From IMG/VR virus record IMGVR_UViG_3300036794_000032, positions 1 through 48,379 of that record: a DNA stretch of 48,379 nucleotides; one strand, written 5' to 3'. The stretch comes from a virus. Its lineage: Duplodnaviria; Caudoviricetes. The translations under genes were made by a program, and so were the position numbers. Positions 1 through 48,379 of the stretch are shown here, one piece after another (within the stretch, counting starts at the first letter, position 1; every line of letters begins with the position of its first letter). A model generated the notes under the pieces. That model was not told where the DNA came from. It worked only from the letters and a program-made list of their open reading frames with translations, and ran no database searches.

Positions 1-14
1 GCAGGAGACGGATA

Positions 15-140
15 ACCTCGACGACGATGCTGGTGACGTCGAGGTTATCCGTCTCCTGCACCGCTTGCTCGGCGCCGGTGATCGCCACGTATTCGTTGTT
101 CTGCAGCACCATCGCCCGAAGCTCGTTCACCGACGCTGAC
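15..140. repeat. 126-bp terminal direct repeat (circular-assembly overlap), copy 1
   Basis: acctcgacgacgatgc...accgacgctgac at 15-140 is identical to 48254-48379. Confidence 0.95.
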
Positions 141-1009
141 GCCGATCCGGAGGTTGCGGTCGAGGTGGTGGTCGCCGGCGACTGCGTTAGGCCGTTGAGG
201 TAGTTGATCGCAAGCTGGACTGCGGAAAGATTGCTTCCGGTTGATGAGCCCTGGTAGGGCTGGTTGTAGTTGAGGTGCCCGTTGACGTTGCTGCTCACCG
301 ATAGGAACGGGAAGAACAGTTCGCACGCGATCTGCCACAGCGCGGGGATTTGCGCGGACAGGTCCGGCAGCGCGGCGGTCAATACGCCGACGATGCCGTC
401 GAATTCGGTGATTCCGGTTGTGGTGAAGGTCAGATCGACGATCTGAGTGAAATCTGTGCCAGCGGTGTCGTCGCCGGTGGTGGTGACTGGGTCGAGCGGG
501 CCGGAGTTGGCGAAGTCCCACCAGCTATCGGGCACCGACGTCATGCGGTAGTCCGCGCCCATCGCGCCGTGGCCACCGGGGTCAATTCCGCCCGGGATGG
601 TATGCCCGGCCTTGCGGACTGGGCTGCCGAACGTGACGGTACCGAGCCAGTCGTTAGCGCGGTTCGCGAGCGCGCCGCCGGGCTGAAGCTCGTTGTACAC
701 CAGGGCCGCGACGACGCATCCCAGGCTGTAGGCGCAGAACGCGAACGGTCCGGTCGTCGCGGTGATCGTGGCGACAGCGTTAGCCGCGCCTGCTTGGCAA
801 CCCGTTTCGATGGTGTAGCCAGCGGTGAAAACCTCTGTGCCGCTACCGTCCCACGGCATGTGCGCGCCCGGGTAGTCGATCGCGACAACGTTCCAGCTGG
901 ACTTGTCGACCCCTTCGGCGACTTGCAGGTCGAACTGGTTGAGGTCGCCGAACAACGGGACGAACGTCGCGGCGCCAGTGCCCGCGAATGTGTAGAGGGT
1001 GGCGGTCAC
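15..1009 (-). CDS. Large minor tail protein, N-terminal part: LysB/cutinase-like alpha/beta-hydrolase domain; continues across the contig junction into 48379
   Basis: Manually translated because it is absent from the ORF track (no stop before the contig edge). GTG at 1009 overlaps the upstream TGA. Reads MTATLYTFAGTG...IDYPG...FCAYSLG...TFGSPVR...WWDFANSGPLDP...GHLNY, then a Ser/Thr linker, then VNELRAMVLQ in frame with ORF 46675..48369. Confidence 0.88.
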
Positions 1010-2067
1010 GCTGGCCACCGGCGCAGCGGCGTGCCGTAGGCGATCAGCTTCGTTGCGCCGCTGCCGCCGGTAATTTGCACGGGGATCGACGACTCCACGG
1101 GTGCTGCGGCGACTGGTTTCTTCGGCAGCGACGTCGTGAAGCGGCCGTTGAGCAAGCTGTAGAACGGGCCCTGCGGCGCTTGGATCCCGAAATAGGATTC
1201 GAACTGTTGCAGCAGCGGCGGTACGTTGCCGTTCGTCGCCAAACTGATGACGGTCTCGATGAACTGCTGCCACTGGTTGAGCTGCGTCGGGGTGCCTGTT
1301 GCCGTGGTCGTCGACAAGTCGTAGACGCCGCGCTTGCGGGGATTGGTGCGCAGCAACGCGATCTGGTTTTCCAGCAGCGGCCCGAAGGTGATCATCGACT
1401 GTGAATTCGGGCCGTTACCGATCGATACGGTGCCAGGCCCGTAGAACAGGTAATCCGGCCAGAACACCTCGGTGCCGATGTTTGTGAGCGTGATGAATCC
1501 CGACGCGGCACCCCCGGCGGGCAGTGTGGTTCCGGCCGTCGGGAACTGGTCGACGCAGTCGAGGACGAACCGCCAGAACGCGTCGTCGATCCGGGTAGTC
1601 CACACGAACGGCTGACGGCAGTGCTGCGTGCCCAAAATGTCGTCGGTGGGTGCCTTGAACCAGCGGGCGCTCGCCCACCAGCGGCCCATATCCGCTGTGT
1701 CGAAGTTGAATTGGTTCGGCAGAGTGGGATCCCACGAGTCGATCCAGTCGCGGATGAACCTGCGTGTGATCGCCGGTGTCGAGCCGCGCACCTCGACGGG
1801 CATGTCGATGACGATCGGGTCATAGAGCGACTTGTTGAACGTGACGCCGTCCTGGTTGGCCCCCTTCTGGTCTTTGATCTGCCAGGTCGGGATGAGGCCT
1901 TTGATTTTCTTGACGGTGACGCCGTCACGGGTGATCGGTGCGCGGCCGCCCATGACCTGCCACGCGACGTTCTTGTCGTAGGAGATGCAGCTGACGTTGT
2001 AGCCGTCGCCGCGCAGGAACTGGTATGCGCCGTACGGTGTGATCGACCCGGCCGGGTAGGTGATCAA
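1006..2067 (-). CDS. Minor tail protein (distal tail/Dit-like)
   Basis: 353 aa, directly after the tape measure gene with a 4-nt overlap; resembles the first mycobacteriophage minor tail protein. Confidence 0.85.
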   Translation of the reverse strand: MITYPAGSITPYGAYQFLRGDGYNVSCISYDKNVAWQVMGGRAPITRDGVTVKKIKGLIPTWQIKDQKGANQDGVTFNKSLYDPIVIDMPVEVRGSTPAITRRFIRDWIDSWDPTLPNQFNFDTADMGRWWASARWFKAPTDDILGTQHCRQPFVWTTRIDDAFWRFVLDCVDQFPTAGTTLPAGGAASGFITLTNIGTEVFWPDYLFYGPGTVSIGNGPNSQSMITFGPLLENQIALLRTNPRKRGVYDLSTTTATGTPTQLNQWQQFIETVISLATNGNVPPLLQQFESYFGIQAPQGPFYSLLNGRFTTSLPKKPVAAAPVESSIPVQITGGSGATKLIAYGTPLRRWPA

Positions 2068-5000
2068 CGGCCCTGTCCGGCGTTGTAGCTGGAGTACTGC
2101 GCGCGCGAAAGTGCTTGGGCGACTTCGTCGCCGTTGTTCACGCCGTAGTTGTGCTGCTCACCGATGAGCGGTGACTCGCCCTTGCCGCCGGACATCGCTG
2201 CGGACTTTTGGTCGACCTGGTCTTTGCTGAGCTGCGGCGTCTGCTTGCCGGCCATGTTCTGCCCGGCCGGGCGGGCACCGGCGACCGCGCCGAGCAATTT
2301 CCCGGGGATCGTGTTAGAGAAGTTCGCCAGCGGGGTGTCGTCGGGCAGGAACGTCTGCATCAACGCTTCGGTGCCGATGGCTGCGGCTTGGCCGGCGTAG
2401 CCGATGGTGCGGCCGGCGAGAGCGAAGGCCAGCGAACCGCCGGGGAACATGCCCGCCGCCTGGCCGCCAGCACCACCCGAGATCCCGAGACCGGGCGACG
2501 AGTTGCCTTGGTTGAACGGCAACGACTGCGTACCGTCCTGCTTTTGGCCGCTCCCCGTGGGGGTTTCACCCTGCGGGGATGCGGGTCCCGGTGTGGTCGG
2601 GGGCGGCGTAGGAGGTCTCGGCGCTGGTACTGCGGCGGCCGAGGTGGCTTGAGTTTCGGGATCGTCGACGCCCGCTAGGCCGCCAACGCCGTAGTAGTGC
2701 ACCGAGGCTGGGTCGACGCGGCCGTCGTTGACGGCTTGCATGAAGCCGGGGCCGTACTTGTCGACGGCCGACTTTCGTTCGGTGAATTCGCCGGGTGAGA
2801 GCCACGCGGGGATGGTGTCGGTGCCGGAGGGTCCGCCGGTGGATCGATGCACCGCGTCGTCACCGAAGATCGGCGCGCCCGGAAGCCCTCCATAGGTCGG
2901 TTGGTTGGACCACCCGTGCTGCGCAGCAGCATTCAGCATGTCCTGCATCGACGAGCCGCCGGGTTTGAACGAGACGGGCGGCGGGTTGCTCCACGAGTGG
3001 TCTGGCGTGATCAGGCGAGGATCTATCTGGCCCGTACTGGGCGGCCCGGCCGCATTGGGATTCCCGGACTGATACCGGTTCTGAAGGTCGATGCCGAATG
3101 GGTTCGTGCCCGCATACATGTCGGTCGCTGCCGGATACCAGTCCTTGTAAAAATTGCTCGCCGGTGCGGGAGGTGCAACGGGTGAATCGCCGGCCCTTGG
3201 ATACCAGTCCTTGTAAAAGTTGGCGCCGGAACTTGGTGTCGTGGAAGCCGCAGAACTGGATGACGGCGCGGCGTTACTTCCGGGACTTCCTGAGGGAGAA
3301 GCGGATCCAGATGGGAACGCCCCACCGCTTCCGGGGACTCCGGTAAATACGGCCGGCATCGCTGCGCCCGACCACGATCCGACACCTGCCGCTGTCGGCG
3401 ACGGCATGTTCCCGCCGAACCCGGCTAGCGACGACATTCCCGCGCCATCCGACCCCATGGCGCCTAATCCGTCGCCGCCACCCATGCCGAGGCTCGCCGC
3501 CCACGGCGCCATCGCCATGTCGCCGATCCAGTCGACAAGCCACTCAGCCATTCCAGGCAGGCCGCCACCGACACCGAAGTTGCCGGGCAGCGGCGTCGCC
3601 AGCATCGAGCCCCCAGAACCGCCTCGGCCACCGCGCCCGGAATGGAATGTGCCGCGCTGCGCCTCGGCCTGCGCCTGCTGCGCCGACGTTAACTCCCGTT
3701 CCGCGTCGAGCACCTGGTCGTGGGCGCGGTCCTTCTCAGATTGCTGGGCGTTCGCCTTCTTCAGTACTTCGGCTTCACGCTCACGGGCCTCTGTCAAACG
3801 CTCAGTGGCACGGGCGAATCGGTTGTTCGCCGCGTCCATCTTGGCCGGATCAGCCTCGAAAAAGCCGCCACCGCCGAGGCCGCCCATGCCCATGCCGCCA
3901 GCGCCCCCCATACCACCGCCGGCCATGCCAAGAGCACCGCCCATCACCGCAGGCGCGGGGCGCCCAGAAGTGCCTTGCGGCATCGACCCGGCACCCGCAG
4001 GACCAGGACCCGCGCCCTGCATGAAACCGCCGCCCGCAGTGCGGATGTGGACGTGGTCCATGTGGTTCTGGGTTGGGCTACCGCGATCCCCCATCGGCGA
4101 ATGCGATCCATCGGGATTCCACTGCGTCTGCTGCCACAGCACGTATTCCACGCCGAACATGGCCGCATTGGCGAGCGCCCACGATGCGACCTGGTTGCCG
4201 AGATCACGGTTGTTGCCGACCATGATGTCTGCCGCTTCACCCGAGCTGTGTTCGTTGAAGCCGTCCGGCGCACGGTAGCCGCCGATCGTCACACCGGGAA
4301 ACATTTGCGCGACGGTTTGCGCGACAGCCATGGTGTCGACCTGCATGCCGGTGGTGTCGACATTGCCGATCGCGCCGCCACCGGCGCGGTGCAACACCGC
4401 ATCCCGCATCGCATACATGGCGCCGTGTCCGCCAGCGGCCTGGACCTCGTTGTGCGTCCACACATGCTCACCGGCAGCACCCCAAAACAGCGCCGAATCA
4501 CGGCCAGGCGCCCCCGGAGCATTTAACGGGCCACCGTCAGCGTGACTGGTCAGTTGGTTGTACAAACCCCAGCCTGCGCCCCCGACGCCGCCGATCGCTG
4601 TCCCCCAAGGGCCGAACACGCTACCCATGGCGGCGCCGGTGGCCGCATCGGTGCCTATGACGGCCGCGTTATGCAAAAAGCCGGAGGAACCGGCCGCGTC
4701 CTGTGCCGCGTTGCCGACGATTTGAGCACCTGCCGCCAACGCACCGGCCCGCGCCAACCGACCGAGCGCGCCACTAAGCCTGGACGCTCCCGCTTCAGCC
4801 CCAGCCTCCCCGTCGATGATCGAACCAAGACCGCGGGCGACAGGAGCCAACACCGTCTCGGCGATGTTCGCCGCCTTAAAAATCGCCCACGCACCGGCCA
4901 TCGCACCAACGCCGTCAACGACGGCATGCATAACAGCCGGATGACGGGCAAACGTGTCAGCCACGTCCTTACCGATGTTCGCGACCTCAGTCATCAGCGG

Positions 5001-6725
5001 AACGAACGTCTCGCCGATCTCAATCGCAGCAGCGCCGAACGATGCTTTGACGTCGCGCATTTTGGCGTTCAAACCCTCTTGGGACTCAGCGAAGCCCTTG
5101 ACGTTGCCCTGCGCATCTGTGTAGGTGCCCGCGATGTCCTTGATCGTCTGGTTGACGCGCTCGGTGTTCTCACCCGAGAGTTGCAGCGCAACCGACTGGC
5201 CTGCAACGGTTCCCGTCACCGCGCGCATCGCTGCCGCCAATGTTTCCAGGTTGTCGCGGCCCGTTTTCGTGGCCTTACTGAATCCGTCGACCTTGAGGTT
5301 CAGCTGCTCGAACTGCAGCAGCTTCGCTGCATCCTCGCCGCCCATGGCGCGCGCCTCTTTGGTGAAGGCCTTCACGCCGATCTCGTTGTTCTTGAACTGC
5401 GTCGCCAATTCCTGCGCGTGCGGCGACATCTGCGTCACCATCGCGTCGAGATCGCCGACAGCCTGAGCGTTTTTCAGTAGCTCGCCCTGGTCGAGCAGGT
5501 TGGAGCCCGGGATGACCTTCTGGGAGATAACGCCATACAGGTACTGCATCGTCCCGGCGAGCCCGCGCTGCGACAGCTTCTGAGACACTTCGTCGGCGTT
5601 GATCCCGAACTGCGCCATCGCATCCCGAGCGGGCTGAGACTGCCCGGTGAACGCGTTGATCGCGTTCCGCATGTTCTCGGTGGCTTGTTCGGCGGATGTG
5701 CCGGATTGGGTGATCTGCGCGAGGCTTCCCCACACGTCTTCAAGACGGAGGTGCGCCGCGGCGGCGACAGGCTCAACTGAGTGGAGCGCGCCAGCGAAAT
5801 CTTGGAAGTTCGTCTTGGCGGCGCCGACCGCGGTGACCATCTGCGACATCAACCGCGCAGCCTGATCAGGTGCAACGTGGAAGTCCGTCATAGACGTGGT
5901 GAGGCCGTCGACGACTTCTTTCAGATCGGCCTGCTCAGCACCGGCGCCCTGGGCCGCGGCCTGCAACACCTTCAGCCCATCCGAGCCGCGGAACCCGGCC
6001 TTTTCGACGGTATACATTGCCTCGGTGAGCTGGCCGGCGGAATACCCGACGTTGCCGGCCATCTGCAGGATTCCGTCAGAGACGACTTTCAGGTTGCCCG
6101 TGAATTGGCCGCCCAACATCTGGCCGGTTTCTCCAGCGGAAGCGTTGAGTTTGATCATCGCTTCCTGGAAATCGCCTGCACGGTGGGTGGTTTCGGCCAT
6201 CGCGATGCCGGTCGCGGCGACCGCGCCAACCCCCAGGACATTCCAAGCGCGCCCCGCGGTCTCAGCCGCTGTACCGGCGGCCACCGCGGAATCACCGAGA
6301 CGCTGCTGGGCCGCCGCGGTGTTGACCATCGCCGACTCATGCCGGCGCAACGCCTGCTCGTTCGCCCGGCGCGCATCCACCAGCGCACGCTCGGCCCGGG
6401 CCGCTTCCAGCGTCGTCGCGGTGTCCGACGCCTGCACCGCAACCTTGCGGCGCAACGCCACCTCGACCTCGCTGGCACGGCGCACCGACATGTCCGCCGC
6501 GGCCTTCTCGGCCGCCGCCAGCTTCGCGTACTCCGACTGCAAACCGCGCAGCTCGGATTGCGCTGCGCTGGTCTTCAAACCGCCGAGCGCCCGCGTGATC
6601 CGGCCGCCGAAACCACTCGCGATCTCGTCGCCGGTGCGCGAGAAGATCCGCAACGCCTCATTCGCCGCGGCCTCAGCCATAGCGAGGTTGAGCTGAGTTC
6701 GCACCTCAAGATCCAGTGACGGCAT
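2064..6725 (-). CDS. Tape measure protein with an embedded peptidoglycan-peptidase-like segment
   Basis: 1553 aa, Ala/Gly-rich, TP901-type core, follows the chaperones. Contains GGYR..EHSSGEAADIM..HMDHVHI and GTDTIPAWLSPGEF motifs. Confidence 0.93.
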   Translation of the reverse strand: MPSLDLEVRTQLNLAMAEAAANEALRIFSRTGDEIASGFGGRITRALGGLKTSAAQSELRGLQSEYAKLAAAEKAAADMSVRRASEVEVALRRKVAVQASDTATTLEAARAERALVDARRANEQALRRHESAMVNTAAAQQRLGDSAVAAGTAAETAGRAWNVLGVGAVAATGIAMAETTHRAGDFQEAMIKLNASAGETGQMLGGQFTGNLKVVSDGILQMAGNVGYSAGQLTEAMYTVEKAGFRGSDGLKVLQAAAQGAGAEQADLKEVVDGLTTSMTDFHVAPDQAARLMSQMVTAVGAAKTNFQDFAGALHSVEPVAAAAHLRLEDVWGSLAQITQSGTSAEQATENMRNAINAFTGQSQPARDAMAQFGINADEVSQKLSQRGLAGTMQYLYGVISQKVIPGSNLLDQGELLKNAQAVGDLDAMVTQMSPHAQELATQFKNNEIGVKAFTKEARAMGGEDAAKLLQFEQLNLKVDGFSKATKTGRDNLETLAAAMRAVTGTVAGQSVALQLSGENTERVNQTIKDIAGTYTDAQGNVKGFAESQEGLNAKMRDVKASFGAAAIEIGETFVPLMTEVANIGKDVADTFARHPAVMHAVVDGVGAMAGAWAIFKAANIAETVLAPVARGLGSIIDGEAGAEAGASRLSGALGRLARAGALAAGAQIVGNAAQDAAGSSGFLHNAAVIGTDAATGAAMGSVFGPWGTAIGGVGGAGWGLYNQLTSHADGGPLNAPGAPGRDSALFWGAAGEHVWTHNEVQAAGGHGAMYAMRDAVLHRAGGGAIGNVDTTGMQVDTMAVAQTVAQMFPGVTIGGYRAPDGFNEHSSGEAADIMVGNNRDLGNQVASWALANAAMFGVEYVLWQQTQWNPDGSHSPMGDRGSPTQNHMDHVHIRTAGGGFMQGAGPGPAGAGSMPQGTSGRPAPAVMGGALGMAGGGMGGAGGMGMGGLGGGGFFEADPAKMDAANNRFARATERLTEAREREAEVLKKANAQQSEKDRAHDQVLDAERELTSAQQAQAEAQRGTFHSGRGGRGGSGGSMLATPLPGNFGVGGGLPGMAEWLVDWIGDMAMAPWAASLGMGGGDGLGAMGSDGAGMSSLAGFGGNMPSPTAAGVGSWSGAAMPAVFTGVPGSGGAFPSGSASPSGSPGSNAAPSSSSAASTTPSSGANFYKDWYPRAGDSPVAPPAPASNFYKDWYPAATDMYAGTNPFGIDLQNRYQSGNPNAAGPPSTGQIDPRLITPDHSWSNPPPVSFKPGGSSMQDMLNAAAQHGWSNQPTYGGLPGAPIFGDDAVHRSTGGPSGTDTIPAWLSPGEFTERKSAVDKYGPGFMQAVNDGRVDPASVHYYGVGGLAGVDDPETQATSAAAVPAPRPPTPPPTTPGPASPQGETPTGSGQKQDGTQSLPFNQGNSSPGLGISGGAGGQAAGMFPGGSLAFALAGRTIGYAGQAAAIGTEALMQTFLPDDTPLANFSNTIPGKLLGAVAGARPAGQNMAGKQTPQLSKDQVDQKSAAMSGGKGESPLIGEQHNYGVNNGDEVAQALSRAQYSSYNAGQGR

Positions 6726-6741
6726 GGCTCACCTCCCTCTG

Positions 6742-7161
6742 CTAAAGCCCGAAGGCCTGGTTCATGAATGCGTCGCGGTCCTCGTCGAGCAGCGCGTCGT
6801 CTTCGGCTATCTCGCGTACCTCGAGCGGCGACAGGAACCGTGCAGGCTCGTAGTCCTCGCCGCCGGCGGCCAAACTCGTCGCCCGCAGTAATTCGCTGAG
6901 CGTGTTGGCGGTACTGGCGGCGACGCGCATGTCGTCCGACCAGCCGTCGAAGCTGACCGCTTTCCTGAACTCGGAACCACTCGGTAAATGTTTAAGAATT
7001 GTGAGCAGCTCACGGCTGCTCATCCGGGAACCGTTCTCGAATCGCTTTGGGTAGGTGTGCCATTCGCCGATTCGGCGTCCCTTGTCGAGAAGGTCGGACT
7101 CAATCTCCGTCGGAAACCGGAGCCACCACCACATCGCCTGATCGACTTTTCGAGTCGTCAC
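6742..7161 (-). CDS. Tail assembly chaperone, C-terminal extension (reached by probable -1 frameshift)
   Basis: Overlaps the 3' end of the upstream chaperone in the -1 frame; CGAAAAG slippery-like site near 7146-7152; classic G/GT arrangement. Confidence 0.8.
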   Translation of the reverse strand: MTTRKVDQAMWWWLRFPTEIESDLLDKGRRIGEWHTYPKRFENGSRMSSRELLTILKHLPSGSEFRKAVSFDGWSDDMRVAASTANTLSELLRATSLAAGGEDYEPARFLSPLEVREIAEDDALLDEDRDAFMNQAFGL

Positions 7162-7609
7162 GCAGCCTATCCATCATGCGGCGATTCATCTCCGACCAGT
7201 GGACGCGGATCTGGCTCGATCGACCGTCAGCCTTGATGAACAGCTCGTAGGTGTCATCGCCCATCAGCGCCTTCGCGAGGCGAATATCGTTGGGCGCCAG
7301 GAGCGCACCGTCTTTGCGCGGCGGATCCATGACGTCGCCGCGGCTGATCACGCGGCCACTGTCGTCGGTTTGATCGGGATACCGATCGAGCTGGTCGACC
7401 TCGAACAGGTAAGCGTTGTAGCGTTCCTGCTGTTCGTCGTCGAGCAGAGACGGGTTCGGCAGTTCCCACGTCTTGCCGTCGCCCAGGTCGAACAAGCGGC
7501 CGCGGATGAAACCGAGGCATTCGGCGGCCTGTTCGCGGGCCTCTTCCGGCTTGGTGGGGCGCAGCAGCAGTGCGTTGACGTTGTCGTTGTTTTCGTCGTT
7601 TTCGGACAT
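7100..7609 (-). CDS. Tail assembly chaperone
   Basis: Lies between major tail and tape measure; ATG 7609 preceded by GAAAGGAA. Confidence 0.85.
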   Translation of the reverse strand: MSENDENNDNVNALLLRPTKPEEAREQAAECLGFIRGRLFDLGDGKTWELPNPSLLDDEQQERYNAYLFEVDQLDRYPDQTDDSGRVISRGDVMDPPRKDGALLAPNDIRLAKALMGDDTYELFIKADGRSSQIRVHWSEMNRRMMDRLRDDSKSRSGDVVVAPVSDGD

Positions 7610-7745
7610 AGCAGGGCTGTTCCTTTCAGGGGGCTGTGTCGGCACATCAGGGGGCTGTGTGGTTGGTGAAACCCGCGGGGCGGACGCCCAGCCCTGGAGG
7701 TGCCGACAAACACCAAAACGGCCGCCCCGCGGGGGATTACACGAT
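7610..7745 (-). promoter_or_regulatory. Structured intergenic RNA between major tail and chaperone genes
   Basis: 12-bp stem CCCGCGGGGCGG/CCGCCCCGCGGG followed by TTTC; loop sequence is complementary to downstream sequence; ACACAGCCCCCTGA occurs twice. Confidence 0.55.
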
Positions 7746-8795
7746 CTAGGTGATCGCGGTGACGGAGTTCGACAGCGGCAGCACGGTCGACAAGCTGTTG
7801 ACGCCGATCGCCGTGGGCTGGAAGGTGTACGAGGTGCCCACGGTCAGAGTTGTCGCGGTCAAGGTGACAGTGCCGCCGGACACGGAAGGCGACCCAAGCA
7901 ATGTCGACGCGACCAGCGCGCCGCTGCCAGCCTTCTGCTGCAGCGAGTACGTGAACGGACCATCCGGGCCGGCCGGAACCGGGAACGCCACGGTGGCCTT
8001 CGCCCCGGCGATCGCAGTCGCGGTGACCGTGGCGCTGTCCTCTTCAGGAGCGCCGCTGGCCGCGGTCCAGCCGGCGCCGGAACGCCAGATACCGGCCTGC
8101 AGCGGGGTGCCGTCGGTGTCGATGAACCACTCATCGAGCAGCTCATCCCACATCACGTCGAACGCATCGGGGTTCTTCTTGTCCCACTTGCGGGCGTTGA
8201 TCTTGTTCAGAGTGACGCGCGGCTTCGGGATCGCGGTGTACTCCTGCTGACCGTTGGCCTGGTCGGCGCGGATCAGCAGCAGCTGACGCTCGACCAGCGT
8301 GGCATCGGCGTACTTGCCGTAGAAGTATTGCGAGGCACCGTCCGAGGCAATGCTCGCCAGCGGCCGGTTGTACCGCAGGCAGTCGGTCAGCGCCCGCGAC
8401 TCAAACATCACGAACGACGCTGTGCCACCTTCCTTCTGAATGTCGGAGCGGATCTCCATGTTCGACTGCAGGATCTCCAACTTGTCGACCGTCATCTCCG
8501 GGGTCTCGTCGACGCCCTTCGGGTCCAGCGCGCCAGCCAGGTACCAGCCCTGGTTCGACGCCGAGTTGGTGACGAAGTTGCCGTCGTTGTCCTTGACCAC
8601 CGCCAGCAGATCGGTGCGGATGTTGCCGTCCTGCGCGAACGGATTGAACACCCCCGGACTGATGTTGGTGATGCCACCGAAGTAGTCGCGCACCAGCACG
8701 GCCACCAGGCCGCCACGCCGGACACGATCAGAGCGATAGTTGTTGAGGCCGGCCGCCTTGAAGCCACCCCCGACAGAGGGAACAGTCAGTGTCAT
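7746..8795 (-). CDS. Major tail protein with C-terminal Ig/FN3-like extension
   Basis: 349 aa, expected synteny, strong RBS; beta-rich Thr-rich C-terminus (TSYTFQPTAIG..S.LSNSVT). Confidence 0.88.
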   Translation of the reverse strand: MTLTVPSVGGGFKAAGLNNYRSDRVRRGGLVAVLVRDYFGGITNISPGVFNPFAQDGNIRTDLLAVVKDNDGNFVTNSASNQGWYLAGALDPKGVDETPEMTVDKLEILQSNMEIRSDIQKEGGTASFVMFESRALTDCLRYNRPLASIASDGASQYFYGKYADATLVERQLLLIRADQANGQQEYTAIPKPRVTLNKINARKWDKKNPDAFDVMWDELLDEWFIDTDGTPLQAGIWRSGAGWTAASGAPEEDSATVTATAIAGAKATVAFPVPAGPDGPFTYSLQQKAGSGALVASTLLGSPSVSGGTVTLTATTLTVGTSYTFQPTAIGVNSLSTVLPLSNSVTAIT

Positions 8796-8873
8796 GAGTT
8801 GAATTTCCTTTCGGACATGCGGGGTTAATCGCCGAAGGCCATCCGGCGGAAATGGGTTGTGCTAAGGGCTGAT

Positions 8874-9296
8874 TCAGACGAGCTTTAAGCCGAGCTCGTA
8901 ACGGCCGACATACCGAATCACCGAAGTGTCGTGATAATTCACTTTCTTCGGTAGCTCTTTGACGTCGAAGTACTCCAGGCCGGCGATACTGCCGTCGGCC
9001 ATCTGCACCTCAGTCGTTGGGTCATCCATGAGCAGCATCAGGCGACGGTGCGTGATGCTGGATGCGCGCATGGCCAACGTGTCAGGGATATCCCCGGCGG
9101 TGTCACCGAACGTATGCACCGAAACCAGCGGCCACTCGCTGAACAAGTCGCCGCTGCCGTCGATCTGGGTGACCATCCGAAACGGCAACGGATCTCCGGG
9201 GTTTCGCAATGTGCCGCAGGCTCCGAGAGGCGCCAGCCACGCCAGCAGAAACGCTTGCGCGTTCGGTGCCGCGCGCCCTAGAAGTTCGACGCTCAT
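8874..9296 (-). CDS. Tail terminator
   Basis: 140 aa just before the major tail gene; LPFRMV..I.G and VSVHTF motifs. Confidence 0.8.
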   Translation of the reverse strand: MSVELLGRAAPNAQAFLLAWLAPLGACGTLRNPGDPLPFRMVTQIDGSGDLFSEWPLVSVHTFGDTAGDIPDTLAMRASSITHRRLMLLMDDPTTEVQMADGSIAGLEYFDVKELPKKVNYHDTSVIRYVGRYELGLKLV

Positions 9297-9592
9297 TTCC
9301 CGTTGAAGTGCAGCTCGGTGCGGGCCCGGACAGCGAACTCTTCGTTGTGAATGCTGCCGTACTCCAGCAGATTCCAGGTGTCCAGGCCGAAGTGAATGCG
9401 GACGTCGTCACCGTTCGCGATCACCTCGATCGAGTCACGGTGATCACCGGGGTGCTTATCCGGTGGGACACCGACCGGGGTGATCGACCGCGCGTACTCG
9501 GCGCCCTCATGCGCCAAGTGGACCCGCGCCTCACGCACCTCGTGATGACTCATCGCAGCCTCGGCGAGCTCGGCCGCCAAATAGATCGCCAT
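9293..9592 (-). CDS. Head-tail/neck protein (HK97 gp10-like)
   Basis: YARSITPV..G.HRDSI..LLEYGS; synteny. Confidence 0.72.
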   Translation of the reverse strand: MAIYLAAELAEAAMSHHEVREARVHLAHEGAEYARSITPVGVPPDKHPGDHRDSIEVIANGDDVRIHFGLDTWNLLEYGSIHNEEFAVRARTELHFNGK

Positions 9593-9993
9593 CAGCCCTC
9601 CTGAAACTCGACGAGGCAGAACACGTGATCCGGGGTGCCGGCCAAATTGACCTCGACGGTGGCGTCACCGCGCATATCCCACAACTGACCGCCCGGACAC
9701 GGGTACTGAATCTGCTGGCCAGTAACGAGCGCAGTGGTGTCGTCGTCAGGAGGCAGAAACACCCACGCCACTTTCTTCGTCGTGCGCGTGGTGTCGGTGA
9801 CATTCTCGGCCTGCTTAACGAACGTCGTTGCCGGAGACTGCACTTCGAAAACGCAACCCGTCTTCGGGATCACCGAAGGTTCGGACTGCATCTGCTCTTC
9901 CATCAGCTCAGTGAGGACGGGATTGCCGTCACCATCGAGCACAGGAACCTGAGTCGCGATCCCCACTGTCTGCTGACCGATCGGGAAGATCAT
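9592..9993 (-). CDS. Head-to-tail stopper
   Basis: 133 aa, synteny, translationally coupled to neighbours. Confidence 0.7.
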   Translation of the reverse strand: MIFPIGQQTVGIATQVPVLDGDGNPVLTELMEEQMQSEPSVIPKTGCVFEVQSPATTFVKQAENVTDTTRTTKKVAWVFLPPDDDTTALVTGQQIQYPCPGGQLWDMRGDATVEVNLAGTPDHVFCLVEFQEG

Positions 9994-10394
9994 CAGTCCA
10001 CCAGCGGGTCGTACCCGCAGGCACTCCCTGTCATGAATTGAGTGACCGGCGGAAAGCTGTACGACGGCGCAGCAATCAAGTCGATGCCGAGCATCTTGCA
10101 GTGACGCTCGGTGACGAAATCCTTCATGTCCGCATCGGAAAACATCTCCGTGCGGTGCGACGTCGTGTTCTGGAACGACCCGAATCGGTTGAACATGCCG
10201 TACAGCACGACATCCCGGGTTACTTCGAACACCACGAGGGCTGCCGTGGTGTCATCGGGTTGGAGCGTCGGAAGGCGATTCCAGATCCAGTTGGAGGCCA
10301 CCTGCAGTGCATCGGTGGCCACCAACGTCTCAGCGTCGGTCAGGTCTCGAGGAAACCGATCCGCGAAATCTTCGGGGCTGAGAAACGGCAGCAT
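9993..10394 (-). CDS. Head-to-tail adaptor
   Basis: 133 aa starting PFLSPEDF; synteny. Confidence 0.72.
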   Translation of the reverse strand: MLPFLSPEDFADRFPRDLTDAETLVATDALQVASNWIWNRLPTLQPDDTTAALVVFEVTRDVVLYGMFNRFGSFQNTTSHRTEMFSDADMKDFVTERHCKMLGIDLIAAPSYSFPPVTQFMTGSACGYDPLVD

Positions 10395-10397
10395 GGA

Positions 10398-10709
10398 TCA
10401 GACCTGCGCGTCGATGAGCTCCCAGAGCTCGTCCTTGTTCTGCACCTCGAGCTCGTCGCGGTCGTAGCCGCGGCCGGCCAGCCAGTCCACCAACACCGGC
10501 TTGGGCGCAACCTTTTTCGGCTTGCCCTCGTCGGTGAGGTGCTCGTCGACCGCGTCGTTGCCGACGACCTGTTCGACCAGTCCCTCGTCGAGGAAGTGCT
10601 TGGCCTGCTCATCCGACAGCCAGCCGATCGTCGAACCTTCGTAGTGGTAGTGAATCCGGCCTGCCGGATCCTTCGCCAGCACGCAGGCCGAGGTGACGAG
10701 GTAACTCAT
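10398..10709 (-). CDS. Hypothetical head-associated protein
   Basis: ATGA-coupled to the capsid stop; C-terminal K.LVDWL...NKDEL helical motif. Confidence 0.7.
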   Translation of the reverse strand: MSYLVTSACVLAKDPAGRIHYHYEGSTIGWLSDEQAKHFLDEGLVEQVVGNDAVDEHLTDEGKPKKVAPKPVLVDWLAGRGYDRDELEVQNKDELWELIDAQV

Positions 10710-11638
10710 GCTGCCACCCCGGTGATCTTCCACGCCGCGGCCGGCTCACGAACGATCGGCACGGTGATCCGACGGGCCCGCACGAGGTACTGGTCGACCT
10801 TGTCCTCACGGATCGACTTCATCTGGATCCCGTTGTCGTCCCGCAGGTATCCCGGCGCCGGCAGCAGTTCGTCGACGAAGCCACCGAACAGGCTGGAGTC
10901 CAGAATCGTGGCGACACCGTTGGTCGGCAGGTTCGGGCTCGTGATCCAGTTCATGCCGGCGATCTTGGTCCACTGCCCGGTGTAGACGGGGGTGTCGCGG
11001 GCCTCACGCGGAATGAGCAGCGACAGCGTCGGGTCGGAGATCGCGTACGCCCAGGTGGTCAGATCCACCAGAACCGTGTCGGGGTTGTAGCCCTGCTTCA
11101 GGTTCTTGATGCTCTGTACCGCGAGCAGCACGTCACGCAGAATGGCCGGCGTCGAGCCGGTGCCCTTCCACGAGGCGATCGCGGCGGTGCTCTGGGTGAC
11201 CGCCGACGAGATCGCCGACAGCGCGACAGAATCGATCTGCTGCACCATCGAGTTCGCGAGCTTGATGAGAGCCTCGCGGACCGAGTCGATCTGGAAGCGG
11301 TTGATCGCTTCGTCGGTGACCGGCGAGTCCTCGCCCCACTTGACGGTGTTCGCCAGCTGAGCGGTACCCAGGCTGATCGACGTCTGCGGGTACTCACTGC
11401 CGGGGTTGACCGCCGAAGGCGCCTTGTCGGCGTAGATCGTCTCGTTCTGCTGATAGCCGATCGACCCGGATGTAGTGAAGTACTGCCCCGTAAGCAATTT
11501 CGGGGAGATGAACATCTGCTCGGCGATGGTGCGCAACGCCCGCATGAGCCACGGGGTGTTGTTGAGGAACCGATTGACGGATTCAATGTCGCCCGACAAC
11601 GTTGGAGCTGCGGGCGGGAACTGCAAACTGGTAGCCAT
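10706..11638 (-). CDS. Major capsid protein (HK97 fold inferred)
   Basis: 310 aa, V.PG.EYP and KWG motifs, ends VREPAAAWKITGV; synteny. Confidence 0.9.
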   Translation of the reverse strand: MATSLQFPPAAPTLSGDIESVNRFLNNTPWLMRALRTIAEQMFISPKLLTGQYFTTSGSIGYQQNETIYADKAPSAVNPGSEYPQTSISLGTAQLANTVKWGEDSPVTDEAINRFQIDSVREALIKLANSMVQQIDSVALSAISSAVTQSTAAIASWKGTGSTPAILRDVLLAVQSIKNLKQGYNPDTVLVDLTTWAYAISDPTLSLLIPREARDTPVYTGQWTKIAGMNWITSPNLPTNGVATILDSSLFGGFVDELLPAPGYLRDDNGIQMKSIREDKVDQYLVRARRITVPIVREPAAAWKITGVAA

Positions 11639-11676
11639 TAGTTACCTGCTTTCGGGTATAGCTGCGTTTGCAGCGA

Positions 11677-12036
11677 TCAACGGATGAGGATGGTGACGAG
11701 GCTGTTGGCGGCTGCCGACAGCGCCAGGCCGACGACCTGGGCGTAGTTGGTGCCCGACGCGAAGTCCGCGACAGCACCCGAGGCGGCAGCCGCGACATTG
11801 GCGCCGGCGGCGATCGCTCCGGACGCCGCGACGGTGTGAACACCAACGGTGTACACGGTCACCTGAGCACCCGATGCGACGCTCTCGGCGGCAACACCCA
11901 CCCATGCGATCGTCGCGGCCGACGTCGGCGAGACGGTGTTGGCAGCCGAGAGGTAGAGCAGCTGCCCTTCCGTGATGGCCGCGCCCGCGGTGAACGAAAG
12001 CCGCTCACCGGGAAAGAAGTTCGGTGCGTAGCTCAT
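11677..12036 (-). CDS. Capsid decoration/cement protein (DUF2190-like)
   Basis: 119 aa, Ala/Gly/Val-rich, between protease and capsid. Confidence 0.75.
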   Translation of the reverse strand: MSYAPNFFPGERLSFTAGAAITEGQLLYLSAANTVSPTSAATIAWVGVAAESVASGAQVTVYTVGVHTVAASGAIAAGANVAAAASGAVADFASGTNYAQVVGLALSAAANSLVTILIR

Positions 12037-12038
12037 GG

Positions 12039-13313
12039 TCAGTTGCCCTTTCCGAAGGTCGTACCGGTCACTCGGTTGAACACCGACGCCATCTCAGCGT
12101 CAACGCTGTCCTCAGCGGCCACGCCATGCCCGACGCCAGCGACCGCGAGCGCCCGGTTCTCCGGCATCGACGCCAGCAGGTTGCTGATGCCATCGCGGTC
12201 CTTCGACAGCTGGTCACGCCACGACGCGGCGCTGGCCGGCGTGATCTTGCCGTTCTCGAGGGCGTTCTTGATGGTTTGGTCGTCGATCTCACGCAGCTGC
12301 TGCTCACGAACTGCCTTGAGTGACGCCACGTCGGCCACGTGCTGGGCGTAGACCGTCTTGTCGACCACAGTCAGACCAAGCTTGGCGGCGACCGCGGTCA
12401 CCTGATCGGCGCTGAGTTCCTGCGGTGCAGCCGGAGGCGCATCGTCGGACACTGTCTCCGTGGTGGTTTCGTCTTGGTCGGCAGGCTTGACGAGCTTCGC
12501 CTTGACCGCCTCCAAGATCGCCGCGTCGTCGGCCTCGGCGTCGAGGCCGAGTTCCTGCGCGAGGCTTTCATTCAGGGACGCCACGAGTGGCTCCTTTCCT
12601 TGTGTTTCCTCGACCTCGACAGGTTGAGGGGCTTGGGCCCGCGCGGCGATCCGCGGCGCGGGAGCGGCCGAACGGCCGGAGTACCGAAACTTGGAGCGGT
12701 CAAACGACGCTGCGGCCCGCTCGGCGGCTGCGGCGACAGGCGCGTCAGGTTCGATAACCGAATCGGCGAGCCCTGCTTCGACCGCTTCCTCTGCGGTCAA
12801 CCAGGTTTCGGCTTCCATGACACCGAGCCAGTCATCGACGGTGCCTCCGGCGCGCTCGGCGTAGATCGACGCAATGTTCGTCGTCGCCTTCGACAACATG
12901 TCCGCGGTCTTCTGCATGTCAGTCATGTCACCGACGCACATCGCCCACCCGTTGTGCAGCATCATCTGGCTGTTGCGGTTCATCGTGATGGTGTCGCCCC
13001 CCATCGCGATGACGCTGGCGATCGACGCCGCCAACCCATCCACGACGACGTTGATCTGAGCGTCATGGCCGCGCAGCGCGTTGAGAATGGCGATGCCGTC
13101 GAACACGTCGCCGCCGACCGAGTTGATCCGCACCGTGATCTGCGGTGCGTCGATCTTCGCAAGGTCACGCACGAAATCGCCTGCAGCGATGCCGAACCAG
13201 GAGTCGATCTCGTCGTAGATCAGGATCTCAGCCGGGCCTTCGTCTTCCTTGGCGGCGTTCTTGATCTGGTACCAGCGCCGCCGATCGGCAGCACCGCTTG
13301 GTTGGTTCACCAC
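12039..13313 (-). CDS. ClpP-type capsid maturation protease fused to scaffold region
   Basis: INSVGGDVFDG, VDGLAASIASVI, MLHN and ETWLTAEEA motifs; acidic helical C-terminus. Confidence 0.9.
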   Translation of the reverse strand: MVNQPSGAADRRRWYQIKNAAKEDEGPAEILIYDEIDSWFGIAAGDFVRDLAKIDAPQITVRINSVGGDVFDGIAILNALRGHDAQINVVVDGLAASIASVIAMGGDTITMNRNSQMMLHNGWAMCVGDMTDMQKTADMLSKATTNIASIYAERAGGTVDDWLGVMEAETWLTAEEAVEAGLADSVIEPDAPVAAAAERAAASFDRSKFRYSGRSAAPAPRIAARAQAPQPVEVEETQGKEPLVASLNESLAQELGLDAEADDAAILEAVKAKLVKPADQDETTTETVSDDAPPAAPQELSADQVTAVAAKLGLTVVDKTVYAQHVADVASLKAVREQQLREIDDQTIKNALENGKITPASAASWRDQLSKDRDGISNLLASMPENRALAVAGVGHGVAAEDSVDAEMASVFNRVTGTTFGKGN

Positions 13314-14716
13314 AGTCTCATCGCTCCGTCCGGTGTCTTGCGTCGGTCGCGCGGGCTGCGACCACGGGCCCGAGCCTGCGCAGCAGCGACTTTCACGTTC
13401 TCCGTCACGTCATCTGGGTTATCCGGCCGCTCGGCGTCCGGGTCCGGCGCCGGCAGCCCCGACGCCTGCCTAATCGCGGCCTCAAGACGCCGATCTGGGG
13501 TGATAAGACCAGCCAGCGCAAGCAGATTCAACGCCGCCGCGGTCGCATCCTGCTGCGAACCGATCTCATCGAAAGTCAGCATCGGCACCGGCTCATCGGG
13601 CCCGTAGTTGACCAGCACGAGGTCTTCGACAATCGCCGCCTGCGCCGTGTCGCGCATGTCGCCGGCCACCGTCTGCACCGACTGGGTGAACGTGTCCGCC
13701 TGGACGTTGGCCAGCGCGTAGCTGCCGCCTTTGCCGTCCAGGTTCAGGAAGTGCGCGAGCGCGACGAGCCCGATCTGGCGGTCGTGGTAGTCGATCGGGG
13801 CCTGCAGATCAGGCGGATTGCCCTCGACGCCATAGATTTTGAATGATGCGCCCGCCGGGATTGAGAATCCCGAGGTTTCACCGCCGCGGTAGCCCGATGC
13901 CATGATCTGGTACTCGTTGAGGCGGTCCTGGTTGTCGGATTCTTCCTCCGACGCTGTGAAACCCGGAACACCGATACCGAGTCGCCGGTCGGCGGCCGCC
14001 TGGATCCGCATGTGCTCGTCTTTGAGCTTCCAGTGCTTCCACGCGGGCCGCAGCAGGCTATTTCCCCACGGCACACCGGCATCCGGCTCATTCAGGTACA
14101 CCACGAGCCGATCTGCGGTGATTGCGCTCGACGATTCATCGCCGCCGACCACCGTGAACCCGCCGCCAGCGAAAGCACCGGCCGCCCACTGCAAAACCGA
14201 CACCAGATCGCCGTTCCGGGCGACATTCCAGTACCCGATCGTGGCGGCCGGGCGCGGTGCCACCCGATCGATGTGCGCCATACCGTCCGCGCCGATCCGA
14301 TACCACCGCTCGAACACCGAATGCCCGAACTTCAGGTGCAAAAGCGCCTGCTGCAGGTGCTGCTGCCATGAGAACCGGCCGCGTAAAGGAGCTTTCGGCT
14401 CGTCGTTGTCGTCGGCGCCGACGATCGGCAGCCCTAGATCGCGGGCGACGAGCTCGACGACTTCCTTGCGGGCCCCGTTCGGGTCGATCCGCCACGGCGT
14501 TCGCCGAATCGGCAGACCGACCGCCCGCAGCACCGACGACACCCGGGCATCGCCGCGGGCCATCTTCGCGTAAGTCTGGACCGACTGCGGCCACATCAGG
14601 GCCGGGTTGTCTTCGAAGACGTCGAACAGGCCGTAGGCGTTCTCCCAGCCGCTGAACCCGTTGACGAATCCCTTTTCACCGACCGGAGCGGCCTTCTTAG
14701 TCTTGGTCTCAGCCAT
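13307..14716 (-). CDS. Portal protein (DUF935-like)
   Basis: About 469 aa after the terminase; FGHSVFE, GNSLLRP and GGSYALA motifs. Confidence 0.88.
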   Translation of the reverse strand: MAETKTKKAAPVGEKGFVNGFSGWENAYGLFDVFEDNPALMWPQSVQTYAKMARGDARVSSVLRAVGLPIRRTPWRIDPNGARKEVVELVARDLGLPIVGADDNDEPKAPLRGRFSWQQHLQQALLHLKFGHSVFERWYRIGADGMAHIDRVAPRPAATIGYWNVARNGDLVSVLQWAAGAFAGGGFTVVGGDESSSAITADRLVVYLNEPDAGVPWGNSLLRPAWKHWKLKDEHMRIQAAADRRLGIGVPGFTASEEESDNQDRLNEYQIMASGYRGGETSGFSIPAGASFKIYGVEGNPPDLQAPIDYHDRQIGLVALAHFLNLDGKGGSYALANVQADTFTQSVQTVAGDMRDTAQAAIVEDLVLVNYGPDEPVPMLTFDEIGSQQDATAAALNLLALAGLITPDRRLEAAIRQASGLPAPDPDAERPDNPDDVTENVKVAAAQARARGRSPRDRRKTPDGAMRLW

Positions 14717-14747
14717 CAGACAGCGCACCCCTTTCGGTCACGTTGGT

Positions 14748-16343
14748 TCAGAAAGACATCTCCATCACGTTCAAGTCGTCGCCGGCGGCGCGCGAACGCG
14801 CAGCACCACCAACTGGTTTGGCCGGCGGCTTTTTCGGGGTCGTGCTGAACGTCTGCAGCGCCCAGTGCGCCAGCGTGGCGGCATCGAGATGCGCAGACGA
14901 CGAATCAGCGTCCAGATCCCACACGAACCGGCCGCCGGACAGCTCCCGCTTGACCGCCGACGCCACCGCGGTGTCCAGCAGCGGCTGACCGGGGTGTGAC
15001 AGCGAGCCTTCGAGCGCGCCGTTGAGGAAACCGCCGCACGCCGCCTGCACCATCGTCGAGTTCGCCACCACGGGCTCGATCCCGGCCTTCGTCAGCGCCG
15101 GAACAGCTTCCATCGCCGACGACTGGTGATTGATCACCACCGCGACGGGATCCCAGGCCTGCACGACTGCGGTCACCGCCGCCACGACGTCGGTCAGCGA
15201 CGTCGCCCTGCTGTAGCCGAGCTCGAGGTACACCCGGTTGCCGTTGCGCTGGCCGGCGCCGATCACCCACGTGCGCCGATCAGGCGAGCGGCCCAGTGCG
15301 ATCGCCGTCTGTCCAGTCAGTTTCGGTGTCTCATCACGCATAGCCGACCAGCCGTCCTCGTCGAACACCGCATGAAAATCCGTCTCCGGCGGCGGGTAGT
15401 CGCCGCGGCCGAGGTAGTCCGCCGCGAACAACGCCTTCTGCGCCGCCGTCTTCGCCTTCTGTAGCTTCGTGCGGATCTCGCGCTCATTGGTAGCCACGCC
15501 GTACGACGGCTGCGCCAGCCGCCACGTCTCCGGCTCGTCGCCCGGAGCGCCCGGGGGCGCCGCGAACAACTGATAAAACAGATCCGGCGCGCCGGTCATA
15601 CCAACTCGATGCAGCTCGGCGAGCACCTGGCAGTTCGGGTGCACGTCCTTCACCGGCGGCGTAGAAAAGTACAGCGTCAGCGGGTTCTGCGCCGCCGACT
15701 GCGCACCGGTGAGGTTGGCTTCCTCGGCCGCGATGATGTCGTAAGCCTCGTCGTTGATCACCAGGTCGACCTCGGTGTAACCACGGCCGAAGTCCTGCGA
15801 CCGCGGCCCGAACTCGGCCATCGCGCCGTTGGTCAGTCGGATCACACCGCGGTTACCGGCCTTCGACGGTTTCTCGGCCAGCCGCTTGCGCAGCGACGGA
15901 ACCCGATCGATCACCGTCCAGACCCGGTTGAAGACGTCGAGCGCCGTCGACCACCGCTGCGCCGTGTAGACGATCCGCTTCATGTTCAGCACAAACAGGC
16001 AGAACAGGATCAGCAGCACAATGATCAGCGTCTTGCCCTGCTGCCGCGTGCACTCCACCACGCCATCGCGATGCGTGAACAGACGCTCGCCCCACTCGTT
16101 CGCCGGGCGCAGCGACAAGATCCCGCGGATCGTCTGCCACTCCCACGGCATGCACCGCAACCCGATCCGCCGGCCGAACTCGGCGCACTTGTCGCCCAGT
16201 GACTCATCACCGGGAAACCGTGACTCGAACTCCGGCTCCTGGCGGCCAGTCAGCCGCGGCCACGTGCCGATGAAATCCGGGTAAGGCCCGAGCTTCAGCT
16301 GGTCGTCAGAGGCCAGCAGTGACGTCGGGCTCATCGGGATCAT
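14748..16343 (-). CDS. terL: Terminase large subunit
   Basis: Walker A RQQGKT, Walker B VINDEA, STP coupling motif. Confidence 0.93.
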   Translation of the reverse strand: MIPMSPTSLLASDDQLKLGPYPDFIGTWPRLTGRQEPEFESRFPGDESLGDKCAEFGRRIGLRCMPWEWQTIRGILSLRPANEWGERLFTHRDGVVECTRQQGKTLIIVLLILFCLFVLNMKRIVYTAQRWSTALDVFNRVWTVIDRVPSLRKRLAEKPSKAGNRGVIRLTNGAMAEFGPRSQDFGRGYTEVDLVINDEAYDIIAAEEANLTGAQSAAQNPLTLYFSTPPVKDVHPNCQVLAELHRVGMTGAPDLFYQLFAAPPGAPGDEPETWRLAQPSYGVATNEREIRTKLQKAKTAAQKALFAADYLGRGDYPPPETDFHAVFDEDGWSAMRDETPKLTGQTAIALGRSPDRRTWVIGAGQRNGNRVYLELGYSRATSLTDVVAAVTAVVQAWDPVAVVINHQSSAMEAVPALTKAGIEPVVANSTMVQAACGGFLNGALEGSLSHPGQPLLDTAVASAVKRELSGGRFVWDLDADSSSAHLDAATLAHWALQTFSTTPKKPPAKPVGGAARSRAAGDDLNVMEMSF

Positions 16344-16647
16344 CCGGCATCGAGGCGCGCTGCGCGTGGATCGTCGACAACAGCTTGCGTAGCTGCTCAG
16401 TGAACTGGCGGTGCTGAATCAACACGTTCGTCACCACCACCTCCACCGTCTTCGCGCCGATCTTCACCTCAAGCCACGACGACCGATCGCCGTTGAGCAG
16501 CTGATGCGAACGCTCGAGGTAATCAGCGATATGGCCGGCCTGCTCGATCAGGAACTGCAGCGAGTACGGGTCGTCATCACGGCTGAGCTCGTTGACCAGA
16601 CGCTGACCAGCCAACACAACCGGCGGTTTCCGCCGACGCGCAGCCAT
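16306..16647 (-). CDS. terS: Terminase small subunit
   Basis: 113 aa immediately upstream of and overlapping terL. Confidence 0.75.
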   Translation of the reverse strand: MAARRRKPPVVLAGQRLVNELSRDDDPYSLQFLIEQAGHIADYLERSHQLLNGDRSSWLEVKIGAKTVEVVVTNVLIQHRQFTEQLRKLLSTIHAQRASMPDDPDEPDVTAGL

Positions 16648-16734
16648 CTACCTGCGAAAACCGTTGAAACGCAAGGCATTCCGACGATTCAACCGACGCG
16701 AAACCCGTTGCGCCACAAGCATTCCCACACCGAC

Positions 16735-16830
16735 CGGAAAAATTTCGGTGGTCGAAAAAAAAAGATTGACCAGCGCGTCAGGCGTGTTGCCCCACCCCCC
16801 CTCCGATATTTTCGGGGGGGTCGGGCTGCC
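16735..16830. other. Probable genome-end (cos) region
   Basis: Non-coding gap between HNH and terS with A9, C7 and G7 runs; strand composition changes here. The exact cut site cannot be identified. Confidence 0.45.
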
Positions 16831-16895
16831 GCCTGGCTGCCCTGCTGAGCGACGTTCGGCGTTGGGTGTGTGTGCGGCGGCGTGCTGCGTCTGTG

Positions 16896-17279
16896 TCATA
16901 TGGGCCAGTTCATGGCGCGTGGTTGCAGCCCGTCGCCGTTGGTCGGTGCTCCGGCGAGCATGAGTCCGGCGCCTTTGCGCATGTTGCAGATGCCGTGGAG
17001 GAGTTGGTTGGGGAGTGGGATGGGCAGTCCCTTGCGGATGCATTCGGCTCGGCTGATCTCTCCGTGGTCGGCGTGGAGTTTGCCGCTGTTGGGGCCTCCG
17101 TCTGGGTCGTAGTCCCAGTTGCGGGTGGGCTCGCTCCACATTGGTTCCCCGCACTCTGTGCAGGGTGAGCCGTCCTTGCGTGTGCGGTGGTCGTCGTGGA
17201 GTGCCTTGGCTGCTTGCTGGTGGCGCCAGCCGAGGCCTTTCTGGGTTGTGGTTCGTTTGGTTCGAGCGGCTGGTGGCAT
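16896..17279 (-). CDS. HNH endonuclease (packaging-associated)
   Basis: TTTQKGLGWRHQ, CxxC, LHADH and LLHGICN motifs; adjacent to terminase. Confidence 0.85.
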   Translation of the reverse strand: MPPAARTKRTTTQKGLGWRHQQAAKALHDDHRTRKDGSPCTECGEPMWSEPTRNWDYDPDGGPNSGKLHADHGEISRAECIRKGLPIPLPNQLLHGICNMRKGAGLMLAGAPTNGDGLQPRAMNWPI

Positions 17280-17515
17280 CAGAGGTCTGGGATGCCTGGG
17301 TTGTCGTTGGCCCAGCCGGGCATGACGTCGGGTCCGTCTTCGTCGTGCTCATGCTCGGGTGGGGCCGGCGTGTAGGTGGCCTCGAGCTTGAGGGTGCCGT
17401 CGGATCCATTGGTGATGGTCACCGATGTCACTGTTTCGGCGAAGATCATCCGCGGCCCGTAGCTGATGCGTAGCCGGTGGGGATGGTTGTCGGGGTTGGG
17501 GCTGCTCTGCGTCAT
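17279..17515 (-). CDS. Hypothetical protein
   Basis: ATGA-coupled start at 17515 (MTQSSPNPD...). Confidence 0.6.
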   Translation of the reverse strand: MTQSSPNPDNHPHRLRISYGPRMIFAETVTSVTITNGSDGTLKLEATYTPAPPEHEHDEDGPDVMPGWANDNPGIPDL

Positions 17516-18357
17516 GGGGAGGTGGGTAGCAGTGGGGCGGGGATGAGGTAGGTGCGCTTGGGTGATGGGGTGGTGTATCGCTTGACGGAGCCGGCAGCGG
17601 TGATGTCGAAGCCGAAGTCGGTGGCGGCGTTTCCGATGACGGGTGCTGGTGTCAGTGGGATGCCGATGGCGGCCCATGCGGCGGTGGATGGTTGCGTCGC
17701 GGTGCCGGTGATGCTGGTGGCGCCGGGGCTGTCGCCGACTAGGAGCTCGCCGCCGAGCGGTGGGGATGCGAGTGGTGAGGTGAGCAGGCCGAGTAGGTAG
17801 GCGATGCCGTTTGGTGCGCCGGATACTGCGGACAGGGTGTTGTGGTTGTAGCCGGTGAACAGGTTCGGTGTGCGTACGGCGTGGGCGGTGAGGACTCGGC
17901 AGGCGGGGGTTGAGGATGGCACGGTGACGCTGTTGGCTGTTGCGGCGCCTGCGGTGTCTCCGGTGACGGGGACTGGTGTTCCGGTGGCCAGGACTCCGGA
18001 TTCGGTGACGCAGATGGCCATGATCCAGAATCCGGCGATTTGTGCGGTGAGGCCGCTGGCGGTGACTCCCCAGGTCTGTTTCCCGGTCAGGGGGGAGTTC
18101 AGGGCGAACGCGGCGAGCGCGTTCTGGTTGGATCCGAACATGACGGGTGAGCCGAGCGCGGTGGCGCTGGCGCCGGCGTATTCGGCTGTCAGGGTGGCGG
18201 CGCTGACGTTGTTGTTGCCCATCAGGTAGGCGAATATGTAGGCCTTGACGCCGGTGGATTGGGCGTTGACGGTGGCTTGTTGGGTGACGGTGCCTGTTGT
18301 TGCGGAGGCTCCGAAGTCGCCGATGATGAGGCTGGAGTTGTCGAGCAGGACGGGCAT
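17512..18357 (-). CDS. Putative virion fibre/minor-tail-like protein
   Basis: Start 18357 overlaps the upstream TAA; 281 aa Ala/Thr/Gly/Ser-rich beta-type sequence. Confidence 0.6.
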   Translation of the reverse strand: MPVLLDNSSLIIGDFGASATTGTVTQQATVNAQSTGVKAYIFAYLMGNNNVSAATLTAEYAGASATALGSPVMFGSNQNALAAFALNSPLTGKQTWGVTASGLTAQIAGFWIMAICVTESGVLATGTPVPVTGDTAGAATANSVTVPSSTPACRVLTAHAVRTPNLFTGYNHNTLSAVSGAPNGIAYLLGLLTSPLASPPLGGELLVGDSPGATSITGTATQPSTAAWAAIGIPLTPAPVIGNAATDFGFDITAAGSVKRYTTPSPKRTYLIPAPLLPTSP

Positions 18358-18770
18358 TAGTCGCTGGCCATCCCGACGGCGTTCATGACGAATCCGGCGA
18401 GCGCGAACTGGTCGCCGGCCGCGACGGGGCGTGGTGCTTGGAGTGTGCCGGAGAGTAGGAAGTTGCCGGTGCCGGGTGCTTGGGCGTCCCATCCGGAGAT
18501 CGCGAGAATGGGGCTGGTTTCGGTGTAGGCGATGGGCCAGACGGGTGGTATGCCGGTGAAGTTGAATGAGCCGGCCGCGGCGGGCGCGAATGTGGCGGGG
18601 ACGCGCAGGGTGGTTTGTGAGACGCCGTTGGTGCCTTCGCCGCCCGGGATGAGCAGGTGGAGTTGCCAGTAGACCTGGGGGACGACGAATGGCACGTTTC
18701 CGAGGGTGTTGAGCCATTGGTCGATGAGGTATTGGCTGGGTCCGGTGGCCAGGGTGGGGGATGTGGTCAT
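18357..18770 (-). CDS. Putative small tail-fibre/minor tail protein
   Basis: QLH..PG.EGT...SGWDA...GNFLLSG.L...V.AGD pattern typical of small actinophage tail proteins. Confidence 0.65.
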   Translation of the reverse strand: MTTSPTLATGPSQYLIDQWLNTLGNVPFVVPQVYWQLHLLIPGGEGTNGVSQTTLRVPATFAPAAAGSFNFTGIPPVWPIAYTETSPILAISGWDAQAPGTGNFLLSGTLQAPRPVAAGDQFALAGFVMNAVGMASD

Positions 18771-19114
18771 CAGTTCGGCCCGCAGGTGATTTTGAATGTG
18801 CGCTGCATTTCGCGTCCTTCGTTTGTGGTGATTTGGACGACGATGCTGTCGGTTTCGCCGTAGGAGCCGCCTTGGATCCAGGCGGTGGTGAAGTTGTGGA
18901 GTTCGTTGTTGACGATGTCGGTGGAGAGGATCGTCAGGGGGGATCCTGTGGCGATGATGTAGTTGACGGCGATGATGCTGTCGCCGTCGTCGATCCAGTT
19001 GGCCCAGTCGAGGGTGAAGTCTTCGATGTCGAAGGCGTCTTTTTTCCAGTTCGGCATGGAGATGCCGTCGGCGGCGGCGAAGAGGGTGGGGTTTGTGGTG
19101 GTGAGGGTTGCCAT
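18770..19114 (-). CDS. Putative fibre-tail adaptor protein
   Basis: KD...DFTLDW.NW..GD.I...WIQGG..G...V.ITT.EGR...RT pattern; RBS GAGAGGAG. Confidence 0.62.
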   Translation of the reverse strand: MATLTTTNPTLFAAADGISMPNWKKDAFDIEDFTLDWANWIDDGDSIIAVNYIIATGSPLTILSTDIVNNELHNFTTAWIQGGSYGETDSIVVQITTNEGREMQRTFKITCGPN

Positions 19115-19130
19115 GGCGTCTCCTCTCGGT

Positions 19131-19388
19131 TTAGCCGGGTTGGACGTCGTCGACGATGTCGACCTGCGTGATGTCGGCGTGCAGGGTGAATCCGTCGGGT
19201 CGTGTTTCGACGCGGACCGTGGTGCCGAATTGGGGCCTGCTGAGTTGCTCTTGCAGCGTTTTCGCCATCAGCGCGAGCATCATGGCGACCCGGTGGCGGG
19301 GTAGTCGCGCGTTGGGGTTGATGTCGCCGATGTACTGGTGGAGTTCGTCGGGGATCATCTTCGGCGGCGGCCGAAACGCGCCGGTCAC
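19131..19388 (-). CDS. Hypothetical protein
   Basis: GTGA-coupled start within ORF 19131..19448. Confidence 0.5.
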   Translation of the reverse strand: MTGAFRPPPKMIPDELHQYIGDINPNARLPRHRVAMMLALMAKTLQEQLSRPQFGTTVRVETRPDGFTLHADITQVDIVDDVQPG

Positions 19389-19499
19389 TTGGCGAACTCC
19401 GCAAATGTCGATTCGTCGAACCACGTTTGCACGTCGATGTCGTCGCAAATGATGACTTTGGCGCCGAACATCGTGTATGGCTCGGGCTGATGGTCGCGG

Positions 19500-19910
19500 T
19501 CACACATTGGTCAATCCGTGTCCGCTGTCGCAGTCTGCGGTGAGCTGGCCGACCATGGCGACCAAGTTTTCGGGGCTGATCCGTATGTGCGGCGCGTTGG
19601 CGATGTTGAGTCGCAGGAGTCGGGTGTTGCAGAGCGCGCAGTGGATTTCGGCGATCCGCGGCGTCGGCGCGGGACCGGGCGCGGGTTCAGCCACGGGCGG
19701 TTCGTCGCCGAAGGTGATCGTTCCGCCGTTCTGCTCGATCAGGTTGACGATGGAGTCGCCGATTTCCTGGGCGCCGCGGGTGATCTGCTTGACGAGGCCT
19801 TCGGGTTTCGCGGTGGTTGAGTAGCCGGCGAGTTTGCGTGGTTGGCCGTCGGGGTGTGGGAGCGCGGGGAGGTTTTCGGCGATGAGCGTCGATGCGTGGG
19901 CGTTTGGCAT
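19500..19910 (-). CDS. Hypothetical protein with CxxC motif
   Basis: 136 aa, RBS GAGGGG, first gene after the putative late promoter. Confidence 0.65.
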   Translation of the reverse strand: MPNAHASTLIAENLPALPHPDGQPRKLAGYSTTAKPEGLVKQITRGAQEIGDSIVNLIEQNGGTITFGDEPPVAEPAPGPAPTPRIAEIHCALCNTRLLRLNIANAPHIRISPENLVAMVGQLTADCDSGHGLTNV

Positions 19911-19950
19911 GGCTTTTCCCCTCGGGCTGGATGGGGGCTTGGAAATGACG

Positions 19951-19976
19951 AAACCCCCACGTGAGCGGGGGTTTTT
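19951..19976. terminator. Intrinsic terminator-like hairpin, possibly bidirectional
   Basis: Minus strand reads AAAAACCCCCGC-TCAC-GTGGGGGTTTCG. Confidence 0.55.
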
Positions 19977-20004
19977 CAGGCAGCGTCTACCACTGACAAG
20001 TCGA

Positions 20005-20010
20005 AGTATA
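20005..20010 (-). promoter_or_regulatory. Putative -10 element (TATACT) of a late promoter
   Basis: TANNNT hexamer in the intergenic gap upstream of the fibre-HNH-terminase gene string. Confidence 0.4.
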
Positions 20011-20251
20011 TGCAGGTCAGGCGGTTATCACCAGTTACGCAGATTAGCGGGCGTGTCCGACATCTGATAAGACGCCTTACGTCGGGTCAATCACCAGGTT
20101 TCGCCGCACTCGCATTGGTGCGAACCGTCCCGATCCCAGTCAGTGTGTTCCGCGCTGAACTCGCAAATGTGGCTATGGGCCGCGCCGTTGCTCATGCTCA
20201 ACCCGCACCGTTCCCCGAACTCGCCTGCGTACGCCATGCCGTTCTCCGTCC

Positions 20252-20455
20252 TTATGTCAGCCCCAGCAGGTCAGGCAGTGCATGTCCAACGGCACGGCCC
20301 GAATGTCGATTTCTTTCGCGCGGGGATCGGCCTCGCTGATCGTGCGTCCGTGCAAACTTGGCTATCAGGTAAACATCGCTACCTTTCGGCGGATGAACAA
20401 CGAGCTGCATCAACCCGGCATCCTTCAACTCGCTCAATGCTTTTTCTGTGAACAT
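20252..20455 (-). CDS. Hypothetical protein
   Basis: 67 aa, RBS GAGAGGA. Confidence 0.55.
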   Translation of the reverse strand: MFTEKALSELKDAGLMQLVVHPPKGSDVYLIAKFARTHDQRGRSPRERNRHSGRAVGHALPDLLGLT

Positions 20456-20493
20456 CTGGTCCTCTCTTGACGCGCCGATAACCTTGCGGACTG

Positions 20494-20847
20494 TCAGGTC
20501 TTCGTCAGGTGTTCTAGCGCAACGATGAGCTCACGAACTAACTCCGGTGCGGCCGCGATGAATTCAGCGTTGGCTGTGTTGATTTCGAGTCCGGATGCGT
20601 CGTATCCGTTGCTGGTGATGACGTGGTCGTCTTCGATGTAGTGATCTGGATCTGTGTCGGCACGTACAAGGTTGGGGCCGTGGTCGGTCCACTGCGTACC
20701 GTGCGGGCAGTTGCTAGGTTGATCGCTGAATGAATCACCCTCCCACATCCATGGCCCGGGGGTGATAGCAGCCAGAGAGGCTTTGGCACGGTCAATCAGC
20801 TTGAGCCATTCGGTCCGGTCTGTGATGTTGCCTGTCGGATCGGTCAT
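20494..20847 (-). CDS. Hypothetical protein (TPGPW...NAEFIAAAP family)
   Basis: Carries the common phage TPGPW and ANAEFIAAAPELV motifs. Confidence 0.7.
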   Translation of the reverse strand: MTDPTGNITDRTEWLKLIDRAKASLAAITPGPWMWEGDSFSDQPSNCPHGTQWTDHGPNLVRADTDPDHYIEDDHVITSNGYDASGLEINTANAEFIAAAPELVRELIVALEHLTKT

Positions 20848-20857
20848 GCGCTGATTC

Positions 20858-21760
20858 TCATGCTCGTTTCCGTTCTGCGTCTTGGGTTCTCAAATCGCGG
20901 GCCTGGGTGAGGCTGAATACGCGGGGGTCGCCGCGGCGGACACGGCGTTCCACGATTCGGCCGGCGTGCAGGTAGCCGCGCGGCTGGAGTCGGTCTGCGC
21001 GGATCCAGTCCCACAGCCGCGGTCGGGGGACGTGTTCGTCGAGGATGTCGAGCTGCTCACGTAGTAGGGGTTCGGTGAATAGGTCGCGTTTCGCGAGGGC
21101 GTCGGCGCGCTGTTTGGCGGCTTTGACGGTGATTCCGCAGTCGGGGCAGGTGATTTCGATTGCTTCGCGGCGGGCGTAGAGGATGTGTCCGCATTCGCGG
21201 GGGGTGCCGTCGCGGTTGCGGCCGATGACGGTGAGGCAGGGGCCGTAGTAGGCGCGGTCCTGGCGGTTGATGGCTTCGACGAGGGTTCCGCCGTCGGGGC
21301 CGTCGCCGATGAGTTGGGCGAGTTGGTGGTAGATGGTGCCGGCGCGTTTGTGGCGGGCGATGTTGGGGACGCGGCGCATGAGCCAGTCGACTAGTTCGAG
21401 GGTGGTGGGGACGTAGTTGGTGGGCATTCGTCGCCAGGCGGGTGGGAGTGGGCCGATGAAGTCGGTGGGGACGGTGCACATTGGCCAGTAGCGGTCGAAG
21501 CTGTGTTCTACGCGGTGAACGATTTTCAGGATTTCGTTGCGGGCTTCGGTGGCTATGTCGACGGCTGAGAGGTTGAGTGGGAGTGGGGTTTCGGATGATT
21601 TTCCGATGGCTGCGGTGGTGAGTTTGTCTTGTCGGGTGATGGTGGTTTCGAGTTGGGCGAGTAGCCATGGGACTTCGTCGAGCATGTTGCGAACCATTTG
21701 GATGTGGTCGTTGCAGAGGTTGAGGTCGGCTTTTGCGTGGCATTTCCGGCAACGGTTCAC
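20858..21760 (-). CDS. Zn-binding/HTH DNA-binding protein (possible late transcription regulator)
   Basis: CxxC...CxxH, GPC...ECG...CPDCG and a C-terminal HTH-like segment; last large early gene. Confidence 0.6.
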   Translation of the reverse strand: MNRCRKCHAKADLNLCNDHIQMVRNMLDEVPWLLAQLETTITRQDKLTTAAIGKSSETPLPLNLSAVDIATEARNEILKIVHRVEHSFDRYWPMCTVPTDFIGPLPPAWRRMPTNYVPTTLELVDWLMRRVPNIARHKRAGTIYHQLAQLIGDGPDGGTLVEAINRQDRAYYGPCLTVIGRNRDGTPRECGHILYARREAIEITCPDCGITVKAAKQRADALAKRDLFTEPLLREQLDILDEHVPRPRLWDWIRADRLQPRGYLHAGRIVERRVRRGDPRVFSLTQARDLRTQDAERKRA

Positions 21761-22005
21761 GCTTGTCCCCATTCGTATCCGCAACTGCATTGGCGGATGA
21801 CCGCCGCGCGCGGGTCGTCGAACATTGAGCCGATTCCAGATAACACGGCTATTTCGTTCTCAAGGTTGAGCAGCTGTCGGTGTAAACGAGCGGCCGCGCT
21901 GCTGTCTTTGAGGGGAATCGGAAAGCGTGGCATTCGAAACCTATGCGTTGCAACGTTGCTGCAGCGCGGGCATATGGCGGTGGCCGTGAACTGTTCGATG
22001 CTCAC
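21757..22005 (-). CDS. Small Zn-finger hypothetical protein
   Basis: CPRC...H...RQCSCG..W; coupled at both ends. Confidence 0.6.
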   Translation of the reverse strand: MSIEQFTATAICPRCSNVATHRFRMPRFPIPLKDSSAAARLHRQLLNLENEIAVLSGIGSMFDDPRAAVIRQCSCGYEWGQA

Positions 22006-22571
22006 ACGGTCACCTTTGGCCAGTCGATGGATTCGATGGTGTTGCGGTGTCGGTCTTTCAGCTCGAATGGGAGCTGGTCGCCGCAGTGCGCGGCGCCGAG
22101 GGTAGCGAGGGCCAGGGCGTCGGCGATGTCGTCGTTGCGGACTGCTTTCGCGAGGCCGGGCCACCAGAGTCGGACCGCGAGTAGGACTTGTTTCTTTTTT
22201 TCGGTCGCGTCCTTGCTGCCTTCGCGGCCGATGACCCAGTTCTGCCTGGTAATGGGTGTGACGACGGCGGTCGGGATGTGTTGTGCGCGTAGTTGGCTGA
22301 AGATTCCCCACCAGAGTGCGTTGCCGTCGCTGGTGTAGGCGTTGTGGTAGCCGTAGGCCTGTCCTTCGATGACGGCGAGGTCGATGTGGTCGACGGGTAG
22401 GGCGTCTATGACTGCGCCGCATTGGCGGACGATTCGGTCGGAGCGGTGGGCGTAGCTTTTGCTGTCTTTTCGGCCGCCGTTGATGGCTTTCATGGCGAGT
22501 GGTGCGCCGTTGATGAGTACGGCGATGCCTGTGCTGGTGAGGCTCGGGTCGATGCCGACGACGACGCTCAC
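22002..22571 (-). CDS. ruvC: RuvC-like Holliday junction resolvase
   Basis: VVGIDPSLTSTGIA, AVIEG and NDDIADALALA motifs. Confidence 0.9.
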   Translation of the reverse strand: MSVVVGIDPSLTSTGIAVLINGAPLAMKAINGGRKDSKSYAHRSDRIVRQCGAVIDALPVDHIDLAVIEGQAYGYHNAYTSDGNALWWGIFSQLRAQHIPTAVVTPITRQNWVIGREGSKDATEKKKQVLLAVRLWWPGLAKAVRNDDIADALALATLGAAHCGDQLPFELKDRHRNTIESIDWPKVTV

Positions 22572-22804
22572 GACGCGGCCTGTCCGAAGCTTGCCATGAG
22601 CTCATCGGCGTGCGCCTTGGCGGATTCCACAGTCGGGTGATGGCTGTGCGCGCGTAGCCCTGCTGGGTGGGTGATGGTCATCTGGAAGCCGCCGATCGCC
22701 GTCCCGAGTCGCGGTTCGTCTGGGGTTGCGGGTCGGATGACGAATTCGGTGCCGTCTGGCCACCGCCGGCGGAGGGTGGTGTGAATGACCCAGGCGGCGT
22801 GCAT
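22568..22804 (-). CDS. Hypothetical protein
   Basis: Coupled start at 22804 (MHAAWVIH...). Confidence 0.5.
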   Translation of the reverse strand: MHAAWVIHTTLRRRWPDGTEFVIRPATPDEPRLGTAIGGFQMTITHPAGLRAHSHHPTVESAKAHADELMASFGQAAS

Positions 22805-22992
22805 TATTCGCTCCTGAATTTCGCGCGGCCGATATGCACGACGCGGCCGGTCAGAGGTTGATCGTGGCGAGGCTTGCAAGATTTTGTTGTCCGGACGCAG
22901 CGTTCGCCTGGTTGGGCGTCGCAGAGCGGGCATGTGCGCTGCAAGGCGATTTTGACGGCGCGGCTGTTCGGATTGGCCAGCTTCGAGATCAT
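22804..22992 (-). CDS. Small zinc-finger protein
   Basis: CPLCDAQPGERC...H..R motif. Confidence 0.7.
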   Translation of the reverse strand: MISKLANPNSRAVKIALQRTCPLCDAQPGERCVRTTKSCKPRHDQPLTGRVVHIGRAKFRSE

Positions 22993-23207
22993 CGCGCGGT
23001 TCTCGTTGTGGTCGCGTGGATTTCGGCGCCGACGGCGGCGGCGTAGCGCATCAGCGTGGACAGCCGCGGCGAGCGCCCTTTGTGCGCGGAGTTTTCGAAC
23101 CGGCAGACGTCGGTGCGGGGTGTGCCCATGTGGTCGGCGACGTCTTGCTGGGTGAGCCCGGATCGCCAACGGATCATGACGAGCTCGCTGAGCAGTTCGG
23201 CGATCAT
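22989..23207 (-). CDS. XRE-family HTH DNA-binding protein
   Basis: GLTQQDVADHMG...V.RFE...PRLSTL.RYA.AVG. Confidence 0.82.
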   Translation of the reverse strand: MIAELLSELVMIRWRSGLTQQDVADHMGTPRTDVCRFENSAHKGRSPRLSTLMRYAAAVGAEIHATTTRTAR

Positions 23208-23452
23208 GATTTCGGCAGCTTCGATAGGGCGGCTCGGCATGCTGCTGCGCCGCGGGCCGCGACGTCGGCACGGTCGACGTGATCGCAGACGACGCCGTTG
23301 CGGTAGCCGTCGCCGTCACAGCGGTCGCAGGCGTCGATCGCCTTCTGCGTCAGGTGCGGCGGGTTCTCGGCGTGGGCGGCGGCCATGGCGTCGTCGTAGG
23401 CCTTGATGCGGTCGGCTTGGCGCTGCTCGAAACCGGGATCGATGCTAGGCAT
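23204..23452 (-). CDS. Hypothetical protein with Cys/His cluster
   Basis: AIDACDRCDGDGY...VCDH. Confidence 0.65.
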   Translation of the reverse strand: MPSIDPGFEQRQADRIKAYDDAMAAAHAENPPHLTQKAIDACDRCDGDGYRNGVVCDHVDRADVAARGAAACRAALSKLPKS

Positions 23453-23804
23453 GTTCGATCGCTTTCCGGTCGGCCAGGGAGTTGATCGCGTTTTCGAGCT
23501 TGGTGTCGCGGTGGTCTTCGCGGGCCCGACGCTCGGCGTCGGATTCGCGTTCGGCGCGGTCGCGTCGGATCTCGCGAGCGAACGCGATGATGTCGGCCGG
23601 CTCCGGCGCGTCCGGATGGCTGAGGGCGCGTTTCTTGACCGCGGCGAGCAGGTCGGGCAGCTCGAGCCGGTAGGTGCTGAACAGCTCGGCCCAGACGCCG
23701 GCTGTAGCCTTCGCCACGTCGCGATCGTCCATTCGCGGTGCGGTGCGGTGATGGCAGACCGAGACCAAAGTCATGACTTCGAGAGCGTCGGCGATGGTTG
23801 TCAT
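23445..23804 (-). CDS. Putative helicase loader/inhibitor-like replication accessory protein
   Basis: W...F...L..AV...PADI pattern; directly after the replication initiator. Confidence 0.55.
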   Translation of the reverse strand: MTTIADALEVMTLVSVCHHRTAPRMDDRDVAKATAGVWAELFSTYRLELPDLLAAVKKRALSHPDAPEPADIIAFAREIRRDRAERESDAERRAREDHRDTKLENAINSLADRKAIEHA

Positions 23805-24673
23805 CCGATTTCCTTTCGGACAGTGGAGCTTTCGATCTGGTGCTGTTCGCGGGAGCGTTCTTCGGCGGCGAGTTCGGCGAGACCACGGGTCTTGTGTGGC
23901 TTGCCATTTGGGGCGCGGGCGTAGCCGTTTCGGCGTTTGACGACGTCGGCGGCAAGCGACGCCAGGACGCCGGGTCCGACACCGGTGCGCCCGGCCCATT
24001 CGGTGAGGGCCGCTTCGACGACGTCGGGCGGTGTGCCGTCGTTGAGCAGCGCGCCAGCGTTTAGCCGGAGCGCGGTTTGCGTTGCGGAGTTGATCTCGCG
24101 GGGGATCGTTCGGCGGACGAGATCAGCTGCTGGCGTGGCAGCACGGGCATCGCGCGCATTCGAGTCCGTAGCTGACTCGGTTACGTAACCACTATCTGTC
24201 TTAGTCTCTGTCTTAGTCTTAGGGGTGCGACTGTCCTGCGGATGTCCATTCTTTGTCCGTCCGGACATTTCAGAGTTTTCCGAGGTAGACGTATTGTGTT
24301 TGGTCGCACGTTCGTTTCGCTTACGTTCCGCGTCTGCGTCGCGGAAGGCCTTAACTTCATCGCGTGAACGTTGGTACTTAGCCCACTTCGTGGCTTGAAT
24401 GCCGCCGGCGCGGGCATCGATCCAGAGTGGGTCTGGCTCGCCATCTGAGCCCAGCGTTGCCTTCAACGCAGCTCGGATCGCGGGCGTGCAGCCGAGCTCT
24501 TTCAGCGTCTCGGGACCGACGTATCCGTCCTGAAGTTTGTTTGCTGAGAAAGTTCCGCAGAGAGCCCAGACACCCACCGCGGCGGCGCGGATACGACGCG
24601 GGATCGACTTCACTTCCGGGCCGTCATAGAAGCCGAGCGGGATGTTGAAGCCCGGAGGCCTTTTCTCAGCCAT
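23801..24673 (-). CDS. Putative replication initiator
   Basis: 290 aa; A.GVW.LCG.FS...LQDGYV N-terminus, AERKR.ER, low-complexity KTKTETKT linker whose DNA has short repeats. Confidence 0.65.
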   Translation of the reverse strand: MAEKRPPGFNIPLGFYDGPEVKSIPRRIRAAAVGVWALCGTFSANKLQDGYVGPETLKELGCTPAIRAALKATLGSDGEPDPLWIDARAGGIQATKWAKYQRSRDEVKAFRDADAERKRNERATKHNTSTSENSEMSGRTKNGHPQDSRTPKTKTETKTDSGYVTESATDSNARDARAATPAADLVRRTIPREINSATQTALRLNAGALLNDGTPPDVVEAALTEWAGRTGVGPGVLASLAADVVKRRNGYARAPNGKPHKTRGLAELAAEERSREQHQIESSTVRKEIG

Positions 24674-24765
24674 TGACGCCTTTTCGTTTTAGGTTTTCCA
24701 GATCGCCGAGGGTGCAAGGGAAGACGACGCCCCCTCACGACACGTCGCCTTCCCATGCGGTCCCG

Positions 24766-25173
24766 TTAGTCGGCAACCATGCGGATTTCTTCGGCCATTT
24801 CCCGCTGGCGGCGGATTTCGTAGTCGCCGGGCGCGATGCCCATGTAGCCGTGTTCGGGGTGGCCGAGGTAGGCGGTTGAGCCCTCGGGCACCGAGAGAAC
24901 CGCGACGCGGAGATCGCGTGCTGATCCGGCTTCGGTGTCGCAGTAGACCGGGCCGTCGGCGGCGTAGATGGCGTGGGTGTTGCCGCCGGATTCGCCTCGC
25001 ACGACCGGTGTTCCAGTTGCGGGAACCGAGGTCTTAGCGGTAACGGCCGCGGGGCGTACCAGGACGTCGCCCTGGCGCTGCACACCGCCAAGTACGGGGA
25101 TGTCGATGTCGAGATCTTGGGTGGTGCAGACGTCGACACCGGTTGCCTCGATCATCTGAGTGGTTGTTGCCAT
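24766..25173 (-). CDS. Hypothetical protein (partner of DUF6745-like protein)
   Basis: RQGDV, GE.GGNTH, HPEH...PG.YEIRRQRE...RMVAD. Confidence 0.8.
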   Translation of the reverse strand: MATTTQMIEATGVDVCTTQDLDIDIPVLGGVQRQGDVLVRPAAVTAKTSVPATGTPVVRGESGGNTHAIYAADGPVYCDTEAGSARDLRVAVLSVPEGSTAYLGHPEHGYMGIAPGDYEIRRQREMAEEIRMVAD

Positions 25174-25206
25174 AACTGTTTCCTCTCTTTGTGTTTCGAC
25201 CCAGGG

Positions 25207-26679
25207 CTAGGTTGCGCGGGCCAATTCCTTGTACTCACGTTCGGTGAGATCGAACGTCCAGGCTGCTGCTGAGATTGCGGTGCGGCAATCGGTTGGGATG
25301 GTGAGGCCGAATGTGTGGCGGGTTCCGTCGCGTTCGCGGGTGGCGTTGTGCGCGACGAGCACCCGGACCGGTAGGTCGAGGACGTGGCGCGGGACGTCGT
25401 ACAGCCGCAGTACCTGTCCGGGGTTTCCAGGGTCGGGCGCTTCGTCGGTGAGTTTCATTCCTGCAGCGGTGACGAACTGGTCCCAGCCGAGTTTCTCGAT
25501 CGCGCACCGCCGGATCTCAGTGTTGGGTTCGGCCATGATTCGTTCGATGTCCCAGTCCGTTTCGATCAGGTCGGCGGGGACGCGGGTGCCGTGCCACATG
25601 TGGATGCCCCAGCCGTCGGACCAGCTGATCGCGGGCCCGGTTTCGCAGTGCATGCGGTGGGGGCCGCCGGCGGTTTCGATGTGGAGTTCGGACGGGGTGT
25701 CGCAGACCATGACGAAGTCGCGCATGGGCCACCACCAGCCGGCGGATTCGGCGTCTTGGAATGCTCGGCTGCGGTCCCAGGTGTCGCCGTCGAGCTGGTG
25801 TTGGACGACGTCGCGGAAGAATGAGAAGTAGGCTTCCCAGTCGCACCACGTGCGCCCACCGAAGTAGTTCTGCCAGTTAGTGTTTACGGAAGCCCCGACG
25901 GAATCCCGGACGGAAGCCCCGACGGAAGCCCCGACGGAATCCCGGACGGAAGCCCCGACGGAATCCCGGACGGAAGCCCAGACGGAATCCCGGACGGAAT
26001 CCCCGACGGAAGCCCCGACGGAAGCCCCGACGGAATCCCAGACGGAAGCCCCGACGGAATCCCGGACGGAAGCCCCGACGGAATCCCCGACGGAATCCCC
26101 GACGGAATCCCCGACGGAAGCCCCGACGGAATCCCCGACGGAAGCCCCGACGGAAGCCCCGACGGAATCCCCGACGGAAGCCCCGACGGAATCCCGGACG
26201 GAATCCCCGACGGAAGCCCCGACGGAAGCCCAGACGGAATCCCCGACGGAAGCCCCGACGGAATCCCCGACGGAATCCCAGACGGAAGCCCCGACGGAAG
26301 CCCAGACGGAATCCCGGACGGAATCCCCGACGGAAGCCCCGACGGAAGCCCAGACGGAATCCCAGACGGAAGCCCCGACGGAATCCCAGACGGAAGCCCC
26401 GACGGAAGCCCAGACGGAATCCCTATTCTTTCGAAGGTTGTCGATGATCGATTTGGCAATCGGCGCCGCGAACGCACCAACAATCGGTGATGACACCCGT
26501 ACGACAACGCCAGGCCATTCAATGCCTGCGAAGTCGTAGCAGCGGCGCGCACCCGACTCCCATACAGCCCATTCCTCTTCAGTCAGTGGGGTTGTGCGCC
26601 ATCCGTATTCGATCCACTCACGAGCCCACGAGGCCATGCGTTCGGTCTGTTCTGGGGTGAGTTCGGTGAGTTTCTTCAT
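25207..26679 (-). CDS. DUF6745-like protein with internal tetrapeptide repeat
   Basis: GWWWP...P.ELH...RMHC.TGPAI.W.DGW...WHG.RVP...EPN.EIRR; ATGA-coupled start at 26679. Confidence 0.8.
   Translation of the reverse strand: MKKLTELTPEQTERMASWAREWIEYGWRTTPLTEEEWAVWESGARRCYDFAGIEWPGVVVRVSSPIVGAFAAPIAKSIIDNLRKNRDSVWASVGASVWDSVGASVWDSVWASVGASVGDSVRDSVWASVGASVWDSVGDSVGASVGDSVWASVGASVGDSVRDSVGASVGDSVGASVGASVGDSVGASVGDSVGDSVGDSVGASVRDSVGASVWDSVGASVGASVGDSVRDSVWASVRDSVGASVRDSVGASVGASVRDSVGASVNTNWQNYFGGRTWCDWEAYFSFFRDVVQHQLDGDTWDRSRAFQDAESAGWWWPMRDFVMVCDTPSELHIETAGGPHRMHCETGPAISWSDGWGIHMWHGTRVPADLIETDWDIERIMAEPNTEIRRCAIEKLGWDQFVTAAGMKLTDEAPDPGNPGQVLRLYDVPRHVLDLPVRVLVAHNATRERDGTRHTFGLTIPTDCRTAISAAAWTFDLTEREYKELARAT
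25884..26423 (-). repeat. 45 x 12-bp coding tandem repeat G(C/A)T-TCC-GTC-(G/T/C)GG encoding [A/D]SV[G/W/R]
   Basis: Directly visible; 45 SV units counted in the translation. Confidence 0.95.
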
Positions 26680-26846
26680 TGGGTTGCCTTCTGGCAGATG
26701 TCCTGTAGACGTTCGATTGGATTGGGGCTGCGATCCGCGGCCATCCGCAGCGATTCGGCGATGTCGATGAGTGCGTGCGCTAGCGCGCATGTGACCGCCC
26801 CACCGTCCGCTGCGTCGCGGGCGCGTTCGAGGTGGTCGCCTTTCAT
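26676..26846 (-). CDS. Small hypothetical protein
   Basis: 56 aa MKGDHLERARD..., ATGA overlaps at both ends (manual translation). Confidence 0.6.
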   Translation of the reverse strand: MKGDHLERARDAADGGAVTCALAHALIDIAESLRMAADRSPNPIERLQDICQKATQ

Positions 26847-27208
26847 TCGTCGTCACCGCCATCGGTTTCGGTGTCGCCGTTCTCGACGCTGTTGCGGTCG
26901 AACAGGGCGTCCTGGTTGCCGTCGCCCGGCGGTTTCTTGCCCTGCTCGTGGCACGACTGGATTTGCATGGTGCGCGTGTACCGCATCTCGCCGTCTTTGC
27001 GTTCGATTGGGCCGTGCTCGCCGGTGCAGCGGGCGCGCACGATGTACGTCCGGACGTCGCCGACTTCCGGTGGTTCGTCGAGCGGGGCGGGGCTGCCGCC
27101 GAAGCTCAGGTATGCGGGTGGGGTTTCGTCTTCGCCGGTGTCGATGTCGGCGAGTTCGTTCGTGGTGGGTACGTCGGGTGGTGCTTCTTTGTCGGTGATG
27201 AGTGCCAT
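26843..27208 (-). CDS. Hypothetical acidic protein
   Basis: 121 aa, RBS GGAAGG. Confidence 0.7.
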   Translation of the reverse strand: MALITDKEAPPDVPTTNELADIDTGEDETPPAYLSFGGSPAPLDEPPEVGDVRTYIVRARCTGEHGPIERKDGEMRYTRTMQIQSCHEQGKKPPGDGNQDALFDRNSVENGDTETDGGDDE

Positions 27209-27214
27209 GTCGGG

Positions 27215-28432
27215 CTAACCTTCCTGTTCTGTTGCGGGGCTGTCGGATTCCGTTTCGGCGAGGCTTGCGCGGTTCAAGATTTCGCGGATGGAGGCCTGGG
27301 CGTCGATGTCGTTGCCGTCTTCATCGCGACCGGACTTCCACAGCTTCAGAGTCGAGATGATCGAGTCGGCTTCGGTGGCTGTCAGCGCGGCGCTGGAGTC
27401 GAGCTTGAATCCGAGGATCGCGCCGGTGACAGTGAGCCGGTCGCCGCGGTCGGTGATCTTGAGATCCCGGAACAGGGCGTGCATTTGACGGTTCTGAGCT
27501 GGTGTGGTCGGCCTATCCGGTTCTGGCGCAGCGTCGTCGGTGGCTGGCTGCGGGTCCGGCTTGGCTTCCGCATCGGGCTCGGCGTCGGCGTCGAGCTGTT
27601 CCTTCGCGTCAGCGACGGCCTGGGCGCGCTCCGGGATCGGCTCGGACGTCGGCTGCCCGTTATAGGCGGCCAGGTCGTCGATGTTGAGGATTTCCTCGAC
27701 TGTGATCGGCGCAGTGTGCCGCTGAGGCTCCGGAAGCTGCGGCCGGTCGTTGAACCGCTCCGACTCCAATTCCTCGGTCGTGTAGGAGATTCCGATCAGC
27801 ACGTCCGGCGCCATCTCGCGGCACACTTCGGCCTGCGCCTTGGCCTTCAACATGGCCTGCGGGTCGGTGATGTACTTCATGTTCCCGACGATCGACGTCT
27901 TCGCTTTGCCGTCCCACGTCTTGGTGACGGTGACCCAGTCGTCGTCGACGTCCGGGCGGCGCAGCGAGTCATCGCTCGACGGTGTCGGCACGTAGCCGGC
28001 GCGGTGAGCGCGGGCGATCGTCCACGTCGAGGTGTACTCATCGCCGTCAAGATCGCGGCCGACCACGGTGACCGACTCGTCAGATTGCTCGGTGGTGCGA
28101 ACCTTGTAGCCGCGGGGCTTCAACAGCGCCACCATCGTTCGCGCTTCGAGGGCGGGCATGCCGTGGATTGCGATGACCCGCTGCAGCGATTGGATGGGTG
28201 TCAGGCCGAGTTCGGCGCCGTACAGGATCGCCGCGGTGGCGTCGTCGGCTTTCCGGAAAAACCGCTTCGGCACCATCGTCGTGTTGACCATGGCCGACGC
28301 CAGCTGGTGTGCGGTCTGCATCATCTCCGCGTGCTGCAGCAGCATCGACTTCGCCTCATGCGATGCGGGCCGCGCGGGTGGCAGCAGCTCGAGGGATGAC
28401 TCTTGGGGGATCTGCATCAGTTGGTTCGACAT
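27215..28432 (-). CDS. RecT-like single-strand annealing protein
   Basis: AILYGAELGL.PIQSL..IHG.P, WTI.RA..AG and Y..P.AML.AKA..EVCR..APDVL.G motifs; follows the exonuclease. Confidence 0.75.
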   Translation of the reverse strand: MSNQLMQIPQESSLELLPPARPASHEAKSMLLQHAEMMQTAHQLASAMVNTTMVPKRFFRKADDATAAILYGAELGLTPIQSLQRVIAIHGMPALEARTMVALLKPRGYKVRTTEQSDESVTVVGRDLDGDEYTSTWTIARAHRAGYVPTPSSDDSLRRPDVDDDWVTVTKTWDGKAKTSIVGNMKYITDPQAMLKAKAQAEVCREMAPDVLIGISYTTEELESERFNDRPQLPEPQRHTAPITVEEILNIDDLAAYNGQPTSEPIPERAQAVADAKEQLDADAEPDAEAKPDPQPATDDAAPEPDRPTTPAQNRQMHALFRDLKITDRGDRLTVTGAILGFKLDSSAALTATEADSIISTLKLWKSGRDEDGNDIDAQASIREILNRASLAETESDSPATEQEG

Positions 28433-28452
28433 TTGGTGGGCTGTTCCTTTCA

Positions 28453-29292
28453 TCAGGCTGTGAGGTCGTCTTCGATTTGGCGGCGCGCCCACCCGGGAAG
28501 CGCCAGCAGCGCGATCCCGTCGTAGCCGGGCCACACGCCGGTCTCGCGGCACTGCGCGTAGATGTCGATCGCGCGACGGTTCTGCTGACGGCCGAGCTCA
28601 ACGTCTTCGGGTTCGAGCTGGCAGACCGAGACGAGGAAGGGCGGATCCTTCTGCTGCACGATGAAAACGAACGCCGCCTCGGTGATGCCCGTGGTCTCCG
28701 CAAGTCCGTCGATGTACCAAGGCGCGGATTGGTGATAGCCGAAATCGAAGGCGGACTTGGCGAATCGACGCGGATTCGCGGATGCAGCGGTTTTGTATTC
28801 CGCGATGATGGGTCGCCCGCGGCCGGTCTCGGGCAGGAAGTCAGGGCGGAAACGAAGCCGAACCCCAGTGGTGTCGTCGTGCCAATACCCCGACATCTCA
28901 GCGGATCCACTTTCGAGCAGCTTCGCCGCGATCGGATGTGCGAACACCTTGCCGGCCATCACCTGCGCCTGCTCGATCTGCGCCTTCAGCAGCGGGGCTT
29001 TGCCGTGCGCGTATGCCTTTTCGCGGGCCTCTTTCGCGATGTTGGTTCGCCAGTCCCGGGCGTCGACGCGGACCAGGTCGCCGCCTCTGCCGAGGACCAT
29101 TTTGTGCGCGGCGTGCCCGAAATCGTACTGAGGCTTCGGGTTCGGGGGCTCAAGCAGTCTTGCCATGTATTCGGCCGGCGTTAGCGCGGTGATGGTCTTG
29201 GCGCCCGACGACGACAGGCTGTCCCTGTCGGCGTGATAATCCCGCTCGGACACGTCCGGATAGATGCCGTCGTTGACCGGAACGCCGCTCAC
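28453..29292 (-). CDS. RecE/ExoVIII-like PD-(D/E)XK exonuclease (DUF3799-like)
   Basis: YHAD..LSSSG, FG.AAH, R.RPD, EYKT and YH.SA.WY motifs. Confidence 0.88.
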   Translation of the reverse strand: MSGVPVNDGIYPDVSERDYHADRDSLSSSGAKTITALTPAEYMARLLEPPNPKPQYDFGHAAHKMVLGRGGDLVRVDARDWRTNIAKEAREKAYAHGKAPLLKAQIEQAQVMAGKVFAHPIAAKLLESGSAEMSGYWHDDTTGVRLRFRPDFLPETGRGRPIIAEYKTAASANPRRFAKSAFDFGYHQSAPWYIDGLAETTGITEAAFVFIVQQKDPPFLVSVCQLEPEDVELGRQQNRRAIDIYAQCRETGVWPGYDGIALLALPGWARRQIEDDLTA

Positions 29293-29651
29293 GCGGTGCG
29301 CTGCCGTTCCTGGTAGCCCCGAGCGTTCTCGCGGGAGTCCCCTTCAATGCACGCACCGCAGGGTGTTTCGTTGTGCCGCAGGTGGTAGTCGTAGCCGCGG
29401 CGGGTGCCGTGCGGAGGACGGTCGGGTTGCTTGCGCGCGGGTTTCATGTCGCGGCGTTCCTGCTCGGTCTTGCCACCCCACACGCCGTCGTTTTCGGGTC
29501 GGGTGAGCGCGTGTTGCAGGCACTCGGATTTCACGGTGCAGCGGCCGCAGATCAGCAGGGCGCGTGCAGCGTTCGCGGTTCCGCGGGTTTCCGGGAAGAA
29601 CACTGAGCTGTCGGCGCCGCTGCAGGCAGCGCGGTCGGCCCAGGAGTTCAC
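29289..29651 (-). CDS. whiB: WhiB-family transcriptional regulator with C-terminal Zn-binding extension
   Basis: W..RAAC..FFP...C..C.V...CL..AL...GVWGG, then HGT..GY..H...C..C. Confidence 0.9.
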   Translation of the reverse strand: MNSWADRAACSGADSSVFFPETRGTANAARALLICGRCTVKSECLQHALTRPENDGVWGGKTEQERRDMKPARKQPDRPPHGTRRGYDYHLRHNETPCGACIEGDSRENARGYQERQRTA

Positions 29652-29911
29652 GCCAGTTGTCCCATCGCGAGGCCGATCAGGTCGGGACATTGGGTGCGAA
29701 TGACGGTTCCGGCGTAGGCGCCGGCTGCGGTGGCACCCATCCCGGTTGATTCGAGGGCGGATTCGATGTTGCCGAGGCTGATGCCGTCGCGGAGCGCGCC
29801 GCAGATGTTGACCGGGTCGGCGTGTGTGCCTGCGTGCGCAACGAGGGGGAACCACGCTGAGGATGTGACAACCGCTGCGGCCGCTGCGGCCCAGAACAGT
29901 TCGCGCATCAT
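29648..29911 (-). CDS. Small secreted protein (DUF732-like)
   Basis: Signal peptide ending AHA; IC..L..G and CP motifs. Confidence 0.65.
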   Translation of the reverse strand: MMRELFWAAAAAAVVTSSAWFPLVAHAGTHADPVNICGALRDGISLGNIESALESTGMGATAAGAYAGTVIRTQCPDLIGLAMGQLA

Positions 29912-30246
29912 GATGCGTCCTCGTCGAGGTAGGCGAAGGGAGGCTTACCGGCGCGTAGCCGGTCTAAGACGGCAAGGTGCCCACGCATGGCTTCTTCTTC
30001 GGTCACGTAACGCTGGAGGTCTTGGTTGTGGGTTCCTCCGAAGACCATCGTTTCGAAGATGAGGGGGCCGCGGCCGGGCGGAAATGCGTGGTCGATGCCC
30101 TGCAGCCATACCGTAGATACCCATACGTCCTCGACTTGTGTTGCCGCGACTCGCTTTTCGGTGGCTCCGGAGCGCTGGTGTTCGGGGTGGTTCCACCAGT
30201 CGTTGGGGATTGGTTCGCCGTCCCGGTTGTAGGTGTCGCCGATCAT
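29908..30246 (-). CDS. Hypothetical protein
   Basis: VSTVWL.IDH...PLIFETMVFGG...RY.TEEEA..GH, a recurrent phage motif. Confidence 0.72.
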   Translation of the reverse strand: MIGDTYNRDGEPIPNDWWNHPEHQRSGATEKRVAATQVEDVWVSTVWLQGIDHAFPPGRGPLIFETMVFGGTHNQDLQRYVTEEEAMRGHLAVLDRLRAGKPPFAYLDEDAS

Positions 30247-30512
30247 GGGATCACCAAGCCGCAGATGATCGGCGCCGGCCAGTCCGCCATGAGCTTGTCG
30301 ATCGACGTCAGCGAAACGACTGGCTTCGGGAGTGTGCCGAGTAGTGCGCGTTCGGCGACGATCGAATCCCAGACGGTCATGCTGTTCACCTGCTGGTGCA
30401 GCCATTTGAGGGCGCCGAGCTGCACCGCGTCGCGGACGGTGTCGCGGGCATCGGTGGGGCTCCAGATGCGTTGGAGTTTGGGTGTTGGGCGGTATTCTGG
30501 TGGTGCTGACAT
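30243..30512 (-). CDS. Hypothetical protein
   Basis: ATG at 30512 with RBS AGGAAGG. Confidence 0.55.
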   Translation of the reverse strand: MSAPPEYRPTPKLQRIWSPTDARDTVRDAVQLGALKWLHQQVNSMTVWDSIVAERALLGTLPKPVVSLTSIDKLMADWPAPIICGLVIP

Positions 30513-30573
30513 CGGGAAATAGCCTTCCTGTGTTGGTCGCCGTCGCCCGTTACCCGCGGGCGGCGGCATTCTT

Positions 30574-31050
30574 TTACTGGGTTGAAAATGGGGGGTGCCC
30601 CGCGCCGCCGGCTTCGGGGGAAAGCAGCGGCGCGGGGCACGTCTCCTGCACAACCGCTGGGGGCTGAACGGCAGCGGGAGACGGGAGGGGAAAGCGTTCT
30701 TCGATGAGCTGCCGAACCGCGACGAGCTCGGAACCTGTCAGCTCCGGTTCACCCCATCGATCGCCGTCGATCCGGGCCTTCAGCTTGTAAAGCTCATCAA
30801 GGGAATAGGCAGCAGCAGAAGTGGGAAGAACGTGCTCGCCGGGGTGCCGACAAACAGGTATCGAGTCACCGAGTCCGCAGTCCTGCGCGCCGCCTTGTAA
30901 GTACTTCTCGGCGGTGGCTTCGTCGAAATCGTCTGGCTGCGTCGGCGTTTCAGGTGGGCCGTAAACCAGTTCGACGAGCGCCTCGCAGGCGATGCCAGCC
31001 AACTTCCCGGCGACAGCAGCAGCATTCAGTGCGAGCTGGTCGACCCTCAT
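30574..31050 (-). CDS. Hypothetical protein
   Basis: ATGA-coupled start at 31050; a 14-bp stem (30595-30640) lies in its 3' end. Confidence 0.55.
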   Translation of the reverse strand: MRVDQLALNAAAVAGKLAGIACEALVELVYGPPETPTQPDDFDEATAEKYLQGGAQDCGLGDSIPVCRHPGEHVLPTSAAAYSLDELYKLKARIDGDRWGEPELTGSELVAVRQLIEERFPLPSPAAVQPPAVVQETCPAPLLSPEAGGAGHPPFSTQ

Positions 31051-31214
31051 ATTTGGCTCCCGTCGCGGCGGCGGGACTCGGCCAGCAGCGCGCGGGCTTG
31101 TTCGGCGGGGATTCCGCCGCGTGAGCACTCGGTGCAGACCGTGATACGGCTGGTGGCGCGGACTAGGAATGGTTTGTTGCATCGGTCGCAGATCGCGCCG
31201 TCGAGGCGCTTCAT
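31047..31214 (-). CDS. Small CxxC-CxxC protein
   Basis: MKRLDGAICDRC...VCTEC; ATGA coupling. Confidence 0.55.
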   Translation of the reverse strand: MKRLDGAICDRCNKPFLVRATSRITVCTECSRGGIPAEQARALLAESRRRDGSQI

Positions 31215-31303
31215 TTTGAGGTCCACCAGAGCCAGTGCCAGGCGACGCAGCACGCCAAGCCGGCGAGCGTTGCCCCAGCGGCCAAGAGCGTGTCGCCGAT
31301 CAT
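31211..31303 (-). CDS. 30-aa hydrophobic/membrane peptide
   Basis: MIGDTLLAAGATLAGLACCVAWHWLWWTSK; ATGA overlaps at both ends. Confidence 0.5.
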   Translation of the reverse strand: MIGDTLLAAGATLAGLACCVAWHWLWWTSK

Positions 31304-31650
31304 GGCGCGTCGCCTTGTGCGCGGCCCGGGCTGGCTTCCTCCCCAGCCCGGGCCGGTTCTCCTACGCTTCGGGTGTCAGCAACCAGCGAAGGAGAAGCAT
31401 CATGGGTGAAAATCTCGACAAGTACTTGGCTCTTGAGTTCCCCGACAGCAGACCGATGTCCAAAGCTGTCCAAGAGGCCGCTCGCCACTACACCGAACTG
31501 CCCCCCGACGAGTACCGAGCGGTGATGATGTCTCTGTACGGCGGGGCGATCATCGAGTTCGAAGAGCGTTTCGAGAAGTTGGAGAGCCGGGTCGCTGAGT
31601 TGGAAGGATTCCGCAAGTCCTAACGCGGCGTCTTTGGTGAGCCCGCTCAT
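31300..31650 (-). CDS. Hypothetical ORF bridging the early operon (antisense to 31402-31623)
   Basis: ATGA overlap with both neighbours; the protein sequence itself is unconvincing. Confidence 0.4.
   Translation of the reverse strand: MSGLTKDAALGLAESFQLSDPALQLLETLFELDDRPAVQRHHHRSVLVGGQFGVVASGLLDSFGHRSAVGELKSQVLVEIFTHDASPSLVADTRSVGEPARAGEEASPGRAQGDAP
31402..31623 (+). CDS. 73-aa hypothetical protein with C-terminal coiled coil
   Basis: Strong RBS GAAGGAG, ATG at 31402, upstream TACGCT, protein-like composition. Confidence 0.7.
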   Translation: MGENLDKYLALEFPDSRPMSKAVQEAARHYTELPPDEYRAVMMSLYGGAIIEFEERFEKLESRVAELEGFRKS

Positions 31651-31868
31651 GCGCGGGCCTGGCAGTCGGTGTGCTCAGCACGCCAGTCTTCGATAGCCAT
31701 CCAGTCTGCGGCGCTGAGTCGGCCGCCGATCTGCAGGAGCGCACCGCACGGGCAGGATTCGTAGTGGCCGTCGCGGGCCCGGTCGGCGGCGTCGAGGACC
31801 GCGGTGACACCGGCGCGGCCGCGGCCGGCGGCCATTATCTCGTCAAGACCACGCATCGCCGCGCTCAC
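31647..31868 (-). CDS. Hypothetical protein
   Basis: 73 aa, coupled to cro; CPCG...W..EH..C. Confidence 0.6.
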   Translation of the reverse strand: MSAAMRGLDEIMAAGRGRAGVTAVLDAADRARDGHYESCPCGALLQIGGRLSAADWMAIEDWRAEHTDCQARA

Positions 31869-32110
31869 GCCGCCTGCTCCGGCAATAAGTCGGTCAGTGC
31901 GACGGCTAGAACTTGCGAGATCTTGTTCAGCTCGGCGATGTCGAACGAGACACGGCCGCCGAGTCGCTGTGAGACGGACTGCTGCGTGATGCCGAGCTGT
32001 TTAGCGAGCCATCCCTGCGTGCGTTGGCGACGGGCAAGCTCCGCGCGCACGTTGGCGCCCACAAGCTGATCGATCGAAGTTTCGGATTCAGCATCTAACT
32101 TGCTGGACAT
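31865..32110 (-). CDS. cro: Cro-like HTH protein
   Basis: NVRAELARR..TQ..LA..LGITQQSVSQRL.G; divergent from the repressor and first gene of the early operon. Confidence 0.85.
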   Translation of the reverse strand: MSSKLDAESETSIDQLVGANVRAELARRQRTQGWLAKQLGITQQSVSQRLGGRVSFDIAELNKISQVLAVALTDLLPEQAA

Positions 32111-32245
32111 AAGTCACGTTTCTACAACGTATTCTTGTGACTTTCAAGCTTGAACCCTGCGCGTGTCGTCCGTAGCTACCTGTCTAGCTTGTGAACTTAC
32201 CGTGTTTGACTTGCACTTATCCGCCCAGCGGATAACATACGCAAT
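32111..32245. promoter_or_regulatory. Divergent immunity control region with operator-like palindromes and a leaderless repressor promoter
   Basis: TTATCCGC-CCA-GCGGATAA (32217-32235); TTCAAGCTTGAA (32143-32154); TTGCAC-16-TAACAT ending 7 nt before ATG 32246. Confidence 0.65.
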
Positions 32246-32629
32246 ATGACAACACTCATGATGGTGGACGTGTCGCCTGGGCCTCGTAACGAGGCCATCG
32301 TCCGTCGCCTACGCGAAGAATTCGGGCGGCTGGGTGGGCTATCCGTCTCAGCAGTCGCACGACGAGTCGGAATGACGCAGCAAGCACTATCTCAACGTAT
32401 GTGCCTCGAGGTCGACTTCCGCATTCAAGAATTGGACGATATCTGCGAGACGATCGGCGCGTCGTTCGAATACGTGACGACCGGGATTCGTGCGATACCG
32501 ACGGAGCCGCCACTGCCCCCCAGGCCCCCGGCCGTACCGAGACGGAGCGGACGGACGGCCAGGAAAGTTAGCCAGCTCCCCCGGGTGGACTCGAACCACC
32601 AACCCTCCGGCCAACGGCGCGCAGCATAA
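32246..32629 (+). CDS. Immunity repressor (HTH) containing attP and ending in an ssrA-like -RRAA tail
   Basis: LSVSAVARRVGMTQQALSQRM HTH; the C-terminal LPRVDSNHQP is the translation of an antisense tRNA T-arm. Confidence 0.85.
   Translation: MTTLMMVDVSPGPRNEAIVRRLREEFGRLGGLSVSAVARRVGMTQQALSQRMCLEVDFRIQELDDICETIGASFEYVTTGIRAIPTEPPLPPRPPAVPRRSGRTARKVSQLPRVDSNHQPSGQRRAA
32575..32606 (-). other. attP common core: 3' half of a tRNA, most similar to mycobacterial tRNA-Asn
   Basis: Minus strand AGGGTTGGTGGTTCGAGTCCACCCGGGGGAGC contains a T-arm (GGTGG-TTCGAGT-CCACC) plus an acceptor 3' strand; no 5' half is present. Confidence 0.85.
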
Positions 32630-32748
32630 TGAACAGCGGGTTAACGAATTCCGCGTCCAACATACCGGACAAAGCGTACAGTTCTCGCAGGTTTGCTACG
32701 GCAGCGAGCTACAGCAAAACGGCTCCTGCTGTCAGGGGGGCTTGCGAA

Positions 32749-33623
32749 ATGACTTACGCGCTGCCGATCTCATGGGAACAACCGATTGCGCAATGGATGG
32801 TCTGGCTACGCGCCGGTGGCGCTCGGCCCGAGACAATAAAGGTTCGGCGCGGCCACGTACGGATGATCGCCCGACGGTCGAACACCACGCACCCGAACCA
32901 GCTCACCCCCTCGCAGCTCGTCGGTTTGTGCGGCGGGCAGCGTTGGTCGGCCGAACACCGCCGCGGGGTCCGCTCCTCGCTGCTCAGTTTCTACCGCTGG
33001 GCCTGCGAAAACGAGTTGGTCAACGTCAACCCTGCGCTGTCGTTGCCCAAGGTTTCCCATCCGGCGCCGAGGCCCCGGCCGGGGCCACCGACGAGATTTG
33101 GGAACAGATACTCACCGCCGCGGCGCCGCGCGAAATGTTGATGGCGACGCTGGCCTGTCACGCCGGGATGCGGCGCGCAGAGGTGGCGATCGCCCGCGGT
33201 GATGACCTAATGCGCACCGTCGATGGCTGGTCGATCATTGTCCACGGAAAAGGCGGCCGACAGAGAATAGTCCCAATTTCTGAAACATTGGCTCAGATGA
33301 TTTACGAATGGCGCCCGCGCGGCGGCTATCTGTTTCCTGGACAGATTGATGGTCATTTGTCGCCCGAGCATGTCGGGAAGATCATTTCGCGTCTGATGCC
33401 GCCGGGGTGGTCGATGCACAAATTGCGGCACCGTTACGCGACCCGCGGCTATGCCGGGACGAAGAACCTGCGCGCGGTGCAGGAGGCGCTCGGGCATGCG
33501 AGCGTCGCGACGACGCAGCGGTACACCGCGGTCTCAGAGAACGATGTGCGTCTGGTTTCCGAGGCTGCCAGCGCGAAAATAGTCGTTTTCCCGGTCACAG
33601 CCGTGAACATCAACGCATATTGA
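32749..33623 (+). pseudogene. int: Tyrosine integrase split by a -1 frame shift near 33081-33084 (lesion, programmed shift or sequence error)
   Basis: Core-binding domain is in ORF 32629..33141; catalytic GMRRAE, HGKGG, HKLRH and LGH...TTQRY motifs are in ORF 32490..33623. Joined length about 291 aa. Confidence 0.85.
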
Positions 33624-33633
33624 GAGGTGTGAA

Positions 33634-34404
33634 ATGTTGTCTGGACGATTGACAGTGAGCGACGAAACCGAAGCGGCGAGCACCGCGGAGGCCGGCTCAC
33701 CGGAGACTGAGCAGCTGCCGCCGGTGACTGCGCACGCGCCGCGGCTGGCGTACAGCGACGTAGAAGACGACGACCCGACTGCGCTTTATGCGGGCCAGGA
33801 CGACGCGCCGAAGCTGAGTCGTCGTCACCGCAAGTTGCTTCGGTGGTTGCAGCCGGACGACGAGGTGTGGACGGACGACGATGACTCGGCTTACGCGCGC
33901 GGCACCGTGAAAATGTTCGTTGCGCTGATGGTCGTCACGATCGGTGCGGCGATCTGGTTCGCTGTCGTGTGGACAACGAACCGTCGCGGTGCGGATAACT
34001 CGGCGCCGTCGGTGTCGCCCACCACGTGGCCCTCGGCGGCAGCGCACCCCTCGGCCGCCGGCGCGCCTGACACCAACGATTTCGTCGCGATCGCGATTTC
34101 TGCCGCCGCGGTTTCGACCGAGCACAATTTCGCTGGCTTCGGCATGGGTGGCAGCCAAGAGGAAGCTGATCGGATCGCGCTAAGTGAGTGTCGCACTCTC
34201 GGAAACGACGATTGCCTGCTGGTCAACAGCGGGATTTATCACGGCTGCGTCAGCGTGGCTATCGATCCGTCGACGCATGGATGGGCGTCTGGTTCGGGAT
34301 CGAACGAGAGTGCCGCGAGAGATGATGCGCTTCGGCATCTGACAAGTACGGGTGCGACGGCGACGCGATGCTCGGAGCCGCCCGGGACGGGTCCCACGAC
34401 CTAG
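33634..34404 (+). CDS. Single-pass membrane protein with C-terminal DUF4189-like Cys domain
   Basis: TM segment MFVALMVVTIGAAIWFAVVW; FVAIAIS...A...AL.EC...C...GCVSVA...SG.G...A...AL. Confidence 0.75.
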   Translation: MLSGRLTVSDETEAASTAEAGSPETEQLPPVTAHAPRLAYSDVEDDDPTALYAGQDDAPKLSRRHRKLLRWLQPDDEVWTDDDDSAYARGTVKMFVALMVVTIGAAIWFAVVWTTNRRGADNSAPSVSPTTWPSAAAHPSAAGAPDTNDFVAIAISAAAVSTEHNFAGFGMGGSQEEADRIALSECRTLGNDDCLLVNSGIYHGCVSVAIDPSTHGWASGSGSNESAARDDALRHLTSTGATATRCSEPPGTGPTT

Positions 34405-34979
34405 TTTCCGTTGTTCTCGGGTTGGAATGGGTTTGATGCGCCGGGGTTGGTTTGGTTGGGCAGGATCGGCGCCGGTGCTGGGCCCGGCGGCAGAGGTGCG
34501 CCAGGTGCGACCCGTGACTCCCCGCTCGGCGGCGCATCCAGAGGGGGTGGCGGCTTGATCGGGATCGGTGCCGGCCCGATCGGTTTGCACACTGACGGTT
34601 TCAAGTAGTTCTTCCACGCGCCTGCTGGATTCGGCGGCGCGGACAACGACAGCATCGCGTCCGGGCACGCCCACCAGCACGCGCCCCGTAGCACCCCGAG
34701 CGGCGAAGTGACCGAGGCGTTGAAGAACATGATGCTGACGCCAGCGTTCCCCAAATACATCGCGCCGCCGTAGACGCATTCCCAGTGCGAGCCGTTGACT
34801 TCGGTGGGAAACGCTGAGGCGTAATCGTATTCGCCAAAAGCAGCACCCGACGTGCAGGTACCCGGATATGAGCAGAGGCCAGGGCCTGGGACGGCTCCGT
34901 CGACGTCAGCGCGTGCGGGCGCGGCCAAAATGCAGAGCGCGGCGAGCGGCCACAGCAGTGCGGCTATCCATCGGATCAT
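34401..34979 (-). CDS. Secreted Cys-rich protein with Pro-rich tail
   Basis: Signal peptide ending APARA; last gene of the lysis string. Confidence 0.7.
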   Translation of the reverse strand: MIRWIAALLWPLAALCILAAPARADVDGAVPGPGLCSYPGTCTSGAAFGEYDYASAFPTEVNGSHWECVYGGAMYLGNAGVSIMFFNASVTSPLGVLRGACWWACPDAMLSLSAPPNPAGAWKNYLKPSVCKPIGPAPIPIKPPPPLDAPPSGESRVAPGAPLPPGPAPAPILPNQTNPGASNPFQPENNGN

Positions 34980-35359
34980 GGCGAGTCTTCTTTCCCTACT
35001 ACCCGGATCTCGCGGGCCCGGCGCATGATGACGCGCGCCGCGATACGGGTCTCGTCGGGCAGCATCGGCAAGATTTGGTCGTCAAATTCCTCAAGCAGAA
35101 AATCCAGGCTCCGTTCGGTCGCCTGCTGCCGGATCTCGCATGCCACACAGCGTTGTTGGAGGATGTCGTAGTTGATCTGAAAGTCAGTGCGCCACGATTC
35201 GTGCTTATGGACTGCGGCCTCAGCCCTCGTAGCCGCCGCGAGTGCGCTCTTGCCCTCACCCTCAGTGAAAAGGTCTTTGACGATGTTCGAGAGGCCAAGG
35301 AGGAGCGCGAACAGTCCCGGTGCGGCGGCCCCTACCAGCGCGAGGGTGGGACCGTTCAT
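34976..35359 (-). CDS. Membrane-anchored coiled-coil protein (lysis cassette)
   Basis: N-terminal TM segment followed by helical region; coupled to neighbours. Confidence 0.65.
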   Translation of the reverse strand: MNGPTLALVGAAAPGLFALLLGLSNIVKDLFTEGEGKSALAAATRAEAAVHKHESWRTDFQINYDILQQRCVACEIRQQATERSLDFLLEEFDDQILPMLPDETRIAARVIMRRAREIRVVGKEDSP

Positions 35360-35814
35360 TCGTCGCGTCTCCGCAGAAGGATGCGCAGCGTGTCACGCAG
35401 CACCAAGCACGATGTCGACGTGAGCGACGACGCCGCCAACGGGACTGCGCCATACATGCCACGCCCCCATGACTCGACTTGGAGGGTGGCAAGAATGTAG
35501 GCCAGCAGCGATCCGGCAAACAGCACGTTGCCGAATACCTCAATGCACAGTCCTTCGTAGTTGTACTTGGTGCGTTCCATCCAGATTCCGGTGGCGCCAG
35601 CCGCGGGGCCGATGATGTTGAACCAGTACCACGCCTGGACACTCAGATGCGGCATCGTGCCCATGAGTGTGAGCGGCGGCTGACTGTCCGCGATGGCGAG
35701 GCCATAGAATCCCGCGGCGAAAAACCAGGCGTAGTACATGATCTGGAATCCGGTCACGTCGGCCAGTTTCCGTACCAGCCACTGCATCAGCCGTGTGCGC
35801 TGGTGCTTATCCAT
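35356..35814 (-). CDS. Four-TM membrane protein (lysis cassette)
   Basis: Four hydrophobic segments; follows the holin. Confidence 0.7.
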   Translation of the reverse strand: MDKHQRTRLMQWLVRKLADVTGFQIMYYAWFFAAGFYGLAIADSQPPLTLMGTMPHLSVQAWYWFNIIGPAAGATGIWMERTKYNYEGLCIEVFGNVLFAGSLLAYILATLQVESWGRGMYGAVPLAASSLTSTSCLVLRDTLRILLRRRDE

Positions 35815-36040
35815 CCTTGACGGTGGTCAACAAGGGTGACCCTTTAGCGCCAACCGTCGCAGATGACAGCGACGTGAGGAGCGACAGGAGGCCGCCCGAC
35901 AACGCCATGCCGCCGATGGTTTTCCAGTCCAGGTGCCACGCGTCCAGCACCGAACCGCCCATTGCGGTCACGGTGGCGATCGCGGATCCGCGCACCACTA
36001 GTTCCAAAGTGTTCTTCCAAAACTGAAGGGTGAAGATCAT
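35807..36040 (-). CDS. Holin (r1t-like)
   Basis: MIFTLQFWK...E...R...LDW...G.AL...LLSLLTSL.S...SP.L. Confidence 0.85.
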   Translation of the reverse strand: MIFTLQFWKNTLELVVRGSAIATVTAMGGSVLDAWHLDWKTIGGMALSGGLLSLLTSLSSATVGAKGSPLLTTVKDG

Positions 36041-36055
36041 GGCTGGTGCCCTTTC

Positions 36056-36874
36056 TTATTGCGCTGCTGCAGGTTCCGGTTTCGATGGCCACGCCGGATT
36101 GGGGTACGGAACTTGCTGCGCGGCCGCGGCTTTCTGCTGTTCAGGGGTCGATCCGGGGCGGCTGTAGGCGTCGTCGATCAGTGGCCGTTCCTGCGTGTCC
36201 AGGTCGTCGGCGGTTGAGTCTGCCCATCCGCGTAGAAAATCGTTGATCGGTAACTGCTGCGTGGGGACGAGTACGGCGGTGATGTTGCCCTGCTGGGTGA
36301 CCACGTTCGCGGGGTCTGCGGGGTCGGCGTTGGCGTAGTAGTGCAGGTGTTGGGTGCCGACCGCGGCGTTCACTTCGGCGAGTAGCCAGTTCGGGCTGCT
36401 GGTGTCGGTCGGGGTGTCAGACCAGCCGTCATATTCGTTAGCGACCATCGTCACCGGGTTCGCGATGTCCACTGGGATGCCTTGGCCGGCGGCGACGAGC
36501 TCCTTGTTGCGGGCAAACGTATCTCCGGCCAGTAGCACCTTGACGCCGGGCGGCAGCGTGTGTTGCGACAGAAACAGCGAAACGACTTGCGCGCCAAGGG
36601 AAAATCCCATCAGCGTGTCGCCCGCTTTGAACGGCACCTGTGCGATCGCGTCGGCGCCCTGCTGATTGTGGAACCCGTCAGCCGGATACGGGATCTTCTC
36701 GCACGGGCACATTCGGCCTCCGAACTGATCCTGTGTCACTGTCATGCTGATACCGAAATCACCGTCGAAGTCGAACGGTTCGACGGTGTAGGTGATCGGC
36801 CCGTCGGCGTGCGCCGACGCAGGTGAGAGCATCAGCGCGCCAGCCGCGGCGGCCGCCGCGATCATCGTCCTCAT
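36056..36874 (-). CDS. Secreted PE-PPE-like serine hydrolase
   Basis: Signal peptide ending SAHA; GFSLG elbow, EYDGWSD.P, H..Y and LIDDAYSR motifs. Confidence 0.8.
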   Translation of the reverse strand: MRTMIAAAAAAGALMLSPASAHADGPITYTVEPFDFDGDFGISMTVTQDQFGGRMCPCEKIPYPADGFHNQQGADAIAQVPFKAGDTLMGFSLGAQVVSLFLSQHTLPPGVKVLLAGDTFARNKELVAAGQGIPVDIANPVTMVANEYDGWSDTPTDTSSPNWLLAEVNAAVGTQHLHYYANADPADPANVVTQQGNITAVLVPTQQLPINDFLRGWADSTADDLDTQERPLIDDAYSRPGSTPEQQKAAAAQQVPYPNPAWPSKPEPAAAQ

Positions 36875-38022
36875 GCTGCGGCCGAACTGGTCGCGACCGC
36901 GCCACCCGAGGTGACGAACGCGGTGTACCAGGCGTCGATCTTCCGCACACCCAACGCGATCATCGGCGTGATGTCGTAGCTGAAATGGTCCGCGTTGTTC
37001 TGTGCGAACAGGAAGGTCAGCCCGTTGTAGATTTCCTCGACCATGCCGACGGGTTCCCCGAGGGCGTCGATGACGCTGACAACGGTCCCGAATGTCTGGT
37101 CAACGACCGCGTTGTAGACCAGTGTGCCGACCTTTCCGGCGCCCGAGGCGTCGTTCCACGGGTTCGCGGTATAGAGCTCGGTTTGCCCGTTGTCGCCCCC
37201 GAGCCACACATAGTCGTAGAAGATGCCCTCGGTGGTTTGCGCCGGAGTGAGACAGTCTGCGGGTCCGGCGATGCCCGACGTCGGCGCCCCGTCCTTCTGT
37301 GGTGACGGTCCCCAGCCGGCGTCGTCGTTGCCGTTGGCCGTGTCCGGTGCGCGCAGCGGGTTGCCCTCGGTGATGACGAACAGCACATCGTCCTGGCGGT
37401 GGTGCAGGGCGCCGCTGGGTGCGAGGACATCGTCGCGCCACCAGTGCGACCCGAGGATCGCGGACTGGCTGTAGAAGATGCACGCGCACGGACCGGACGG
37501 GTAAACCGGTCCGGGCCCGGCGCCGGCGCCCATCATGCGCTTCAGTTCGGTGCGGCCCATCTCCGCGGATGCGCCCATCGCCGGGCCGGTGACAGATGCC
37601 GGGTAGTTCCCGATCGGCTGGACGGTGACCTTCCCGGGGAGCGCCGCGGCGATCGCCAGGGCGATGCCGTAGGGCTGCGGCCAGTCGGCATCCCACATGT
37701 CGACGCCGGTCCCTTGCGCGGTGAAGATGGTGACCTTCGGAGGTTGGATGTAGCCGCAGCGAATCTGCCAGCTGTAGTTCATGATTCCGCTGATGGTCAG
37801 CCCGGGGTTGACTTTCGAGTTGTCGCCGTACGCGGTCTGCATGTGCGTGACGACGTCGACCATGGTCTGGTCGTAGGTCTGCGCCTCAGTGCCGCCGGCG
37901 TCGATGCTCGCCTTGAGCGGCGCGGCGTAGCTGAACTTGTTCGCCAGGAACACTTTCAGTTCCTCGACCGTGGCGCTGACGTCGCCGAGCCCGATCCCGA
38001 CCCACTTGCCGTTGATGTCCAT
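36871..38022 (-). CDS. lysB: Lysin B (mycolylarabinogalactan esterase-like)
   Basis: N-terminal PG-binding-like region; FTAQGTG, QPIGNYPA, YSQSA and GNPLR motifs; follows lysA. Confidence 0.88.
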   Translation of the reverse strand: MDINGKWVGIGLGDVSATVEELKVFLANKFSYAAPLKASIDAGGTEAQTYDQTMVDVVTHMQTAYGDNSKVNPGLTISGIMNYSWQIRCGYIQPPKVTIFTAQGTGVDMWDADWPQPYGIALAIAAALPGKVTVQPIGNYPASVTGPAMGASAEMGRTELKRMMGAGAGPGPVYPSGPCACIFYSQSAILGSHWWRDDVLAPSGALHHRQDDVLFVITEGNPLRAPDTANGNDDAGWGPSPQKDGAPTSGIAGPADCLTPAQTTEGIFYDYVWLGGDNGQTELYTANPWNDASGAGKVGTLVYNAVVDQTFGTVVSVIDALGEPVGMVEEIYNGLTFLFAQNNADHFSYDITPMIALGVRKIDAWYTAFVTSGGAVATSSAAA

Positions 38023-38025
38023 GCG

Positions 38026-39300
38026 TTATGTCCCTTCTGGGATGACGAGGACCTGACCAACAAAGATCAAGTCCCGGTTGGTGATTGATGATGGATTGGC
38101 GGCCAGAAGCGCGTCTTCGGTGACGCCGAACTGTCGCGCGATCCGATAGATCGAATCGCCGGCCGCCACCGTGTACGTCTGCGCCGAGTCGGGGACGGGC
38201 GCCGGCGCGGGTGCCGGTTGAGTGCCGCTGTATTGCGCGACCCAGTTCTCGAGCACATCCCACGGAAATTTCGGATACGGGGGCGAACCACCTTCCATAC
38301 CGCCGCTCACATCGGTGTGCGTGCTGCCGGGCGAGAACCCGGTGACGGTGATGGCGTAGTGGTCGGTGATCCCGGTTCCGTCAACGATTTTCGGGTAGTC
38401 GTCGCCGACAAGCACCTGTGTGCTCAACCCGAACTTCTGGCACTTCTGCACCGCCAAGAACGCGGCGCTCTGAATGCCGAGGCCCATGTTGTCGAGCCAT
38501 TCCTGGCGCGACCAGTTGACCGTCGACCCGGCGAAGCAGACGTTGATCGAGATCTCGTTGGCGGGATCGAGCACCGACCAGGAGCCGACATCGTCTGTCT
38601 CCATGCAGATCACGGAGCCGTCGGGGTTCACGATATAGCCATAGCTGACACCGTTATTGGCCATCCATTCCTCAAACGCTGAGCCGGTCATGTCGCCTTC
38701 CTCGGTGTGGAGGATGATGAGCCGGATATTCTCGCCGAGGCGGTCTTCGCAGTTGTCGTTGTTCTGCGACATATCGATCAGGTCGTAGGGGGCTTGGGTG
38801 TAGTTGGCCACGGGCGGATCCTCTGGGGCTGGGGCTGGGGATGGGGGCTGTACGGTGAGTCGCTCGTATTGCGCGACAGCCGCGTCGAATGCTTGGTCGT
38901 AGCGCGTCGGGAACGCCGACTGCTGCACGTCCTGCGCGAACGTCCCCGGGCTCGTGCCCGGATCGTTGTAGTTCATGCCGGCCAGGTGGTGATAGAACAT
39001 GGCCGCCGACAGTCGCGGATCCATTTCCTCAGCGACAGTCCCCCACCACATGAACTGTTGCTGAAAGGGGCCGACGGAGTCGTGGTCGTATCCGTCGCCG
39101 TCGTTTGGATAGTTCTCCGACTCAGGAACATTCGGGTTCGCGAGGTCGCGTTCGTTGGACTCGACGATCGCCGTGGACAGCGCGATCTGAATACCGCGCG
39201 GCGCGATGACCGGATGCAACGTCTCCGGTGTCCCATCGGTGCGCGCGGTCTGGCCCTCGGTGATGATCGCCAGTGCGACTTCGTCAGGCGTGTATGCCAT
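38026..39300 (-). CDS. lysA: Lysin A: transglycosylase-like domain + amidase-2 + LysM
   Basis: IAL.T.IVES...DSVGPFQQ...AQ.VQ.SAFP.RY; IILHTEEG..SINVCFAG..HTD; YTVAAGDSI..IARQFG...LIFVGQVLVIP. Start MAYTPD with RBS GAAAGGA. Confidence 0.9.
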   Translation of the reverse strand: MAYTPDEVALAIITEGQTARTDGTPETLHPVIAPRGIQIALSTAIVESNERDLANPNVPESENYPNDGDGYDHDSVGPFQQQFMWWGTVAEEMDPRLSAAMFYHHLAGMNYNDPGTSPGTFAQDVQQSAFPTRYDQAFDAAVAQYERLTVQPPSPAPAPEDPPVANYTQAPYDLIDMSQNNDNCEDRLGENIRLIILHTEEGDMTGSAFEEWMANNGVSYGYIVNPDGSVICMETDDVGSWSVLDPANEISINVCFAGSTVNWSRQEWLDNMGLGIQSAAFLAVQKCQKFGLSTQVLVGDDYPKIVDGTGITDHYAITVTGFSPGSTHTDVSGGMEGGSPPYPKFPWDVLENWVAQYSGTQPAPAPAPVPDSAQTYTVAAGDSIYRIARQFGVTEDALLAANPSSITNRDLIFVGQVLVIPEGT

Positions 39301-39323
39301 CTCGCATCCTTTCTTCGCGCGGC

Positions 39324-39363
39324 AAAAAGGCCAGCCCCGCATGTTTCGCGGGACTGGCCTTTT
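39324..39363. terminator. Intrinsic terminator (bidirectional form) upstream of lysA
   Basis: Minus strand reads AAAAGGCCAGTCCCGCG-AAACA-TGCGGGGCTGGCC-TTTTT. Confidence 0.75.
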
Positions 39364-39374
39364 CGGCTGCGTCG

Positions 39375-39650
39375 TTAGGAGCTCGGCGTCGGGGTAGGCG
39401 GTTCGAGGCCCTGAAGATCGGTCAAGGCCTGATTCAGCCCGGACAGGTCCGCTTCAGGCAGCGACTGCTGCAGCGATGCGATCTCCGACGACAGCGCAGT
39501 TTTCACTGCCTCGAGGTTCGTCGCGAGGTTGTCGAGATCAGTCTGGTCAACTTGTACTGCGGCCATGATTTGTTGGATTCCTTTCATCATTTCTACTTGT
39601 CCCCCCATGAGCTGCTTTGCCCACGGAGGAGGATTGCGGTTGAACCTCAT
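39375..39650 (-). CDS. Small coiled-coil hypothetical protein
   Basis: Heptad pattern; ATGA-coupled to the PLD gene. Confidence 0.65.
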   Translation of the reverse strand: MRFNRNPPPWAKQLMGGQVEMMKGIQQIMAAVQVDQTDLDNLATNLEAVKTALSSEIASLQQSLPEADLSGLNQALTDLQGLEPPTPTPSS

Positions 39651-40195
39651 TGCGCGCCTTTCTTCGCGAGCATGTTGGCGTGGATCGCGTCGACGCGGGC
39701 GCGCGCCTCAGCCGCCACATACGGGTCGGCGATCACCGTAAGTTGGTTGTCCTGCTTGGTTTCCGCACCCGTAGACCAGTTCGTCGAACCGGTCACCACC
39801 ACGACACCGTCGATGATCAGTAACTTCAGATGCATGATCGCGCCATGCTCGGAACGCCCGACCGCGATCGACGACGCCGGATAATCGTTGTGGGCCAACA
39901 GTTCGCGTTCGTGCGTCCCACCGGCCTGCGAGCTGTCCAACGTGAGCTGGACGAAGCAGTGCTCGTGCTCAAGTTTCGCTTGCAAGGTGTCGGCGAGCTC
40001 AGGGTCGTCGAAGCCGTACATCGCGACGACGAGGGACTTCTCGGCTGATGCGAGGAGGTACTTCAGTGCGCCGTGAAGGTCGTCGACCGGCGCATAGAAA
40101 GTGCGGTGCGTGTCCGGGTAGCCGGGCGGAAACGGCCCATTTTTGAATTGGTCGAGGACCGCGAGGCTGGTGAGTGGGTGTTCGCGGCAGATCAC
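39647..40195 (-). CDS. Phospholipase D superfamily protein (single HKD, Nuc-like)
   Basis: VAMYGF and MHLKLLIIDG....TGSTNWS motifs. Confidence 0.88.
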   Translation of the reverse strand: MICREHPLTSLAVLDQFKNGPFPPGYPDTHRTFYAPVDDLHGALKYLLASAEKSLVVAMYGFDDPELADTLQAKLEHEHCFVQLTLDSSQAGGTHERELLAHNDYPASSIAVGRSEHGAIMHLKLLIIDGVVVVTGSTNWSTGAETKQDNQLTVIADPYVAAEARARVDAIHANMLAKKGAQ

Positions 40196-41088
40196 TCGCC
40201 GCCGACCTCAGCCGCGCTCAAACCTGCTTCCGGAGCCTGCTCCGGTGCGTCGTCGATGTCTTGCAGCATCGGCAGATCGGCGGTGAGCTGCTCCCAGTTC
40301 AACCCGTTGAGATCAATTCCGTTGCGCAGCTTATCTTTCGAAAGCAGCGCATAGGTTTCGTCGCTGCCCTGCTCATAGCCCGTCTTACCGACCAGGCCGA
40401 TACGACCCCACGTCGCGGATGGCGCGATGTTGTCATCGCCGTCGAATGCCACGCCGACGATGTAGTGGCCGCCTTCGACGTTGCGGCGGCGCCGCGCGAG
40501 CCATGGCTTGTTCTGCTGGAACGCGGTCTGCCATTCTTCGTCGAGCTCGAGGCCGATCGTGACGCCGTCGGCGTACCAGCTGGCGTACCAGAGCTGTTCC
40601 CAGTTGCCGGGTTCGAGAGGGATCGCGGCGCCGATAAGGTGGGGGCGGCCGGCGGCGTCGGCGATGCCGTTGGTGTACCAGTACTTCAGCAGGGAGGGTA
40701 CGGCTGTTCCCTGGTCGGTCGGGTTCTGCGGCGCTTCGGGGTCGATGTTGGCGGCGCCGTTGCCGTCGAACCCGGTGATCTCCGGGCCCTGCACGTAGCC
40801 GGTGATCGCCGAATAATTCTCGACAGCAGCCTTATCGGTGACGGGGATCGCGATCCCGGCTTCGGCGTTCCACAGCTGGGTTTGATGCAAGGCTCCGGCG
40901 ATCGCGCAGTCACCGATGATGTTGTTGCACAGCATCGGGAAGCCGCCGGCGACGAGCCTGTCATGCCCGAACTTCCTGGGTGGGTCCGCGAGTTTCGCGA
41001 TGTCGAAGTAGTCGGTGAATCGGCCTTTGACAGCGCCCGGGCGCGCCGGCAGCTTGCCGAGCTTGTTGCGGGTCAGTTGATCAGCCAT
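40192..41088 (-). CDS. Putative papain-like cysteine peptidase
   Basis: N..IGDCAIAG, DQGT, GGHYI.GV and TWG motifs; start MADQLT at 41088. Confidence 0.65.
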   Translation of the reverse strand: MADQLTRNKLGKLPARPGAVKGRFTDYFDIAKLADPPRKFGHDRLVAGGFPMLCNNIIGDCAIAGALHQTQLWNAEAGIAIPVTDKAAVENYSAITGYVQGPEITGFDGNGAANIDPEAPQNPTDQGTAVPSLLKYWYTNGIADAAGRPHLIGAAIPLEPGNWEQLWYASWYADGVTIGLELDEEWQTAFQQNKPWLARRRRNVEGGHYIVGVAFDGDDNIAPSATWGRIGLVGKTGYEQGSDETYALLSKDKLRNGIDLNGLNWEQLTADLPMLQDIDDAPEQAPEAGLSAAEVGGE

Positions 41089-41198
41089 GCGATTTCCGTT
41101 CCGCCGTCTTGGATTTGGATGACGAGCACAAAAATGGCGCCCCCTGCGAGGACGCCTAGCAGTGATCCGGCCGCGAGTGCGGCCACATATCGGTGCAT
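41073..41198 (-). CDS. 41-aa membrane peptide
   Basis: MHRYVAALAAGSLLGVLAGGAIFVLVIQ... fills the intergenic gap (manual translation). Confidence 0.45.
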   Translation of the reverse strand: MHRYVAALAAGSLLGVLAGGAIFVLVIQIQDGGTEIAWLIN

Positions 41199-41203
41199 GT
41201 TGT

Positions 41204-42130
41204 TTATGCGTAAACCCAGCGCAGTCGGCCGTAGGGACCGCCGCCTGCACCGCCAGCACCGCTAGCGTTTCCGTTGAGGCTGGCACCACCGCCAGCGCCT
41301 CCGGCACCATTCCCGAGCGCAGTTGCTCCTGCTTGGGCTGCACCGGTGATAGAAGCTGCACCGCCGCCAGCGCCTTGACCACCGATCCCGGCTACAGCAG
41401 CACTACCGCCAGATGGGGAAGCTCCCCCGACAACTCCTGCCGCGGCACCTGTTAAACCGTATTGCAGAGTTTGCCAACCGCCAGCACCGCCTGCGCTGGC
41501 TGAATCGGCGGCTGTGATCCCTCCTCCGGCCCCTCCACCGCTTGGAGCGCCGCTGGTAGATTGCGCCCCAGCAGCTCCGACGCCTCCAGTTACGCTGGCG
41601 CTGCCGCCGGCGCTCCCGTTAAATTGGCCTTGGCCGAACACTCCGCCTGTTCCGGTCGAAGCTGTTCCGCCAGCAGCAGCCGCACCCACAACTGTTGATA
41701 CCAGGAGTGATCCGGTGGCGAAGGACGCAGCCGCCGGGGCACCGCCCGGGTTGCCGTTTGTGCTATCGGTGGTTACCGCGGCCCCTCCTGCTCCCGCGGC
41801 GGGGAGTGTGAGGGTGAACGTGCTCCCAAATAGTGTGGAGGGAATAAAATAGTTGACGATCATCGCGCCGGAAGCGCCGCCGCCGCCGCCGCAACGCACC
41901 GATGCTGCCGCGCCGCGCCGACCGCTTCCGCCGCCGCCGCCTGGTCCGATCAAAGACTCGATCCACACGCCAATAGGGAATTCACCGTTCGGGCCGAGCG
42001 GTATAGCTACACCGGTTTGCGTGGTGAAGTATTCGGCGCGCGTTGACAATCCGATTAATGCTTCTGGAGGGATGTTTCGGAAAATGTTGTAGAGGCCGTC
42101 GAACACTGTGCGGCGTCGGTAGAAACTCAT
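41204..42130 (-). CDS. Glycine-rich minor tail protein
   Basis: GPGGGGGSGRRG and many GAGGG repeats. Confidence 0.8.
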   Translation of the reverse strand: MSFYRRRTVFDGLYNIFRNIPPEALIGLSTRAEYFTTQTGVAIPLGPNGEFPIGVWIESLIGPGGGGGSGRRGAAASVRCGGGGGASGAMIVNYFIPSTLFGSTFTLTLPAAGAGGAAVTTDSTNGNPGGAPAAASFATGSLLVSTVVGAAAAGGTASTGTGGVFGQGQFNGSAGGSASVTGGVGAAGAQSTSGAPSGGGAGGGITAADSASAGGAGGWQTLQYGLTGAAAGVVGGASPSGGSAAVAGIGGQGAGGGAASITGAAQAGATALGNGAGGAGGGASLNGNASGAGGAGGGPYGRLRWVYA

Positions 42131-43899
42131 GTCAGTAGTCCTCCTGTGGTCAAGTTGCGGATGGTCACTTCTCCGACGCGAACTGTCGCAGTTCCCGATG
42201 TGACCGAGGGAAGCCAGACCAGAAGCTTCATGTCGGTCATGGCCGAAAGGACGGTTAATTCGACGTACAGTTCCCCGTCTTCGGCATCCCCCGTCCAGTT
42301 CTCAATGCCGTTGTAGAGGGCCGTCACGCTGCTTCCGCCAGGGGGCGTAAATCCGCCCGGCGTATCCGTCAATAAACAGACGTCAAATACGGCACCGGCC
42401 GCTTCTATGTTTTGTGTCTGAACTCGGCAGCTGAAAGCAATGACGTCGCCCACCGACCAACCGGTAGTGATGGAGGCTTGAAGAGAAGGCGTCTGACCCG
42501 TAGACGCGGTCATTTGCTGCCATTTGCCGTACAAGTTGTCGGAAGCCAGCGGCGTTACTAGGGAGAACGTTCCTGCACCTGATGCGGTCAGCCCGTCCGC
42601 CACACCGTCGGAGTTGGTGTCGGTAGTGAATAGGCCGAGGTTGATGGTGCCGTTGTTGAACAGGTTCGACAGGTCGTTGGTTTGACGGGCTGTGTGAACG
42701 AGGCTGTTGGGTGGGAACATATCGGCTACCCCATCGGAGATGGCCTGCTGTGCGATCGCCCGCTGTCCAGCACCGGTTGGGTGAATCAGATCGGACTGTC
42801 CGAGACCAGAAATGTAGGTGCCGTCGATGGCGGCGCACGCAGTGTGAGCGTCGATCACCGCAAACCCGTTCAGAGATGCATACCTCCTGATCCAGGAATT
42901 CCACTGGTGAATGTTGGCCTGGTAGGTGGACGGTGATCCGCCGAAGTTGTTCGGCGGAACACACCAGAGGATCGGTGCAATCCCCGCGTTGAGCAGTCCT
43001 GCCACAATAGATTTCAACGTGGTCTTCATCGCCGTGAAGTTCGGGTTAGGCGATGAAACCTGATCCAAATCGTTACTGGCGGAGGCGACCACGCATGCAC
43101 CCGGAAGGGGATTCATCGCGACGACTTGCGGCAACTGCACCGTTAAAGCACTGTTCAGGTTGGAACCTGAGATCGCGAAGTCGGCGCCCGCGTAGCGGAT
43201 GCGCTGATGGGTCATGACCTGGAGCTGCTGTAGATAGTTCTGGCCGATCGACGGGCCGTAGCCCAGCAGGTTGCCCCACCAGGTAATCGAGTCGCCAAGC
43301 GCCGCAATCGTGTTACGCCCTGGCCGGATCTGGGCGCTGTGGTAGCGGTTGTCCAGAGCGGCTACCGGATTGATAGCCCCCGACGGCGCCCAATACTTCG
43401 TTCCAGAGACGGATATGACCTGAAACTCGCGCTGCTCTCCGGACATTGGGAACGTGGCCGATGTTGCTGCGGACGAGTAAAACGTGTCTGACCCGGCGCA
43501 CGACAAGGTGACCGTGTTGGCTGATGCGTCGGCCGGGTCACGGCGGACCGCCAGTCGTGCACCCACCCGCAGTCCAGATAATGCCGGAAGCGTTGGGGTC
43601 AGATTGCCGGAAGCGGCGTTGTACCAGGTGCTTTGACCGATCGCCGGGGCGGCGCTGGTGTTGGCGATAGTAACGGTGGTCAACGGTTCCGAGACGTTGG
43701 TGGCGCCGATGGCCATTGTGCCGTCAGCGTTATCGACCATGGTCTCGGCCACGTAGGGCAGCGATGGCCACGCTGTGGATCCGTCCCCTACCTTTACTTT
43801 TTTAGTATCGGTCTCGAAACCCAATTCTCCCTGCGCTAAAACAGTTGCAGCGGTCGTCCACGCCGAGGCGGTGCCGCGCCGAAATTGAATCTGAGTCAT
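42127..43899 (-). CDS. Tail fibre/spike with Mtd-N/hyaluronidase-N-like head and SGNH hydrolase domain
   Basis: QIQFRRGTA..W.....LAQGELGFETDT.K.KVGDG..W..LPY; LGDSIT, SND and DLIHP..AG motifs. Confidence 0.8.
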   Translation of the reverse strand: MTQIQFRRGTASAWTTAATVLAQGELGFETDTKKVKVGDGSTAWPSLPYVAETMVDNADGTMAIGATNVSEPLTTVTIANTSAAPAIGQSTWYNAASGNLTPTLPALSGLRVGARLAVRRDPADASANTVTLSCAGSDTFYSSAATSATFPMSGEQREFQVISVSGTKYWAPSGAINPVAALDNRYHSAQIRPGRNTIAALGDSITWWGNLLGYGPSIGQNYLQQLQVMTHQRIRYAGADFAISGSNLNSALTVQLPQVVAMNPLPGACVVASASNDLDQVSSPNPNFTAMKTTLKSIVAGLLNAGIAPILWCVPPNNFGGSPSTYQANIHQWNSWIRRYASLNGFAVIDAHTACAAIDGTYISGLGQSDLIHPTGAGQRAIAQQAISDGVADMFPPNSLVHTARQTNDLSNLFNNGTINLGLFTTDTNSDGVADGLTASGAGTFSLVTPLASDNLYGKWQQMTASTGQTPSLQASITTGWSVGDVIAFSCRVQTQNIEAAGAVFDVCLLTDTPGGFTPPGGSSVTALYNGIENWTGDAEDGELYVELTVLSAMTDMKLLVWLPSVTSGTATVRVGEVTIRNLTTGGLLT

Positions 43900-44513
43900 G
43901 GTGTTCCTCCGTCAATCGTGAATCCGGTTCCCGAGTTTGCAGGTGTGCCGCCGTCCACAGTGGGAGGCAGCGTGAGAGTTATTGATGCCCAACTTGATAA
44001 CGATGTGGGCGGGGATGCGATCAGGTAATAGAACGTGTTCAAGTCGGATCGGTAGCAGTAGTCGCCGAGTTTGCCCGTTAATGCCAGCATCGCCGCCTGA
44101 GATGTGATCGCGCCTAGGTATGACGCGGCTATTTGGACGGCTGTTGCGCCCGCTGCGGGGGCTACCGCGCTCAGGTCGATGGTGGTTGCGTTGGTGGGTG
44201 CCTGGAAGGTGATGGGGCTGAGGTTCAACACGACGCTTTCGCCGTCGTTGGTGTAGTAGAAGTCTTTGAATGTTGCTGTGTAGTAGAGGTTTCCGCTGAT
44301 GTTGAGGTCGGTGGTGTTGGCGAGCAGCTGGATAGGCACCATCACGTTGTTCTGGACTTGAGTCGATTCCGGGGTGGGAATCACCAGGAGGCTGTTGGCC
44401 GGGACCGCGAGAACGCCGTCGTTTTCGACGAGCATCTGCAGTTCCACGAAGCCGGATATTTCCCCGCTGGGGGATACGGGACCCCATGTACCGGTGAGCG
44501 TGAAGAATTGCAT
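43896..44513 (-). CDS. Minor tail protein
   Basis: ITFQAP...IDL segment and SQAAMLAL...GD...RSD...W motif. Confidence 0.7.
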   Translation of the reverse strand: MQFFTLTGTWGPVSPSGEISGFVELQMLVENDGVLAVPANSLLVIPTPESTQVQNNVMVPIQLLANTTDLNISGNLYYTATFKDFYYTNDGESVVLNLSPITFQAPTNATTIDLSAVAPAAGATAVQIAASYLGAITSQAAMLALTGKLGDYCYRSDLNTFYYLIASPPTSLSSWASITLTLPPTVDGGTPANSGTGFTIDGGTP

Positions 44514-44569
44514 CTACGCCTGCTCCTTATTCTTGAATCTATCTGCGGTAGTAAGCATTACGGTCAAAC

Positions 44570-45766
44570 TCACATCTTGTTCATCGACCAATAGGTCAGG
44601 ATGTTGTTCGACTCTCCGAACACCTGAAGTCCGGATAGGAAGCTCGTCGGCTGTGTCGCGTCGACGTACACGATCGGGACTATCTGGTCACCGGCGGCGC
44701 AGAGAATGGGGCAGCTGCCGCCGATCGCGGTCGGTGCCCACTGGGTAGAGAAGACGTTCACACCCACGCTTGAGCCGAGCGCGAGTTGCTCAAGGGTGCC
44801 GTTCTTCAGATAGCCGACGTAGATGGACACCACACCGCTGCCGGAGATCGGGAACGCTTGGCTGCGAAGCTGAAACAGATATTGCCCAGGGTCATTTATG
44901 GTGATGGCGTCGTGACCACCCGAAGTGCTGGAGACAATTCCGGACGTCATGGCGGTAGTGACGTTGAAGAACCCGTTAGGGAAATATCCCCAAGCCATCG
45001 CGGAAGTCGGCGGAGATTGGTTCGTGGCGACGCTGATCGACTGAGCGGTCGGAGACGAGCACGCTTTCCGGAACCCGACCGAGGTCACCTGCGAACCGGC
45101 GACCGTAGCAGGAGCACCACCACCCGTCATGGCGGCGTTGTAGTCCTTGACCATTTGAACGTCGGCGTTGACAGCGGTCACCGTCATGCCGTCAAAAATC
45201 TGTCCGACTTGGCCGATCGCGGTCTGGTTGGTTTGGATAGCCGCGCCGGGATCGGCTCCGACAGTCGCTGTCGTGGCTGCTGCGCTGGTCTGGCCGAGTA
45301 GCAACTTGATGTCGGCCTGCGCGGCGCAGAACGTCCGCAGGCCATTGGTTCCCAGCGTTGTCGGGGTGTCTGTGGTTGCGCCGTACTGATAGACGACGTG
45401 GAACGGGTCGGCGAAGATGATCCAGAGATCTTCGGGGAGCCGAGACCACCAGCCCGCTTGAGTAGTGGCCTGCCCATTTGCCGTGTTCGCGGTTGTCTGC
45501 GCCCCATTCGCCGCCGACAACGCATTCGCCGCCGCGGTCTGCAACGCCGTCGCCCACGTGGTCAACCCGAGGAACGACGCGGCGGCCGGCCCGATGACCC
45601 CCGCGACGGCCAGCAGCACCTGCGCCAGCGTCTCGTCGGTGAACGCCGTCCAATACGCTTGCGCCTGCTGCTGTGTGAGCGGCTGCGTCGCCTTCGAGCT
45701 CGCGGGAATCGAGTGCACCGATGGCAGCGGCGCAACCTGATCACCCCAATTTGGGCCGGCTGTCAC
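44570..45766 (-). CDS. Minor tail protein
   Basis: 398 aa, helical N-terminus and beta-rich C-terminus; synteny. Confidence 0.72.
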   Translation of the reverse strand: MTAGPNWGDQVAPLPSVHSIPASSKATQPLTQQQAQAYWTAFTDETLAQVLLAVAGVIGPAAASFLGLTTWATALQTAAANALSAANGAQTTANTANGQATTQAGWWSRLPEDLWIIFADPFHVVYQYGATTDTPTTLGTNGLRTFCAAQADIKLLLGQTSAAATTATVGADPGAAIQTNQTAIGQVGQIFDGMTVTAVNADVQMVKDYNAAMTGGGAPATVAGSQVTSVGFRKACSSPTAQSISVATNQSPPTSAMAWGYFPNGFFNVTTAMTSGIVSSTSGGHDAITINDPGQYLFQLRSQAFPISGSGVVSIYVGYLKNGTLEQLALGSSVGVNVFSTQWAPTAIGGSCPILCAAGDQIVPIVYVDATQPTSFLSGLQVFGESNNILTYWSMNKM

Positions 45767-46623
45767 GAGATGCGGTTCATCTCCACGCAGAACCGAGTCG
45801 TCGACGCCGACGTCGTGAACGAGTCGGTGCCCGACTGCTGCTCAGCCTGAAGGAAAATCGTCGCCCCAGATCCGGCTGCCACAATCCCGTAGGTGGTTGG
45901 GGAGCTTCCCGCCGGTCCGCCGTCCCACAGCGTGATCGGCGGCGGATACTGCCCAGCGACACCGATGCCCAGGCCGACGTCATCGCCAGTCGTGGAATTC
46001 AGGCGCGCCACCAGGTTCACCTGAACGTTGGCGCCCGTGCCGACAACAACCGCGCCGCCCGAGACTTTCGGAGTCCACGCGAAGCGTTGCGCGGGAACAG
46101 CCACCTGCGCCAGCGTGCGCTGCGGACCATTCCCCGACGTCGTCGAATTGACGGTGGTGGGATAGAACTTGCCGCCGGCCAGCGCCGGGTTGAACGTCAT
46201 CTCCGGTATGCCGCTACCGGTTTCGTACACCAGGAAGTCGCCGAGTTGTGCGCCGGTCGCCCCGGACAGGTCCACCGCGGCCAGGAGCGCCACCGAGGCA
46301 GTGGGGCCATCCGCGCCGGAGTTCACCCAGAACGTCAGATCCCAGACCCCAGTGGCGGGATCGACAACATCGACTTGCGGGCTTGGGATCGTGCCACCGG
46401 GAGCGACCTGGTTGACGAACACGTTTCGCGGCGGCGACGGCGCCCCAGGAGGCCCTTGAGCGGGCGGCGGGATGCTGCCGCGGCCACCCGGAGGTGCCAG
46501 GAACAGGACAGTCGTTCCGGAACCAGACGGGTCGTTGTCGGCGGGCGAGAAGATCATCCCCTGCCACAGCCACCCATCGATGCCTTCCCAGGTGTATTCG
46601 ACCCACGGCGACGGCGCGGTCAT
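45763..46623 (-). CDS. Minor tail protein
   Basis: QGPPG, RTLAQV.VP..FAW.P.VSG and VARL motifs typical of mycobacteriophage tail proteins. Confidence 0.78.
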   Translation of the reverse strand: MTAPSPWVEYTWEGIDGWLWQGMIFSPADNDPSGSGTTVLFLAPPGGRGSIPPPAQGPPGAPSPPRNVFVNQVAPGGTIPSPQVDVVDPATGVWDLTFWVNSGADGPTASVALLAAVDLSGATGAQLGDFLVYETGSGIPEMTFNPALAGGKFYPTTVNSTTSGNGPQRTLAQVAVPAQRFAWTPKVSGGAVVVGTGANVQVNLVARLNSTTGDDVGLGIGVAGQYPPPITLWDGGPAGSSPTTYGIVAAGSGATIFLQAEQQSGTDSFTTSASTTRFCVEMNRIS

Positions 46624-47165
46624 GTGCTTTGCCCTTGACTCAGTAACACGGCGTTGAGGTCCTCCACTACTCCGTTAATGAGGCGTTGCGAACGTGCGAT
46701 CGGCGCCTCTTCGGCCTTGTTGTCGCCGAGCTGCACAGTCAAAAGCGCTGCCTGGTCGACGGTTTCGGTGAGCATCACGTTTTCGACGTAGTCGGTGAAT
46801 AGCGTTCCGTCGTCGAGCGCGATCGACATGAGTGCCCCGACAACGACGTCGGTGCCCAACCAGAAGGGATATCCGTCTCGCCAGGACGCGGTCCCCGACA
46901 AGTAACCTCTCGTGTCCCAAAACGCCGATATGAAGCTGAATAGGGCGTCGACGTCGTAGGGTGCGCCGCCGGTCGGAATGAACTTTTCCGGCTTCCCGTA
47001 CGGGCCCATGCTTTTTCGGCGGTCGTAATTTTCGATGAGCTGAAATGCGAGCAGCATGTTCGTGAACAGGCCATCGAGGACGTTCGAAAACCCTGTGATA
47101 CCAGCAGCTATCGAGAACATGTCGATGATGTACTCGAAGAACGCGTTGATCAGATCGTTCATCCA
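46620..47165 (-). CDS. Large minor tail protein, C-terminal part (after the 49-nt insert)
   Basis: WMNDLIN...LLAFQ...RR..MGP...E.F...FWDTRG...GD...E.P, the typical C-terminal segment of Gp28/Gp37-like tail proteins. Confidence 0.85.
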   Translation of the reverse strand, partial: WMNDLINAFFEYIIDMFSIAAGITGFSNVLDGLFTNMLLAFQLIENYDRRKSMGPYGKPEKFIPTGGAPYDVDALFSFISAFWDTRGYLSGTASWRDGYPFWLGTDVVVGALMSIALDDGTLFTDYVENVMLTETVDQAALLTVQLGDNKAEEAPIARSQRLINGVVEDLNAVLLSQGQST

Positions 47166-47214
47166 TTGTCAGGACCAAGCCGGCGCCCCCCCAGTCACCC
47201 AGAGGGGCACCGGC
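47166..47214 (-). other. 49-nt hairpin insert between matched CAA codons (candidate bypass or micro-intron element)
   Basis: CCC CAA [GCCGGTGCCCCTCTGGGTGACTGGGGGGGCGCCGGCTTGGTCCTGACAA] TGG ATG; hairpin spans 47175-47218. Confidence 0.75.
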
Positions 47215-48379
47215 TTGGGGGCTCTGCCCTCCGATGATGATCTGCCAGGCCTGTGGTGCGTGATCCACAAGTTCCATGGAGACCATCGGGCCGTCTGGGC
47301 TATCGATCAGGACTGCCCAGGGTTTGACGAAGTTCAGGCCCAGCGCCGGCGCGATGTAGATGCCGAGGGTGTCGGTGGGCGCGTATTCCCCGGTCGGGTT
47401 CAACCACGGGGACAGCACATCGCCGAGCACCGAGCCTTCGAAGTTGACTGCCTGCGAGAGCAATCCGTCTTCCCAACCGCCGGTCGGGCCGGTGATTCCG
47501 GAGCGGTCGGTGCACCGGAACACGTATGTGGGGACTTGGAGGTTGGCCCACTCGTCGGGTTGCGGATCACCGACGAGCCAGAGGTCCATGGTGCACACCA
47601 CGCCATAGGATTTGGTTGCCTTATCGATCAGCGCCTTGCAGGTGTCCATGCGGGCGTTCCACGTCACCGTCGGACTGGCGTCGTAGTCCGGGTTGTGGTG
47701 CACCACGTAGATCGGCGTGGACAGCAGCTGCGCGGGAGTCGCGTTCTCCGACAACCACGTTCCGAACCAGGAACGCAGGTCCAGATTGAGTGAGCCTGCG
47801 TTGTTCAGGAACTCGTTGAGGCCTATCTGAATCCGCAGCGCCTGCTCGGCGACCATGGTTTCGATGCAGGTGCACAGGGGGCCGATGTAGATCGCGTAGT
47901 AGAGCGGGCCCTGAAACCAGATAGGAAATGCCCACTCAGGCCACACGCTCATGTAATTCAAAATGTCGTAAATGCCAAGACATTTCGCCGTCAGCGTCTT
48001 CTGCGAATTTTCCAGCTTAATCGTCGAAGTGTCGACGGTGGCCGCCCACAACCTCAGCCCGCGAACCTCGATGGTGACTCCGACGACCTCCGTGCGGCAC
48101 GCCCGGATGTAGGGCACCAGGTGATCGATGTTGCCGTTCTCGTCGTAGTACTTCAGCACCAGTTCGACGGCCTCGACCTCGTTGCGCGGCTTGGTGGCTT
48201 GCAGCGAGATCCGGTCTCCAGCCTCGCCTATCGGCCGCCACAGGTAGTCGTAGACCTCGACGACGATGCTGGTGACGTCGAGGTTATCCGTCTCCTGCAC
48301 CGCTTGCTCGGCGCCGGTGATCGCCACGTATTCGTTGTTCTGCAGCACCATCGCCCGAAGCTCGTTCACCGACGCTGAC
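47215..48379 (-). CDS. Large minor tail protein (Gp28/Gp37-like hub), central part
   Basis: VEVYD..WR.IG, WPEW..PI..Q, RMD, LW.VGD.QP and DRSG.TGPTG motifs, ending IIIGGQSPQ. Confidence 0.88.
48254..48379. repeat. 126-bp terminal direct repeat, copy 2
   Basis: Identical to 15-140. Confidence 0.95.

Follow-up and report, generated by a model that had tools for sequence, protein, structure and literature searches.

How might a single protein be produced from a phage tail gene whose reading frame is broken by a 49-nt hairpin ending, like the codon before it, in CAA? The question is raised by a viral DNA of 48,379 nt (IMG/VR record IMGVR_UViG_3300036794_000032), referred to here as the window, meaning the whole stretch that was analyzed. 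From sequence comparison, the 49-nt hairpin is likely skipped by hairpin-driven programmed translational bypassing, i.e., ribosome hopping, which is a very rare way to read a gene.

The Interrupted Tail-Hub Gene

The window is a circular genome of temperate mycobacteriophage-like character, with a G+C content of 63.6%, a terminal repeat of 126 nt (positions 15–140 recur at the contig end) and annotated genes for terminase, portal, capsid, major tail, tape measure, integrase, RecET, and WhiB. The interrupted gene crosses the circular junction, and its parts, its neighbors and the elements of the gap are as follows.

1006..2067, minus strand: upstream tail gene (phrog_106, in the position of a distal tail protein), after the tape measure gene
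141..1009, minus strand: 5′ end of the hub gene across the circular junction, with a lysin B-like (phrog_102) region fused in front; probable start at GTG 1009
47215..48379, minus strand: upstream part of the hub gene (Sipho_Gp37, PF14594; PHROG 110)
47215..47217, minus strand: predicted take-off codon CAA (Gln), the last codon before the gap, equal to K391 of uninterrupted homologues
47175..47218, minus strand: 20-bp stem with a GTGA (GNRA) loop at 47195–47198; the base of the stem includes the take-off codon
47166..47214, minus strand: coding gap of 49 nt, with GCC as its first triplet and the family core GTGCCCC...GGGGC(A/G)C
47169..47171, minus strand: downstream-frame TGA that immediately precedes the landing codon and shuts that frame to ribosomes coming from upstream
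47166..47168, minus strand: predicted landing codon CAA, the last triplet of the gap, followed by TGG ATG
46620..47165, minus strand: downstream hub-gene part of 181 codons, counted from the resume codon TGG, with an ATG at 47160–47162
46675..46677, minus strand: stop of the frame-0 read-on, ending an 857-aa product with a non-hub tail
45763..46623, minus strand: next tail gene (phrog_732), overlapping the hub stop

Corndog gp59, a homologue of the window protein, is described in PMC13252515 as solved as a trimeric baseplate hub. Since the baseplate role points to an essential function, the hub gene, the single one of its kind among the annotated genes of the window, is presumably indispensable. 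An uninterrupted homologue, P0009, has a predicted structure (mean pLDDT 80) whose best fold matches are a Bxb1 tail tip chain (9d93_Oa) and a Douge baseplate chain (8zdo_s; E ~1e-22, TM ~0.4), and a PDB search by sequence gave no match. In the alignment, the two halves of the window gene meet P0009 at K391 and W392 with nothing lost or added; against PHROG 110, the upstream part reaches position 397 and the downstream part begins at 398. The K391/W392 junction is the start of a helix in the P0009 model. About 290 residues like lysin B (phrog_102, with a GxSxG-like motif) precede the window hub protein, while homologues start without them, and a second phrog_102 gene is found at 36871–38022.

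Most of what a first-pass annotation, made from the letters alone, had read at this locus holds. The 49-nt gap between CAA and CAA is found at 47166–47214 on the minus strand, and it does interrupt a core tail gene, splitting the baseplate-hub gene between residues 391 and 392 of the homologues. The joined ORF reaches the announced 859 amino acids if the genome is closed at the 126-nt terminal repeat and translation is taken to start at GTG 1009. TGA triplets are present both before the second CAA and in the loop, the frame-0 read-on is long (179 codons from the gap start), and the triplet directly after take-off is not a stop but GCC, a common sense codon used 43 times per 1000 codons in the window genome. 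Two descriptions needed amendment. The stem has 20 bp, a GTGA loop and four G-U pairs as described, but it begins one base earlier than the CAA, at 47218. A frameshift upstream of or within the hairpin indeed cannot rescue the gene, but a +1 shift downstream of the hairpin is formally possible, corresponding to removal of one base within 47151–47171. Because one-base removals open the frame only in this interval, a misread G run cannot account for the broken frame. The predicted folding energy of the hairpin is -45.3 kcal/mol on the mRNA strand versus -31.6 on the opposite strand, and no equally good structure appeared among 200 shuffles (z = -4.46). The window genome has one copy of the cassette.

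A Family of Related Cassettes

Homologous inserts with covarying stems and matched flanking codons, which the first-pass annotation had proposed looking for, do occur. Including that of the window, 27 distinct cassettes (30 rows) of 49–58 nt with a common core were read from DNA; they begin G(C/T)N(G/T)GTGCCCC and carry the complementary arm. Five of their sites are in the hub gene: after the K/Q, W, or L codon of one motif, after an L codon 11 positions on (L424), and after a W codon near profile position 140 (L387). The sixth, found with a pattern blind to the host gene, is in the ATPase domain of the large terminase, just before a Walker B-like motif. Among the 80 nearest terminase loci, 4 are filled and 76 are empty and continuous. 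Of 184 homologous hub proteins, 120 were listed: 105 are continuous, 1 is truncated at the site, 1 is the window's own, and 13 break off from the family sequence in a shared (A/V)(G/C)A(P/Q/H) signature. Nine of these protein-only cases, one of them at an Ile site, allow a matched landing triplet at 52–58 nt, and the other four have no solution.

Alignments run across the gap in 20 of 407 matching records (13 phage names), to which MOOREtheMARYer was added by a separate search. The cassette was read directly in the GenBank records of Che9c, Mycofy1, ThetaBob, and MOOREtheMARYer, and in IMG/VR records taken as Sbash, Spartacus, Cornie, Renaud18, Kersh, and Pollywog; Guppsters, LunaBlu, Sabbb, and MadMen are counted as carriers by BLAST coverage alone. 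Altogether, the cassette is present in at least 14 cultured phages with finished genomes. Their carrier genes are annotated either as two genes or as a wrong-frame read-on, and misannotation of the hub gene is probable in Che9c, Sbash, Mycofy1, MOOREtheMARYer, and others. Sbash derivatives are reported to grow lytically (PMC6426596). An empty allele is found in Saroj, identical to ThetaBob at 1654 of 1704 aligned bases.

In pattern scans of metagenomes and genomes, L186 was the sole true case among the matches listed, the rest being mostly chance; a plasmid search gave no match, and a second viral pattern (34 stretches) no further cassette. The count leaves out weaker hairpins from a model scan and contig G001, which is broken inside the hairpin with the halves at its two ends. 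A hairpin with the same core at about 587–653 of L388 (28.8 bits with the model) was set aside: it looks intergenic and precedes a ribosome binding site. About 100 nt past the terminase cassette of L345, a second, palindromic-looking frame break follows an RRLW motif and may be another insert. Assemblies break or are garbled in the hairpin in several places (the end of L001, L012, L027, P0014, and run X3), so that the family is probably undercounted.

Codon Match and Codon Register

Ribosomes likely hop the gap, and what most decides for this is that the gap always ends in a near-copy of the take-off codon. The landing triplet equals the take-off codon at positions 1 and 2 in 27 of 27 cassettes and at all three positions in 7, counts that do not amount to 27 independent trials because the cassettes are related. 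Five different take-off codons are used, in the take-off>landing combinations TGG>TGA (15), TTG>TTA (3), CTG>CTG (3), TGG>TGG (2), and CAA>CAA, AAG>AAG, TGG>TGC, and CTG>CTA (one each). TGG>TGA is found at two sites about 250 codons apart, and TTG>TTA also at two sites. The landing codon was absent from every search pattern, and the triplet before it matches the take-off codon at chance level (5, 5, and 10 of 27 at positions 1, 2, and 3). An early copy of the take-off dinucleotide is present in the spacer of 1 of 27 cassettes, whereas shuffled spacers give 7.9 (P = 0.0002). In 27 of 27 cassettes the landing triplet is preceded by A or C, and 20 of 27 have A as the triplet's last base. Duplication of a target site could produce a codon match but would not explain the persistence of the first two bases only.

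Codon register is kept at all six sites read from DNA; for the three sites that came from a phase-free and gene-free pattern alone, this would happen by chance about once in 27. Gap length modulo 3 is 1 in 14 cassettes, 2 in 10 and 0 in 3, and in 17 of 27 a stop, at the landing triplet or just ahead of it, closes the downstream frame. L387 offers no single-shift route, and L032 has two in-frame stops.

In the proposed mechanism, the ribosome would slow once the take-off codon occupies its P site and its leading edge meets the G-C core of the stem, and the peptidyl-tRNA would let go of the take-off codon. The stem, whose base includes that codon, would re-form behind the sliding ribosome and block its return. 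The tRNA would re-pair at the first triplet after the stem that matches positions 1 and 2, predicted to be CAA in the window and most often UGA for tRNA-Trp across the family, and decoding would restart at the codon after the landing triplet. One full-length hub protein is thereby likely to be made from two frames.

Several features sit uneasily with bypassing. The codon after take-off is GCC, GCT, GTC, or GTG (Val or Ala) in 27 of 27 cassettes and is common in the window genome; take-off is followed by neither a stop nor a rare codon, so that the cassettes lack the stall signal of T4 gene 60. For a tRNA with C34, UGG>UGA, UUG>UUA, and UGG>UGC fall outside the standard wobble pairs. AGGGC, resembling a mini Shine-Dalgarno sequence, is found in only 15 of 27, is not clear in the window, is absent in the terminase cases and may pair with the upstream exon instead. 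A cut from GTGCC to AY restores the frame in 27 of 27, and a single frameshift does so on paper in 23 of 27. Upstream peptides differ between cassette sites, which argues against a shared nascent-peptide signal. In three RNA or presumed RNA runs and one run of unknown type, no contig was found over the junction of the ThetaBob-type locus.

Selection on the Hairpin and on the Downstream Frame

The cassette is selected as RNA, and the downstream hub frame is under purifying selection. Across 19 hub cassettes, which came from patterns holding only the 5′ arm, 99% of 304 cells of a 16-bp stem are paired, compared with 41–56% in slid controls; the stem was derived from the same, related sequences, so that these controls lean in its favor. 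Eight pairs of this stem are changed on both sides, and 0 of 500 shuffles were as good. The stems on the mRNA strand have 16 G-U and no A-C combinations in 378 cells, and the 3′ arm tracks the take-off codon, with TTG facing CAA, CTT facing AAG, and mostly CCA or CCG facing TGG. An Rfam scan of the cassettes gave eight weak matches, none near threshold. In the coding sequence past the gap, synonymous and non-synonymous changes number 16/0, 11/0, 21/1, 12/1, and 18/3 in close filled pairs; among the 14 pairs compared, more distant ones have more replacement there.

These observations bear on the suspicion that the gene is dead or the gap an assembly artefact, which is suggested by the frequent breaks of assemblies in the hairpin (L001/L012, L027, run X3). 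Besides the covariation and the purifying selection, the cassette stands in the finished genomes of the cultured phages, and an independent DNA contig of depth 207 runs through the hairpin; for the family this reading is largely refuted, and we give it almost no credence.

The G-U pairs also favor a fold of the RNA strand, which speaks against another idea, namely that RNA polymerase passes over the hairpin when the nascent RNA realigns on the short repeat. If its end were the take-off codon, such an RNA would, once realigned on the near-copy, give the same junction, but the match is only 2–3 nt and ends at a codon boundary. We consider polymerase realignment highly improbable.

Possible Two Chains or Frameshift Rescue

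It is also conceivable that two chains are made, the frame-0 product and a re-initiated C-terminal part, or that each case is rescued by its own frameshift or readthrough. In the window, an ATG lies one codon after the resume codon, some phages are annotated with two genes, and the one-shift routes in 23 of 27 cassettes would serve a frameshift. The first-pass annotation had named independent initiation at ATG 47162 as an option, and this fails in Che9c and Sbash, where the first ATG, GTG, or TTG comes 42 codons past the resume codon (33 in L032), although the codons before that first possible start still keep the family sequence. The frame-0 tails, of 7 to about 196 codons, are unconserved, and the terminase gap falls within the ATPase domain. 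As for frameshifting, the shifts needed are +1, -1, or none, and slippery heptamers are present in only three rows. We regard these rescues as very unlikely, and bypassing remains the preferred reading.

Splicing as a Possible Alternative

A more serious alternative is that the hairpin is a micro-intron, which a host or phage enzyme, or a trans-acting ribozyme, would excise from the mRNA. The strong structure on the mRNA strand would suit it, and so would the ends of the cassette. Group II introns have the ends GUGYG ... AY, and the cassette core starts with GTGCC and has AY at a frame-restoring place in 27 of 27 cassettes. However, these GTGCC-AY cuts add 1–3 residues; the +1 cut in L387 would put another residue in place of a proline with at least 90% conservation, and none of the 76 empty terminase alleles has an extra residue at the site. 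A group II domain V and six-domain fold are absent, the cassette being a single hairpin of 49–58 nt; no catalytic core can fit 50 nt, and no Rfam family reached threshold.

In favor of splicing, a spliced group I intron in the minor tail gene of the cluster J phages BAKA and Optimus (Pope et al., PMC3706429) is in the same host gene, 12 nt upstream of the window site. It differs from the cassettes, being 265 nt long and spliced, with U/G ends and without the cassette core, for which it did not come up in the pattern scan. A group I-like cut, with U ending the exon and G ending the intron, is impossible in 5 of 27 cassettes, and there is no invariant U-G pair.

Empty joints in the DNA runs might be mistaken for spliced products. 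Among the four runs, X1 has a filled and a diverged empty allele, X2 is empty, and X3 breaks in the hairpin; the joints in X1 and X2 carry synonymous changes, so they are DNA alleles and were rejected as products of splicing. Moreover, splicing leaves the codon register, the codon match and the scarcity of early landing sites unexplained. The suggestion that the hairpin is a degenerate intron remnant was right in that removal of the 43-nt GTGCC...CCTGAC restores the frame, but splicing is disfavored and we consider it unlikely; if true, a phage intron of 50 nt would be equally surprising. The view of the hairpin as a recoding element is strongly supported, and bypassing is the best fit of the options that the annotation offered.

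Comparison with Known Systems

What is known of programmed bypassing in bacteria comes almost entirely from T4 gene 60 and its homologues, and the present family would be an independent case with different signals. The cassette would work like T4 gene 60 and the mitochondrial byps, yet it fails the stop-codon and host-gene features of T4. As presented in Manning and Atkins (10.1101/2022.08.31.505936) and Wills et al. (10.1101/2024.12.09.627546), the T4 gene 60 cassette and its homologues share with our family the matched take-off and landing codons (CAA/CAA in the window), a hairpin at the take-off codon and, a feature reported for the T4 type, few premature landing triplets in the gap's 3′ portion. 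The differences are more numerous. The family has no stop or rare A-site codon, and its stem is longer, G-C and fills most of the gap. The hosts are hub and terminase genes, not topoisomerase, with different nascent peptides; landing is mostly on a stop codon, and the mini Shine-Dalgarno is not universal. A linked MobA-type endonuclease is a T4 feature, whereas the cassette loci are mostly without a linked endonuclease.

The Magnusiomyces mitochondrial byps rely on unused codons after take-off, unlike the cassette of the window, where that codon is common. They resemble our family, according to a review (PMC7026636) and a preprint (10.1101/2022.08.31.505936), in being many short hairpin inserts at several sites and in several genes, with matched codons, latitude at the third base and apparent mobility; the cassette family differs in using bacterial ribosomes and phage genes. 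In the terminase gene of Streptomyces phage Hau3, a UUA-linked bypass candidate is reported (Antonov et al., PMC10732093), which is likewise in an actinophage structural gene but needs the rare UUA, whereas the cassette family has a common A-site codon and a conserved hairpin.

A literature search found no description of the cassette family, with subscription papers, phage database notes and supplements largely outside its scope; in the accessible parts of PMC12646305 and PMC4351075, possible bypassing is mentioned at other mycobacteriophage sites only. We put forward, tentatively and at slightly below an even chance, a broader proposal of a portable jump cassette. A single hairpin family would make bacterial ribosomes skip about 50 nt in any gene, without a stop codon, hungry codon or special nascent peptide, usually by taking tRNA-Trp onto UGA, and would have moved between mycobacteriophage tail genes and the terminase genes of unrelated phages. 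The carriers are cultured phages that grow on M. smegmatis, and near-identical empty alleles serve as controls, such as Saroj for ThetaBob. Natural variants in take-off codon, landing codon, gap length and host peptide make the minimal drivers of ribosome sliding directly testable.

Spread of the Cassette and Other Observations

FastTree was run on 146 upstream segments, 32 of them filled and 114 empty, with P0008, P0014, and short loci left out. On this tree the filled and empty labels need 26 changes, close to the mean of 29.1 for shuffled labels; 22 of the changes are forced by well-supported branches, and for two filled rows there are identical empty rows. The cassette has thus been gained or lost repeatedly, the tree giving no direction. 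The earlier idea of a small mobile hairpin is right as an account of origin, since the two kinds of allele are intermingled across the gene tree. An exact 3-nt repeat, such as a target duplication would leave, is found at the gap ends in 7 of 27 cassettes, and the insertion phase is always 0. W-type cassettes share the flank CGA TCG CC, which is absent in nine empty loci compared. A co-conversion tract between ThetaBob and Saroj was considered and rejected, the excess of differences near the site being only mild.

At one locus (contig G001; L012 863–1501, plus strand), a NUMOD4-HNH endonuclease gene is convergent on the cassette-bearing hub gene and overlaps its stop; a crude motif scan found such an adjacent gene at no other of 16 loci, and the HNH gene of the window adjoins the terminase, not the hub. 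By analogy with the T4 cassette, it is plausible that the cassette spread through protection from a homing nuclease, and phage recombination may be another reason for its spread. The BAKA intron (L035, 28186–28450) inserts four codons upstream of the window gap position; with the cassette at the same motif, this makes the motif a hotspot for two kinds of mobile insert.

Some other features of the window are worth recording. Its bases 1–14 differ from the sequence that should adjoin the terminal repeat, look like a short stretch of nearby sequence copied in inverted orientation, and probably mark an assembly end. A small gene at 39647–40195 (minus strand) matched only phrog_12711; by its motif, we take it to have the look of a phospholipase D-type nuclease. 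Finally, 42127–43899 (minus strand) is a tail-fibre-like gene combining Mtd_N with a GDSL esterase.
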